From a virus (lineage: Duplodnaviria > Caudoviricetes): DNA of 59,303 nucleotides. The stretch spans positions 1 through 59,303 of the IMG/VR virus record IMGVR_UViG_3300005573_000105; one strand, 5' to 3'. The first letter of the stretch is position 1; each line of letters starts with the position of its first letter. Under the pieces are notes generated by a model. It had not been told where the DNA came from. It saw nothing but the letters and a program-made list of their open reading frames with translations, and did no database searches. This document shows, in pieces, positions 1-59,303 of this stretch. A program made the position numbers and the translations under genes.

Positions 1-846
1 GGCTGCCTTGATGGCGTCGATCTTGCTGTTGATGACGGATGGACTCAACTGCATCACGACGACATCCTTCATCGCGCTGACCACTGTCTCTGCATCCAGA
101 CGGTAGGTTTCCTGCGAGTAGATAGCTGCATCATCCAGCCGCTTACCGAGGTGGATCTGCCTCATGGTTTCCTCAGTCACCATCAGATTGCTGCACCAAA
201 TCCGGAGCATGTGACTGCGGAGGCTCAACGCACCGTTGCCGAAGTCGCTGTTCTCTAGGCTGATGCCGTACGCGACAAGTTCTCCCGGGACTGGTTCGTA
301 CAGCTCGGGAAAGATGGCCTGGATGTTGATCTTGGTGTCCGTGACAACACCTTTGTAAGGGAATGCGCCGGCTTCAGCTACGCTGGTGGCGAACGCCTCG
401 ACGATGGGACGGGAGTCCAACCGGCGATACTTATCGGATAGAAATCCACGGATGTCGTCGTTGAAGGAGCGCACCAAGTAAACCTTCTCCTTCAGTTTGT
501 TTCCGAAGTGGTCGTTAAAGCTGCGCGCAAGCAGTTCTCTTCCCCAGTCTGTTTCTTGGAGACTGGAAACATAACCGCTAGGGATACCCGTTACAGTAGC
601 CATTTGCTGGAGAGCATTCTTGTGGATGCTCATAGGTTGCTGCTCATCCCGCTTCATGCTCCTGTCCAGAAGACTCAACTTGTTGTTGTCTACGGAGAAG
701 AGCATCTTCTCGACAGGTTGCAGCTTGTCTTTCGGCTGGTGGGACATGACATATTCGATTACCTTGGCAGTGGACTGACGTCCCTGCTCAATCAAGCCTT
801 CCAGCTTCTGGGAGGCTGCCTGTTTGTCTTCTGCTGTTTGCAGCAT
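1..846 (-). CDS. DUF932-like early phage protein, N-terminal part (continues at 59302..59051 across the circular junction)
   Basis: Not in the ORF track because it runs off the edge. ATG at 846 with upstream AAGGAGA; reads MLQTAEDKQAASQKL...HKNALQQMATVTGIP...RGFLSDKYRRLD...ENSDFGNGALSL...RIWCSNLM...IHLG, a pattern resembling the DUF932 family. Confidence 0.65.
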   Translation of the reverse strand, partial: MLQTAEDKQAASQKLEGLIEQGRQSTAKVIEYVMSHQPKDKLQPVEKMLFSVDNNKLSLLDRSMKRDEQQPMSIHKNALQQMATVTGIPSGYVSSLQETDWGRELLARSFNDHFGNKLKEKVYLVRSFNDDIRGFLSDKYRRLDSRPIVEAFATSVAEAGAFPYKGVVTDTKINIQAIFPELYEPVPGELVAYGISLENSDFGNGALSLRSHMLRIWCSNLMVTEETMRQIHLGKRLDDAAIYSQETYRLDAETVVSAMKDVVVMQLSPSVINSKIDAIKAA

Positions 847-903
847 GTTGTTTCTCCTTTGCCTTTGGTTGAACTTCATCATTCAGTCCCATGCTTCGCT
901 TTC

Positions 904-1125
904 TTATCGATAAAGATCGGCAACACCGCCGAAGTGCTTGTCAAAAACGGTAATGAGATGCTCGTAATCGCCTGACGTCATCTCATCCCGAATCGCCGCG
1001 GCGTCCAACCCCATCTCTTTTGCGAACCGCCCCGCATAGCCAAGCAGCACAAACGCGTTGCCTTCAGGTCCGGTGAGGTCGATCCGAACCTTCCCGTTCA
1101 TCTTTTCCTTCTTCAGAATTTCCAT
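904..1125 (-). CDS. Small conserved phage hypothetical protein
   Basis: AGGAGG then ATG at 1125; IDLTGPEGNAFVLLG...MTSGDYEHL is a recurrent small phage protein motif; directly downstream of a promoter cassette. Confidence 0.7.
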   Translation of the reverse strand: MEILKKEKMNGKVRIDLTGPEGNAFVLLGYAGRFAKEMGLDAAAIRDEMTSGDYEHLITVFDKHFGGVADLYR

Positions 1126-1135
1126 TGTGTTGCCT

Positions 1136-1225
1136 CCTGATGTATTCATTATATATAATCACCAATCAAAGTCAAGAGAAAACTTTGGCAGAATGCTAAA
1201 TTTCTGTGGAAAATTCTGTGGATAT
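1136..1225 (-). promoter_or_regulatory. Early sigma70-type promoter cassette copy A (90-bp repeat)
   Basis: TTGACT (1175-1170), 16 nt, TATAAT (1153-1148); 86/90 identical to 58939-59028; core shared with 26719-26762. Confidence 0.85.
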
Positions 1226-1279
1226 CTTTTTAGAGAGTATAGATATCAGGCAGATTCCGATACTTTTGTGCGGAGTCCA

Positions 1280-2659
1280 CTATACATCTCCTCCGGTCAA
1301 TCTGTCTACTTCCTGACTGACGTTTGCCTGCATAAGTACGCTGTCTAGGCAGAATTGCCCAATCTCATATGCTTGCGAGATGAGCGCCATCCAGCGATCG
1401 CGCTCATTTCTGGATTTGGCTACCAAAATCCTGGCCAACCCCAACTTTAGCTCCTCTGCTGTCTGGCTATACGTGTATACGTTATCGGCCGTGCCTATCT
1501 TGCTCCAGTCCTCTGCCACGTTGCGCCTGTCCACTGTCTTGGCCGTGTCTGACTCCCTGTTGCCCTGCGTTGCTGTCACCAAAGCGGCGTTACGGGATAC
1601 GGACAACCCTCTGAGCTCGCGATACAGGCGGCCTGTGTCTACCCGGAGTTGATTGGAGTCTATCTTCATCAGGTCGGCGTAGTCCAGGATGATGAGATCA
1701 GGAATGAACCCATACTCTCGCGCCAGGCTGTCCAAGTAGACGTCCAACGTCTCGACGGATAGTTGTGCAGTTGCAAACTCCTTAATCAGTAGTGGAGGGA
1801 AGCTGTGCATCCGCTTCAGTCTGGCTTCGATCTCTCGTCTCTTGCTTAGGACAGAACCTCGGAGGATAGTATGGAAATCAATAGAGGTGCTGCCCTCAGA
1901 ACTATTGAAGATGGGAACCTTGATTTCCTTTGTATCCTTCTTGGTTAGTGAGAAAATGCTTTGGATATACCGCCGGGAAGTCATCTCCTCACTATTCTCG
2001 AGGGTGACGTGTAGTGTCTTCCAGTGATGCTGTATTCCTCGCTTGCCCACGTCCACCAGCCACCATGACTTCCCTTTACCGGTGGAGGCCATCATGAAAG
2101 ACAATGTTTTCCGAGTGGGGGTAACCCCTGCTCTGTCCAGAACCTCAATCCCGGTAGAGAAGAAATCATCGTCTTCCTGATCCATAAAAGCAAGCGACTG
2201 CTTGGGATCCTTCAGCCATATACCTTTGGACGCTGGACTGATAATGGTCTGGGATTGATTGACAAAGGTGCGCGCCTCATCCAAGTCTCCTCGCATCAGA
2301 GACTCCAGCGCCCGCTCCAGATTGACGGTCATGCGTTGCGATGCCAAGAACCGATCAAGCTGATCCAAGACGAAAGCAGGTTGAATGCTCTCTACCTGCT
2401 GCTTCATCATGTCGTAGGTCTTAGCTAAGAGTTTGCCTTCTTCCCCCCGACGGAACTGTGCCTCCAGGAGGTACTCTAGCTGTCCTCCGGGAGGTTGGTG
2501 GTAGCGCTGAATGTAGTCCAAAGCGGCAACAGCGATGGTCTGGTGAGTACGACTGGTAAAAACTTGCGGAGTGAGGCGCAAAGCTAATGCAGGCGCATGC
2601 TCGTGATTAAAGCACAGGAGGCAAAGTACTGCTTCTTCAAGTGCACCGACTGAGATCAT
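1280..2659 (-). CDS. dnaB: Replicative DNA helicase, DnaB/T4 gp41-like
   Basis: Walker A ASTGKGKS, HVTLE, IILDYADLM, TATQGNR, AEDWSK, KSRN motifs. Confidence 0.9.
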   Translation of the reverse strand: MISVGALEEAVLCLLCFNHEHAPALALRLTPQVFTSRTHQTIAVAALDYIQRYHQPPGGQLEYLLEAQFRRGEEGKLLAKTYDMMKQQVESIQPAFVLDQLDRFLASQRMTVNLERALESLMRGDLDEARTFVNQSQTIISPASKGIWLKDPKQSLAFMDQEDDDFFSTGIEVLDRAGVTPTRKTLSFMMASTGKGKSWWLVDVGKRGIQHHWKTLHVTLENSEEMTSRRYIQSIFSLTKKDTKEIKVPIFNSSEGSTSIDFHTILRGSVLSKRREIEARLKRMHSFPPLLIKEFATAQLSVETLDVYLDSLAREYGFIPDLIILDYADLMKIDSNQLRVDTGRLYRELRGLSVSRNAALVTATQGNRESDTAKTVDRRNVAEDWSKIGTADNVYTYSQTAEELKLGLARILVAKSRNERDRWMALISQAYEIGQFCLDSVLMQANVSQEVDRLTGGDV

Positions 2660-2665
2660 AGTTTT

Positions 2666-3388
2666 TTAAGGAAGACCAACAATCTTGTGGAGCTGAATGG
2701 AAAGTTTGTAGCCAAAACGCATGGCTGAATTGGCCGCTTCCTTGGCGTTGGCATCATTCTGCAACACATCGTTCTCATCGCAAGGCTGGACATAGATGCG
2801 GCTAGGCGAAACATCCACAGCTGAGGGGCGGTAGAGAAGTTGGTTGATAATTGGCGCCCCGATCTGCGTAGCTTTGCTAGGCAAACCGTCGTTGGGGTCA
2901 ACTTCTCCTGCCCGGATGATGTACTTCCATGCCCGCGCGTGCTCCACCACCAGTGGGTGAATTCTGGGTGTCTTGGGTGAGCAAACAATTTTGATTTCCT
3001 TCCAGTAGGCTTGCAAGCCATCCGACCATACCGTCCCCGCTGTTTCAATATCGATGGTATTGCGCTGGCCGTAATGGGAGGTGAGTTCTTTCACAAACGG
3101 GGCGAGGGGCTGAAGCATGGGTTCCCCGCCAGTCAGCACAATTCGATGCTGCTGGTGAGTAGGCAGCAAAGAAGCCACTCTCCTGGCCAAGTCTGCAGGG
3201 GAGTACACCTCACCTTCCGCAAAGTCTGTATCGCAGAAGTAACACCTTAGGTTGCAACCAGCAAACCTTACGAAGAGCGCCGGCGTACCCGCTTCCGGGC
3301 CTTCGCCTTGAATAGTGTGGAATATGGAGTGCACCTTGAGACCATCAACGGCTGCACGTTTCCGTGCGACAGGGTTTGTTCCGTGCAT
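2666..3388 (-). CDS. queE: 7-carboxy-7-deazaguanine synthase (radical SAM)
   Basis: IFHTIQGEG, FVRFAGCNLRCYFCDT, LTGGEP, IETAG, CSPK, SIQLHK; start at MHGTNP (3388) with GAAGGAG RBS. Confidence 0.93.
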   Translation of the reverse strand: MHGTNPVARKRAAVDGLKVHSIFHTIQGEGPEAGTPALFVRFAGCNLRCYFCDTDFAEGEVYSPADLARRVASLLPTHQQHRIVLTGGEPMLQPLAPFVKELTSHYGQRNTIDIETAGTVWSDGLQAYWKEIKIVCSPKTPRIHPLVVEHARAWKYIIRAGEVDPNDGLPSKATQIGAPIINQLLYRPSAVDVSPSRIYVQPCDENDVLQNDANAKEAANSAMRFGYKLSIQLHKIVGLP

Positions 3389-3840
3389 TGTTTCTCCTTC
3401 TGCGGTAGGGTTGCGGTTGCTGAGCACTTACGGGTCTCCCACACCGTGACTTGGATCAGCTTGACGCCCTTGCAGCGGAGCAAGCCATTCCCGAGGTGGA
3501 GTAGGTAGTTGGCCATGTTTTCGGCGGTTGGGTTGAAGGGGACTTCTACAATTCCAGCCGCATCGTAGATAGCGTTGATTGTATTTTGAAGATGCACCGC
3601 CACCTCTGAATCATCTTGCTCCCACAGCAGAAACTTGTGATCCCAGTTATCTTCCAGCCACTGACAGAGGATCGCCTTCACCGCGGAAAAATCAATGACC
3701 CTTCCCAAAGGATCCAACTTCGCGGCCGTGCAGGTGAAGTAAACACGGTAATTATGGCCGTGCAGATGGGCGCACTTGCTTTCATGCCCATGTACTCGGT
3801 GGCCAGCAGAAAAATCGTGGTAGCGGGTAATTGTGATCAT
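3268..3840 (-). CDS. queD: 6-carboxy-5,6,7,8-tetrahydropterin synthase
   Basis: FSAGHR...CAHLHGHNY, VIDFS, WDHKFL, NPTAEN, WET motifs; its C-terminal tail overlaps queE by ~120 nt. Confidence 0.93.
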   Translation of the reverse strand: MITITRYHDFSAGHRVHGHESKCAHLHGHNYRVYFTCTAAKLDPLGRVIDFSAVKAILCQWLEDNWDHKFLLWEQDDSEVAVHLQNTINAIYDAAGIVEVPFNPTAENMANYLLHLGNGLLRCKGVKLIQVTVWETRKCSATATLPQKEKQCTEQTLSHGNVQPLMVSRCTPYSTLFKAKARKRVRRRSS

Positions 3841-4085
3841 TTATCAAAACCTTTCATTAGGTAAGCATCACCATCGCGGACAATCAACTCCGCATTGATG
3901 CACTCGATCCACGCTCTTGGTTGTGTAATGCTCCCCCTACGAACTTTATGATCGTATCGAGTAACACCTTGGATATCATGGAAGTGCACTTCTTTTACCT
4001 TGATCTCAGTAGCAGGAGTGCCTTGATCGATGCTCCAGACATAAGGAAATGCTTCCTTCGCATTGAAATATACTCGATAATTCAC
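3837..4085 (-). CDS. Hypothetical protein
   Basis: GTG start coupled to upstream stop (GTGA); operon-packed. Confidence 0.6.
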   Translation of the reverse strand: MNYRVYFNAKEAFPYVWSIDQGTPATEIKVKEVHFHDIQGVTRYDHKVRRGSITQPRAWIECINAELIVRDGDAYLMKGFDK

Positions 4086-4282
4086 TTCTGCCTCTTGCCT
4101 GCCACTTCTTGCCAAAAGCAGTCGTCGAAAGCTAGCCGGCACTCCTCAGAGCAAACCATCTTCTTGACCTTCCCATTCTTACGACTAATCAACACCCGCG
4201 TGCCTGCGATGATTCTCAGACCGCATTCACTGCAACGGCGGCTGTAAGCTAAAGCCTCCCAAACAAAATCGCTTCCTATCAC
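4082..4282 (-). CDS. Small Cys-rich (CxxC...CxxxC) putative zinc-binding protein
   Basis: CSEC and CSEEC motifs; 4-nt overlaps with both neighbours. Confidence 0.6.
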   Translation of the reverse strand: MIGSDFVWEALAYSRRCSECGLRIIAGTRVLISRKNGKVKKMVCSEECRLAFDDCFWQEVAGKRQK

Positions 4283-6381
4283 GACACTGCCTCCGAAACC
4301 ATCACGATCTTACTGCCATCCTCAGACTTTCGGACACACCAAATTTCACGAAAACCGGAATACGTGAGAGCACGATGATCAACCAGCCAGATTTGTTTAT
4401 GATGTGAATTCGCCCGGTAACGAAGCGCCTCCAGGAGGTCTTCAATACCCAGTTCCGAAAGCCACGCGGAAGGCTCATCCCAAACTTCAAGGTCAAACCA
4501 GACTCCCGCCGCGCGCTGAATGAGAGCCGCAAGCCCCATCCCCATCGCCAGACGTAGACGCTGAGATTCTCCACCTGACCACGTTTCCCACTCACCTTCA
4601 TCACCTTGCGCTGATTGTATACGAATCTGGATGCCAAGCTTGACAGTGCCAGACTTGGTTTCACTCTCTGTTGCCAATTTTACGACCCAACCGCTAAGCC
4701 CAAGGGAGTTGACTGCGGAAGCTATCTCAATCTGCAAAGCTTCCAGGATCTGGTTCACAAAGTATAAACGAATCCGCTTAAATCCAGTCTTCCAAAAATC
4801 CACAGCGGCGAGCTCACCTCGTGCAATCTGAATGTTTTTCTCCAAGACGCTTTTCGAAAGATCAAGAGCTGCTCTCTGCTCTTGCGCTTTAACTTGCTCA
4901 GCCAAGTGGGGATTTTTCTCCTGCTGAGCTGCCTGGAGCTGAGCAATGAACGGACAGGTACGGGCCTTCGCTCTCTCAAGGGATGCTGTGTGGGGGTTTT
5001 CAGCATGCTGCACCTGCGCCAACTGCGTCTTGTACGGATGGTTGCCTTCCTCAAGATCCCGCACGATCTTGGCCGCTTCCCTCTCTCGGCTCGTAATGCT
5101 TTCCTCAAGCATTCGAACCTCTGCCTCCAGATTTCGGAGAGTAGAATTGTAGGTTGTCTTGGCCACCATCAACTGCGCTTGCTGATCTCGAAGCTGCGCA
5201 AGCAGTTCAGCGCTAGCGACAGAAACCTGGTTAAGCGTGCTGGAATCTTTCTCCAAATTATCAATCTGTGTGACCAGCTTAGCAAGCCGCCCTGGCCGGT
5301 CATCCATCGGAATGACTTGTTTGCAGGTGGGACAGACGCCCCCTGACTTCAACTGCTCGCGCTGTTTGATAAGGTTGGCAAGCTCTGCCTGATTACGTGC
5401 ATAATTATCTCTCGCGTGCTGGTACTTAGCACCTACCGCCTGGATCTGCTTCTCGACTGCGTTTAACGCGTCTTCGTTCTGCGGGGTAGGGAAGAGCTTT
5501 CTGACCTCTAATACCTGCGCTTCTCTTGCTTCAATGTCTGCCCCTAAAAGCTCTAGTTTCTCACCGGCATCTGACTCCCATTGGGTAATGGATTTCTTGA
5601 TTTCCTCTTCCTGGATCCGAGTAGCCTCTTCCCACTGCTCGGCTTGCGCCTCGATATCGGCTATTTCTTTGTGGAGAGCTTCCCACCAATCGCGCATCGC
5701 AACCTGGAGGTCAATGATTCTCGTTTCTTGGTTCGTGTCCCATAGAGCGATTTTCTCGCGGAAGTAAGCATCCGGAGGAATAGCAGAAAGCTGCCCAGAA
5801 ACGTAACGAAGCTCACCAGAAAGGCTAGATAGAGTGTCTGAAAGATGTCTAGTCCGCAGGGATGCAGCATCTGAACACCTCGTCCATACATCCAAGTTTA
5901 AGACTTCGTCGAATAGTTCTCCTCTCTCACTCACAGAAAGATCGGGGAAGAGTGATCGACCTTGGCCAAAGATTACTGCATGGAGGAAGCGCTCGCGGGA
6001 CAATCCAATAAGCTCATCTACTTGCGCTTGAGTACAGTGGTCTGAGTTTAGGGTTGAAATTTCTATTCGTTCGGGAGGACCTGTACGAGTAATGCAGTGA
6101 ATTGCACCATTGATCTCGATTTGCACAGAGACAGCAACTTCTTTCTGCCCCCAAGCGATGACGTTGGATGTGCGAGCTCCTCGTATCGACTTCCCGTAGA
6201 GACACCAAACCACCGCCTCCCACACGGACGTCTTGCCGGCACCGTTAGCTCCCAGTCGCGGTTCCAGAAGATTCTCTCCTCCCAAGAACTTTAACCCTAC
6301 GGTGGGTGAAACGATAAATTCATCCAAGACAAACGACCGAAAGTTCTGTAAGCAGACGTCAACAATTCTTAGTTTGCGCAT
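4279..6381 (-). CDS. sbcC: SbcC/Rad50/T4 gp46-like SMC ATPase
   Basis: LQNFRSF, GANGAGKTS Walker A, coiled coils with CPTC zinc hook, WSGGE signature, VWDEP Walker B, VDH. Confidence 0.93.
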   Translation of the reverse strand: MRKLRIVDVCLQNFRSFVLDEFIVSPTVGLKFLGGENLLEPRLGANGAGKTSVWEAVVWCLYGKSIRGARTSNVIAWGQKEVAVSVQIEINGAIHCITRTGPPERIEISTLNSDHCTQAQVDELIGLSRERFLHAVIFGQGRSLFPDLSVSERGELFDEVLNLDVWTRCSDAASLRTRHLSDTLSSLSGELRYVSGQLSAIPPDAYFREKIALWDTNQETRIIDLQVAMRDWWEALHKEIADIEAQAEQWEEATRIQEEEIKKSITQWESDAGEKLELLGADIEAREAQVLEVRKLFPTPQNEDALNAVEKQIQAVGAKYQHARDNYARNQAELANLIKQREQLKSGGVCPTCKQVIPMDDRPGRLAKLVTQIDNLEKDSSTLNQVSVASAELLAQLRDQQAQLMVAKTTYNSTLRNLEAEVRMLEESITSREREAAKIVRDLEEGNHPYKTQLAQVQHAENPHTASLERAKARTCPFIAQLQAAQQEKNPHLAEQVKAQEQRAALDLSKSVLEKNIQIARGELAAVDFWKTGFKRIRLYFVNQILEALQIEIASAVNSLGLSGWVVKLATESETKSGTVKLGIQIRIQSAQGDEGEWETWSGGESQRLRLAMGMGLAALIQRAAGVWFDLEVWDEPSAWLSELGIEDLLEALRYRANSHHKQIWLVDHRALTYSGFREIWCVRKSEDGSKIVMVSEAVS

Positions 6382-7400
6382 GCTTGCGCCTCTTTCAGCA
6401 GGGCCAACCCACACTGCATGACATCGTCACCCAAGCCCTCATCCGCTGAGAATGAGCGAATCGTGGCCTCAGGACTCAACAAGCCAAAATCACCATCAAT
6501 CTGCTGGCTGGTGGAGTCGGAGTCTTCCATATCCTGCATCAGGATAGCTTCGATGGAGACGATTACAATGCTCTTTCGTGAGGCCCAGTCTAGAATGGCG
6601 GCCTCCCGTGTCGCCCATTGCATCATTTCTGCGTTGTTGAGTTTGTACCGGACTCGAACTTGATCCCCTGCTCGGAGCTGGTAAGTGTCCAATTGTTGAA
6701 CTTGCTCGATTTCCACCACAAGCCGTCGTATAGTCCGGACAGCGATAAACTGCGGGTGCCGGAAGTCGCCTTGCTTGATAAGCACGACCCTATTGGGCCA
6801 AGACTCACCAAAGCGAGTAGGGTGGGGAACTCCCACATAGATGACTCCTCCGACCACTTGTGGACGATGGACGTCTCCTGAGTAAACCGGAATCCCCCGG
6901 GGAAGAAGAGGCATAGGATGCGGTTCAGTATCGATAACTCGATCACCTTCAATCTGAGAACCAACCACCGTTTGATGCATGAAAATCGCGTGCGAATCAT
7001 AGAGTTTCAGTTCCTTCCATTCATCTTTCGGATTGGACGAGAAGGGCAGCAGCCAGATGCCATTCAGCAGGATAGGCTCCGTTACGTAGTGGATTCCCAG
7101 CTCATTCATGAACGACCAGTACGGAGTACCTATCAATGGGCAATCGTGATTGCCCATCAGGATGTAAATCTCTGCACCTGTTTCGTCATGTAAGGTCTGG
7201 AAAGCTTGCACTGTCCGGTTAAGTAGCTTGGCGCTGTGCCTATCTTTTCTATCCCACAAATCGCCTAGACAGTAGATGCGCTTGACGTTGTGTTGCTCAG
7301 CCAGTTCTTGGAGGAGATTGAATACCTCCCAACGGTATTCCTCAATTGGGTTGTCTGTCAAATGCCAATCCGTCGAAAGCAACGAGTTCATCCCCATCAT
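6369..7400 (-). CDS. sbcD: SbcD/Mre11/T4 gp47-like metallophosphoesterase nuclease
   Basis: TDWH, LGDLWD, MGNHD, FMHQ, SGDVH motifs; adjacent to sbcC. Confidence 0.92.
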   Translation of the reverse strand: MMGMNSLLSTDWHLTDNPIEEYRWEVFNLLQELAEQHNVKRIYCLGDLWDRKDRHSAKLLNRTVQAFQTLHDETGAEIYILMGNHDCPLIGTPYWSFMNELGIHYVTEPILLNGIWLLPFSSNPKDEWKELKLYDSHAIFMHQTVVGSQIEGDRVIDTEPHPMPLLPRGIPVYSGDVHRPQVVGGVIYVGVPHPTRFGESWPNRVVLIKQGDFRHPQFIAVRTIRRLVVEIEQVQQLDTYQLRAGDQVRVRYKLNNAEMMQWATREAAILDWASRKSIVIVSIEAILMQDMEDSDSTSQQIDGDFGLLSPEATIRSFSADEGLGDDVMQCGLALLKEAQACAN

Positions 7401-7936
7401 TGCTCCTTTTCGAGTTTAACTCGAGGCGGGCTTACTCTCTCAAGGAAGAAGGCAGGATCCAGGGACAGTAACGTAGCCAGTTGTATCATATATACCGTTC
7501 CTGCAAAAAACTGGTGCTGGGGTTGACAAACTGGGATAGCTGCGGGGGAGTAGAGAACTATGTCAGCTTTACGATTCTGCCGCACGATAAGTAGCCAATG
7601 TTTCTTGTCTATCTTAGCGCCAGCTCGAAGCTTAGCGATAAAAGTCTGAAGAGGAGCACTAGGAGTCCCCAGCAAATAGCCGAGAATATCAATATCACGA
7701 TAATGCTTACACTCAATGGTATAACGTCGCGTGAACCAGTATACCATAGGATGAGCGCTAATAACATCACCAGAATTGCCTCGAGCTTTACCACGAGCAG
7801 CAGATGCGGTAAACTGGCCGCCAGAAAGAACATTGCGAGAGAATAGATCATCGCGCCGCCCTCCTGACAGCCACTTGCTCAATTTGCGGCCGATTAGCCG
7901 CTCGTACTCACTACCCTTTTCGTTGGGTTTGACCAT
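7397..7936 (-). CDS. Holliday junction resolvase-like PD-(D/E)xK nuclease
   Basis: KGSEYER, GDV, IECKHY motifs. Confidence 0.8.
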   Translation of the reverse strand: MVKPNEKGSEYERLIGRKLSKWLSGGRRDDLFSRNVLSGGQFTASAARGKARGNSGDVISAHPMVYWFTRRYTIECKHYRDIDILGYLLGTPSAPLQTFIAKLRAGAKIDKKHWLLIVRQNRKADIVLYSPAAIPVCQPQHQFFAGTVYMIQLATLLSLDPAFFLERVSPPRVKLEKEQ

Positions 7937-9007
7937 TTAACTATACTTCTGCATAGGAGGAGCCAAGTTGTGCTCTACCTCTGCCCATACCTCGCGAGTA
8001 GTTTGCTTAAGCTGCTCTGCGATTTCAGCTAGAGTTTTTCTGTCTTGCCTATTACGCGCAGTAGCGACCTCCTCAGCAATACTCTTCATAACCTCTGTTG
8101 TAATAGCATTAGCCGATTTAAGAAACTGGAGCATCGAGTTTTCATCATCTACCCCATAGCCAAACAAAATATCAAAGCGCGCCTTCCGAAAAGGATTGCC
8201 CACCTTACACTTCTTGCACTTAGCTTCTACGGTTACACCGATAGTGCGCTCCTGCCCCTTCGAGGTTCTTTTGAGCTGCGCAACCTGTGCCAGCCAAACA
8301 ATCTGGCTAGCATAAAAATCTAATGCCTTTCCTCCCGATCGAGTAAACTTCTCACCGAACATCACACCGATGTTTTCTCTCACCTGCGAGATGACGATGT
8401 GGCAGCAATTAGCCCGAGCAATTTCCCGAACAGACTGGCGAAACATCTGGCTGAGCTTCTTGGCTTTGGCTGCCCCATAACTACCTTTGTCTTCTCCCTC
8501 TTCCGTCTTCTTGCCGAGCAGCTTCATCTCAGCTTCATCAGACAGAGCATCCAAGCTGTCTAGGATGTAGAGGCTGGGCCCCTCGTCCTGCTTGATGAAG
8601 TCCAGGATATCGTCCCGGTATTCTTCGACCAACGTCAGAGGATCACCTCCGTCATCAGTGGGCTTACTGACGTTGGTGGGGAAACCCATGCTGATCGCAT
8701 AGGAGTCATCAAACGCAGCCTCCGCCTCTCCATAACGCATGCGCCCTTTCGGGTACTTACGAGTGAAGTTGGCGAAGGATTCAATCGCCAGGAGGGTTTT
8801 CCCGGTGCTGCGATCCCCCACCAAATTCGCGATACGACCGACAGCCCAACCCCCACCAATGGCAAGATCGAGGAGGGTTGAGCCTGTCGGGATAAACGCC
8901 ACTTCACTATGAGGGAGACTCTCAGTAGGTGGTGGCGCCGGAGAAGGCTGCGGTCTCACCTGCGCAGCCTTCTCAACCTTTTCTACTACTCTTGCTCTCT
9001 CTGCCAT
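7937..9007 (-). CDS. recA: RecA/UvsX recombinase
   Basis: IPTGSTLLDLAIGGG, GDRSTGKT, ILDSLDAL, ISQVRE, SGGKALDFYAS. Confidence 0.95.
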   Translation of the reverse strand: MAERARVVEKVEKAAQVRPQPSPAPPPTESLPHSEVAFIPTGSTLLDLAIGGGWAVGRIANLVGDRSTGKTLLAIESFANFTRKYPKGRMRYGEAEAAFDDSYAISMGFPTNVSKPTDDGGDPLTLVEEYRDDILDFIKQDEGPSLYILDSLDALSDEAEMKLLGKKTEEGEDKGSYGAAKAKKLSQMFRQSVREIARANCCHIVISQVRENIGVMFGEKFTRSGGKALDFYASQIVWLAQVAQLKRTSKGQERTIGVTVEAKCKKCKVGNPFRKARFDILFGYGVDDENSMLQFLKSANAITTEVMKSIAEEVATARNRQDRKTLAEIAEQLKQTTREVWAEVEHNLAPPMQKYS

Positions 9008-9465
9008 TACCGACCCTCATACGTGAGATCGCGGATTGGGAGCGGAGTAGGAAGTTTCAAGTCGCGTGGCCACGGTTCCCACACAACGTCGATGGGTATT
9101 CCGCCGCGTGGATACCAGAAAGCTGTTACCCGAATCCATTTGGGGTGCAACGTCGCTTGCAGGCGAGAGCCAATACGCGCTGTGCAAGCTTCATGAAACT
9201 CCCCGTGATTCCGGAAGCTTCCCATAAACAACTTAAGAGACTTGGACTCTACCAGAAATTTTTCTGGTATGAAATCCACAAAAATCCGTGCGAAGTCCGG
9301 CTGTCCAGTCACTGGGCACAGACTAGTAAATTCCGGGATAGAAAACCGCACCACAGATTGGCGAATAGCAACGGCTTCGCCAATCGGAATGGCCTCCAAG
9401 ACGGCTTCATCGGGACTACGGGGGAGGGCCGTCGGCTTCCCCAGTTGCGTCAGTCCTTCATGCAT
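9007..9465 (-). CDS. queF: NADPH-dependent preQ0 reductase, type I
   Basis: [15 protein letters not shown], QueF motif [22 protein letters not shown]; true start MHEGLTQ at 9465 just after the SSB stop. Confidence 0.93.
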
Positions 9466-9466
9466 G

Positions 9467-10429
9467 TTATTTCTTCGCAAATCTGGCGCGCAGAACTTCG
9501 GCACGAGAGAGAACTGCCGGTACTGCTGCGCCTGTTGTGGCTGCGGGTTGGGCAGCCGTCTCAGAACGGGATGTCTGTATCGAAGCCGCAGACTGGACGG
9601 GTTGTGGTTGCTCCTGGGATTGACTTTTCGCACTTTCCACAGTAGCCGCCGCTGGGGTAGGGTTTTCCTCCAATTTTATCCGCCCTTCGAACTTCGCTGG
9701 ACCCTGTTCTGCTACTGGTTGCTGAGGAGCTGCCGCTGGGGATGGAGCTGCTGCTGCAGCGGGCTGACCTGCCAGCAATTCATGCACCTCAGCATAGCTG
9801 CGATGAACGAGGATATCTGGTAGAGGATGCTCCACAATGTAGTTTACATACGCCTCGGCTACGGGGGAAGGTTTGCGGGCAACTTGCATCCCGACATACT
9901 TCACCTGCTGAGTTCCCGAAGTGCCTTCACGATCGAAGGAGACATCATAACCACCTTCGGGATCGTCCAGGTGGTACAACTCACCTGTCATCCGGTCATG
10001 AGCGCATTTGGTGAGGTCACGGTCGACTGTCCACGGCATGGCCCAAGCAAGAGGCTTCTTCTCATCCTTGCGGTCAAGCAGCCACACCAGTACGCGACGG
10101 GTTGGCTTGAAATCGTCGGCATTATCCTGCCCACGATCCTCTGCCTGCATTCGCGCTTCGCACACTGGGCATGGTTTGTTCTCCATCTTGAGAGTACAGA
10201 GCACGGAGGCGTTCTGCGGGCCTACCCCAAAGTGAACCCAGATGTCAAGACCGTAATGCTTGGGATCAGCCCAGGTTGGAGGGAGAATCCGAATCCAATT
10301 TTCGCCCGTCTTAACGCTGTAGGTTTCGAATTGATCCTTAATGAAGCCAATGTAGCTGGAACCGCTTTGGTTCTCGCGCTTTTCCCAGTCTTCACTCTTT
10401 CTCGCTTGGTACTTGAACTTGGGCGCCAT
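9467..10429 (-). CDS. T4 gp32-like single-stranded DNA-binding protein
   Basis: IRILPP, HFGV, C...CPVCE zinc site, DPEGGYDV; low-complexity C-terminal tail. Confidence 0.8.
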
Positions 10430-10479
10430 TTTTGTGGTACTCCTTCTTCGCGTTGTAGTATGCTGTAAAAACTAATCGG

Positions 10480-10527
10480 AAAAAAACGTATACCCCCACC
10501 AAGCAAGCGAACCCGAGGGCGAGGTAC
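10480..10527 (-). terminator. Possible intrinsic terminator/attenuator
   Basis: GUACCUCGCC can pair with GGUGGGGGUAU (one bulge), followed by a U7 run on the minus strand. Confidence 0.35.
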
Positions 10528-10537
10528 TCTGCAAATT

Positions 10538-11044
10538 TCATGTTTGTTTCACCGCCGTGCGTGGATTGGCTGGTCCTCTCATCTCAGCTCGGCGCTTGCT
10601 CAAGATGTGGTCTTGGGAGATAAATCCAGCCGCAACCAGATCTGCTACTACGCGCATCGAGGAGGACTTCGTCCGAAACGCGTCTTGCATATTGCGCCAA
10701 AGCGCTGCGTCTAGCTTAGCTCGGTTGTAAAGGTTGAGAGCTTCGATATAGTTAGGCTCGGAAGGCATAGAGGAAGCAATTGCTGTTTCAGATGGACCCT
10801 TCCCTTTCTCATCGGTTTGTTTCCTCATTCTGGCCGCACATTCGGCCTGTACCAACGCCAGGTTATCTTTCGCTGAGTCGGCCGTATCGCTAGCGATAAC
10901 CGCGTATTCGCCTGCTTCGTGGATCAGGATGCTGATCTCTGAAAGCTCCTCATCCATAGCCATAAGATCTAGGGGAAGCTTGCACTTGAACCACTTGTAC
11001 TTCTCGGGTTGCAACACTGGCGTAACTTCTTCAGTTAAGACCAC
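10538..11044 (-). CDS. Coiled-coil protein, possibly UvsY-like recombination mediator
   Basis: Helical coiled-coil sequence; position next to SSB/RecA. Confidence 0.5.
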   Translation of the reverse strand: MVLTEEVTPVLQPEKYKWFKCKLPLDLMAMDEELSEISILIHEAGEYAVIASDTADSAKDNLALVQAECAARMRKQTDEKGKGPSETAIASSMPSEPNYIEALNLYNRAKLDAALWRNMQDAFRTKSSSMRVVADLVAAGFISQDHILSKRRAEMRGPANPRTAVKQT

Positions 11045-11952
11045 AGAATTCCTCCCACCGCAACAGCAAGATGCACTTTCTTATCCCAACAAGTTCTAGG
11101 ATACGTAAGTGCATCGAGAATCGCCCATCCACGCTTTGCGGAACCTTCATCGGACTTGAGCATTACACTTGTAATATACCGAGATGCATGAGCAAAGGCT
11201 TCCTCTTCATCCTCAATCCCGTTGAGCAGGTCCGCAATACGCTTCCAATCCTTGCCTCCCTGCATCAGATACTTGCAAAGATCAATCACAGGAGAGGACT
11301 CCACCTCTACGGAGGCGATGATCTGCGCCAGCTCCTCGCGCGACTGTACACCGTGGCCAGCTTGCAGGATGCTCAGTGCTTTGCGGGGCTGACCTGTTGA
11401 AGCTTGTATGATCCCGGTAAGCACATCCGGCACCACCTGCCAACCTTCCAACTCGCACACAACATCGATGAACTCAGACATTGTGTTCGCCGAAAGCGGC
11501 TTGAGCACTGTATGAAAGCACCGAGTCTTGATGCTTTCTGGCACTTTGCTTGGATCGGTAGTGCACAGAGCGATGTACAAGAACGGCGGCGGCTCCTCTA
11601 ACAACTTGAGCAGCGCCTGCCAGGCAGTCTTACTGAACACGTGGCACTCATCCAGAATGTACATCCGAGACTGCTCAGCGATAACGGGAGTAAAATTGCT
11701 CATGTCCACCAACTCGCGAGCATCCTCTACACCGGCGTGAGAAGCAATATCAATTTCAGTAACCGAAGCTCCCACCATGGATGCAACAATCCTAGCCATG
11801 GTGGTCTTGCCCAAGCCCGGTGGGCCAGAGAACAAAAAAGAGTGAGGACGACTAGGGGAGTCCAGTGCGTCCCTCAAGGACTTGACCGCAACTTCGTGAC
11901 CTGCCACCTCTTCCAGTATCTGTGGGCGGTACTTCGTAATCAATGGTTCCAT
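11035..11952 (-). CDS. dnaX: Clamp loader ATPase, DnaX (gamma/tau)-like
   Basis: KYRPQ, SGPPGLGKTT, ILDECH, LLKLLEEPP, IKTRC. Confidence 0.93.
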   Translation of the reverse strand: MEPLITKYRPQILEEVAGHEVAVKSLRDALDSPSRPHSFLFSGPPGLGKTTMARIVASMVGASVTEIDIASHAGVEDARELVDMSNFTPVIAEQSRMYILDECHVFSKTAWQALLKLLEEPPPFLYIALCTTDPSKVPESIKTRCFHTVLKPLSANTMSEFIDVVCELEGWQVVPDVLTGIIQASTGQPRKALSILQAGHGVQSREELAQIIASVEVESSPVIDLCKYLMQGGKDWKRIADLLNGIEDEEEAFAHASRYITSVMLKSDEGSAKRGWAILDALTYPRTCWDKKVHLAVAVGGILWS

Positions 11953-11984
11953 GTGCCTTATATACCCCGTTTAGTGCACTATCG

Positions 11985-14474
11985 CTAAGTTAGATACGAA
12001 CCTTCAAACTTGGCTACAACTTCGAAATCCGACCAATCGTACCCAATCTTGGCTTCCGTCATTAGCGGGACGGTGATAAATGGGAAACGCGGGCGGACTA
12101 TTTCCTCGCCTATAACTCGTATATACCGTTCTAAGTCACTATCGTCTGGTATGAAGAAAGTAAGGTCATCGTGTATGTTAATCCTTGGCAAGAAGTGAGC
12201 ATCTTCTATCATCCCTTTAACAAAGAGGGCGTTCTGCGCTTCCACTACAATGTGCGCTGCCGTGCCTTGTATGGGCGTGTTAATCGGCTCATTGCCCGAA
12301 AGAATTTCGTTTCGGACTAGATTGGTAAGCGTCTTGACGTAGCCATGCTGAGCGTACATCTGAAACATCTCAGCTGCCCATTGTTTTACTCCTTTATACT
12401 CAGCCCAGAATTCCTCCCATACATCAGACACGATGCTCTCGGGAATCATTGTTCGAGCTGCTACGGATTTCTTCTTAGACCCGTAGAAGCTGGCGAAAAC
12501 AAAATCCGTCTTGATGATGTCTCGACCATACTTTCGAATCTGCTTCTCCTCAGTCTGCCCTGTCTTATTCGCCAGCCGCTCTAGATACCGAGGATAGTAG
12601 TCCAGAATCTTATTCAACCACTTCGAGTGGATGTCGACTTTGTCAATGATCTGCTGTGAGAGAACTTTGTCCCTACTCGCCATAGCTAGAACGCGCGCTT
12701 CCAGTTGCCCGTAGTCACAGGACAGCATCACAAACCCTGGAGGAGGGATGATCTGCTTCCGAACTTCTCGGTTCTTCCGCTTCGGAAAGTTTTGGATGTT
12801 TGGATCCTGGGAGCTGAGTCGTCCGGTCGCGGTTAAGACCGTCGTGTAGGATGGGTGTAGCAGCCCGTCTACCCCTACGATCTGACCTCGCAAGAGGGGG
12901 TCCACGTATGTAGACTCTTGCTTCTTGACCTCACGGTAATCAAGCACAAGTCTAACAAACCGATGCTTGTCGACCAGCGGTTCTAGGAGACTTTCGTCTG
13001 TGGAGTACTTATGCTGAGCTGTCTTGGGCAGCTTGAGCTTGCAGTAGTTGACAATCACGTTAGCAACATCTTCTGGGGCTGAGAGCCGCATTTTCGTGTT
13101 GGTGTCTCGCTCATAGGCCACCACATCGTACAACGCTCGAGCTTCTTCCTCAATTTTGTCAGCCTTAACTGCAAAACTCTTCTTCAACTCATAGCTCTGG
13201 CTAATATCGATCGGAAGACCCATGAGTTCCATCGAAGCTGTCGAGAAGGTCGTGTCAAGAGCTCGCTCATAATTGGCTTGCTGATCGGCTGGTAGTTCCA
13301 ACAGCGAGTCTACTAGCGCCGTAGCCCACGAATCGTAACCGTTGTATTTGAGCACCTCTTGTAGTGGGTAGCGCAGTATTTCCTCATCCTGCCGGCGCAT
13401 AGCGCGGGTCAGCGCTGTATCCGTCGCATCCTTCACCTTGCTACCGAGATGGATTTGCGTCTGCGTGTCTAGGGAGGCAACACCTGTCCGCTGATAGATA
13501 AACCTCGCCTTGATCATTGTATCGCCGAAATGCTGGTTCGGGTACTTGGTGTAGTACCACGTCCACACTAGCTCAAACCCTGCGTTGTGCGCAGTCCACA
13601 TTCGGTCGTTCTTCATTACCTCGAGAAAGAAATCCATCCCCCACTTATCTGCCGCCCCTGGCCACTCTATCGGCCACGCAAACGTGAGCTCCCCATCGGA
13701 GAATGCACCGGTCAACAGCTTGGCATCCCGGAGATAAGGTTTCTTCTTAGAAGTCTCGATATCCAGTACTGGATTAGGTTTCATTCGAGCGTAGAGTGAC
13801 CTAGCTTCTGCCAGTGACTTCGGGATAATGATGTTGGTTGGGAGCTCAGGAATCGTAGGCCGCTTGAGAAACTTGGAGGAAAGAGCAAAGAACTTATCAA
13901 TGTCATGCTTGAAGATGGGAAACACCGGATTAAATCTGTCATCTCCTGGTTGCGCGTCGGGTGACCCTTTACGCTCTACGCCAAGAGGATTATAAATCCC
14001 GTAAATCCAGCAAGTCGTCCCGCCAGGAAGTTTATAGGGAATTGGTATCCCTCGAAGCTTTGAAATAGAACCGCCCGGAACAAAGTAGTCAAACGCTTCA
14101 TCACCCACAGTTAGAATCACATGGGGCTGTAGCTTATCCAGATCTGGCTCCATGAACGCTGTTGTGCAGCACTCAACTTCGACCGCAGTAGGGATACGGC
14201 TCTTCGGCGGTCGACAGCGGACAATGTTGGCCCAGTAGAGATACTTCTCCACTCCTGATGGAAGGTACTTGCGGAAAAACCTACCCGGCTTACCTACAAA
14301 CAACTTCCCCTCCCGATCCTCTTCCTCTCCCGGAGCATTACCCACCACTAACGTGAGTGGCCTGTCCGCAGGGGTTGCCCACGACGGCGTGATAAGCGCC
14401 ATCTTCGGGTGATTGAGGAATTTCCATTCATGCCTAAGGGGGCAGGCATCGCAACCATTCAAGTCGATTAGCAC
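11985..14474 (-). CDS. polA: Family A DNA polymerase with N-terminal family-4 UDG-like domain and 3'-5' exonuclease (SPO1-like architecture)
   Basis: CDACPL...GNAPG...FVG...NIVRCRPP...C (UDG4-like); LDIET, AHNAGFE, YNGYD (exo); TATGRLSS, DYGQLEAR, KTDFVF..FYG, NTPIQG, IHDD (pol). Confidence 0.93.
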   Translation of the reverse strand: MLIDLNGCDACPLRHEWKFLNHPKMALITPSWATPADRPLTLVVGNAPGEEEDREGKLFVGKPGRFFRKYLPSGVEKYLYWANIVRCRPPKSRIPTAVEVECCTTAFMEPDLDKLQPHVILTVGDEAFDYFVPGGSISKLRGIPIPYKLPGGTTCWIYGIYNPLGVERKGSPDAQPGDDRFNPVFPIFKHDIDKFFALSSKFLKRPTIPELPTNIIIPKSLAEARSLYARMKPNPVLDIETSKKKPYLRDAKLLTGAFSDGELTFAWPIEWPGAADKWGMDFFLEVMKNDRMWTAHNAGFELVWTWYYTKYPNQHFGDTMIKARFIYQRTGVASLDTQTQIHLGSKVKDATDTALTRAMRRQDEEILRYPLQEVLKYNGYDSWATALVDSLLELPADQQANYERALDTTFSTASMELMGLPIDISQSYELKKSFAVKADKIEEEARALYDVVAYERDTNTKMRLSAPEDVANVIVNYCKLKLPKTAQHKYSTDESLLEPLVDKHRFVRLVLDYREVKKQESTYVDPLLRGQIVGVDGLLHPSYTTVLTATGRLSSQDPNIQNFPKRKNREVRKQIIPPPGFVMLSCDYGQLEARVLAMASRDKVLSQQIIDKVDIHSKWLNKILDYYPRYLERLANKTGQTEEKQIRKYGRDIIKTDFVFASFYGSKKKSVAARTMIPESIVSDVWEEFWAEYKGVKQWAAEMFQMYAQHGYVKTLTNLVRNEILSGNEPINTPIQGTAAHIVVEAQNALFVKGMIEDAHFLPRINIHDDLTFFIPDDSDLERYIRVIGEEIVRPRFPFITVPLMTEAKIGYDWSDFEVVAKFEGSYLT

Positions 14475-15562
14475 TACTTCGCTCCGCCCCCCAGCACATA
14501 CTGGAAGCCATAGTCCGCTCCGACCATAATCAAGATCTTCTGGGGGAGATAGTCTAGAACAATCCCGTCTACATGCGCAAGCGGTGTGATAAGCATATCA
14601 AGGGGGAGCGAGACGGATGCGTAGCTCACCGTCTCATCTATCCCCTCTGCGAGAAAGTACTCCTCCGCGCTGGAGGTCACTCCTCGATGCTCAAGAACCA
14701 GCTTGCCGAAGTCAACGCGTAAACCAACCTGCACAGACTGCTTCTTGTCCGCCAATGTTCGAGCGCGGTTGAGAAACTTCTTCAGCGCACCAACGTTAAC
14801 ATCTATCATGTTCTCCATGTTCGAATACTTGGCCAGCACCTTCAACAAGTCGTGCTCCAACGGCGCTGCTACTGGGAGCAAGGCCACCAGTTCTTCACTC
14901 AGGATGAAGATTCCGGTAGATGAAAATGCAATGGTCGGGTTAGTGGTAGATTCAACGATATGAGCAAAGATTGAAGGGATAGGTGGGCGAAGAGTTAGCT
15001 TCGTTGCTCCCAACGAGCCTAGTGTAGGATCTCCAGATATCTCTGTGTAAGCCAATGCAACAGAGTTGCTGCTAATCATTCGGAGAGGAAACCCCTCCTC
15101 AGCGCTGCCGAGCGATAGCTCCACACCATACAACCCAATTGAGACGGCTGATGTTGTACAGGCACTGCCGGCAACAAGCAACGCTTCTCCAAATCCCGCA
15201 GGTGGGTGCCATTCACAGCGCTCTGGTATCGAGATCGCCGGGATCTTGTGCTCCTGCTGAACAGTCATCCAATGGCCTTTCGCCTCAGCGCACCGCCAGT
15301 GAACAGCAGCATCCTTCTTAGTAAATGTGATCTCGTCAGCATCGTCCAACGACGTGAGAACAGCCAACAGTGAACTGGCTTCAAGCAGGACTGGAACGCT
15401 TAATCCTTCTACTCCCGTCCAGATTTCAACGTTGCCAAACTCTGAGCAGGCTCGGATGGTTTCTGGCCCGAGCTCAATGCTGCGATAAAGCGGTGTCAGC
15501 GAATTCGAGTTCGCCATCTTCGCGGCCAACTTGACCGCGTTTGTGAGTGTAGAAACTAGCAT
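14474..15562 (-). CDS. dnaN: DNA polymerase III beta sliding clamp-like protein
   Basis: 362 aa, three-domain size, MISSNSVALA resembling the vaTDg.RLa motif; beside clamp loader and polymerase. Confidence 0.7.
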   Translation of the reverse strand: MLVSTLTNAVKLAAKMANSNSLTPLYRSIELGPETIRACSEFGNVEIWTGVEGLSVPVLLEASSLLAVLTSLDDADEITFTKKDAAVHWRCAEAKGHWMTVQQEHKIPAISIPERCEWHPPAGFGEALLVAGSACTTSAVSIGLYGVELSLGSAEEGFPLRMISSNSVALAYTEISGDPTLGSLGATKLTLRPPIPSIFAHIVESTTNPTIAFSSTGIFILSEELVALLPVAAPLEHDLLKVLAKYSNMENMIDVNVGALKKFLNRARTLADKKQSVQVGLRVDFGKLVLEHRGVTSSAEEYFLAEGIDETVSYASVSLPLDMLITPLAHVDGIVLDYLPQKILIMVGADYGFQYVLGGGAK

Positions 15563-15635
15563 AACTACCTAGCTTTCTTGGTTGATTGAATTAAGGTTCT
15601 GACCTTCTCTGCTAAGGTTTTATCCAGCGATGCCC

Positions 15636-16655
15636 CTACAACAAGAACTCCTGTAGAATGTCCCAATAGCGCGCAAACTTTGGATTACGCTCGCATTCAC
15701 CCTTCGGGTCATATAACCACTTCTGCAACTCAGGCCAGAACTTCTGCTCTAAGTAGAAATAGCTTATCAGCACATTTGTTATACCGAGAGACGTCAACAC
15801 TGGAAGACCCCACGGACAAACAGCTGTGGAAATAACGAAGAACATCTTTATCTTATCTAATCGAGGAGCGCCTTGCCTGGCGCTCAGGGTACCACACAGC
15901 GTCGCATTCTTCTTGTAAGCATTCACCCCGATAGATAGATCACACACCTCCAGGAGATGTTTACAGTTGAGGTAGCAGCGGATCATTGTCAACTCTACCG
16001 CGCGAAGCTTCCACTTCATCAGCATGTCCACATTGATCCCACGCTCTGTGATATGCTTCTCCCACACGTCCCGCTTCAGCTTCGGGTCGTCCAAAGCAAT
16101 GTAGTTGTTGTTTCGGACCTTCTTGGTTCGAAGTTGGTATGGCTTTCCTTGAATGTAGATACACCCAGTTTTGCCGGAGGCTATTTGCCAAGTTGCGGAA
16201 TCCGCGCTGAAGAAAGGATACGTCCGCATCGAATGTGGCGAGGTATCACCAAAGGCATGAAACTTCGCCACAGGATAACCAGCCGAATCGGTCACATGAT
16301 TCCACATCAGATTATGCCACACTAGGTTCTCCGCTGGTGAGACGAGGGAGGTTCCCGACAAACCGATGTAGTCTGTCTCATCCAACATCATGTCCAACCA
16401 CTTGACGTTCTCTCTAGCGTGGAAGACGGGCATAACATCGATGCCTCGCTTCCTCATACGTAGAAAATTGTTCCAACCGGCTGCAGCCGCAGCCTCTGGG
16501 CTCTCAGGAGCAATCACGTCTAGGTTAACGGCGTGATAGATATCAGCTTTGTTGGCCAGAAGAAAGTCACCGTAAGCGGTGATGTCAATGGCGACGCCTT
16601 TTGTGTGCGCGCTATAAGCTCCCGAATCAAGGACTAGGTCTATTACAGGCTTCAT
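15636..16655 (-). CDS. dpdA: DpdA-type DNA-guanine transglycosylase (7-deazaguanine insertion)
   Basis: VLDSGAYSAHTKG, NLDVI, MPVFH, YIGLSG, KFHAFG, PFFSADSATW; adjacent to folE in a que gene-containing operon. Confidence 0.85.
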   Translation of the reverse strand: MKPVIDLVLDSGAYSAHTKGVAIDITAYGDFLLANKADIYHAVNLDVIAPESPEAAAAAGWNNFLRMRKRGIDVMPVFHARENVKWLDMMLDETDYIGLSGTSLVSPAENLVWHNLMWNHVTDSAGYPVAKFHAFGDTSPHSMRTYPFFSADSATWQIASGKTGCIYIQGKPYQLRTKKVRNNNYIALDDPKLKRDVWEKHITERGINVDMLMKWKLRAVELTMIRCYLNCKHLLEVCDLSIGVNAYKKNATLCGTLSARQGAPRLDKIKMFFVISTAVCPWGLPVLTSLGITNVLISYFYLEQKFWPELQKWLYDPKGECERNPKFARYWDILQEFLL

Positions 16656-17251
16656 TTTAGCTCCACAAGACGGAGAAACTCATTGCGAGTTTCTGGAGAA
16701 TCATAAAACTCTCCGAATAGCGCAGAGGTAATTGTTTCTGATTCCGGCTGCCGGACTCCGCGCGAAATCATACACATGTGAATCGCTCGAACAAGAACAG
16801 CTACATCATTAGAATTGGTTGCTTGCTTCACCATCGAAGCTACCTCAGTCGTAAGCCTCTCCTGCACTTGCAGCTTACGACTCACTAGATCAACGATGCG
16901 AGCAAACTTAGATAGGCCAAGAATGTTGCCTTCACGCGGCACATATGCTATATCGATTGTACCGAAGAAGGGAGCCATGTGATGTTCGCAGTGTGAGACA
17001 AAATGCATCTTACGAACCAAGATCACCTGATTGTAGTTTTGAGCTTCACCATGGAACATCCCACCCGCAATGGAGCTAGCCTGCTCGTCCTTGAACTCAG
17101 GGTCGTATCCCGAGCCCCAGTCGTTCTCCCATGCGCTGACCACACGCTCGGGAGTGCCTAACAACCCGGGACGCTCAGGATCTTCGCCGATATAGGCCAA
17201 GAGCGTCCGGATTGCTTGTAGCGCTTCTTTTCGGTTACGCAGCCGCTGCAC
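16652..17251 (-). CDS. folE: GTP cyclohydrolase I
   Basis: GEDPERPGLLGTPER, SHCEHHMAPF, GLSKFAR, LQVQERLT, HMCMISRG. Confidence 0.95.
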   Translation of the reverse strand: MQRLRNRKEALQAIRTLLAYIGEDPERPGLLGTPERVVSAWENDWGSGYDPEFKDEQASSIAGGMFHGEAQNYNQVILVRKMHFVSHCEHHMAPFFGTIDIAYVPREGNILGLSKFARIVDLVSRKLQVQERLTTEVASMVKQATNSNDVAVLVRAIHMCMISRGVRQPESETITSALFGEFYDSPETRNEFLRLVELK

Positions 17252-17831
17252 CGTCCCTCCAATATCCCAGCACTTTGGCCAGCTTAATGGTGGACAAAGT
17301 ATCTGTCCGAAGAGTTGAAATTGTGCCCGTTTTCAACTGCGCCTCATCCCAGCCATCCTCGATCAATTGGGCTCGAAGCTGGGTAGTTCCCCAATCAGGG
17401 TGGATGATGATGAGCTCACGAACAGCTTCGGAAACCCCTCGAGCGCGAGCAGGCTTCTCACCAACCTGCACATCGGGATCAGAAATCGGAAGAGGAAGCT
17501 TCTGCTGCTTCGGAACCCTGAGTGCCTTCTCAGCTTTAGGCTGCTTCTCAGCTTTAGGCTGCTTTTCAGCTTTGGCTGGTGTGGGTTGCTCAGTGACAGG
17601 GGTATTCACAAACCCCGGACACTCTGACACTTCTCCACCCCCATTGATAGTCTGAGCAGCTTGGTTATACCAAGCCTGCGCTGGGTCGGTGAGTTTATTC
17701 CAGATTTCATCTGAAACAGTGTGGACGGCGCGGATAAGACGGCAGAGGTACTCTGTTGCCGACTCTCCTACATTGCGCTGCGCGAAAGACTTTGTTTGCG
17801 CAGCAGCTAGCAATTCTTCATAAATCGTCAT
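17235..17831 (-). CDS. Hypothetical protein with KAEKQP linker repeats
   Basis: RBS AGGAG; operon-packed; 18-bp tandem repeats at ~17524-17574. Confidence 0.7.
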   Translation of the reverse strand: MTIYEELLAAAQTKSFAQRNVGESATEYLCRLIRAVHTVSDEIWNKLTDPAQAWYNQAAQTINGGGEVSECPGFVNTPVTEQPTPAKAEKQPKAEKQPKAEKALRVPKQQKLPLPISDPDVQVGEKPARARGVSEAVRELIIIHPDWGTTQLRAQLIEDGWDEAQLKTGTISTLRTDTLSTIKLAKVLGYWRDGAAAA

Positions 17832-17843
17832 TACGTTAGCTCC

Positions 17844-18563
17844 TCAGCTTAATTTTTTGTTTCGATCGAGTATTGCCTGAACCCAGAAATTCGGGTCAGT
17901 GTAAACAGTAGGATCGTTCACCCCTGCTAAGTGAAGTGCTTCGATGCGTTCAACGCAAGTGCCACAACAACCACAATGCTGCTCCCCACCTTTGTAACAA
18001 GACCAGGTTTGCTCAATAGGTACACCTAAGTCACCGGCCTGCTCGGCGATCTGCGCTTTACTCCAGTCCAAGTAAGGCGATAAAATGTTGGGTACATCTG
18101 TCGTGCCCATTGAGACACACCACATCTTCTGCAGCGCCAGGAGGAATTCTAGACGGCAGTCTGGGTATTGATAATGATCACCGGTGTGGACGGCGGTGGC
18201 AACTGCGCTAGCTCCAATAGAGGAAGCATAGGATGCGGCAATAGTTAGCATGATTGCATTCCGGTTCGGAACAACGGTGACAGCCATGTTGTCTTCGGCG
18301 TAGTGACCTTCTGGAACTTCGATGTCACTTGTTAACGCTGAATTGGAAAAAAGTTTTTTAACATCAGCTAGGTTAATAATCTGGTGAGGAACGTTTAGCA
18401 GTCGAGCTTGCCTCTCTGCATAAAACAACTCTTTGCTGTGTCTTTGACCGTAGTTGAATGAAAGAATGCTCTGCTTCAACCCCTTAGACTTCCACAGATA
18501 AGCCATCGTGACGGAATCTAATCCGCCCGAGACAATAGATACCACATCCACTTTCTCTACCAT
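17844..18563 (-). CDS. queC: 7-cyano-7-deazaguanine (preQ0) synthase
   Basis: SGGLDS, FNYGQRH, VPNRN, YPDCR, TWSCY...CGCCGTC. Confidence 0.95.
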   Translation of the reverse strand: MVEKVDVVSIVSGGLDSVTMAYLWKSKGLKQSILSFNYGQRHSKELFYAERQARLLNVPHQIINLADVKKLFSNSALTSDIEVPEGHYAEDNMAVTVVPNRNAIMLTIAASYASSIGASAVATAVHTGDHYQYPDCRLEFLLALQKMWCVSMGTTDVPNILSPYLDWSKAQIAEQAGDLGVPIEQTWSCYKGGEQHCGCCGTCVERIEALHLAGVNDPTVYTDPNFWVQAILDRNKKLS

Positions 18564-18574
18564 AACACCTCCCC

Positions 18575-19105
18575 TTAACTGAGCAACGTATGCAATTCTT
18601 GAATAACGCTTGTTGAGTCAGTTATACCGCAAAACCGAGCAACCCGCTCCAGCGTCTTCTTCGCAGATAGTCGCTTATTGGGAATTATGGTCTGTAGCAA
18701 CTCAAATGGCGCGTTCTGCAGCACGTCAAGGACAGCCCTCGCTTCTCGCGATGCATTCTTGATTTTGAGCAGCCACGTCTCCTCAAACTCGACAGGCTGT
18801 TCCGGCAGAGGTTCTCCTTCATTCACACTCCATGCCCGTAACCGCGTATCTTTCACTGAAAGATCATTAAATCGGGACATCACCATGAGTTGATACAGAT
18901 GCATAAACCAAGCTGGATTATCCACCTTTGATCCATAACGGGCTCTGCACTCAACCCAAAGTACAGCACATTCGGCCATGAAATCTTTCTCATCGCCAAG
19001 AAAGGAGGCTACACGCCACCAGTTCTTGCTGCAATAGTTTTTAGCCCATTGTTCCCAAGGTCCGGGCCACTCTGAAAGAATCGGGATCCGATTACGTGTA
19101 GCCAT
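18575..19105 (-). CDS. Hypothetical protein, weakly sigma-factor-like
   Basis: Helical; EKDFMAECAVLW...Y resembles sigma region 2; weak. Confidence 0.45.
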   Translation of the reverse strand: MATRNRIPILSEWPGPWEQWAKNYCSKNWWRVASFLGDEKDFMAECAVLWVECRARYGSKVDNPAWFMHLYQLMVMSRFNDLSVKDTRLRAWSVNEGEPLPEQPVEFEETWLLKIKNASREARAVLDVLQNAPFELLQTIIPNKRLSAKKTLERVARFCGITDSTSVIQELHTLLS

Positions 19106-19947
19106 TGGTAAGTTTTCTCCTCTGATAGCTCTGCAGCGTCTTTGGCGCCAGGCGGTAGGTTAACCTTCTGCACAGTGGCGCCTGGACAGTAGGATTGCAA
19201 GTAGCGAAGAAAGTAAAGATATAGGTGAGAAGGAACATCGGCATCAGGCACCAAATAGATGCTAGCGAACCCCATGTCACATAGATAAAGCAGAAGTGAA
19301 GGAGACAGCCGCTGGCCGAGTGTAGCGATTACAGCAAACTGATCGGTAAGCGAAGCGATGCGCAAGGCATCAAGTGGACCCTCAACAATAATGACCGATG
19401 AGCTCTTCCCGTAGGAGAAGAGACCCGTGGCATCTGTTTGAGAGAGATATCTAGGAGAAAGGTGAGCACGCATAGCGCGGCCTGTCCAACCAGAGGTGAG
19501 GGGGATAATCAACCTCCCTGCCCACTTACCTATCGAGGCGATTCGAAGATCAAACCGCTTACATACGTCTCGAGGGTTGCTGAAGCCTCGTTCGCTCAGA
19601 TAGTTGAGAGCCTCTTGATTGTCGATAGCAGAACTGAAGGTATGAAACTCGCGGAAGAACTCAGCGGGCTTGGCAACAATGGCCTCTGTCTGCTCTTTGC
19701 CAGATTTGAGATTGAGGCCTGCCGTTGGAATCTTCAGTACATTGAAGAGATAGTAGAGACTACCTCCTTGATGACGAGAGTTGCGCCAACAGTACCAACC
19801 ACTGCCTGATTCTGAGATGGATAAATGAAAAGAAGGGTCGTTCTTACAAAATGGGCACGCAATATTCACGTTGCCGGCTGAACAATTAGCACCGCGATCC
19901 CGCCAAGGGATACGATTTCGATCTAAAATGCCTCTGAGATCAAGCAC
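19009..19947 (-). CDS. DNA primase (zinc finger + TOPRIM)
   Basis: CPFC...H...CWR zinc finger, YLSERG, IVEGPLDA, PDAD, KDAAE. Confidence 0.9.
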   Translation of the reverse strand: MLDLRGILDRNRIPWRDRGANCSAGNVNIACPFCKNDPSFHLSISESGSGWYCWRNSRHQGGSLYYLFNVLKIPTAGLNLKSGKEQTEAIVAKPAEFFREFHTFSSAIDNQEALNYLSERGFSNPRDVCKRFDLRIASIGKWAGRLIIPLTSGWTGRAMRAHLSPRYLSQTDATGLFSYGKSSSVIIVEGPLDALRIASLTDQFAVIATLGQRLSPSLLLYLCDMGFASIYLVPDADVPSHLYLYFLRYLQSYCPGATVQKVNLPPGAKDAAELSEEKTYQWLHVIGSRFFQSGPDLGNNGLKTIAARTGGV

Positions 19948-20339
19948 TTCTTGGCGCGCCTCTCTACCCAGGAAAGCTTTACGGATGCCCGGATCTTTTC
20001 AATGTGCTCAGGTGCCAGTTGCGTTCCCCGCGACCGTTTCTTCTTCGGGCGACCGCCTGCTCCGCCAGCATCTAAGTTGTATCCTGTGGAATTGCTTTGA
20101 TATTTCTCAATATACTCTTTTTCCATCCGGTTGAGCGTTCGGGTTTGTTTTACGTCTGCCAGTAACATAATCTCAAAGTTATCTAGCCTGTGTGTCCGCA
20201 TGGCTTCATACAACGGCCATTTGTAACGGCCGATACGCGCTTCGGTTTTGTGCTGCCTCCATCGAAACTGAGGGGTCCGTGAGGTCTTCCCTACGTAGCA
20301 CTTGCCGTCAATCTTATTGCGAATCAGGTAGATTGTCAT
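19923..20339 (-). CDS. GIY-YIG homing endonuclease (free-standing)
   Basis: TIYLIRNKIDGKCYVGKT, RWRQH, E...GYN; real start MTIY at 20339. Confidence 0.88.
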   Translation of the reverse strand: MTIYLIRNKIDGKCYVGKTSRTPQFRWRQHKTEARIGRYKWPLYEAMRTHRLDNFEIMLLADVKQTRTLNRMEKEYIEKYQSNSTGYNLDAGGAGGRPKKKRSRGTQLAPEHIEKIRASVKLSWVERRAKKCLISEAF

Positions 20340-20362
20340 TGTAACTAAGCAATTTTGGTTCC

Positions 20363-20722
20363 CTAAATTACGTACCGGAGCAACTTCGATTTCGCGTAGA
20401 AGGGAAAGGAGCGGTCTACGGCAAACGGAAGTAGATGAAAGTTGTTGATCAAAGTGCTGAGCGTCACCGGAATCTCCTGAGATTCCATCCACCCAATCAA
20501 GCATCGGGTGGTCTGAACGAGTAAGGCGCTTCTTTCGTTTCTGCTGAGATTACCTTCAACGGCGTTTTCAAGGAAGTCCCACGCCAGTGAGCAGACCTCC
20601 TCTAGCTTCTCTTTGCCGATCTTTTTCTCCAGCGCCGCTTCACTGAGCGCGCGTTGCGACGGGAGAAGTTCGCGTAGGACGTTGCACAAGATCCCCCGAT
20701 TTTCTACAGCTAGAGCAGCCAC
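20363..20722 (-). CDS. Hypothetical protein
   Basis: GGAG RBS with GTG start; operon context. Confidence 0.65.
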   Translation of the reverse strand: MAALAVENRGILCNVLRELLPSQRALSEAALEKKIGKEKLEEVCSLAWDFLENAVEGNLSRNERSALLVQTTRCLIGWMESQEIPVTLSTLINNFHLLPFAVDRSFPFYAKSKLLRYVI

Positions 20723-20939
20723 AGGCTATCTCCACTTTCTTCGCTAGGGCTGGCCGATACTCAGTCAACCAACGTTTGACGTCTGCTATCCGAAACAAAA
20801 CCTTCCGCGAGTTGGTACCGCGAACTGCCTTTATACACGGAAACGGGGTCATGGACCCGTAGCCACGACGCCACAGATAAATGGTCATCGCCGTGACTTC
20901 AAGACGATGTTCAAGTTGACGTTGTGTTAAGTATGCCAT
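20640..20939 (-). CDS. Excisionase/AlpA-like winged-helix DNA-binding protein
   Basis: YLTQRQLEHRLEVTAMTIYLWRR...PFP...VLFRIADVKRWL; first gene of the leftward operon. Confidence 0.7.
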   Translation of the reverse strand: MAYLTQRQLEHRLEVTAMTIYLWRRGYGSMTPFPCIKAVRGTNSRKVLFRIADVKRWLTEYRPALAKKVEIACGCSSCRKSGDLVQRPTRTSPVATRAQ

Positions 20940-20962
20940 CGATTTGATTTTCTACGTATTAA

Positions 20963-20991
20963 TTTATATAGACTTTCAATCAAATTGTCAA
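20963..20991 (-). promoter_or_regulatory. Sigma70 promoter for the replication operon
   Basis: TTGACA (20991-20986), 17 nt, TATAAA (20968-20963). Confidence 0.75.
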
Positions 20992-21045
20992 CCATCAATT
21001 TTTGCACAGATTTTCACCAAACGCATGAAAAATTAAACACAAGTT

Positions 21046-21088
21046 TTCAGGAGCCGCGCCTTGCCTACGTAGTAGGCAGGCTCCTGAA
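21046..21088. repeat. Nested inverted repeat in the divergent intergenic region
   Basis: TTCAGGAGCC/GGCTCCTGAA enclosing TGCCTAC-gta-GTAGGCA. Confidence 0.8.
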
Positions 21089-21249
21089 CATGCATAACAT
21101 AACGATTGTTAATCTGATTACTAATGCTTTGTTTTAAGCTCGTGAAGGCGAAAAACGGTATAGTAGCTTCGTACTGCGAACTTCTACGAACGCGAGTCGT
21201 ACGGAAGCGCCCGGGTCGCTATTTCTCAGCCAACACCCTAGACATCTGG

Positions 21250-21278
21250 TTGACTTCGTTACCCATTTTACCTACCAT
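21250..21278 (+). promoter_or_regulatory. Sigma70-like promoter for terS (near-leaderless)
   Basis: TTGACT, 17 nt, TACCAT; ATG 9 nt downstream with no obvious SD. Confidence 0.55.
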
Positions 21279-21287
21279 CTCAATACA

Positions 21288-21743
21288 ATGGAGCGCGTTA
21301 AGTTAACTGATCCCCCAATACCCTCGTTAGCCCTTCTAGCACCAACTAAGAAAGGGAAGGGGAAGGGCTGGAGGAAGATCGATATTGACATTTCTTCACT
21401 CTATCGCCTCGCCAGGATGGGGGCCACTCAGGCAGAGGCAGCTAGCTTCTTCTGTATGACACAGAATTGTTTTGAGCAACGCTTGCATGGGGATGCCGAG
21501 CTCCGTGAGATATGGGATCGTGGTATCGCGGAATCCAAGTTATCGTTGCGCCGCTTGCAGATCAAACATGCTGAACGCCCAGGAATGGCCGGAGTAACAA
21601 TGACAATTCATCTCAGCAAGCACTGGCTTGGTGAACATGATATGCCCACCTCCCTTACTCAGATAAAGAATGAGGGGCCAGCGGTGATGAGCTTCCAGTT
21701 TGATTCGCCTGCCGAAAAGCTGCACAACGCTGGGCTAGACTAG
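21288..21743 (+). CDS. terS: Terminase small subunit
   Basis: HTH (LARMGATQAEAASFF), SLRRLQ...MTIHLSKHWLG; immediately upstream of terL. Confidence 0.8.
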   Translation: MERVKLTDPPIPSLALLAPTKKGKGKGWRKIDIDISSLYRLARMGATQAEAASFFCMTQNCFEQRLHGDAELREIWDRGIAESKLSLRRLQIKHAERPGMAGVTMTIHLSKHWLGEHDMPTSLTQIKNEGPAVMSFQFDSPAEKLHNAGLD

Positions 21744-21744
21744 A

Positions 21745-23268
21745 ATGGCTCCCCTCGAAACCCCCCTCCCCCCACGCCGACGAGTCGAATGGCAGAGACC
21801 ACATCTATACAAAAAACAGCTCGACGCCATATTCACTACCGCCCGGTACGCTATTATCGAAGCCTCGACAAAAAGCGGCAAGACAGTTGGTTGTCTCACC
21901 TGGCTGATTGAGCAAGCCGTGATGGGCAAGGATGGGCGGAACTACTGGTGGGTGGCTCCTTCTTTTCGCCAAGCAGCTATTGCGTTCCGCCGAGCTAAGG
22001 GGGGTCTCTCCAGAGACACGTTCAGCAGTAATGATACCAACTTGATGCTTAAGCTGTGCAACGGCGCAATGATCTGGTTTATCTCGGGCGAAATACCAGA
22101 TAACCTTTATGGTGAGGATGTTTACGCCTGTGTCATTGATGAAGCCTCCCGTTTGCGCGAAGCTGCCTGGCATGCTATTCGTTCCACCCTCACAGCTACT
22201 CGCGGCCCGATTCGAATCATTGGCAATGTCAAGGGGCGCAAGTCTTGGTTTTACAAACTCGCCCGAAAAGCAGAGGCCGGCGAACCCGACATGCATTTCT
22301 CCCGAATCCAAGCGAAAGATGCCGTAGCAGCGGGAGTCTTAGCCGCAGAGGAGATTGCGGACGCCAAGAGCAAGTTGCCGGACAATGTGTTCAAAGAGCT
22401 CTACGAAGCTGAGCCTGGAGACGACTCTGGTAACCCCTTTGGATTGGAGGCCATTCGGAAGTGCACCCAGTTGATGTCCCTCACAACCCCCATATGTTAT
22501 GGCGTCGATCTCGCGAAGTCTACCGATTGGACGGTCATCATTGGTTTAGATGAGGCTGGGAACTGTTGCTACTACGAGCGTTTCCAGCGGCCTTGGCTAG
22601 AGACGGTTAAGCGGATTAAAGATGTGGTCGGACATACCCAGTGTTTGATGGACTCTACTGGGGTAGGCGATGCCGTGGTGGAATTCATTCAGCGTAACTA
22701 CGGTAGCAACTTCGAAGGCTTCAAGTTTAGTGCCACCAGTAAGCAGCAGCTAATGGAAGGGTTGACACTAGCGGTGCAGGGTTCAGCCATTACCTTCCCA
22801 CAAGAGGTGGCAGATGAAATGGAGGAGTTTGAATACACCTATACGCGCACAGGAGTCTTTTACAGCGCGCCTGAAGGTCTTCATGACGACTGTGTCTGCG
22901 CATTAGCCTTAGCCAATCAGAAGTTAAACCACCTGACTGGCGCCATGGGATTGCTTCGCCACTATCAGAACATGGCTCAGGCGGCGAATGCAGAAACCAA
23001 ACCCGAGAAAGCACCGGGAATACGACCTGTTCCACCCAAGCCAGTTACCGAAGTTCCTTCTCCTGTAAAAGCCTACCAAGAGACGCTAGCCAAGATGGAG
23101 TTGAAAGATGTCTGCTGCTACTGTGGGGGATCGCTTGATGCGGGACGTTGTACCGACGGCTACAAATCCTGGTGTCAACCTTGCAACGTGCCCGACTGGG
23201 TTCGCGCACAACGGGCCGCAACCTTGCCAAATACGTGCGATGTGACATTTCCTGAGGCGTCAACATAG
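21745..23268 (+). CDS. terL: Terminase large subunit with C-terminal Cys-rich extension
   Basis: TKSGKT, WWVAP, VIDEA, GVDLA, DSTGVGD, HDDCV. Confidence 0.92.
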   Translation: MAPLETPLPPRRRVEWQRPHLYKKQLDAIFTTARYAIIEASTKSGKTVGCLTWLIEQAVMGKDGRNYWWVAPSFRQAAIAFRRAKGGLSRDTFSSNDTNLMLKLCNGAMIWFISGEIPDNLYGEDVYACVIDEASRLREAAWHAIRSTLTATRGPIRIIGNVKGRKSWFYKLARKAEAGEPDMHFSRIQAKDAVAAGVLAAEEIADAKSKLPDNVFKELYEAEPGDDSGNPFGLEAIRKCTQLMSLTTPICYGVDLAKSTDWTVIIGLDEAGNCCYYERFQRPWLETVKRIKDVVGHTQCLMDSTGVGDAVVEFIQRNYGSNFEGFKFSATSKQQLMEGLTLAVQGSAITFPQEVADEMEEFEYTYTRTGVFYSAPEGLHDDCVCALALANQKLNHLTGAMGLLRHYQNMAQAANAETKPEKAPGIRPVPPKPVTEVPSPVKAYQETLAKMELKDVCCYCGGSLDAGRCTDGYKSWCQPCNVPDWVRAQRAATLPNTCDVTFPEAST

Positions 23269-23318
23269 GAAAGCCTATATCATGCTGTAGTAATGCCATC
23301 TTGAAGGAGTCTAACTAA

Positions 23319-25025
23319 ATGGACGACGATAATTTTTTCGGAAGCCCTCCGATGACCAAGGGTCCTCGAGGTGGGAGTCCTCAGCCCGTCAGTCCCGGCT
23401 TTGGCATGACAGGTCGACCAGGCACAGGCACCTTCCCTCGGCAGCTCCCGAAGCCCATTTACGGGCGTCCCGGCGATTTTAATGGTAACGAACGCGCTGC
23501 TCAGAGCCAACGAGGCGACCGTGCGCAGGCTGCTTTGATGCCAATGCCTCGGGGGCTGACTTCGGACGATGAGCGTTACAATCCTCAGCCTCCCAACTTC
23601 ATTGATGATGTCGACATTGACCTCAACTGGTTTTCTCCCTTTCAGCCTGTCTGGCCCTTCGGTCCCCCGTATGTCAACTATCCTCGAGAGTGGGATTACC
23701 CGGTCGGCGTTAACCTGGATTACATGCCTCGCCGGATGCAGATGTTCAGCATGCTACGGACGCTGGCACAGAGTTGGGGCATCCTGGCTACCGTAATCGA
23801 AGCCCGCATAGATGAGTTAGTTGGGATGCCCTGGACATTCGCTCTTAAAGGCATAGAGAAGGGAGCGAAGAGCTCAGCTAATGACCCTCGGGTGAAAGCG
23901 CTAACTCAGTTCTTTCTCAAACCCGATCGAAAGCATGTCTACCCAATATGGATGCGCATGATCTTTCGAGACCGTTACATTATCGATGCCGCTACGGTGC
24001 ACATCTGGCGCAACGCACTGGGAACAACCCCTTATGCCCTAGAACCTATCGATGGGGCTACTATCAAGCCGCTGATTGATGATTCTGGTCGCACCCCCGA
24101 CTTTCCAAACCCGGCGTTTCAGCAGATTATCAAGGGTCTGCCGATGAACAACTACACAGAGCGTGACTTACTTTACATGCCCGCTCGGCCTCGCACAGAC
24201 TTGCCCATTTACGGCTACTCGGAAGTAGAACAGGTTATGATGGAGGCAACGGAGGGGATTCGGAAGACGCTCTACATGCTTAACTTCTGGCAGGAGGGTA
24301 CGATACCAGACGTGATGCTTGGGGTACCCGAAACCTGGACACCTGAACAGATTGCAATATGGCAAGCAAGTTTTGACGCCCTGCTCTCCGGCAACATGAA
24401 CTTGAAGTCCAAGATTCGGTTCATTCCTGGAGGGATGAAGCCGTTCGAGATGAAGGGGAGTGCAGGTGACTTACTCAAATCTGACTACGACGAGTGGATC
24501 GCCCGCATTATCTGCTTTGCCTTTCGGATGCCACCCAAGCCTTTCATCAAGGAACCAGAAAGTCGGGCCTCCGCCGAACAGGAAAAAGAACAGATAACCC
24601 AGCAAGGGTTGCGGGTCGAAATGCTCTGGTGGAAGTCTTTCATGGACAGCTTGATCCGCCTAGGGTGGGGATACGACGATATTGAGCTCTCCTGGCAAGA
24701 AGATGACGAGGTAGCTGCTACAGATGAGGCAACTGTTCTTAACTCCTACGTCAAGACGGGAGTAATGACGCTCAATGAGTCTCGAAATCGATTGGGCTTG
24801 GACCCGGTGGACGGCGGGGATGTCAATCTCATCTATACAGCTTCGGGAGCTGTGCCCTTCGATCAGATGGCTGCTGGCGTGGCTATTCAGATGCAACAGC
24901 AAGCGGCGGAGGCTAAGCAGAATCAACCTGAAGCGAATGGCAAATCGAATAACAAAGGAGGGGCAGTTGCCAAGAATGCTGACCCTTTAGCCTTACCGCT
25001 GAGCCTAGCTTGGAGAAAATACTAA
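23319..25025 (+). CDS. Portal protein
   Basis: LEPIDGATI, YGYSEVEQ, GTIPD, WIARIICFAF, GVMTLNESRNRLGLDPVDGGD. Confidence 0.92.
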   Translation: MDDDNFFGSPPMTKGPRGGSPQPVSPGFGMTGRPGTGTFPRQLPKPIYGRPGDFNGNERAAQSQRGDRAQAALMPMPRGLTSDDERYNPQPPNFIDDVDIDLNWFSPFQPVWPFGPPYVNYPREWDYPVGVNLDYMPRRMQMFSMLRTLAQSWGILATVIEARIDELVGMPWTFALKGIEKGAKSSANDPRVKALTQFFLKPDRKHVYPIWMRMIFRDRYIIDAATVHIWRNALGTTPYALEPIDGATIKPLIDDSGRTPDFPNPAFQQIIKGLPMNNYTERDLLYMPARPRTDLPIYGYSEVEQVMMEATEGIRKTLYMLNFWQEGTIPDVMLGVPETWTPEQIAIWQASFDALLSGNMNLKSKIRFIPGGMKPFEMKGSAGDLLKSDYDEWIARIICFAFRMPPKPFIKEPESRASAEQEKEQITQQGLRVEMLWWKSFMDSLIRLGWGYDDIELSWQEDDEVAATDEATVLNSYVKTGVMTLNESRNRLGLDPVDGGDVNLIYTASGAVPFDQMAAGVAIQMQQQAAEAKQNQPEANGKSNNKGGAVAKNADPLALPLSLAWRKY

Positions 25026-25096
25026 CTCGCTTTCTGGCCCAGCAGGGAACTAAGATCGCCAACCATCTTGGTATATTACAGCATGCTCATCTATAA
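24983..25096 (+). other. Candidate -1 frameshift site (C CCT TTA) and portal extension frame
   Basis: In-frame X XXY YYZ heptamer at 24983-24989; -1 frame open to TAA at 25094-25096 (SLTAEPSLEKILTRFLAQQGTKIANHLGILQHAHL). Confidence 0.5.
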
Positions 25097-25631
25097 GATC
25101 ACCAATACGATCAACGGCAAGATCTACATCGGTCAGACGTCTAAGTCTGTGGAACAGCGCTGGCGCGAACACTGTCTGGATGCAAGTCGGAAAGGCCCTG
25201 CTCGCTCGGCTATCCACGCAGCAATTCGTAAGTATGGTCCAGATAAGTTCTCTATTCAGGAAGTTACTTCCTGTGCTACACAAGAGGAGCTTAACCTGGC
25301 CGAAGTGCACTACATCAAAGAATTGCAAGCCAATTGGGCTTACTTCGGGTACAACCTGGCGGAGGGGGGTTATAGACCCGGCCACTCAGAAGCCACTAGA
25401 AAACGCATGTCGGCCTCCCAGAAGTTGGTTAAGCACAAACCTCACACAGAGACAACCAAAGCTCGTATGTCTGCTGCTCACAAAGGGATTATCTTTACTG
25501 AGGAGCATAAAGCAAAGCTATCCGCGGCTCGCAAGGGAAGGACGTTCCAGCCATTATCCGCTGAAACCAAAGCCAAGCTCTCCTTGGCTAATAAAGGGCG
25601 GAAACTCGTGCGGAGATCTAATGCCACTTAG
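25083..25631 (+). CDS. GIY-YIG homing endonuclease with NUMOD3 repeats
   Basis: LIYKITNTINGKIYIGQT, RWREH, GYNL; HSEATRKRMS/HTETTKARMS/TEEHKAKLS/SAETKAKLS repeats; preceded by TGGTATATT. Confidence 0.92.
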   Translation: MLIYKITNTINGKIYIGQTSKSVEQRWREHCLDASRKGPARSAIHAAIRKYGPDKFSIQEVTSCATQEELNLAEVHYIKELQANWAYFGYNLAEGGYRPGHSEATRKRMSASQKLVKHKPHTETTKARMSAAHKGIIFTEEHKAKLSAARKGRTFQPLSAETKAKLSLANKGRKLVRRSNAT

Positions 25632-26265
25632 TCCAGACGAAGCCGACGAGTTCATCAATTCACTCCAGCTTAACTGGAGTGACTTATTGCCTCTAATCAT
25701 TCCTATTCTCCAAGCTGAGGCGGAGGAAAGCGCTCGTGAGTTCTTTCTCAGCATTGGCTTCAACACAGTGCATGATTACGATCTGTGGAATCGAATCTTG
25801 CAGGAGGCTCGTGATGCAGCGCGCGACAGGGGAGCTAAGTTAGTGGGGAAACGTGTCCTGCCTGATGGTTCTATCATTGATAATCCAAATCCAGAGTGGT
25901 CGATTACCGAAACGACACGAGATAACCTGCGCAAGCTCGTCCAGCAGGCCATTGACGAAGGTTGGACGATTAATCAGACCCAGCATCAGATCATCAACTC
26001 TGAGTCCTTTGCCCCTAGTCGCGCTCTCAATATCTCAAGGACAGAGTCTGCGTTTGCACGTTCAATGGGTACCTTCGTCTCAGCCAAGAATACTGGGATG
26101 GCGTTGAAAGACTGGATGCTGGGGGATGAAGCTTGCGACATCTGTCAGGCCAATGCAGCTCAAGGGAAGATTCCCATCTTGGAAGTTTTTGAGTCCGGTG
26201 ACCTCTACGTCCCCGCCCACCCTAACTGTCGGTGCGCCAATGGCTATTATCCATCGGAGGAGTAA
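25621..26265 (+). CDS. Head morphogenesis/minor capsid protein, Mu gpF / SPP1 gp7 family
   Basis: ITETTR, RALNISRTE, KDW, CDIC, PAHPNCRC; ATG at 25621. Confidence 0.88.
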   Translation: MPLSPDEADEFINSLQLNWSDLLPLIIPILQAEAEESAREFFLSIGFNTVHDYDLWNRILQEARDAARDRGAKLVGKRVLPDGSIIDNPNPEWSITETTRDNLRKLVQQAIDEGWTINQTQHQIINSESFAPSRALNISRTESAFARSMGTFVSAKNTGMALKDWMLGDEACDICQANAAQGKIPILEVFESGDLYVPAHPNCRCANGYYPSEE

Positions 26266-26444
26266 TGGAGAAACAACCACTATCCGCTGACCGCGCAATA
26301 CCTACCACCGCTGAAATACTGATAGAAGCAGCTGAGTTAATTAAGCAAGTTCTGCCCCCAGACTACTATGGCCGGGTTATACTAATCTTTGAGAAAGGCA
26401 AAGCTACCCGCACTGAGGTGCAGCAGTCCTTCAAACTAACATGA
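26265..26444 (+). CDS. Small hypothetical protein
   Basis: GGAGG RBS, TAATG coupling; YYGRVILIFEKG. Confidence 0.6.
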   Translation: MEKQPLSADRAIPTTAEILIEAAELIKQVLPPDYYGRVILIFEKGKATRTEVQQSFKLT

Positions 26445-26686
26445 AGTTATTCTTATCCAACTCGACTTTATCAGCGCTCTCAAAGGCGCAGTTTATCTGC
26501 CCTGGTGATGTGGGTGTCCACATTCCAGAAAACATACTCATCACTCCGCAGATGCACGGTGAGATTGAGGACTTACTCAGAATGCTGCAGCTTCCTGTTC
26601 GCGAGGCTGCGCACTGCGTCCTGGCCTCCCTCCTTGAGCAGCAGGGCATCAAGTTCCCTGACTCCCCCTCCCATCCCACACAATAA
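26441..26686 (+). CDS. Hypothetical protein
   Basis: ORF closely following the previous gene. Confidence 0.5.
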   Translation: MKLFLSNSTLSALSKAQFICPGDVGVHIPENILITPQMHGEIEDLLRMLQLPVREAAHCVLASLLEQQGIKFPDSPSHPTQ

Positions 26687-26718
26687 CAAAAAACAATTAA
26701 AAAAATTTTAGATCATGG

Positions 26719-26762
26719 TTGACTTTCCCCGATGATTATATATAATGAATACATCAGGAGGC
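26719..26762 (+). promoter_or_regulatory. Early sigma70 promoter cassette copy C with RBS
   Basis: TTGACT, 16 nt, TATAAT-GAATACATCAGGAGG, same core as copies A/B; A-rich UP-like tract upstream. Confidence 0.85.
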
Positions 26763-26768
26763 AGTACA

Positions 26769-26987
26769 ATGGTCAGGCTCTACGGCAGAGAATACAAAGC
26801 AGAGAAGATCGGCGGGGGTCTTATCCGTCTCACAGCTTACACAAAAGGTGGGGGCCCAGACTTCCTCCGCACTATCGATGACGTTATGGAGGGCTCGCTG
26901 ACCGCCTTCAAACACTACCTAGGATTCAAAGCCTACGCAGCTGTGGTGACTGAATTGGCAATCAATCGTCAGTCCAAATCCAAGTAG
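26769..26987 (+). CDS. Early hypothetical protein
   Basis: AGGAGG RBS; first gene after promoter C. Confidence 0.65.
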   Translation: MVRLYGREYKAEKIGGGLIRLTAYTKGGGPDFLRTIDDVMEGSLTAFKHYLGFKAYAAVVTELAINRQSKSK

Positions 26988-27050
26988 CACTGGTTGGTTA
27001 TCAGTATAACAACAGACCAGAGGCAACCAGCCTCACAAGAGGAAACAACA

Positions 27051-27287
27051 ATGAGCTATATTCCGCACCCGATGGACCGCATACCGAATGATACATTGGA
27101 CGTTTACGCTAAACTCCGGCACCGCATTGAGGCCGGCGAGCTGATCACCTATTACGAAGGCGAAGAGATCTACCAAAACGATATGCTCTGGGACGACGCC
27201 TGGAGCGGCCACGAGCGCACGGAAGAGCCGGGGGAGGGCTGGTACGCGGCGGACTGTCGCGCCGACAATCCTGCTGAGGAAAACTAG
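27051..27287 (+). CDS. Acidic early hypothetical protein
   Basis: GAGG RBS; D/E-rich 78 aa. Confidence 0.6.
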   Translation: MSYIPHPMDRIPNDTLDVYAKLRHRIEAGELITYYEGEEIYQNDMLWDDAWSGHERTEEPGEGWYAADCRADNPAEEN

Positions 27288-27333
27288 TCGGTTGTTGGTT
27301 GCTTTTAGCCGGATTCCTTTACTGGAGAACTGC

Positions 27334-28944
27334 ATGCAGTTGATACATACTGGGAGTCGATTTGAAGTCATCTGTAGCTTCGGTGAATCTGAAATCCCGA
27401 AGAAAGCTGGGTTCCGCTGGGACCAGCGGAAGAAGCGATGGTTCACAGGGAACGCCATCTTGGCCATGCAGTTTATCCAGTTTGCTGATTTTCTAGCACA
27501 CGACATCTTGGCTGCCCATCAAGCCGCGATCGACTCATCCCGAGCACAGGATTCGGATATCTTCATCCCAACTCCCGATGGTCTTAGTTTTCTCCCCTTT
27601 CAGAAGGGTGGCGTGGCCTATTCTGTACCAAGAGAGCACACCTTGAATGGGGATGAGCCTGGGCTGGGTAAGACGATTCAGGCTATCGGGCATATCAATA
27701 AAGAGGAACACATCAAGCGCGTTGCGGTCTGTACCACGGCCAGTCTCAAAATTAACTGGCAACGGGAGATAGAGAAGTGGCAGTCTCGCAACATGAGCGT
27801 CGGCATTGCGGATCGCAAGGCGTGGCCTAACACAGATGTCATCATCTTCAACTATGAGAACGCTATCGAGGCCGCTGAGATGGGGTTGGACGACGTGAAT
27901 TGGGATCTGTTTGTTCTGGATGAGGCGCATTTCCTTAAGAATCCAGATACCAAGCGTACCCAAGCCCTCCTCGGCGTCTGGGATCGCGGGCGCTGCATCC
28001 TTCCACCGGTACGCGCCAAGCAGTACCTCTTCATGACAGGCACGCCAATCATGAACAAGCCGAAAGATCTCTGGCCTATCCTGCGAAAGGTGGACCCAAA
28101 GGGATTGGGCGCTTCCTACTCTGCTTTCACGGAACGCTACTGCAATGGACACATGACCCCCTTCGGGTATGATGCAGAGGGTGCATCCAACCTCTCGGAG
28201 TTACAGGACCGGCTGCGCTCCACTTGTATGGTTCGGAGGTTAAAGAAGGACGTACTACCCGAGCTACCCCTCAAGCGACGTCAGATCATCCCCATTCCGG
28301 CCAGTGTTGCACGTGTCGCTGCCCAGGCAGAACTTGAATTTTACAACAAGCATTCGGACGCTATCGAGCGCGCTAGAGAGCAGGCTGACATGTTCCAGGG
28401 TCGAGGAGATGAGGCGAGCTACAAGAAGGCTACCTCTGATCTGAATTCCCACATGAAGCTGCTCTTTGAGAGCATGAGTTCGTTGCGAAAGGCTACAGGG
28501 TTGGCGAAGGTGCCGTTTGCGAAGACCTTCATTGAGCAAATCCTGCTGGAGTCTGAGAAGTTGGTGGTCTTCGCCCACCACAACGAAGTTCTTGATCTGC
28601 TATTTGCTAAGTTTTCTGGGATCTCTGTGATGCATCGAGGAGAGATGTCCAACGTTGATAAGCAGCGGTCGGTAGACGTCTTTCAGGAGAATCCAAAGTG
28701 CCGATTGTTTTTCGGGTCAATCACCGCTGCTGTAGGCTATACCGTGACAGCTGCCTCGAGAGAGTTGTTTGTAGAACTAGACTGGCGTGCATCGGTTGTT
28801 AAACAAGCAGAAGATCGTTGCGCTCGTATCGGTCAACAGTTTTCTGTTTTGGTACAGCATCTCATCTTTGACAGCTCGCTTGATGCTCTTCAAGTCAAGA
28901 CAATTGTTAGGAAGTTAGAGATAGAGGAACAGGCACTTGGCTAA
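27334..28944 (+). CDS. SNF2-family helicase (SMARCAL1/HARP-like)
   Basis: GDEPGLGKT, VLDEAH, MTGTP, VRRLKKDVL, VVFAHH, QAEDRCARIGQ. Confidence 0.92.
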   Translation: MQLIHTGSRFEVICSFGESEIPKKAGFRWDQRKKRWFTGNAILAMQFIQFADFLAHDILAAHQAAIDSSRAQDSDIFIPTPDGLSFLPFQKGGVAYSVPREHTLNGDEPGLGKTIQAIGHINKEEHIKRVAVCTTASLKINWQREIEKWQSRNMSVGIADRKAWPNTDVIIFNYENAIEAAEMGLDDVNWDLFVLDEAHFLKNPDTKRTQALLGVWDRGRCILPPVRAKQYLFMTGTPIMNKPKDLWPILRKVDPKGLGASYSAFTERYCNGHMTPFGYDAEGASNLSELQDRLRSTCMVRRLKKDVLPELPLKRRQIIPIPASVARVAAQAELEFYNKHSDAIERAREQADMFQGRGDEASYKKATSDLNSHMKLLFESMSSLRKATGLAKVPFAKTFIEQILLESEKLVVFAHHNEVLDLLFAKFSGISVMHRGEMSNVDKQRSVDVFQENPKCRLFFGSITAAVGYTVTAASRELFVELDWRASVVKQAEDRCARIGQQFSVLVQHLIFDSSLDALQVKTIVRKLEIEEQALG

Positions 28945-28956
28945 ATTGGAGGATTT

Positions 28957-29205
28957 ATGAGTTATAAGGAGCAGTTTTGCTGCGATGTATGTTCTACTGA
29001 GAAGAAGGAAACCAATCACTGGTTTGTTGCGACCCTGGATGAACGCGACTACGGCCCGTTATCTGGCCCAACTCTCCATGTCGCTCCTTTCTGCGCAAGT
29101 GATGCAAAGCGTGCAGGGGTCGCGACCCTGTGCGGGGAGCAATGCATCGGGATCTATGTCCACCGACAACTAAAAAACTTAGTTGTGATGAGCGTGGCAA
29201 GTTAG
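28957..29205 (+). CDS. Small zinc-binding hypothetical protein
   Basis: GGAGG RBS; CDVC...LCGEQC. Confidence 0.65.
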   Translation: MSYKEQFCCDVCSTEKKETNHWFVATLDERDYGPLSGPTLHVAPFCASDAKRAGVATLCGEQCIGIYVHRQLKNLVVMSVAS

Positions 29206-30291
29206 ATAGGCCGAAAACCCACTAGGACTTCCTCCGCTATAGCCATACTGTAGTGTGTAGGAAAACGAGCTAGCAGAAATGATGGCTGTGGTCACCGAAG
29301 CCCCAGCAGCTACTTGCCCTGAGTAAGGATTACCTGAGGGGTATGTAGCATTGCATTCTAGAAAGTAATTAGTATCGGCCATGGGAGTAGGTAAGGTTTG
29401 CGTCGAGGCACAAGCTGCATCTCCGTTGTATGGAGCTCCACCAGAACATCCCGGGAAGTTGAACCACTCATCGGCTATAGTTGAGACACACTGCGCATTA
29501 CCACTTACGCCAATTCCTGTCATCTGGCCTGGCTTGGCGCAGGCTGTAGGGGCCGTTTGTAGCGCCGAGGCCGTTCCCGCATTCCCAGTGATGCTAACCC
29601 CAATGGTAGAAGCTAGATCGACGCTAGTTTGATTTGGGGATGCACTGTCTGATAGCACGAAATTGGAGGAGTAGTTAGTAGCATACCGCTGAGTAACTGG
29701 CGTTCCGTTAGATTTTAATGTTTGATAGAAAGGCACAGTGGCTGGTGGAAAGGGGGAGCACAGTGCATCTCCGTTGGCCCCGATTCCATAAGCATACTGA
29801 CCGCCCCCGGTACCGCAGTTAGTAGGTACGTTTTGTAGTGCGGTGGCGGTGGAGGCATTTCCTGTCAACGGGCCAACGAATGATGTTGCTGCCCAAGTAC
29901 CAGCCACGGTTCCGCCGCTGGCCCAGTCATCCGCGAACACGATGTCGGGTATGAAAATGTTTCCCTGCGCAGCTACCACCTCAAGCGCATAGTGCCCGTG
30001 AGATGTACAAAAGAAGTAGTTGCCGCCAGCGTCTGCTGTAAAAGGATTCGTGATTTCATTTCCAGAGCTCAAGGTAGGGCTGTTGTAAATGTTCACGGAG
30101 GCGGAGGCGGCTGGGCAATTAGTAGCAGTGGATCCGGAAGGGCAGAGATAAATCTTGGCATACGGAATAGGAACAATTACCCCGTTGCTGATGCTTTGCG
30201 CTACATCATCCGTACAAACCCCACCTGGAGCCTGAGCAAGCGCGAAGCCTGTCGTAAGGATGAGAGACAATCCTACTAGTTTATGCCACAT
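29179..30291 (-). CDS. Tail-fibre-like protein with N-terminal signal peptide
   Basis: MWHKLVGLSLILTTGFALA-Q; fibre motifs FVGPLTGNASTATAL and ITGNAGTASAL; 12 Cys. Confidence 0.7.
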   Translation of the reverse strand: MWHKLVGLSLILTTGFALAQAPGGVCTDDVAQSISNGVIVPIPYAKIYLCPSGSTATNCPAASASVNIYNSPTLSSGNEITNPFTADAGGNYFFCTSHGHYALEVVAAQGNIFIPDIVFADDWASGGTVAGTWAATSFVGPLTGNASTATALQNVPTNCGTGGGQYAYGIGANGDALCSPFPPATVPFYQTLKSNGTPVTQRYATNYSSNFVLSDSASPNQTSVDLASTIGVSITGNAGTASALQTAPTACAKPGQMTGIGVSGNAQCVSTIADEWFNFPGCSGGAPYNGDAACASTQTLPTPMADTNYFLECNATYPSGNPYSGQVAAGASVTTAIISASSFSYTLQYGYSGGSPSGFSAYLTCHAHHN

Positions 30292-30301
30292 TGGTAGCAC
30301 C

Positions 30302-30838
30302 TCAAACGTTGAAGATTTCTGGATGTGACTGGTATGTCGCTAGTACGTCAGAAGCTCGTTTGGGGTCGGTACTCCAGCGGCTGCCTACCCATTGGAACTT
30401 CCCGTCCGGGAAGGTAAAAAGATTAGTTACAGTACCGTCGCTGTCGCCCTCGACCTCTAGCCAATGTCCAGATACCTCACGAAGGTACTGCTCACCCGAT
30501 GTAGCCTGGAGAGCGCTTGCGTACAGAGGCAATCTCTTAAGTATTGCCATCCGTTCTACGAAGGCTTCCATGTAGGAGTTGAAGATAGGCCAGGTAGCAG
30601 GTTCCAGCTCAGCGACCCCTCGAATAATCTCATTAGTATGCATGGTGATGGTTCTACCCGTCCAACCATTCGGGGCTTTCATTCCGAAGACGTCGTTGGT
30701 TCGCTGACAGAGCTGGCTGTAACCCCAGGCGCTCTCAAGACAGGCCTCTGCGGCTGCGTAGGAGGGAAAGATGTGCCCAGACGCCTTCGCCTGGGCCACC
30801 ATCTGGACCGCAAACTGTTGCTGTAATTCGTGCAGCAT
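30302..30838 (-). CDS. Endolysin, glucosaminidase/FlgJ (GH73)-like
   Basis: AAAEACLESAWGYS, NDVFGMKA, WSTDP. Confidence 0.82.
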   Translation of the reverse strand: MLHELQQQFAVQMVAQAKASGHIFPSYAAAEACLESAWGYSQLCQRTNDVFGMKAPNGWTGRTITMHTNEIIRGVAELEPATWPIFNSYMEAFVERMAILKRLPLYASALQATSGEQYLREVSGHWLEVEGDSDGTVTNLFTFPDGKFQWVGSRWSTDPKRASDVLATYQSHPEIFNV

Positions 30839-30842
30839 GAGG

Positions 30843-30867
30843 AATGTCCTCGGTAGAGGACATTATA
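30843..30867 (-). promoter_or_regulatory. RBS-sequestering hairpin with overlapping TATAAT upstream of endolysin
   Basis: mRNA AAUGUCCUC-uacc-GAGGACAUU perfect 9-bp stem containing SD GAGGA; TATAAT at 30867-30862. Confidence 0.65.
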
Positions 30868-30872
30868 GGAGA

Positions 30873-31238
30873 TTACTTCTTTTTCTGCCCAACTTTCGGC
30901 TGCAGGACTGCGGGAGGTTTGCGCGTCCTCTCAAATGACATCGACTGAAAGTTGTAATTCCAATCATCCCCATAACCTCGCTCTCGCTTCACTTGGGCGA
31001 TGATTTCAAGGACGCGGCTCTTTGCTTGTGCTAACTGTTGCTGCACCGCCTGTGCAGAAGCTTGTATGAGCTGAAAGTCCTTGATGGCCAGCTTGATATC
31101 GGCATCTTGCAGTTGAGTCTTTAACGCCTCCTCACTGGTTGCAGAAGGCGGCACTGGTGATGTTGGGGCGGTTTGTCCGAAAGCGAGGACTGCTGCGAAC
31201 AACAGCGGTGCGCCCATAATTAGCGTACGCTTCTTCAT
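30873..31238 (-). CDS. Exported coiled-coil protein (possible spanin/lysis accessory)
   Basis: MKKRTLIMGAPLLFAAVLAFG-Q signal peptide; coiled coil; next to endolysin. Confidence 0.55.
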   Translation of the reverse strand: MKKRTLIMGAPLLFAAVLAFGQTAPTSPVPPSATSEEALKTQLQDADIKLAIKDFQLIQASAQAVQQQLAQAKSRVLEIIAQVKRERGYGDDWNYNFQSMSFERTRKPPAVLQPKVGQKKK

Positions 31239-31495
31239 TTCTTCCCTCCAAAGGGAGTAAGGATTCTGGATTTCTCTGCGGCGGGGTTCATACCAACAAT
31301 CTGTACCGGCAGAACCTTGAGACAGTCTGGATTTCCGCAATAAACAAGTGACGCAATCTGTCCTTGCGGGAACGAAGTGAACATCAGATTAAGCTTTACG
31401 GGTTTCTGCCCACAGTAGGGGCAACAAGGAAGGTTGTGTTCTGTAGCAGGAACGGTCCCCTCCTTCAAATCAGTTTTGATTTCAACTTCTTCCAT
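31235..31495 (-). CDS. Zinc-ribbon hypothetical protein
   Basis: CPYC...CGNPDC; GAGG RBS. Confidence 0.65.
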   Translation of the reverse strand: MEEVEIKTDLKEGTVPATEHNLPCCPYCGQKPVKLNLMFTSFPQGQIASLVYCGNPDCLKVLPVQIVGMNPAAEKSRILTPFGGKK

Positions 31496-31594
31496 GACAT
31501 TCCTCGAAAGAAAATGGGAAGGTATAAAAGAGAAAACTACCTCTCCAGGGGTTAAAGCTGCCTTGTGTTCTCGTCTCTGCGGACGGGAAGCTTG

Positions 31595-32119
31595 TTAGAT
31601 GTTTAGCGATGGCGGAAATCCACCTATCGCGACCGCGTTATTCCAAGTCTTCGTATATTGGCTTGCCGGGGAATGCCAGATGCTGCGCTTGAAATCTGGC
31701 ACAAGCGCCAATACCTTCGCTTCCGTCTCAGATGCAACCTGCAACTGATAGCTGACGGTTGACTCTTCCTCGGACGCGGTAGCTGTGGCCGGAGCTGAAG
31801 CAGGCTGCGGAGAATTGGCTGTGACCACGCCGATGACGGCCTCAACGCCGGCAAGGATGATGTTCGCAAGAGAAGCGTCAGCCGGTGGAATAGGAAGTGT
31901 GTTGAAGACAGTCTGAAAGTCTCCAATCAACTGTAGGACATTCTGCGCGGCAGTTCCCTGCTTCCAGTTTTGCAACGCCACCAAGGCAGCTTTGTAGGCT
32001 GTAATCGCTGCGATTCCATTGGGCGTGTTGCTCAGGTTTTCGAACGTGAGAAGCGAGACGATGGAAGGCTCAATTGCCGCCATCAAGGACGCTGCGGTTG
32101 CTGCTGCTTTTTGACACAT
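31595..32119 (-). CDS. Ala-rich amphipathic hypothetical protein starting Met-Cys
   Basis: AGGAGA RBS; lysis-region position. Confidence 0.65.
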   Translation of the reverse strand: MCQKAAATAASLMAAIEPSIVSLLTFENLSNTPNGIAAITAYKAALVALQNWKQGTAAQNVLQLIGDFQTVFNTLPIPPADASLANIILAGVEAVIGVVTANSPQPASAPATATASEEESTVSYQLQVASETEAKVLALVPDFKRSIWHSPASQYTKTWNNAVAIGGFPPSLNI

Positions 32120-32131
32120 AAGATTCTCCTT

Positions 32132-32866
32132 TTAGCGAATCATTGCCAAGTCCTGATTGAGTTGCGCCATGTTAAATCCGTCTGGGGATAGACCGTTGCG
32201 ATTGAGCCATTCGGGGGAAATTAAAGCGTAGCCTTCGTTGAAGTATTTCAGGAAAAATCCCCAGCTCATACTGTAGATGCGACCCCAACTGATGGCCTTT
32301 GGCCCCACTGCATCATATCCGCACAGGGTCACGCAGTGCCCACCAGCAATTCCTCCATCATCCGCTACGATTGTCCACATATTCTGACTGAATGCACTGT
32401 TTGGAAACTCCAGCCCGCAATACATCCCACCGAACAGGTTGATTGCTTGCTTGACCTCCAGCACGTTTTGCACATCAACCGAGGCGTAGGCACTCAGAGA
32501 ATTACCTTCAAGCGTCTGCGCCTTCCACAGTCGGAGCACGTCGTACAGGATGCCACCCTGATCGGTTGCCGGGTTGCCATAAACGTATCCGCACCATTTC
32601 TCGTAATACTTCAGCGCCTCGCCGTCGTCGACTGTATCCTCAAGCCCGGTATTCAGCGTCCACAACATGCATTGATGCAGCGCACCAGCTATTGTGCAAT
32701 CGCCCAAAGAATCATTGAGTAAAACTTTGAAGTCTGTTTGCCCGTGGGTCAGGTCCAGGGAATCTGGGGGAGAGGGAAGTTGCGGCGTGAGGTAGGAACG
32801 CACTTTTAGCGTCCGCGAATCCGTCTTAACCGCTTTGACGCCGAGTTTTCTATCTTCTGGAACCAT
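32132..32866 (-). CDS. Papain-like (C1-related) cysteine peptidase
   Basis: LGDCTIAG nucleophile region, GGHCV.LCGYD, ISWG. Confidence 0.72.
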   Translation of the reverse strand: MVPEDRKLGVKAVKTDSRTLKVRSYLTPQLPSPPDSLDLTHGQTDFKVLLNDSLGDCTIAGALHQCMLWTLNTGLEDTVDDGEALKYYEKWCGYVYGNPATDQGGILYDVLRLWKAQTLEGNSLSAYASVDVQNVLEVKQAINLFGGMYCGLEFPNSAFSQNMWTIVADDGGIAGGHCVTLCGYDAVGPKAISWGRIYSMSWGFFLKYFNEGYALISPEWLNRNGLSPDGFNMAQLNQDLAMIR

Positions 32867-32913
32867 ACGAGTCTATTATACCGAAAAACCTCAGCCTTCA
32901 GGGAGCGGAGCAA

Positions 32914-33147
32914 TCAAGCTGCCCTGTTAAGGCTCTGGAAATACATTGCCGCCGCCACGCATCCGGCCTGCAACGCACCATGCGCCACCGGAATCCACGG
33001 GTGATGGCTCAGCCATGCGGTAAAGATCGCTTGCTGATTCAGATAGAGCCAAACGGCCTCGGCAATGCCGAACAGCGCCACCAGCGCGTGTGCGCATGGT
33101 TTAGCATGCAAAACGTTAGTTAGAAATCCCATCGTTGCCTCCGTCAT
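32914..33147 (-). CDS. Holin-like two-TM membrane protein
   Basis: Two hydrophobic segments; lysis region; alternative start at MGF. Confidence 0.55.
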   Translation of the reverse strand: MTEATMGFLTNVLHAKPCAHALVALFGIAEAVWLYLNQQAIFTAWLSHHPWIPVAHGALQAGCVAAAMYFQSLNRAA

Positions 33148-33334
33148 TGAAGAATTCCTTGATTGGGCGTTCCTTGCCGCGCACTGAAACGAATCGGCCG
33201 CGCTCGTCCTTCACACGTTCGAACTTCGCCAGCTTCTCCCGTAACCCGCGATTCTCGACTGAGTTTATCAGTCCCCAGAACAGAAGCCCTATGGCCGCAC
33301 CCACCAACAACATGTCCCACATAGCACACCTCAC
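33116..33334 (-). CDS. Single-TM membrane protein
   Basis: N-terminal TM followed by a charged tail. Confidence 0.55.
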   Translation of the reverse strand: MRCAMWDMLLVGAAIGLLFWGLINSVENRGLREKLAKFERVKDERGRFVSVRGKERPIKEFFNDGGNDGISN

Positions 33335-33341
33335 GGATCCT

Positions 33342-33905
33342 TTAGTTCACCTGCATGACATATTCAGTTTTTGCGTCCAACATGCATCCCATTGGCGTCA
33401 GATTCCCGCCATTCGATGCCGGTGTAAAAGGCACACTTCCAAGTCTCCATTCCCATTGCAGATACCCAGAGCAATACAGCCTGTTGTCTGTCTCATGCGG
33501 GAGGACCCATGGCATGATCTTGTGCTCAAGAATCTGGAACTCTTCCTTAATCTCATATTGCCTGCCCAGCGCCTGTAGCGCCTGGCCGCATGCTTGAGCG
33601 ATGTCGAGCGCCGTAGCGCCCGCACGGCGGCACAGCAGCATCCGGTTTTTGCTTCGAGCGTAATGGCTCAAGGGCAGCATCCGGCAGCCATTGCAGAAGG
33701 GCGTGAACACCGCCTCGGTCTCATACATCTCATCGCTGTACTCTGGAAACGTCCACAGGCTGATGACATGGCTCGGCCCCAGCATCTCTGCGGACTCAGT
33801 CAGTTCCTCGATGGCATAGCTGATCGGTGTCTTGTCCCACAGAAACAGATAGTCCCCCGGCTTCGCGACCCCCAGCATGTCCGCAAACGTTCCTACTGCG
33901 CTCAT
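33342..33905 (-). CDS. Permuted papain-like NlpC/P60 (YaeF/YiiX-like) enzyme
   Basis: KPGDYLF, PSHV, ALGRQY, LYCSGY, LTP order typical of permuted NlpC/P60. Confidence 0.72.
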   Translation of the reverse strand: MSAVGTFADMLGVAKPGDYLFLWDKTPISYAIEELTESAEMLGPSHVISLWTFPEYSDEMYETEAVFTPFCNGCRMLPLSHYARSKNRMLLCRRAGATALDIAQACGQALQALGRQYEIKEEFQILEHKIMPWVLPHETDNRLYCSGYLQWEWRLGSVPFTPASNGGNLTPMGCMLDAKTEYVMQVN

Positions 33906-34156
33906 ACGATCTCCCCTCGGCTGTGCAGCTTCGCCGTTGCCACACCAGCGTCGTAGCCCTGTCTCCACGCGTTGACCTCGCTGAGCTTCACGTCGATTCC
34001 ATCGAGGCGCGTGCGATGCTTCTCCAGAATCTTCGCGTGCTCCATCGACTGTTGCATGTTGACCGCCACCTTTTCCGACAGCTTCCCGTAAACGTAGGCC
34101 ACCCCAACTATCTGGATAATTAGTGTCCCGACCAGCATTGAGACTTCAAAATTCAA
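33902..34156 (-). CDS. Holin-like TM plus coiled-coil protein
   Basis: AAGGAGG RBS with TTG start; one TM followed by a coiled coil. Confidence 0.6.
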   Translation of the reverse strand: MNFEVSMLVGTLIIQIVGVAYVYGKLSEKVAVNMQQSMEHAKILEKHRTRLDGIDVKLSEVNAWRQGYDAGVATAKLHSRGEIV

Positions 34157-34182
34157 GGTACACCTCCTTTACCATCAATGCG

Positions 34183-34293
34183 TCATCCTAGCGAATCACC
34201 GCCCTCGCCGTGAAAGACTACGTTATCGAGCCTGCTCACTCTGCCCTCCAACTTGACGATTCGCTCGCCGTGACCCCACTGGCTATCGCTCAT
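34183..34293 (-). CDS. 36-aa ORF, possible remnant of a coiled-coil/holin-like gene
   Basis: AAGGA RBS; MSDSQWGHGERIVKLEGRVSRLDNVVFHGEGGDSLG. Confidence 0.35.
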   Translation of the reverse strand: MSDSQWGHGERIVKLEGRVSRLDNVVFHGEGGDSLG

Positions 34294-34389
34294 TTTTTGT
34301 CCTTGGCAAGTAGCTAAATTACGCAGAACCTGGAAAATTGCCGCCTCGGATGGCCGCGTCTGTTTGCGCGACTTCCGCTCCCAACTGGA

Positions 34390-35250
34390 TTATGGCGGAT
34401 AGATGGATACCTGCACCTCGTCTATATAGGCCGCAATGGTGCCACCATTGCTGTTGCCGTCCAGTTGGAACTGGAAATTGAACTTGTTCGTCCCGGAATC
34501 GGCCAGATCATCATAAGTATAAGACGCCCCGGCGTCCGCGAAAAGCAGCACGCCATCCACAGCGAAGTCAACATATTGGTAGGTCCCGGTGCTTCTGTCA
34601 AAAAGCACCAGTATTTGCAAATGGTGCCAGGTATTGGTGGCCGCGAGGTACGACGAAGCGTCAAAGTTGGTCTTCACCCAGGAGTTGCCCGCCGTGTTCC
34701 ATAGTCCCCAGCACTCTGTAGCCGGAGAGATGCAGTCCCCCGAATAGAACGAGGCGCGAACGCTTCCGAAGTACCTGTCGGTGCCGTCAAATAGGTCGGG
34801 GTCGTACTCGTATTGCTGGACAAGGCCGTTGTTTGAGGATGGGAAATAGATATAGAAGTCGGCCCGTATATACATCTGGCCAGTGAACTGGCAGCCCCCG
34901 GAAAGCGTCCCGCATCCCAGGCCAAGGTAAGTAAGAACATTGCAGTAATAGCCGGAGGTTCCGGTATGAGTGACCTCCATCGATGCGCCCGACAATGAAG
35001 GGCTTGCCACCCCCTGCGTCAGACCGTAGGCGTTCGTCACGCAACCCGATTGCGAGCCAGCGCGGCTGTCATCCACCTGTGACCATACATTGCTAGAATT
35101 CTGCAAATTGGAAAACGTTTCGGCCCCGGGCGGCACGGCGGGAAAGCCGGTCAGGAACGATGCATTTATCTGCGGCCCTTGCACCTGCAGGCTGCCGCAA
35201 AGCAGTGGCCAAAGCAGGAACAGCGGGAGCGCCAATGTTATCTTCTTCAT
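34390..35250 (-). CDS. Signal-peptide-bearing beta-sandwich (lectin/LamG/lyase-like) protein
   Basis: MKKITLALPLFLLWPLLCGSL-Q; NTWHHLQI, VDGV, YIDEV; 3 Cys pairs. Confidence 0.65.
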   Translation of the reverse strand: MKKITLALPLFLLWPLLCGSLQVQGPQINASFLTGFPAVPPGAETFSNLQNSSNVWSQVDDSRAGSQSGCVTNAYGLTQGVASPSLSGASMEVTHTGTSGYYCNVLTYLGLGCGTLSGGCQFTGQMYIRADFYIYFPSSNNGLVQQYEYDPDLFDGTDRYFGSVRASFYSGDCISPATECWGLWNTAGNSWVKTNFDASSYLAATNTWHHLQILVLFDRSTGTYQYVDFAVDGVLLFADAGASYTYDDLADSGTNKFNFQFQLDGNSNGGTIAAYIDEVQVSIYPP

Positions 35251-35252
35251 AA

Positions 35253-45239: not shown

Positions 45240-47087
45240 CTAATATCCATTCACAGTCGATGCTGCGGTTGTATCACGAAATGTCAATCGATTCTCCCGG
45301 CGACGTTGCTCATCCACTTTACTGAGCAGGTCATCGGCATGGCCAGACAGCGCTTGCTCAAGGTTGTACTTCATCTCATTGGGATTACTGCCTCCCTGCA
45401 CCGTGATCTGAGCACCTTCCATGTAGTGTAAGTTGGTTTGGCCTCCCCCGCTCCCACTCGGTCCAATCGCTGATGCGCCCCCGCTCTCCCAGCCCTGAAC
45501 CATTGCTTGGAAGCTGCCCGAAGCGAAGCCTTTGGCTGCGCCTACCAACTTCTGAAAATCCGGTAGACCCTCAACGTAATGGATAGCCCGCTGGATTGCC
45601 TGCACCACTTCCACAATGACATGCTTGATGCTATCCCAGTGCTTGTACACCTCGTAGCCAATCATCGCTACTCCAGCCAATAACGTGAGGGTCCAACCCA
45701 CGGGATTAGACTCAAACAAAACCCCAAGCGCTGCCCCGATGCTGCCAATCCCCCCTTCAATAATGAGAGAAACAGCCGCGAAGGCATCACCCATCATAGC
45801 CCAACCTACTTTGAGGACATTGATAAGACCAACGATATGGCTCATCCCCTCTGTTAGAAACACAAAAGCCTTACCTAGGAAGCCAACCATCCCAAATAGC
45901 ATCACCGCCGCCGCCGCTAACCCCAAGAAGTCAGCGATACCTTGCGCTATCTTCGGGTGGGTATCGGTGAAATTCTCAGCTACGGTTATCAACTTGGTGA
46001 GTTGCACCATGAGTTTTGTGAGTGCAGGCAGGGCTAGTGACCCGTACAAGTCTTTCACGTTCTGTAGACTGTTTTCAAACGCCTTCTCACGGTTCTGGAA
46101 GGTTTCTTGCTGCTTCTTGGTTGCCTGATCTGCGGCTCCAGCGGACTTATCCATCTGGTAATATGCACTGGTGAGGTCACCGATATGGTCCACCAAAGAT
46201 GAGATGGATTGCGCTTCTCCAGGTAACTGAGCTTCCAGCGCTTTGAGTGCCGCTGGGTTCATCTTACTCATGTTCTCTAATGTTTTGATGAGGTTGAGGT
46301 TGCCATGCGTGGTCTTAACAATCTGCAATCCATACTTCTGCAGGGTGGGTATGCCATGAGTGTCTACCGCTGCCATAGTATGAATGAGTTGTTGGGCAAA
46401 TATACCAGCGCCCTGCTGCCCAGCTACATGCAAACGATTCAGCTCTCCTAACAGAGCGAATACCTGATTGATATCCAACCCATAGGTCTTGGCGGAGGCA
46501 CCTAAGCGAGCAAAATCTCTAGCCATTCGGGTAACGTTTTGAGTGCCCATTGGGAAGCGGGTATTGAGTATAGTTAGTTTATCCGCAAAGCTACCCATCT
46601 CCTTGTTGACGTCAGAGCCTCTGGGCGCGAGATTTAGGTACGCACTGGCCAGTATGTTGGCGGCTGCGCTAGCTTTGATACCTAAAGCCGTAGCTAGCTT
46701 GTCTGCCTGTTCGGTGGCGGCTAAGGTGGTCTTGGTGTCCCGGAAGGTCTGATACAGGTTAGTTTGCGCCTGAGTTACGTCTTCGAGATCGCTTGGGAAC
46801 GTTTGCGATAGGTATTCAGCCTGCTCTTTGAATTGTTTAAGTTGCTCTGAACTGAACTGCGTAGCGAGCGCCAACCTTGTTTGGGCTTCCTGGAATTCAG
46901 ATGCAGGCTCGATAAGCTTCTCAAACATCTCATAGCCGAGGAAGGCGGAGGCAAAGGACTGTGTGAGGCTCCAGATGCCAGATTCAAACTCCTCAAAGCT
47001 CTCATGGATGGCGCTAAGTGGTTCGGTGATCTTGTCCACCAGTTCCACGAGAACTTTGAGTACACTAGACTGTTCATCATCCGCCAT
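45240..47087 (-). CDS. Tape measure protein
   Basis: VELVDKITEP N-terminus, helical body, hydrophobic segments, NPVGW; position. Confidence 0.88.
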   Translation of the reverse strand: MADDEQSSVLKVLVELVDKITEPLSAIHESFEEFESGIWSLTQSFASAFLGYEMFEKLIEPASEFQEAQTRLALATQFSSEQLKQFKEQAEYLSQTFPSDLEDVTQAQTNLYQTFRDTKTTLAATEQADKLATALGIKASAAANILASAYLNLAPRGSDVNKEMGSFADKLTILNTRFPMGTQNVTRMARDFARLGASAKTYGLDINQVFALLGELNRLHVAGQQGAGIFAQQLIHTMAAVDTHGIPTLQKYGLQIVKTTHGNLNLIKTLENMSKMNPAALKALEAQLPGEAQSISSLVDHIGDLTSAYYQMDKSAGAADQATKKQQETFQNREKAFENSLQNVKDLYGSLALPALTKLMVQLTKLITVAENFTDTHPKIAQGIADFLGLAAAAVMLFGMVGFLGKAFVFLTEGMSHIVGLINVLKVGWAMMGDAFAAVSLIIEGGIGSIGAALGVLFESNPVGWTLTLLAGVAMIGYEVYKHWDSIKHVIVEVVQAIQRAIHYVEGLPDFQKLVGAAKGFASGSFQAMVQGWESGGASAIGPSGSGGGQTNLHYMEGAQITVQGGSNPNEMKYNLEQALSGHADDLLSKVDEQRRRENRLTFRDTTAASTVNGY

Positions 47088-47310
47088 TGTTTTTGCTTAC
47101 CTCTTGATGATACACTTTCATGATCTGATACCATGAGTTTAGGTCGGATAAGTCCATCCTGTCTAGAGCATCTGGCGGCATTCCACTGTTGACCAACGCC
47201 CCCAATGCCCCCATGGTTAAGATAATGAGCTTGTGTTCTCCCCCACTACCGCCTGCGGCTCTTCCTGCTGAGACGTTTCCGCGGCTACCGTCTTCAGCTT
47301 CGTCAAAGGG
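47077..47310 (-). other. -1 frameshift extension of tail chaperone (gpE+E'-like)
   Basis: Slippery C CCT TTG at 47310-47304; -1 frame open to TGA at 47077 with GMPPDALDRMDLSDLNSWY. Confidence 0.8.
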
Positions 47311-47600
47311 TTGAGGATCTTTCCTGCCTCCCCCTGCAATGCCAGAACGTCTTCCAAGTCCATGTCGTCGATGCCTTCCAGTGTCGTGCTCTTTCCATCA
47401 ATAGTAGCTAGACGAGCGATGATCGCAAACAAGATGCGGTACTGATCCGATGCTGGCCCTGCCGCCATCAAGGCAAGACGAAGATCTCTACCCTTCCCTC
47501 GATAGATGGTAACTTCCTTTCCGGAGGGGAGAGTGAAAGATGTAAGCACTTCTCTGGTTGGTTTGGAGGATGGATCGGGAAGGGTGACGGGAATGCCCAT
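47217..47600 (-). CDS. Tail assembly chaperone (gpE-like)
   Basis: FTLPSGKEV..R..GRD, IDDMDLED; between tube and TMP. Confidence 0.85.
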   Translation of the reverse strand: MGIPVTLPDPSSKPTREVLTSFTLPSGKEVTIYRGKGRDLRLALMAAGPASDQYRILFAIIARLATIDGKSTTLEGIDDMDLEDVLALQGEAGKILNPLTKLKTVAAETSQQEEPQAVVGENTSSLS

Positions 47601-47635
47601 TTGTTACGCTCCTGACGCGCTTGGTGCGCTATCGT

Positions 47636-47700
47636 TGATACTACGATTGGTTAGGCGCTGGGCATTGAACCGTGAAAAGACGGTAGTATCACCCAGCGCC
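47636..47700 (-). other. Structured intergenic element (two interleaved 9-bp stems)
   Basis: GGCGCTGGG/CCCAGCGCC and TGATACTAC/GTAGTATCA, plus inner ACCGT/ACGGT. Confidence 0.55.
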
Positions 47701-47720
47701 GGTAGGTTTGCTTGTCGACC

Positions 47721-48242
47721 CTACCCGCCAATGTTACTGCGATATTGAGCAAGTTGATCAACTCCATTAACAAGATACTGATTGCTGAATGCATCGAAGA
47801 GATAAATCTGCTCCCCTCCGACATACAGCTCGCAGTGGTAGACGGTGAACATCGATGTGAACTCCACCAGCTCCTGCGCCTTGAAATCGAGCGGACCTGT
47901 GTCTTTTGGAAGGCCAGAGAAGTTATAGATCACAGGAGCCTCCGCAATTTCCCCGCCGGCTGTTAACGTCTGCAAATCCCCTAAGCAGGAAAGTAGGCAG
48001 ATGTTGAGCGAGGCGGAGACTTGCGCAATGGTGAGTGGGTCAAAGCTAGACCACTTGATGGATGCGTCGAGCTTGTCCCAACCAACCGGAACCTCAACGC
48101 GAGCCATCATCCCCAAACCTTTGTAGTCTGACATCAGACGCTTAGGTTGAGGAATTTTTACCTCCGCAGCTCGCCCGAGGAGACCGACACCATTCAAGTA
48201 GACGTTTACGTTACTGAGTGAATTAACTACTAACTGCGCCAT
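47721..48242 (-). CDS. Tail tube protein (P2 FII-like)
   Basis: NVYLNG..LLGRA.EVKIP, GLGM, VNGVDQLA. Confidence 0.92.
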   Translation of the reverse strand: MAQLVVNSLSNVNVYLNGVGLLGRAAEVKIPQPKRLMSDYKGLGMMARVEVPVGWDKLDASIKWSSFDPLTIAQVSASLNICLLSCLGDLQTLTAGGEIAEAPVIYNFSGLPKDTGPLDFKAQELVEFTSMFTVYHCELYVGGEQIYLFDAFSNQYLVNGVDQLAQYRSNIGG

Positions 48243-48256
48243 GGTTTACTCTCCTC

Positions 48257-49828
48257 TTATCCGTTAGGCAGTACTGAATTCGCCGCGGCGTTGCTGGTCA
48301 CAGTCGGCCCCAGTGTAGCCAGGAGGCTGGTGTCGACAAAGACGTTGAAAATAATTTCCTCAGCCGGTGGGGGAGGCATAACCGCAACCTCGAAGGTAAG
48401 TTGACCGGCCTGAAGGTTAGCCACAGGATTGTCCGCGGGGTTGTAGGTAACAGCGCCTCCCACTAGAGCTCCATTCTGGATCAGCGTGCGGACAAACGCA
48501 TTCACTGTGCTCAGAATGGAGTTGATCAACCCATTAGTAATCGGCTGGTCCAAGAAAGGTAGCATCGATACCTGAATGCTCTGCTCAATCACATCTAGCG
48601 TCCGGCGTACACTTACGAATGTAGTGACCAGTGAGCTGCTCGGGAAGGAAGAAGCTCGGTTGCCCCAGACTCGATACCCCGTACCGAAGCTATTGAACAC
48701 CGTCATAATGCCGGCTGCATTCAACTGGTTGGTGTCCGCATTGGAGTCAAAAGCGCTCATGTACATGCTGATATCTGGCCCCAGCGTACCGATAATCTCC
48801 GTGTTGGATGGGCTATACCAGTACCCTTTGGCCAGATCCTTGGCGGCGGTGGCGCCTGCATTCAGGGTCGATGGTGGAAATTCCATCGGCGCATTGGCAT
48901 ACTCTAGGACAATGACGCCCTGCGCGCTGATGGTGACCCCAGTCGGCACAATTCCGGTATCCGTCACCAACTGATATGGAGCGCACAGAACCAACCGATC
49001 GCTAGCCTGGTTGAAGGCATTCCCCGCAGCCCCTCGATTGGCAATAGCCGTTGCAACCAGCGTTTGCGGAGGAGCATCGGTAAAGGCTATGGCGCGAATC
49101 TTGTTAGCCATGGCAAGCAGGGCTGCGCTGGTAGTCACATCGGTGAAGGTGGGGGTAATTAGCAGCTTGGCAAACAATCCCATTGTCTGGAAGGTCGTCT
49201 GCAGTGCCTGGATGCCTGTATAGACACCGCCTGCCACCGTACCCACAATGTCCGCGGACGCTACTTTGGATGGGTCGCAGTAGGCGTAGCCAACTTCCAA
49301 TGCTTCGCTGGGTGTGATAGCTCCGCCGGCTTTGGTGTACAGAAGGCCATTGACGTAGTCGATGGTGTAGTCGGTTCCTTCTATATAGGTGGTGGTGCCT
49401 GCTTGATTCTTCACCGTCACAGTAGAAGCCGCAATCACGTAGTTGGGAAGACCCGGACCCACCAGCCCCATGTGCCCTAAAAAGACGGGAATAGCGTTAG
49501 TTGCCGGGCCTACAACGACTGCTGGAGCCACGACCGTCTGGTGCACACTTGGGTTGAAGACGTCAATCACAATAACGGCTCCCGACCCTTGAGCCTGGAT
49601 CGCACGCAAAGCGTATGGGATAGTATAGCCCTGTACCCTCGGGCCAAAGTTGCCAGCCAAGTTCTGTGTGGTTACGAGGGTAGGGTTATTGATACCAGGT
49701 CCGCTGCCTTCAGGCGCCAGCCATTGTGGAGCAGAGCCAATCAGGCCAATGACAGCCGAGTTAACCACTTGAATGGTTACCCCGCCGCTAGAGACCTCGG
49801 TTACTTCGATGCCGTGGAAGAATGCCAT
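48257..49828 (-). CDS. Tail sheath protein (P2 FI-like)
   Basis: FFHGIEV, SAVIGLIGSA, GYWYSPSN, GYRVWGNR, SVRRT, PPPPAE. Confidence 0.94.
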   Translation of the reverse strand: MAFFHGIEVTEVSSGGVTIQVVNSAVIGLIGSAPQWLAPEGSGPGINNPTLVTTQNLAGNFGPRVQGYTIPYALRAIQAQGSGAVIVIDVFNPSVHQTVVAPAVVVGPATNAIPVFLGHMGLVGPGLPNYVIAASTVTVKNQAGTTTYIEGTDYTIDYVNGLLYTKAGGAITPSEALEVGYAYCDPSKVASADIVGTVAGGVYTGIQALQTTFQTMGLFAKLLITPTFTDVTTSAALLAMANKIRAIAFTDAPPQTLVATAIANRGAAGNAFNQASDRLVLCAPYQLVTDTGIVPTGVTISAQGVIVLEYANAPMEFPPSTLNAGATAAKDLAKGYWYSPSNTEIIGTLGPDISMYMSAFDSNADTNQLNAAGIMTVFNSFGTGYRVWGNRASSFPSSSLVTTFVSVRRTLDVIEQSIQVSMLPFLDQPITNGLINSILSTVNAFVRTLIQNGALVGGAVTYNPADNPVANLQAGQLTFEVAVMPPPPAEEIIFNVFVDTSLLATLGPTVTSNAAANSVLPNG

Positions 49829-49838
49829 GCGATTCTCC

Positions 49839-50462
49839 TTACCCGTTAATGGGTGCTGTTTGTCCTGGTATTACGATAACCTGATCCCCTGATGGCTGCA
49901 CGTTCGTCGTTGCCTGTATCAAGTTAGCAAGCGCATAGTTCGGGTCCAGTTTAGGACGCATTGTGATGACATTGTAATTCATATCATACAACCACACCCT
50001 ACCTTGTGGATCCTGCTCCTGAAATCTTTCATCTGTGAAGTAGCCATTGCGACAACCGTCCGGTTGGAACCCTTGTAAGCAAGCCTCGATGGCATCAATC
50101 AGCGCATAGACACTACCTGCTCCTGTCAGTGGCCAAGCGATTTGCCTGGCTTCAACATGCACGCTGAACTGAATTGTGCGTTCTTGGAGCATCGTATCCA
50201 CAGACATGGGCTTGCTAAACTGGCTACTCTTGTAGCTGATTAGAACAAACGCAATCGCCGCACTTTGCCACCATGTGTCAAGATCAAAGTTCGGCCAGAT
50301 ATAGGTGCTGATGGCCAAGCCACCAGAGGCGAAGTACGCATTCAGCTGCGCTGCTATCTGATTCTGTATGGCATCTATCGTCAGTGGGTTGTTAAGTGTC
50401 CGACCAGCCCATGCTGTCGGGTCAATCACTGTCGGTAAACTACCATAGGCGGGCACAGTCAT
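49839..50462 (-). CDS. Tail completion/terminator protein (Mu gp37-like)
   Basis: VLISY..S.F, LQGFQP, WLYDM; upstream of sheath. Confidence 0.7.
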   Translation of the reverse strand: MTVPAYGSLPTVIDPTAWAGRTLNNPLTIDAIQNQIAAQLNAYFASGGLAISTYIWPNFDLDTWWQSAAIAFVLISYKSSQFSKPMSVDTMLQERTIQFSVHVEARQIAWPLTGAGSVYALIDAIEACLQGFQPDGCRNGYFTDERFQEQDPQGRVWLYDMNYNVITMRPKLDPNYALANLIQATTNVQPSGDQVIVIPGQTAPING

Positions 50463-50466
50463 TGCC

Positions 50467-50850
50467 TTACTTTATCTCCCGAGATAACTTTTCAGCCTCT
50501 GCCTTGTGATTTTCTGCTAAAGCTAGATGCTCCTTCGCTGCCATTGGACGTTCCTCTTCAAATGCTCTAGCGGCTTGTCCAAAGTGGTGCTCCGCGGCGC
50601 CATGAGCAGCAGCCGCAGCCAAGTGCTTGGCCTTCTGCTCCACCGACAACCCTTCCCCCGCCTCTCCCCAAACTTTCCCGTGATGCTCGCCTTGCTTCTG
50701 TCCCTGCTCTAGCGAATTAGCGCGGGCTAGATGAGCTTGCTCAGAAAATTTACCTAGAGTAGTGTCGCGCTTAACCATCCGCGCTCCTCTACAGTCAGAG
50801 CACAAGCAGCTTGACCCGTGCCTTTGCATCTGTGCGAATGTTTTCTGCAT
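50467..50850 (-). CDS. His/Ala-rich hypothetical protein in neck region
   Basis: H...CLC..C N-terminus; HLAAAAAHGAAEHH helix. Confidence 0.65.
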   Translation of the reverse strand: MQKTFAQMQRHGSSCLCSDCRGARMVKRDTTLGKFSEQAHLARANSLEQGQKQGEHHGKVWGEAGEGLSVEQKAKHLAAAAAHGAAEHHFGQAARAFEEERPMAAKEHLALAENHKAEAEKLSREIK

Positions 50851-50856
50851 GATCCA

Positions 50857-51333
50857 TCACCTCGAATGTGGTAATACAATCTCAATGCCGAAGTTCTGTT
50901 TGCTGATGCGCTGTGGATAAGAACCAGTAATCACTAACGTCCGATGGGTAATCCACGCTTGCTGCACCAGCCCGCCAAGTATCAGCTGTGCGGTAGGTTG
51001 ACAGGCCGATTGTATGGCATTCTCTACCGCATCTGCTAGATTATTCAAGTCCGTGACATTCGTTTCGTCCGGAACCTCACCCTGAAGGGAGACAACCGAC
51101 AGGTTACACAATAGAGATACTCTTGCCGGAGCAAAAAGAACGCTGCGATCATATATCTCTCCTTGCTCTAACAGAAAGAACGCTGGATACTGCTCCTCTG
51201 CTAACTGCGTATCTGGTACGGGTCGACGTCCTCCATAGTTGAAAGGAAGCCCTGGATTCTGCTCCGTCTTCAGTAGCAAAGGCGCTATCTGATTGAAGAA
51301 GGCCGAGTAAATAGCTTCCCGTCCCAGCGCCAT
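50857..51333 (-). CDS. Neck/tail terminator-like protein
   Basis: REAIYSAFF, QYPAFF, LGGLV. Confidence 0.7.
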   Translation of the reverse strand: MALGREAIYSAFFNQIAPLLLKTEQNPGLPFNYGGRRPVPDTQLAEEQYPAFFLLEQGEIYDRSVLFAPARVSLLCNLSVVSLQGEVPDETNVTDLNNLADAVENAIQSACQPTAQLILGGLVQQAWITHRTLVITGSYPQRISKQNFGIEIVLPHSR

Positions 51334-51914
51334 CAGTGCGCCTCCCTTATGCCTTCACTCACCGCTTGTTTTAGCTGCTCCTCGATGTAAACCCTATTCG
51401 CATCCCGTACCGGACCTACATACGGTCTAGCTGGGATTGTTACGCTAGGGACGAGATAGAATAGGGGGTATAAGACCCCATCCTTTACCCCAAAGATCAT
51501 GTGGTTATGGACGAAAGTGCGGTAACCAGCCGCCTCCGCCTCCCCTGCGCTAAACCTCGCCACACCTGCTGAGGTTAACGCCTCTTCCATCGGGATGGTT
51601 AGATAGGTAGCATTCTTTGCCCGGATGACACCACCAAACTCCTGTATGGGGCCATACGGCAACTTCTGACTAGCCATCATCCCGCCCTTGACTCCATGCA
51701 TAGTTTCTTCAACTGGCATGGCCTGTTCTGATCTGCGGAGGTCGCCAGTCCGGACATGAAGCCCACTGTCACTAAAATGCTTCTTGGCATACGACGCTAG
51801 ATGCTCCCCAATGATACCGAGACGTTTCTTGGCCGCCTTACGAATGGATGGGCTCATGTGTGCAATCTTGGCTTGCAACTCCATCTTCCCGCGCATGGAA
51901 ATGGTAATGCTCAT
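51333..51914 (-). CDS. Neck protein, HK97 gp10-like
   Basis: VRTGDLRRS, YGPIQEFGG, IPARPY. Confidence 0.8.
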   Translation of the reverse strand: MSITISMRGKMELQAKIAHMSPSIRKAAKKRLGIIGEHLASYAKKHFSDSGLHVRTGDLRRSEQAMPVEETMHGVKGGMMASQKLPYGPIQEFGGVIRAKNATYLTIPMEEALTSAGVARFSAGEAEAAGYRTFVHNHMIFGVKDGVLYPLFYLVPSVTIPARPYVGPVRDANRVYIEEQLKQAVSEGIREAH

Positions 51915-52765
51915 TACTGCACCCCCATCCCATCGGTAGGAAACACTTCTCGGTGAGGCTCTAGCATGGCGATAGTACTGGGATGCGCATTCTTCAAGAA
52001 GTAGTTAACCCTATCGGGTCCAACCCCGGTGCCTGTATCCCCCACTCGAGTGCGATTCTTGAATAGCAACGCGCTTTGCTGCAAGCATGCCTCTACGATA
52101 TCATCTGGGACCAAGCCTGCGTTGCTCGGGAAGTTAGATGACGCTGGCCCGATACACAACCACAAAACCCCGTTGTCATAGGTGATGCTGTTGATGCTCT
52201 GATTCCAAGGATTAGGTGCTTGTGCCCCTGTCGTACCGACGTTGATGCTTTGATACAAGTACCCGTTGACCAGAACTTGGTAGGATTGACTTACGACAGT
52301 GCCGGCAGTCCAAGCAGGCAGAGAAAGAATTGCGAGTTGCCCCGGTGTAATATAGCCAGCGGTATAGTTGATGGTGATATTTTGCTTCCCCTGCTCAAAG
52401 CAAGCACCAAACCACCCTGGCTGCAAGTTAATGGACCAGTTATCCCATGTCAAGATGGGATTCGATGCTCCCGGCGTAGAAGGAACAATCGTAGCTCCTG
52501 GAGTGCCTAGCAGGGGAGCGATGATTACACTCTGCACGGAGAGGATTGGATAAACTAGAGTGCGGATGCTGAAACGCCCGTTGCCATTCCTCACCTCACT
52601 ATACGTACCAACGGCTAAGGTACGGGACAGATATCGATTGATGCCCATGCTAACCGCTGAGATGATCTTTGCCAAGGTAGCATCCGAGGCAGTGGATTGA
52701 GCCAAAGAGGGACTGATATAGTTCTTCAGGTCCGTCAATGTCGTCAAATCCACCGGCAACGGCAT
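51914..52765 (-). CDS. Head-tail adaptor with inserted carbohydrate-binding-like module
   Basis: LTTLTDLKNY, YTAGY, VPDDIVEAC; insert WTAGT..NGYLYQS..GTTG..P.W...DNGVLW. Confidence 0.78.
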   Translation of the reverse strand: MPLPVDLTTLTDLKNYISPSLAQSTASDATLAKIISAVSMGINRYLSRTLAVGTYSEVRNGNGRFSIRTLVYPILSVQSVIIAPLLGTPGATIVPSTPGASNPILTWDNWSINLQPGWFGACFEQGKQNITINYTAGYITPGQLAILSLPAWTAGTVVSQSYQVLVNGYLYQSINVGTTGAQAPNPWNQSINSITYDNGVLWLCIGPASSNFPSNAGLVPDDIVEACLQQSALLFKNRTRVGDTGTGVGPDRVNYFLKNAHPSTIAMLEPHREVFPTDGMGVQ

Positions 52766-52774
52766 GCTTGCTCC

Positions 52775-53104
52775 TTACGGCTGCTTGTCTTCTTCCTTCT
52801 CTGGCCCCTGCTGGTTGGCTGCAAGGGGGGCTTTGCGAATCAGCTCAGCCTTTTCCTCCTCGCTGACCGAACCTCCACCCACTAACAGAACGCGTCCCGG
52901 TGCCGGCACGAAGCCATGCCCCTTCAGTCGCTCCACAAACGGGAAGGGGACAGTTACTGTCCCATCCGCATCGACGTTGAATATCTGCTGTTCTACGGAC
53001 ACCTGCGTGGTACCTTTGGGTGCCTGTAGCTTTACGGTTCCATTGCTCATGATCGTTTCTCCGAGAGGAAAGGTGGCGAGGTAGGCGAGCTGGTTTGAGC
53101 TCAC
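52775..53104 (-). CDS. Hypothetical virion-region protein
   Basis: Downstream of MCP; start 53104 (GTG) or 53050 (ATG). Confidence 0.65.
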   Translation of the reverse strand: MSSNQLAYLATFPLGETIMSNGTVKLQAPKGTTQVSVEQQIFNVDADGTVTVPFPFVERLKGHGFVPAPGRVLLVGGGSVSEEEKAELIRKAPLAANQQGPEKEEDKQP

Positions 53105-53127
53105 CTACCTCACTACGGTGCGTTGGG

Positions 53128-54711
53128 TTAGATGACCGGAGTGCCTGTCGTCGGGTAGACGTTGCTCATCACGCCAAAAGCTGGTGTGAAGTAGCAGGCA
53201 AAGACTTCGTCTGAGTAGACGCCATACTCGTAACGCCGGCTACGGAAGGGCCACTGGATCTGGTAGTAGTCCATCCGAACATGAGCTTCCAGGATGTTCG
53301 GTACGCCTGACAGCTCGTACGGTGCGCGATCCGACCAGAAGATAATCGTTCCCGGTGGGACATACGGGTGAATCTCAACGTCGAGCGTGTTGCCGAAGAA
53401 CTTGTTGAGATAGCTCGTAATGCGCCGACCGGCTACGATCCGCCCAGTCTCAGCATCCGCATCAAACAAGATCCGGAACGATGCGGCTGCGTTCTGCCCC
53501 AGCATAGTGCCCATAAAGTTCGCAATGTCCTGCGAGCTCATCAAGATTCGATCGTACCCGATCTTGTACTGATCATACGCAGCTTGGAGAATAGCATCCC
53601 ACTCTGCGATATTGGTGCCGTTGACGGTCAACCCAGTGTTGCCAGTCGGCTTGGTGTAAACCAAGGAACCGCCAGCACTGATGGTAACCCCTGTTGGCAG
53701 TTGCTGATTGGTGCTCATCGCCAGGGAAGGAGCCGTACCAAACACCGATCCGAATATCTGCGATAGGATACCATCCGGCAACAGCGCGTTGGTGCTGTTG
53801 TCTTGATACACCCCTCCCACTTGCAACGCAGTGATAAGCTGGCCGGTGGTGGAAGGCGCGGCGCTGAAGATGACAGCGTTGCCTTGGGTAATAGCCTGCA
53901 GCCGAGTTGCTCCACTTGCCGTGCCAAAGTACCATGCGTAAGCTACAGCATTGGGAACCACTTCGACAGAAGCCATAATGGTGTTGCCTGCTGCCGGGGT
54001 TATGGTGGCTTGGTTGGAGGGCTTTGCGGAGCCACCACCGAAGGTGTCCGTGCTGCCGTCCGTGTTGGTTTTAGTGATCTGTCCGGGGACGCCATTCTGC
54101 AGCGAACTGGACAACCAACCTTGATGAGCCAGCGCCACGCAGACGACATAATACGGCTGCGCCGTCAATGCCGAGCCTGAACCACCAGCCACCAGCGTCG
54201 GGGTGGGTGTCACTCCCAAAGCGGTGGAAGCGTTACCGCCAATCAGCGTCTGCTCCTCACCAATCATAACTGAGCGGAGTGTAGACTGAATGGCGTTGCC
54301 CAACGCATCCGGCGTCAAATTCATGGCACCAAGACGTGCTTCAAACGACACACTGGATTCGAGACCCAATGTCTTGTAGGAGCACTGCTGGTCTTGCAGA
54401 TTGATGCTGATGCCTCCACCGCGATTGCCTTCCGACACACCGACGGAGACATTGTTGATGTTAATCGCTGTGATGCGCTTCCAGTGGAATGCGTTTCCAC
54501 CGTCGGCAGGTACACGGGGGAGACGGCTGATGAGGGGGATCAGCTGCTTGTACGGATACAGCAACTGAACCACTGGCCGAAGGTCATACCAGAGCAGGCC
54601 CAGCGACTGATCGATCGTATCCGCCTTGCTGATCTGCCCCACCTTAGCCGCAATAGAACGAATCATTTCATCGTTCTGTAGCAATTTATCTAGTTCATTC
54701 ATGATGTCCAC
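53128..54711 (-). CDS. Major capsid protein with Ig-like insertion
   Basis: YDLRP, SRLPRV, EGNRG, EEQTLIGGN, IHPYVPPG, YEYGVY; follows protease/scaffold. Confidence 0.85.
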   Translation of the reverse strand: MDIMNELDKLLQNDEMIRSIAAKVGQISKADTIDQSLGLLWYDLRPVVQLLYPYKQLIPLISRLPRVPADGGNAFHWKRITAININNVSVGVSEGNRGGGISINLQDQQCSYKTLGLESSVSFEARLGAMNLTPDALGNAIQSTLRSVMIGEEQTLIGGNASTALGVTPTPTLVAGGSGSALTAQPYYVVCVALAHQGWLSSSLQNGVPGQITKTNTDGSTDTFGGGSAKPSNQATITPAAGNTIMASVEVVPNAVAYAWYFGTASGATRLQAITQGNAVIFSAAPSTTGQLITALQVGGVYQDNSTNALLPDGILSQIFGSVFGTAPSLAMSTNQQLPTGVTISAGGSLVYTKPTGNTGLTVNGTNIAEWDAILQAAYDQYKIGYDRILMSSQDIANFMGTMLGQNAAASFRILFDADAETGRIVAGRRITSYLNKFFGNTLDVEIHPYVPPGTIIFWSDRAPYELSGVPNILEAHVRMDYYQIQWPFRSRRYEYGVYSDEVFACYFTPAFGVMSNVYPTTGTPVI

Positions 54712-54765
54712 TCCCGGGTAGTTTAGAGTTACGCCTGTAGTGCTTTCCCTAGCAGGTCTACCTCC

Positions 54766-56559
54766 TTACCGTCCGGCTCCTCCTTTGAAATCAGGATCGG
54801 TAATACGCTTCCCAAACTGGTTCGGTGCCATAGCGCGCAACCCAATGATTCTTGCTGCCGCCTGAGTAGCACTATCGGGATCATTGGGATCAATGCTCTG
54901 ATAGGCTTTGGCGATCTCCGTATTGGTTGAGTCCTTGGCGTCATTGCCCATGATGGTGGCTACTCCGCCCTTCTCCATGCCTGTGAACAGGCGTGGCCGA
55001 TTGCCACTAAAAGGCATGCGCTCCAGGACAGCCATCTGCCCTTTCATGAATGCGCTTTCCTCGGACTGCTTGACCAGCTTCTCATTCAGCTCTTTGGTAG
55101 CCTCAGCCACGGCTTTCTGAATCGCCGTTGCGATGGCCGCTGCACTGTATGGGCTGTTGGTAGCAAACACCCCGGTGCCTTCCGTAGTACCTTCTGTCAT
55201 GTGCGTCTGCGGCAGAAGATCCACAGCATCGGCATTGGGTGAGGAAACGTCACCATCTTCCTCCGACTTTGGCGTCAGCGACTTCTCGCCAACCCAAGAG
55301 GAGTTCACCTTGCCGATGTTGGCAGAGGCAATGTCGTGCTCATCTGCCATCTTCGTCAGATGCTCGTTGAGTTTAATGAGGTGCTCTGCAATAGGGTTGG
55401 CATCGGCTTTGGCCAGCCCAGCGCATTTGGCAACTTCTTGCATGCACTTCCCGTGGAGTATCTGAGCCTTCTCCAGGTGGCGCTTTGCCTTCCGGAGAGC
55501 TTCTTTATGCCCCTCTGAGTAACGCTTCAGCAGGTCTTCATTCATGGTCGACTTCTCCTGTTTTGTGCTGCCGGGCCAATCGGCTGGCAGGTGATCTGTT
55601 GCTTTTAGTGCTTTTGCTCTCGATATGATATGGGCTTTCGCCTTCTCATAATCTCCTGCCCGTCCAACCGCCCGAACGGCGTTCTCAAGATCATCTACCG
55701 ATGCAATCGGAAACGACCCATCCGGAAGTGCTTCCCCAGATTCTGCGAGATGCTTGCGCTCCTTCTCGGTAAACTCGCGCTTGCCAACATTGCCGGCAAT
55801 ACGATCAAGTTTCGCTTGGAGTTCCGCATTCTGATCCTCTTCGTCTTGAAGCGCCCGATCCTTCGCTTTGTTTTCCTGCAGCTTCTTCTCCTCATCCCCC
55901 ATCGCGATGCCGTTGTTTTCAGCTGCTTTGAGAGGGTCAGTGTAGTTCGCGGGATGATCGATGACGTTGGGCAGGAAAGGATCTGTCTGCGCGTTGGTCC
56001 CAGTAGCCTTCCCTCCAGGCAAACTGAATCCATCCCTAGCTGCGGATGGGCCTGCTTTGGCTAGGCCCAGAAGATCTTTGCCAAGGTCCAGCAGCTTGCT
56101 GAATGCAGATGTATAAGGATTGGTTTCAGGTGTTCCGGGGGAGGCAACTTTGATAACCTCGATGCGGCAATCTGGATTGGCTGGACGGTCTACCAAGCTG
56201 ATTTCCATTAACTGGAGTTGCTGAATGGTGTCTCCAACTTTCTGGAGTTTCTTACCTCCAATTGAGAACCCCTTGTAGACCTTCTCCTTGCACTTCTGCC
56301 AGGCAGACTCGTCTACAACCTTGGCACCGATGTAGAGTCCAGTCCCGTCTACATGCGCCTCTTTCGTAACGCCAACAGCGCTGGATGTGTGCATCTCTCG
56401 GATGTTAGCCCAGCTCATGTAGTCCGGGAGGGCGGCCTTAATTGCCTCCAGTGTTACCACTTCACCCTGGCTGTCTTTCGATGGTGTTGACGCGTAGCCC
56501 CACACCATTCGCTTCTCCTCATCAATCTTCTCAATGGGCATGAAGTAGTTAAAGTCCAT
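54766..56559 (-). CDS. Prohead protease/scaffold fusion (XkdF/HK97-type) with inserted domain
   Basis: VWGYAST...DSQGE, IREMH, YKGFSIGG, EISLVDRPANP; internal ALPDGSFPI domain; coiled-coil C-terminus. Confidence 0.88.
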   Translation of the reverse strand: MDFNYFMPIEKIDEEKRMVWGYASTPSKDSQGEVVTLEAIKAALPDYMSWANIREMHTSSAVGVTKEAHVDGTGLYIGAKVVDESAWQKCKEKVYKGFSIGGKKLQKVGDTIQQLQLMEISLVDRPANPDCRIEVIKVASPGTPETNPYTSAFSKLLDLGKDLLGLAKAGPSAARDGFSLPGGKATGTNAQTDPFLPNVIDHPANYTDPLKAAENNGIAMGDEEKKLQENKAKDRALQDEEDQNAELQAKLDRIAGNVGKREFTEKERKHLAESGEALPDGSFPIASVDDLENAVRAVGRAGDYEKAKAHIISRAKALKATDHLPADWPGSTKQEKSTMNEDLLKRYSEGHKEALRKAKRHLEKAQILHGKCMQEVAKCAGLAKADANPIAEHLIKLNEHLTKMADEHDIASANIGKVNSSWVGEKSLTPKSEEDGDVSSPNADAVDLLPQTHMTEGTTEGTGVFATNSPYSAAAIATAIQKAVAEATKELNEKLVKQSEESAFMKGQMAVLERMPFSGNRPRLFTGMEKGGVATIMGNDAKDSTNTEIAKAYQSIDPNDPDSATQAAARIIGLRAMAPNQFGKRITDPDFKGGAGR

Positions 56560-56594
56560 CCGGGTTCTCCTCGTATACTACACGATCACCGATA

Positions 56595-56658
56595 CTCAGA
56601 ATAAAAGCCCGAGATAAACAAAGCCTTTGTTGAAGCTTCATCTACTCTCGGGCCTGAG
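56595..56658 (-). promoter_or_regulatory. Structured 5' leader of structural operon
   Basis: CTCAG/CTGAG and GCCCGAGA/TCTCGGGC enclosing AACAAAG-c-CTTTGTT and TGAAGCTTCA. Confidence 0.5.
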
Positions 56659-56681
56659 AGCTTCAGTACCTGTAGTTGCGT

Positions 56682-56710
56682 AGGTTAGAGAATATGCCGG
56701 GTGATGTCAA
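56682..56710 (-). promoter_or_regulatory. Sigma70-like promoter for structural operon
   Basis: TTGACA (56710-56705), 17 nt, TAACCT (56687-56682). Confidence 0.55.
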
Positions 56711-56778
56711 CTGGTAATCTTATGTGGGTAGTGTAACAAAGGGTTTGTTTTCCTGGTCATAGTATTCTCCTCGCAAGA

Positions 56779-57297
56779 CTACCTGTCCAACGGGTACAAC
56801 CGATATTCCACTACCTTTTTGTTCTGCGTGTCGTAATCGCACTCTATTGTGACTCTCCGGTATGCTCCAAAACCGTTTTGCAGGCTGGCTTTGTTTGAGA
56901 CAAGCGTCAATACTCCGGGCTTGTTTACATGACGCAGGTATGAATCAAATTTGCTCCCGAAAAAACCCACATTCCATTTGAAGTCATATTTCGCGATTGA
57001 TTGCAGATAGTCATCTGCGTGATCACCGCAATAGACAGTCGCGTCTATTCCATATTTCGCATCCAGGGCATTGGCATCTTCTAGTGGGTCAGCGGGTGAA
57101 GAGGTCGCCGTAGAAACTAGGGTAGGGGAGTAGTCGAAGCACCCCATCGCTCTGCCAGCAAAGTACAGGAGCACCATCATCACAGCGAATGAAGCAAATC
57201 GCTCTTTAGATCCCGGCCTCAGCTTCCCCCCGCAAGCTGGGCATAACTTCTTGCGAGAAGAGAATGGCGTATCTACGCCACATTTTAGACATTTCAT
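56779..57297 (-). CDS. Zinc-ribbon + TM + extracytoplasmic domain protein
   Basis: CLKC..CPAC, TM, QNGFGA motif. Confidence 0.7.
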   Translation of the reverse strand: MKCLKCGVDTPFSSRKKLCPACGGKLRPGSKERFASFAVMMVLLYFAGRAMGCFDYSPTLVSTATSSPADPLEDANALDAKYGIDATVYCGDHADDYLQSIAKYDFKWNVGFFGSKFDSYLRHVNKPGVLTLVSNKASLQNGFGAYRRVTIECDYDTQNKKVVEYRLYPLDR

Positions 57298-57300
57298 CGT

Positions 57301-57396
57301 TCACCGCTCCCTCCGTTTGGCTGCGATCACCATCCCCACCCCGTACAGACAGACGATGATAAAACTCAGTGTCAGCAAAAGCTCAAGCGGGCTCAT
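57301..57396 (-). CDS. 31-aa single-TM peptide
   Basis: MSPLELLLTLSFIIVCLYGVGMVIAAKRRER; ATGA-coupled to upstream gene. Confidence 0.55.
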   Translation of the reverse strand: MSPLELLLTLSFIIVCLYGVGMVIAAKRRER

Positions 57397-57656
57397 TTCT
57401 TTCCCTTTCCTTTCGTATCTCGGCACACTTCTGGCAGTAGCCGCCCGTCTTGCAAGCCACCCTCAATCCTCCCGATAGCGATCCGCCACATGTTTCCGAG
57501 CGAGAACAGCCAGCCCACAAATAGTATGGAAACGATTATCCAGTAGATTGGCGTCCCTGCGTGCCGGGAGACCACCAAGTGGACGGCAAACCCAATGGCC
57601 AGGATGCCAATCAGCGTTGCGGCGGTGGATACATAGAACAATACACGATTTTTCAT
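57393..57656 (-). CDS. Two-TM membrane protein
   Basis: GGAGG RBS; two hydrophobic helices. Confidence 0.65.
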   Translation of the reverse strand: MKNRVLFYVSTAATLIGILAIGFAVHLVVSRHAGTPIYWIIVSILFVGWLFSLGNMWRIAIGRIEGGLQDGRLLPEVCRDTKGKGKK

Positions 57657-57706
57657 TTTGTTTCCTCCATTCTGGTTTGCCGGGGTGCGACCCTGGGCGG
57701 ATCAGC

Positions 57707-58891
57707 TCATCCCTTGCAGACCTCTTTCCGGGCATCCATCCTATTGCCATCGATGTCCACTTCATAGCAGGGAGCGCAGACGCGGGGAGCTTTAACTTTG
57801 TCTGGATACCGTGCCTCCGGATGGACCACGATCTCGCTCACTTTGACCGGGCAGGCTACCCACTTCACGGCGTTTGGAGCATACTTGAGGGTCAGAAATG
57901 GTGCGGGGCTAAAGTGGAGTCCGCCCCCACACTCTTCTGCTCCTCCGTCCCAGTCCTCACACTGCGGTTTTGTGCCGGGAGTGTAGTTCCCACCGCGAGG
58001 AGATTTGTATTGCGCATCGACGCCTTTGTAGAGGATCGCCACGCCGCGCACTGGTTCCACCCCGTAGTTCGCCAGCCATTCGGCAGCGGTCTTCGGGGCC
58101 TTGTATTTGATTTCCACCCCCCCAACAGCCACGACGTCTGGCTCCAGGATGAGCACGGGTACTTGCGGGGTAGCCGTGACGGTGGCACTGCCCGACGCCG
58201 TGACGGTGGCACTGCCTGACGCCCTGACGCTGGCGCTATCCGACGCCCTGACGCTGGCGCTGTCCGACGCCGTGACAGTGACACTGCCCGAGGCCGTGAC
58301 GCTGGCGCTGTCCCGCGCCGTGACGCTGACACTGTTCCACGCCGTGACGCTGGCGCTGCCCGACGCCGTGACGCTAGCACTGCCCAACGCCGTGACGCTG
58401 GCGTTGCCCGACGCCCTGACGCTGGCGCTGCCCGACGCCCTGACGCTGGCGCTGTCCGAGGCGATGACGCTGGCGCTGTCCCACGCCCTGACCCTGGCAC
58501 TGCCCAACGCCGTCACGGTGGCACTGTCCGACGCCGTGACAGTGACACTGCCCGAGGCCCTGACGCTGGCGCTGTCCGACGCCGTGACAGTGACACTGCC
58601 CGAGGCCCTGACGCTGGCGCTGCCCGACGCCGTGACAGTGGCTCTGCCTAACGCCCTGACGCTGGCACTGTCCGAGGCGATGACGGTGGCACTGTCCCAC
58701 GCCGTGACGCTGGCACTGTCCGACGCCGTGACGGTGGCTCTGTCCCGCGCCGTGACGCTGACACTGTCCGAGGCCGTGACGCTGGCGCTGCCCGTTACGA
58801 CGTATACTCCGCTCCCAGTCAGGCAAACTTCAGCGGTGGGATTCTTCAGGGCCTCATCCATCTCGGCCTGTGTGGTAACTTTTACGATCAT
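57707..58891 (-). CDS. Early protein with 26 octapeptide repeats (beta-solenoid) and C-terminal conserved phage domain
   Basis: ASVTASDS-type repeats; LYKGV...ECGGGLHF...KVKA domain; first gene after promoter B. Confidence 0.8.
   Translation of the reverse strand: MIVKVTTQAEMDEALKNPTAEVCLTGSGVYVVTGSASVTASDSVSVTARDRATVTASDSASVTAWDSATVIASDSASVRALGRATVTASGSASVRASGSVTVTASDSASVRASGSVTVTASDSATVTALGSARVRAWDSASVIASDSASVRASGSASVRASGNASVTALGSASVTASGSASVTAWNSVSVTARDSASVTASGSVTVTASDSASVRASDSASVRASGSATVTASGSATVTATPQVPVLILEPDVVAVGGVEIKYKAPKTAAEWLANYGVEPVRGVAILYKGVDAQYKSPRGGNYTPGTKPQCEDWDGGAEECGGGLHFSPAPFLTLKYAPNAVKWVACPVKVSEIVVHPEARYPDKVKAPRVCAPCYEVDIDGNRMDARKEVCKG
58173..58793. repeat. Coding tandem repeat, ~26 x 24 bp
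   Basis: Consensus gccgtgacgctggcgctgtccgac, degenerate, no spacers. Confidence 0.95.
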
Positions 58892-58938
58892 CTCTTCGTC
58901 TCCTGCGGCTGCTGCCGCTGTAAGGGTTAATGTTTCGC

Positions 58939-59028
58939 CCTGATGTATTCATCATATATAATCATCAATCAAAGTCAAGAGAAAACTTTAGCAGAATGCT
59001 AAATTTCTGTGGAAAACTCTGTGGATAT
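58939..59028 (-). promoter_or_regulatory. Early sigma70 promoter cassette copy B (90-bp repeat)
   Basis: TTGACT (58978-58973), 16 nt, TATGAT (58956-58951); 4 mismatches to 1136-1225. Confidence 0.85.
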
Positions 59029-59050
59029 TTAGGAAATCTAAGGGGTGGTA

Positions 59051-59302
59051 CTAGGCAGCTTCCGTGAGGAGCTGCCCAGCCACTTTGGTTAATTCCAGTT
59101 GACGTTCTGGCGACTCAGACTGACCAGCCACCCAAGACATTGCGTTAGACAGTCTCCATTGCGTGTTGCCGGCAGGAACGGCCTCAACACCCCCGAGCTC
59201 AAAGATGCCAAGTGCCCTTTCTCCCTCGGATTTCGTGACTACTCCTCGTGTGGTCAGATTCTTGATGGCTGCCTGAACCTGCACCAACGACAACTCCTTA
59301 CT
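59051..59302 (-). CDS. DUF932-like protein, C-terminal part (continuation of 846..1)
   Basis: ...IDAIKAA joins SKELSLVQ...NTQWRLSNAMSW in frame if base 59303 duplicates base 1. Confidence 0.65.
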   Translation of the reverse strand, partial: SKELSLVQVQAAIKNLTTRGVVTKSEGERALGIFELGGVEAVPAGNTQWRLSNAMSWVAGQSESPERQLELTKVAGQLLTEAA

Positions 59303-59303
59303 G

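Follow-up and report, generated by a model that had tools for sequence, protein, structure and literature searches.

A candidate exported, cysteine-rich tail fibre with a tailspike-like N-terminal domain in an uncultured soil myovirus

An uncultured soil phage (IMG/VR record IMGVR_UViG_3300005573_000105, analysed over its whole stretch of 59,303 nucleotides, hereafter the window) encodes a modular fibre-like protein of 370 aa that combines a signal-like N-terminal segment with six conserved pairs of cysteines, which is unusual for a tailed phage. The explanation we favour, although we rate its probability just short of even, is that the protein is an exported, disulfide-bonded receptor-binding fibre whose attachment to the particle has to await the holin step. 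The gene product would then be a pre-protein from which this virulent-looking myovirus, whose baseplate is Mu-like, obtains a short modular tail fibre. Residues 1–19 would act as a cleavable Sec signal (A-L-A/Q, the slash marking the predicted cut) directing the chain into the periplasm, where the six Cys pairs would be oxidised and the protein would fold, presumably as a trimer. The mature fibre would consist of an N-terminal docking domain similar to the head-binding domain of the P22 tailspike, two disulfide-loop shaft modules of the GNAxTAxAL/PTxC...C type, each of 43 aa, and a lectin-like tip with a CHxHH end that would bind a glycan of the host surface. Since the cytoplasm is where heads, tails and baseplates are made, such a fibre could dock only after the two compartments have merged, that is, once the holin and the endolysin have acted, or in the lysate. 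This would be similar to P22 tailspikes and T4 fibres, whose attachment can be the final step in vitro, on particles otherwise complete.

The earlier note had described a separate fibre-like gene at this place, and a real open reading frame of 370 codons does occupy it, on the minus strand, which the note had left out (table 1). The start codon is an ATG at 30291, and the GAGG motif 8 nt before it shares bases with the stop codon of the endolysin gene. The virus record is rated 97% complete by CheckV and contains a myovirus gene set (sheath, tube-region, tape-measure and baseplate genes, the baseplate being Mu-like) together with the phage's own replication genes. No integrase or resolvase was matched in the window, and the phage looks virulent, without indications of a temperate lifestyle. 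Among cultured phages, the nearest baseplate J proteins are BcepMu-like and less than 40% identical, and a search for the host retrieved only distant Mu-like prophages (baseplate J 49–56% identical) in MAGs of Binataceae and ‘Proteobacteria’, matches that are insufficient for naming a host.

Table 1. Positions of the fibre gene, its parts and neighbouring features in the window.
Feature	Positions	Strand	Basis or remark
Fibre pre-protein CDS, 370 aa	29179..30291	minus	stop codon 29179–29181
C-terminal beta-sandwich tip, residues 272–370 (C282, C294, C313, C365)	29182..29478	minus	ends CHAHHN
Shaft module 2, residues 233–270 (GNAGTASAL + PTAC...C, C251/C268)	29482..29595	minus	module HMM i-E 2.7e-14
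Shaft module 1, residues 138–181 (GNASTATAL + PTNC...C, C159/C178)	29749..29880	minus	module HMM i-E 8.4e-20
N-terminal beta-sandwich, residues 25–120, four invariant Cys (26, 50, 59, 95)	29932..30219	minus	AF2 and fold searches
Sec/SPase-I-type signal-like segment, residues 1–19	30235..30291	minus	putative cleavage
GAGG Shine–Dalgarno-like motif	30300..30303	minus	read directly from the sequence
Glucosaminidase-type endolysin	30302..30838	minus	PF01832 at 1e-13 and PHROG endolysin families
121-aa ORF, signal/TM-like N-terminus	30873..31238	minus	helical, coiled-coil-looking rest, judged by eye
86-aa zinc-ribbon ORF (CPxC...CGNPxC)	31235..31495	minus	no Pfam or PHROG family
1507-aa fibre/spike, signal-like N-terminus, pectate-lyase-like domain	35253..39776	minus	
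gpI/Mu gp48-like tail protein, fibre-like C-terminal extension	39754..40989	minus	PHROG tail protein matches and synteny

The protein begins with MWHKLVGLSLILTTGFALA, followed beyond the predicted cut by QAPGG, and this segment has the build of a Sec signal, comprising an n-region with H and K, a hydrophobic core of 14 residues and A-L-A/Q; no lipobox Cys stands at position +1. In the alignment of homologues, A19, Q20, A21 and P22 are each conserved in at least 90%, while the sequence of the signal otherwise drifts and retains its pattern of K/R, hydrophobic core and AxA/Q, as is usual for signals but not for a specific interface. The signal peptide proposed in the earlier note, which had named its loss from homologues as a ground for refutation, is retained as a signal-like segment at all 51 related viral loci and is not a chance occurrence. 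A crude rule of our own making (positive n-region, hydrophobic core of 10–15 residues, small residues at −3/−1), which gives one false match in the window and misplaces the cleavage site in several homologues, is passed by 45 of the 51 proteins bearing the N-domain. The six misses comprise three proteins with a visible segment below the thresholds, two over-long gene calls with the segment in their interior, and one fragment. Only five of 103 window ORFs of at least 100 aa pass the same rule: the 370-aa gene, the 1507-aa fibre, a 286-aa ORF and the 121-aa ORF, all in the fibre/lysis region, and an ATPase, which is the false match. Signal-like starts are likewise found in other fibre-like ORFs of the phage and its relatives, and 78 of 123 further proteins with shaft or tip modules pass the rule. 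The first in-frame ATG, GTG or TTG past the hydrophobic core is codon 66, within the N-domain, so a signal-less full-length isoform is unlikely.

The second prominent feature is the cysteines, for which the count of 12 given in the earlier note is exact (residues 26, 50, 59, 95, 159, 178, 251, 268, 282, 294, 313 and 365) and which are conserved domain by domain. All 29 aligned homologues share C26, C50, C59 and C95, and conservation is at least 90% for C159 and C178. Of the 23 proteins with the same C-terminal domain, all have C282, C294 and C313, and 22 have C365. Cysteines make up 3.2% of the protein, compared with 0–1.7% of the portal, sheath, tape-measure and baseplate ORFs; however, the terminase reaches 3.4%, so Cys content alone proves nothing. 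It is the conserved secretion signal together with the six Cys pairs that suggests that the fibre probably folds outside the cytoplasm.

Our literature search, conducted largely without subscription journals, returned no report of a Sec-exported fibre in a tailed phage, and the two-compartment mechanism is thus without a precedent found by us. By the general view, the particles of tailed phages are completed within the cytoplasm, and to our knowledge the known tailed-phage fibres all assemble there. This general knowledge speaks for an explanation that we nevertheless consider improbable, namely that the protein is an ordinary cytoplasmic tail fibre whose hydrophobic N-terminus does not serve export. 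The N-terminus could instead be a trimerisation or baseplate-insertion helix (AF2 does draw residues 2–16 as a helix), or could be covered by a partner, for instance the zinc-ribbon protein, a cytoplasmic product whose gene stays next to the fibre gene at 50 of 51 loci. The cysteines would be either reduced or metal-binding, and the C-terminal CHxHH motif suggests metal binding; the conserved tail-module position described below is also in line with this explanation. Against it, the segment shows the full Sec pattern, with AxA/Q kept in at least 90% of homologues despite a drifting core, and the cysteines are conserved in even numbers per domain, while neither in the N-domain nor in the loops are they spaced as in a metal site. 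Furthermore, most proteins that contain these modules bear a signal, and the head-binding-like domain starts only about eight residues beyond the predicted cleavage site, with model residue 28 aligning with P22 residue 14.

The N-terminal domain is predicted with high confidence (AF2 block means of pLDDT 86–97 across residues 21–120), and its residues 28–120 match the head-binding domain of the P22/Sf6 tailspike (Foldseek, 1lkt, E 8.4e-4, prob 1.00; VIA Z 9.4–9.7, rmsd 2.1–2.7 Å, 84–89 residues). In a Foldseek-independent search, P22/Sf6 head-binding domains were the top four of 48,161 representatives, and only six chains reached a Z of at least 8. An Atlas structure search, which we treat as a lead only, added matches to PF09008-bearing clusters at TM 0.65–0.73. 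Exported proteins with generic sandwiches, transthyretin-like or of the CnaB/pilin kind, are matched by the same domain at Z 6–7.7, and unmatched models typically attain a best Z of 7–8. The predicted fold resembles that of the P22 gp9 N-terminal domain, with a modest margin over generic sandwiches (Z about 7.7). The label Ig-like given in the earlier note to the N-terminal segment, where NPFTADAGGNYFF occupies residues 82–94, is only loosely right: the domain is a beta-sandwich whose closest fold is the tailspike domain. As in the P22/Sf6 tailspike (PF09008), this domain is N-terminal in a modular protein with a swappable C-terminal part. Unlike that tailspike, the 370-aa protein has four invariant Cys and a preceding signal-like segment, gives no PF09008 sequence match, is only about 14% identical to it in structural alignments, and belongs to a myovirus with a Mu-like baseplate and not to a podovirus. 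Identity of homologues to the window protein averages 56.6% (47.6–62.7) over the N-domain and 33.6% over the remainder (47 of 50 homologues, three having been dropped for missing motifs or short segments). A conserved N-domain combined with swapped tips is a layout like that of receptor-binding proteins.

Both of the GNAxTAxAL plus PTxC...C modules described in the earlier note are present downstream of this domain, with the repeats at residues 144 (GNASTATAL) and 236 (GNAGTASAL) and the loops at residues 156–178 (PTNC...C) and 248–268 (PTAC...C). We take the GNAxTAxxL-type motif to be similar to the repeats of Stf/H fibres. The shaft is poorly modelled in the AF2 monomer (block means of pLDDT 51–84), and a Pfam search of six long proteins sharing the shaft module gave no family above threshold. 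The suggestion that the 1507-aa fibre contains the same loop type gained no support: an HMM built from 170 loop modules matches only the 370-aa gene in the window and gives no match to the 1507-aa ORF even at E ≤ 10. When the 370-aa protein was compared by BLASTP with the ORFs of 1507, 308 and 411 aa, no significant similarity emerged, the best E value for the 1507-aa ORF being 0.91.

The tip is modelled mostly at block means of pLDDT 86–94, with lower blocks of 60–77 within the domain. In VIA, residues 272–370 reach Z 7.2–8.4 over 83–90 residues against three groups of structures, namely H-type lectins (discoidin and Helix pomatia agglutinin, HPA), the C-terminal domains of tailspikes and the foot of the R-type pyocin fibre. 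In this range, no more than a common arrangement may be shared. The protein is predicted to have a beta-sandwich at its distal end, like these structures, but differs from them in the two conserved Cys pairs and the terminal CHxHH. The family of this tip numbers 23 proteins with the conserved Cys and the CHxHH motif, and the C-terminal ends of the 51 related proteins are of at least three types (six CHxHH, 18 ‘..IGY’ and 27 other). PF21882 (Gp53-like_C) was detected in seven of ten homologues tested, whose tips differ from that of the window protein, which itself has no PF21882 match in hmmscan. Some of the tip-sharing proteins consist of a signal and the tip domain alone (about 160–200 aa); with these small proteins as queries against viral contigs, 54 pattern matches were obtained and none was confirmed.

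Relatives of the 370-aa protein numbered 51 in one search and 148 in another. The 51 related viral loci fall into 31, 25 and 13 groups at 99%, 90% and 70% identity, respectively, which corresponds to about 13–25 independent lineages. In 50 of the 51 loci, the fibre homologue directly follows a gpI-like gene and the 86-aa zinc-ribbon gene, frequently with a 4-nt overlap with the preceding gene, and in all 51 the gpI-like homologue, on the strand of the fibre gene, is the next recognised window homologue upstream. The placement after the endolysin reported in the earlier note is therefore true of the window but atypical of the family, and points to a local rearrangement: inserted genes separate the fibre gene from the gpI-like and zinc-ribbon genes, the endolysin and the 121-aa ORF (spanin-like, as a guess) lying between the zinc-ribbon and fibre genes. 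The same tail-fibre position, behind baseplate genes, disfavours the decoration protein that the earlier note had offered as an option. According to the alignment, the gpI-like gene may start at M23. The zinc-ribbon protein found only generic zinc-ribbon neighbours in the Atlas structure search, and a complex prediction that combined the gpI-like and zinc-ribbon proteins with the N-domain (residues 20–135) scored 0.00 in two runs, which speaks neither for nor against binding.

In the window itself, the gene is the last one of a leftward operon, beside the lysis genes, i.e. at a typical site of a moron, and hmmscan found neither a Pfam-A family, PF09008 included (none at E ≤ 10), nor a PHROG family (none at E ≤ 1) in its product. 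Both observations would fit a host-derived secreted protein acquired as a moron and unrelated to the mechanics of infection, yet we regard this origin as highly improbable given the 51 viral loci with a conserved structural position. A scan of 28800–31600 for promoters and terminators gave counts no higher than shuffled sequences, and no relative emerged from 185,579 species, one genome each, within the limits of the two peptide patterns used (68 pattern matches, none confirmed). Nor is the fold that of an ordinary host secreted protein, a possibility the earlier note had raised, as both confidently modelled domains match phage tailspike or tail-fibre domains. Cultured relatives were likewise not encountered in a tblastn search of 50,697 phage records. 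The best match among PDB sequences, auracyanin at E 0.009, was taken as chance.

The main alternative, which we consider less likely than the favoured explanation, is that the protein is exported but does not belong to the virion, being a free lectin-tipped fibre in the periplasm or on the cell surface. There, by masking or binding the receptor glycan, the protein could exclude superinfection or keep progeny off debris, or it could be an adhesin akin to the surface-displayed mosaic adhesive trimer (MAT) fibres of Bdellovibrio bacteriovorus, which are also the closest known analogue of an exported fibre as we envisage it. The signal and the cysteines count for both explanations equally. MATs are described (PMC10769870) as exported proteins that resemble phage tail fibres: a signal peptide and a conserved, beta-rich N-domain of about 130 aa precede a trimeric fibre, which ends in swapped or diversified tips containing disulfides. 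The 370-aa protein shares the order of signal, beta-rich N-domain, fibre and variable tip, the two architectures being compared by description only. MATs are cell-encoded and displayed on the cell's own surface, far longer (constructs and residue numbers run to about 850–1,150 residues), and reported to have an N-domain with no PDB homologue (PMC10769870), whereas the 370-aa protein is encoded behind baseplate genes by a 97%-complete virus record and by 51 viral contigs.

Other observations are also in line with a non-virion protein. As noted above, many further module-sharing proteins look exported, some of them being just a signal and a tip, and the N-domain resembles the sandwiches of exported adhesins and pilins. 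In addition, the lom gene of lambda is a signal-bearing non-virion gene amid tail-fibre genes (PMC12309495). The 370-aa protein differs from Lom and Bor in having no beta-barrel or lipobox, its model consisting of two sandwich domains and a shaft, and in a docking-type N-domain encoded by a phage with no temperate signs. Bor-type morons bear signals and are located in tail or lysis regions. The fixed place of the gene behind the baseplate genes, often overlapping the preceding gene, nevertheless argues for a virion component, as does the N-domain, whose fold is matched best by the domains with which tailspikes dock to virions. This domain is also the most conserved part of the protein, as expected of a part fitting a conserved baseplate; a role in lysogenic conversion is unlikely in a phage with no integrase or resolvase found; and the tip is unlike the 1507-aa fibre, which a receptor mask should mimic. 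Were the protein nonetheless outside the virion, it would represent a new kind of phage-encoded exported lectin fibre with a testable role in exclusion or release.

Among fibres of tailed phages, the Mu S and P2 H types, from myoviruses with Mu-like or P2-like baseplates, likewise follow J-like and I-like baseplate genes and have a conserved N-terminus and a variable C-terminus. These fibres are not known to have a signal peptide or Cys loops and are followed by a chaperone gene, whereas the fibre family studied here is preceded by a small zinc-ribbon gene and gives no family match. Receptor binding, a Sec signal and stabilisation by disulfides are known together from pIII of filamentous phages, which assemble by extrusion at the membrane, unlike the cytoplasm-assembled particle of the tailed phage considered here. 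If a family of tail fibres does cross the inner membrane first, as our preferred reading holds, the picture of assembly in the cytoplasm alone would change: lysis would time the last assembly step, the host's oxidative folding machinery would be usable by phage receptor-binding proteins, and phage fitness would depend on Sec and Dsb functions of the host. Phage fibres would also be linked to exported bacterial fibre adhesins such as the MATs, and the family would be a source of small, disulfide-stabilised, tip-swappable glycan binders. Either way, pipelines that discard signal-bearing ORFs as non-structural would miss the receptor-binding proteins of this phage group.

The putatively exported fibre may not stand alone. 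We entertain, as less likely than not, the broader possibility that the soil-myovirus lineage sends its entire host-recognition apparatus (the short lectin fibre, the large depolymerase-like fibres and further Cys-rich proteins) through Sec for oxidative folding in the periplasm, its particles, built in the cytoplasm, being completed only after the holin step. Assembly of such a tailed phage would be divided between two compartments, and its fibres would be hardened by disulfides. The gpI-like protein of 411 aa has a fibre-like C-terminal part of its own and no signal, so the particle may not depend on exported fibres. The 1507-aa ORF is the phage's other exported-looking fibre, and the large depolymerase-like fibres share a conserved ‘AQTQ(I/V)N’ as their putative mature start.

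The 370-aa fibre-like protein (residues numbered from Met1 of the pre-protein) proved to be as the earlier note had described it, an ORF with a signal-like start, two repeats each followed by a loop and exactly 12 cysteines; only the strand (minus) had been left out. A GAGG lies 8 nt 5' of the ATG, overlapping the stop codon of the endolysin gene ahead as read from the sequence, and the N-terminus is MWHKLVGLSLILTTGFALA/QAPGG, with the slash marking the putative cleavage site. The N-domain (residues ~25–120, with NPFTADAGGNYFF at residues 82–94) is followed by a shaft bearing two GNAxTAxAL motifs (at 144 and 236), each with a subsequent PTxC...C loop (156–178 and 248–268), and by a tip; A, G, S and T are abundant and charged residues few (5 K+R, 16 D+E). 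By sequence, the protein belongs to neither PF09008 nor PF21882 nor any other Pfam or PHROG family (hmmscan, Pfam and PHROG searches).

A word-indexed search retrieved 51 homologues and an exhaustive one 148 proteins at E ≤ 0.001, 20 of them at E ≤ 1e-30, and no relative from cultured phages was found by tblastn in 50,697 phage records. A scan of IMG/VR yielded 51 loci with relatives (31, 25 and 13 groups at 99%, 90% and 70% identity, respectively). Because in 50 of these the fibre gene directly follows homologues of the 411-aa gpI-like gene and the 86-aa zinc-ribbon gene, in this order and with 4-nt overlaps at several of the junctions, the usual location of the family is where tail operons of the Mu/P2 type have their tail-fibre slot, and the protein would be alike to the Mu S and P2 H tail fibres in function as well as in this position; that it is a host-derived moron seems very improbable. 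The exception is locus L026, in which the fibre gene is preceded by a homologue of the window ORF 31595–32119. In the window, about 8 kb separate the gpI-like from the zinc-ribbon gene, a stretch in which, among others, small membrane-protein-like ORFs, the signal-bearing 286-aa ORF and the 1507-aa fibre are encoded, and the zinc-ribbon gene is in turn separated from the fibre gene by the 121-aa ORF and the endolysin gene. The placement after the endolysin pointed out earlier thus holds for the window but is not a trait of the family. In another related locus, L030, a lysozyme-looking ORF (by eye) is placed after the fibre gene. The zinc-ribbon protein carries a motif, CPxC...CGNPxC, invariant in 17/17 aligned sequences; it has no family match in Pfam or PHROG, and an Atlas search returned generic zinc-ribbon neighbours only.

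The N-terminus shows in all 51 loci the same pattern of K/R, a hydrophobic core and AxA/Q(T)AP.G.C, and each row in an alignment of 29 homologues starts with a signal-like segment; conservation is 90% or higher at A19, Q20, A21 and P22. A crude home-made signal rule demanded K/R but no D/E in the n-region, a core of 10–14 residues averaging 1.7 or more on the Kyte–Doolittle scale, and small residues at −3 and −1. It was passed by five of the 103 window ORFs of at least 100 aa; four of them, namely the fibre-like protein, the 1507-aa fibre and the 286-aa and 121-aa ORFs, share one fibre/lysis stretch, and the fifth is an evident false hit in an ATPase. Both counts bear out the earlier view that the signal is no chance feature, and its conservation in homologues is likewise confirmed. 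An earlier variant of the rule was passed by 45 of 51 proteins with the N-domain motif, the six misses comprising three with a visible segment below the threshold, two whose genes were called too long, so that the segment is internal, and one N-terminal fragment. In divergent members the core sequence varies freely and the pattern and the AxA/Q site are retained, as is typical of the evolution of signal peptides. Since the first in-frame ATG/GTG/TTG past the core is codon 66, within the N-domain, a signal-less full-length isoform would be unlikely. We regard it as improbable that the protein is an ordinary cytoplasmic fibre, with a hydrophobic N-terminus that does not serve export. Export is a prediction here, and no tailed phage with Sec-exported fibres was found in the accessible full-text literature. 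The only signal-bearing phage receptor-binding protein that we are able to name is pIII of filamentous phages, whose assembly mode differs from that of tailed phages.

An AlphaFold2 model of the protein (70-row alignment, mean pLDDT 79.3) has a helix at residues 2–16, block means of 86–97 in the N-domain (residues 21–120), a poorly modelled shaft (block means 51–84) and a tip (~272–370) with most blocks at 86–94 and some at 60–77. The likeness to tail-fibre or head-binding domains envisaged earlier was recovered by Foldseek, with the P22 tailspike head-binding domain as the top PDB match (1lkt, E 8.4e-4, prob 1.00) and the tail-fibre N-domains of Sf6, Pan3 and Pam1 next. VIA-align gave Z 9.4–9.7 and an rmsd of 2.1–2.7 Å over 84–89 residues for model residues 28–120, and P22/Sf6 head-binding domains were the top four chains in a Foldseek-independent search of 48,161 representatives, in which only six chains reached Z ≥ 8. 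An independent Atlas structure search, a lead only, placed PF09008-bearing tailspike clusters at TM 0.65–0.73; hmmscan against Pfam found no PF09008 match in the protein itself. The N-domain also matches sandwiches of the transthyretin-like, CnaB and pilin types at Z 6–7.7, so the margin for the P22-type match is modest. As modelled, the N-terminal end appears to resemble the P22 head-binding domain in fold, and the C-terminal end lectin-like fibre tips: the tip was matched by H-type lectins (discoidin, Helix pomatia), tailspike C-terminal domains (AP22, LKA1, phi297) and the foot of the R1/R2 pyocin fibre, all at Z 7.2–8.4, a range that may reflect a shared arrangement only.

In the alignment of 29 homologues, the N-domain has 22 invariant columns, including those of its four cysteines (C26, C50, C59 and C95, each in 29/29), and the C-terminal half is unalignable across the family; mean identity to the protein falls from 56.6% in the N-domain to 33.6% in the remainder (n = 47). 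The 51 N-domain proteins have at least three C-terminal end types (6 CHxHH, 18 '..IGY' and 27 other), and PF21882 (Gp53-like tail-fibre tip) occurs in 7 of 10 homologues tested. Receptor-binding proteins usually show this combination of a conserved end for attachment and an exchanged one for binding. An HMM of the shaft module, made from 170 distinct modules out of 109 homologous or module-sharing proteins (consensus FTGALTGNASTATALAANPTDCSAGQFATGIAANGNATCAQVT), matched this protein alone in the window, twice (i-E 8.4e-20 and 2.7e-14). Relaxing the cut-off to E ≤ 10 still gave no hit in the 1507-aa fibre, and BLASTP between the two gave a best E of 0.91, which leaves of the proposed common loop type only a short PTxC...C resemblance; the earlier interpretation is thus upheld for the fibre-like nature and a signal beyond chance, but not for this link. 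The signal rule was passed by 78 of 123 further proteins with shaft or tip modules but without the N-domain motif, and more of them look signal-bearing by eye, so these modules belong mainly to exported-looking proteins. One protein, P0055 (4834 aa), carries the GNAxTA/PTxC...C module 14 times; no Pfam family reached the threshold in it. Five small proteins (P0056, P0080, P0134, P0131 and P0103; 160–199 aa) consist of a signal/TM-like N-terminus and the CHxHH tip only; no genomic origin was found for them by cluster look-up or in a viral-contig scan (54 pattern matches, none confirmed).

Outside the N-domain, the loop cysteines C159 and C178 are at least 90% conserved, and in the C-terminal domain family of 23 proteins C282, C294 and C313 occur in 23/23 and C365 in 22/23. 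This domain is always protein-terminal and in 21/23 finishes in C-[H/E]-x-H-H-x (CHAHHN, residues 365–370, in the protein studied here); the CHxHH-type motif may form a metal site on a trimer axis. The pairing of the cysteines is one that we infer. The Cys content of 3.2% compares with 0–1.7% in the portal, sheath, tape-measure and baseplate ORFs, but the terminase ORF reaches 3.4%, so Cys content alone is weak evidence.

Every molecule would thus be made with a Sec-type signal and have domains built round conserved Cys pairs, and the genome context and N-domain fold predict a fibre meant for baseplate docking. The two are reconciled if the protein is exported into the periplasm, its signal is cut between A19 and Q20, it folds oxidatively, and it then docks onto cytoplasmically built particles after holin and endolysin join the compartments, or in the lysate; we put this forward tentatively, as having somewhat less than an even chance of being right. 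Late attachment is known for P22 tailspikes, in which the matching domain occurs, and for T4 long fibres: both are the last parts to join and can be supplied in vitro to particles otherwise finished. Holin lesions are large enough for late fibre attachment. Other fibre-like ORFs of the window phage and its relatives also start with signal-like segments; this holds for all large ones of the clade, and the mature start AQTQ(I/V)(N/D)P..Q(I/V)KW is common to many of these. In three related loci (L003, L021 and L035) the large signal-bearing fibre gene is flanked by the J-like and the gpI-like baseplate gene, which favours a structural over an accessory role. The main alternative, less likely in our view, is a protein exported but never on the virion, i.e. 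a receptor mask, anti-readsorption factor or adhesin. A real precedent for it exists in Bdellovibrio, whose MAT fibres are described (PMC10769870) as trimeric, displayed on the cell surface, with a signal peptide followed by a beta-rich N-domain of ~130 aa that is conserved, and with swapped disulfide-containing tips; to that extent our protein equals them in layout. For docking after export and for all its rivals, particles without exported fibres may not be blind, because the gpI-like protein brings a signal-less fibre-like part of its own at the C-terminus. In Binataceae and 'Proteobacteria' MAGs, distant Mu-like prophages also have ORFs of 245–755 aa that begin with a signal- or lipobox-like segment and lie in or next to the baseplate region.

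Features of the window and of related loci, with coordinates
Feature	Coordinates	Strand and position	Remarks
Fibre-like protein CDS	window 29179-30291	minus	ORF from ATG at 30291, 370 residues
CHAHHN tip end	window 29182-29199	minus	
Glucosaminidase endolysin	window 30302-30838	minus, upstream of fibre-like protein	PF01832 at 1e-13
121-aa ORF	window 30873-31238	minus, upstream, in front of endolysin	signal/TM-like start; helical, coiled-coil-like by eye; possibly spanin-like
86-aa zinc-ribbon ORF	window 31235-31495	minus, upstream of fibre-like protein	
286-aa ORF	window 34390-35250	minus	signal-like N-terminus, 7 Cys
1507-aa fibre	window 35253-39776	minus	large signal-like fibre ORF
Large signal-like fibre ORFs	L002 14928-17825; L003 5760-8348; L021 5686-8472; L035 6095-8407; L047 10979-12346; L051 10905-14681		
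Mu-like prophage ORFs	L053 2305-4521; L054 2262-4529; L055 4703-5440; L056 3657-5906		signal- or lipobox-like
GIY-YIG-type nuclease (by eye)	window 25068-25631	plus, after portal gene	
Copy of the nuclease ORF	L044 6453-7136	between W-like and J-like baseplate genes	37% identical
Queuine tRNA-ribosyltransferase-like gene	window 15636-16655	minus	PHROG 887 at 1e-42

The window, which is the entire 59,303-base virus record, is rated 97% complete by CheckV. Terminase- and portal-sized ORFs, identified only via homologous ORFs in L026, are on the plus strand; a long leftward structural operon comprises sheath, tape-measure, baseplate hub, W-like, J-like and gpI-like genes, and the genes downstream of the fibre gene are on the plus strand, convergent. 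Among cultured phages, the nearest baseplate J proteins are those of the BcepMu-like kind (<40% identity). The replication set includes a DnaB-like helicase, DNA polymerase, clamp-like factor, UvsX-like recombinase, SbcCD and SSB. Since no tyrosine or serine recombinase domain was found in the window, the phage looks virulent. The GIY-YIG-type ORF looks like a mobile homing endonuclease, and the queuine tRNA-ribosyltransferase-like gene may serve 7-deazaguanine DNA modification.
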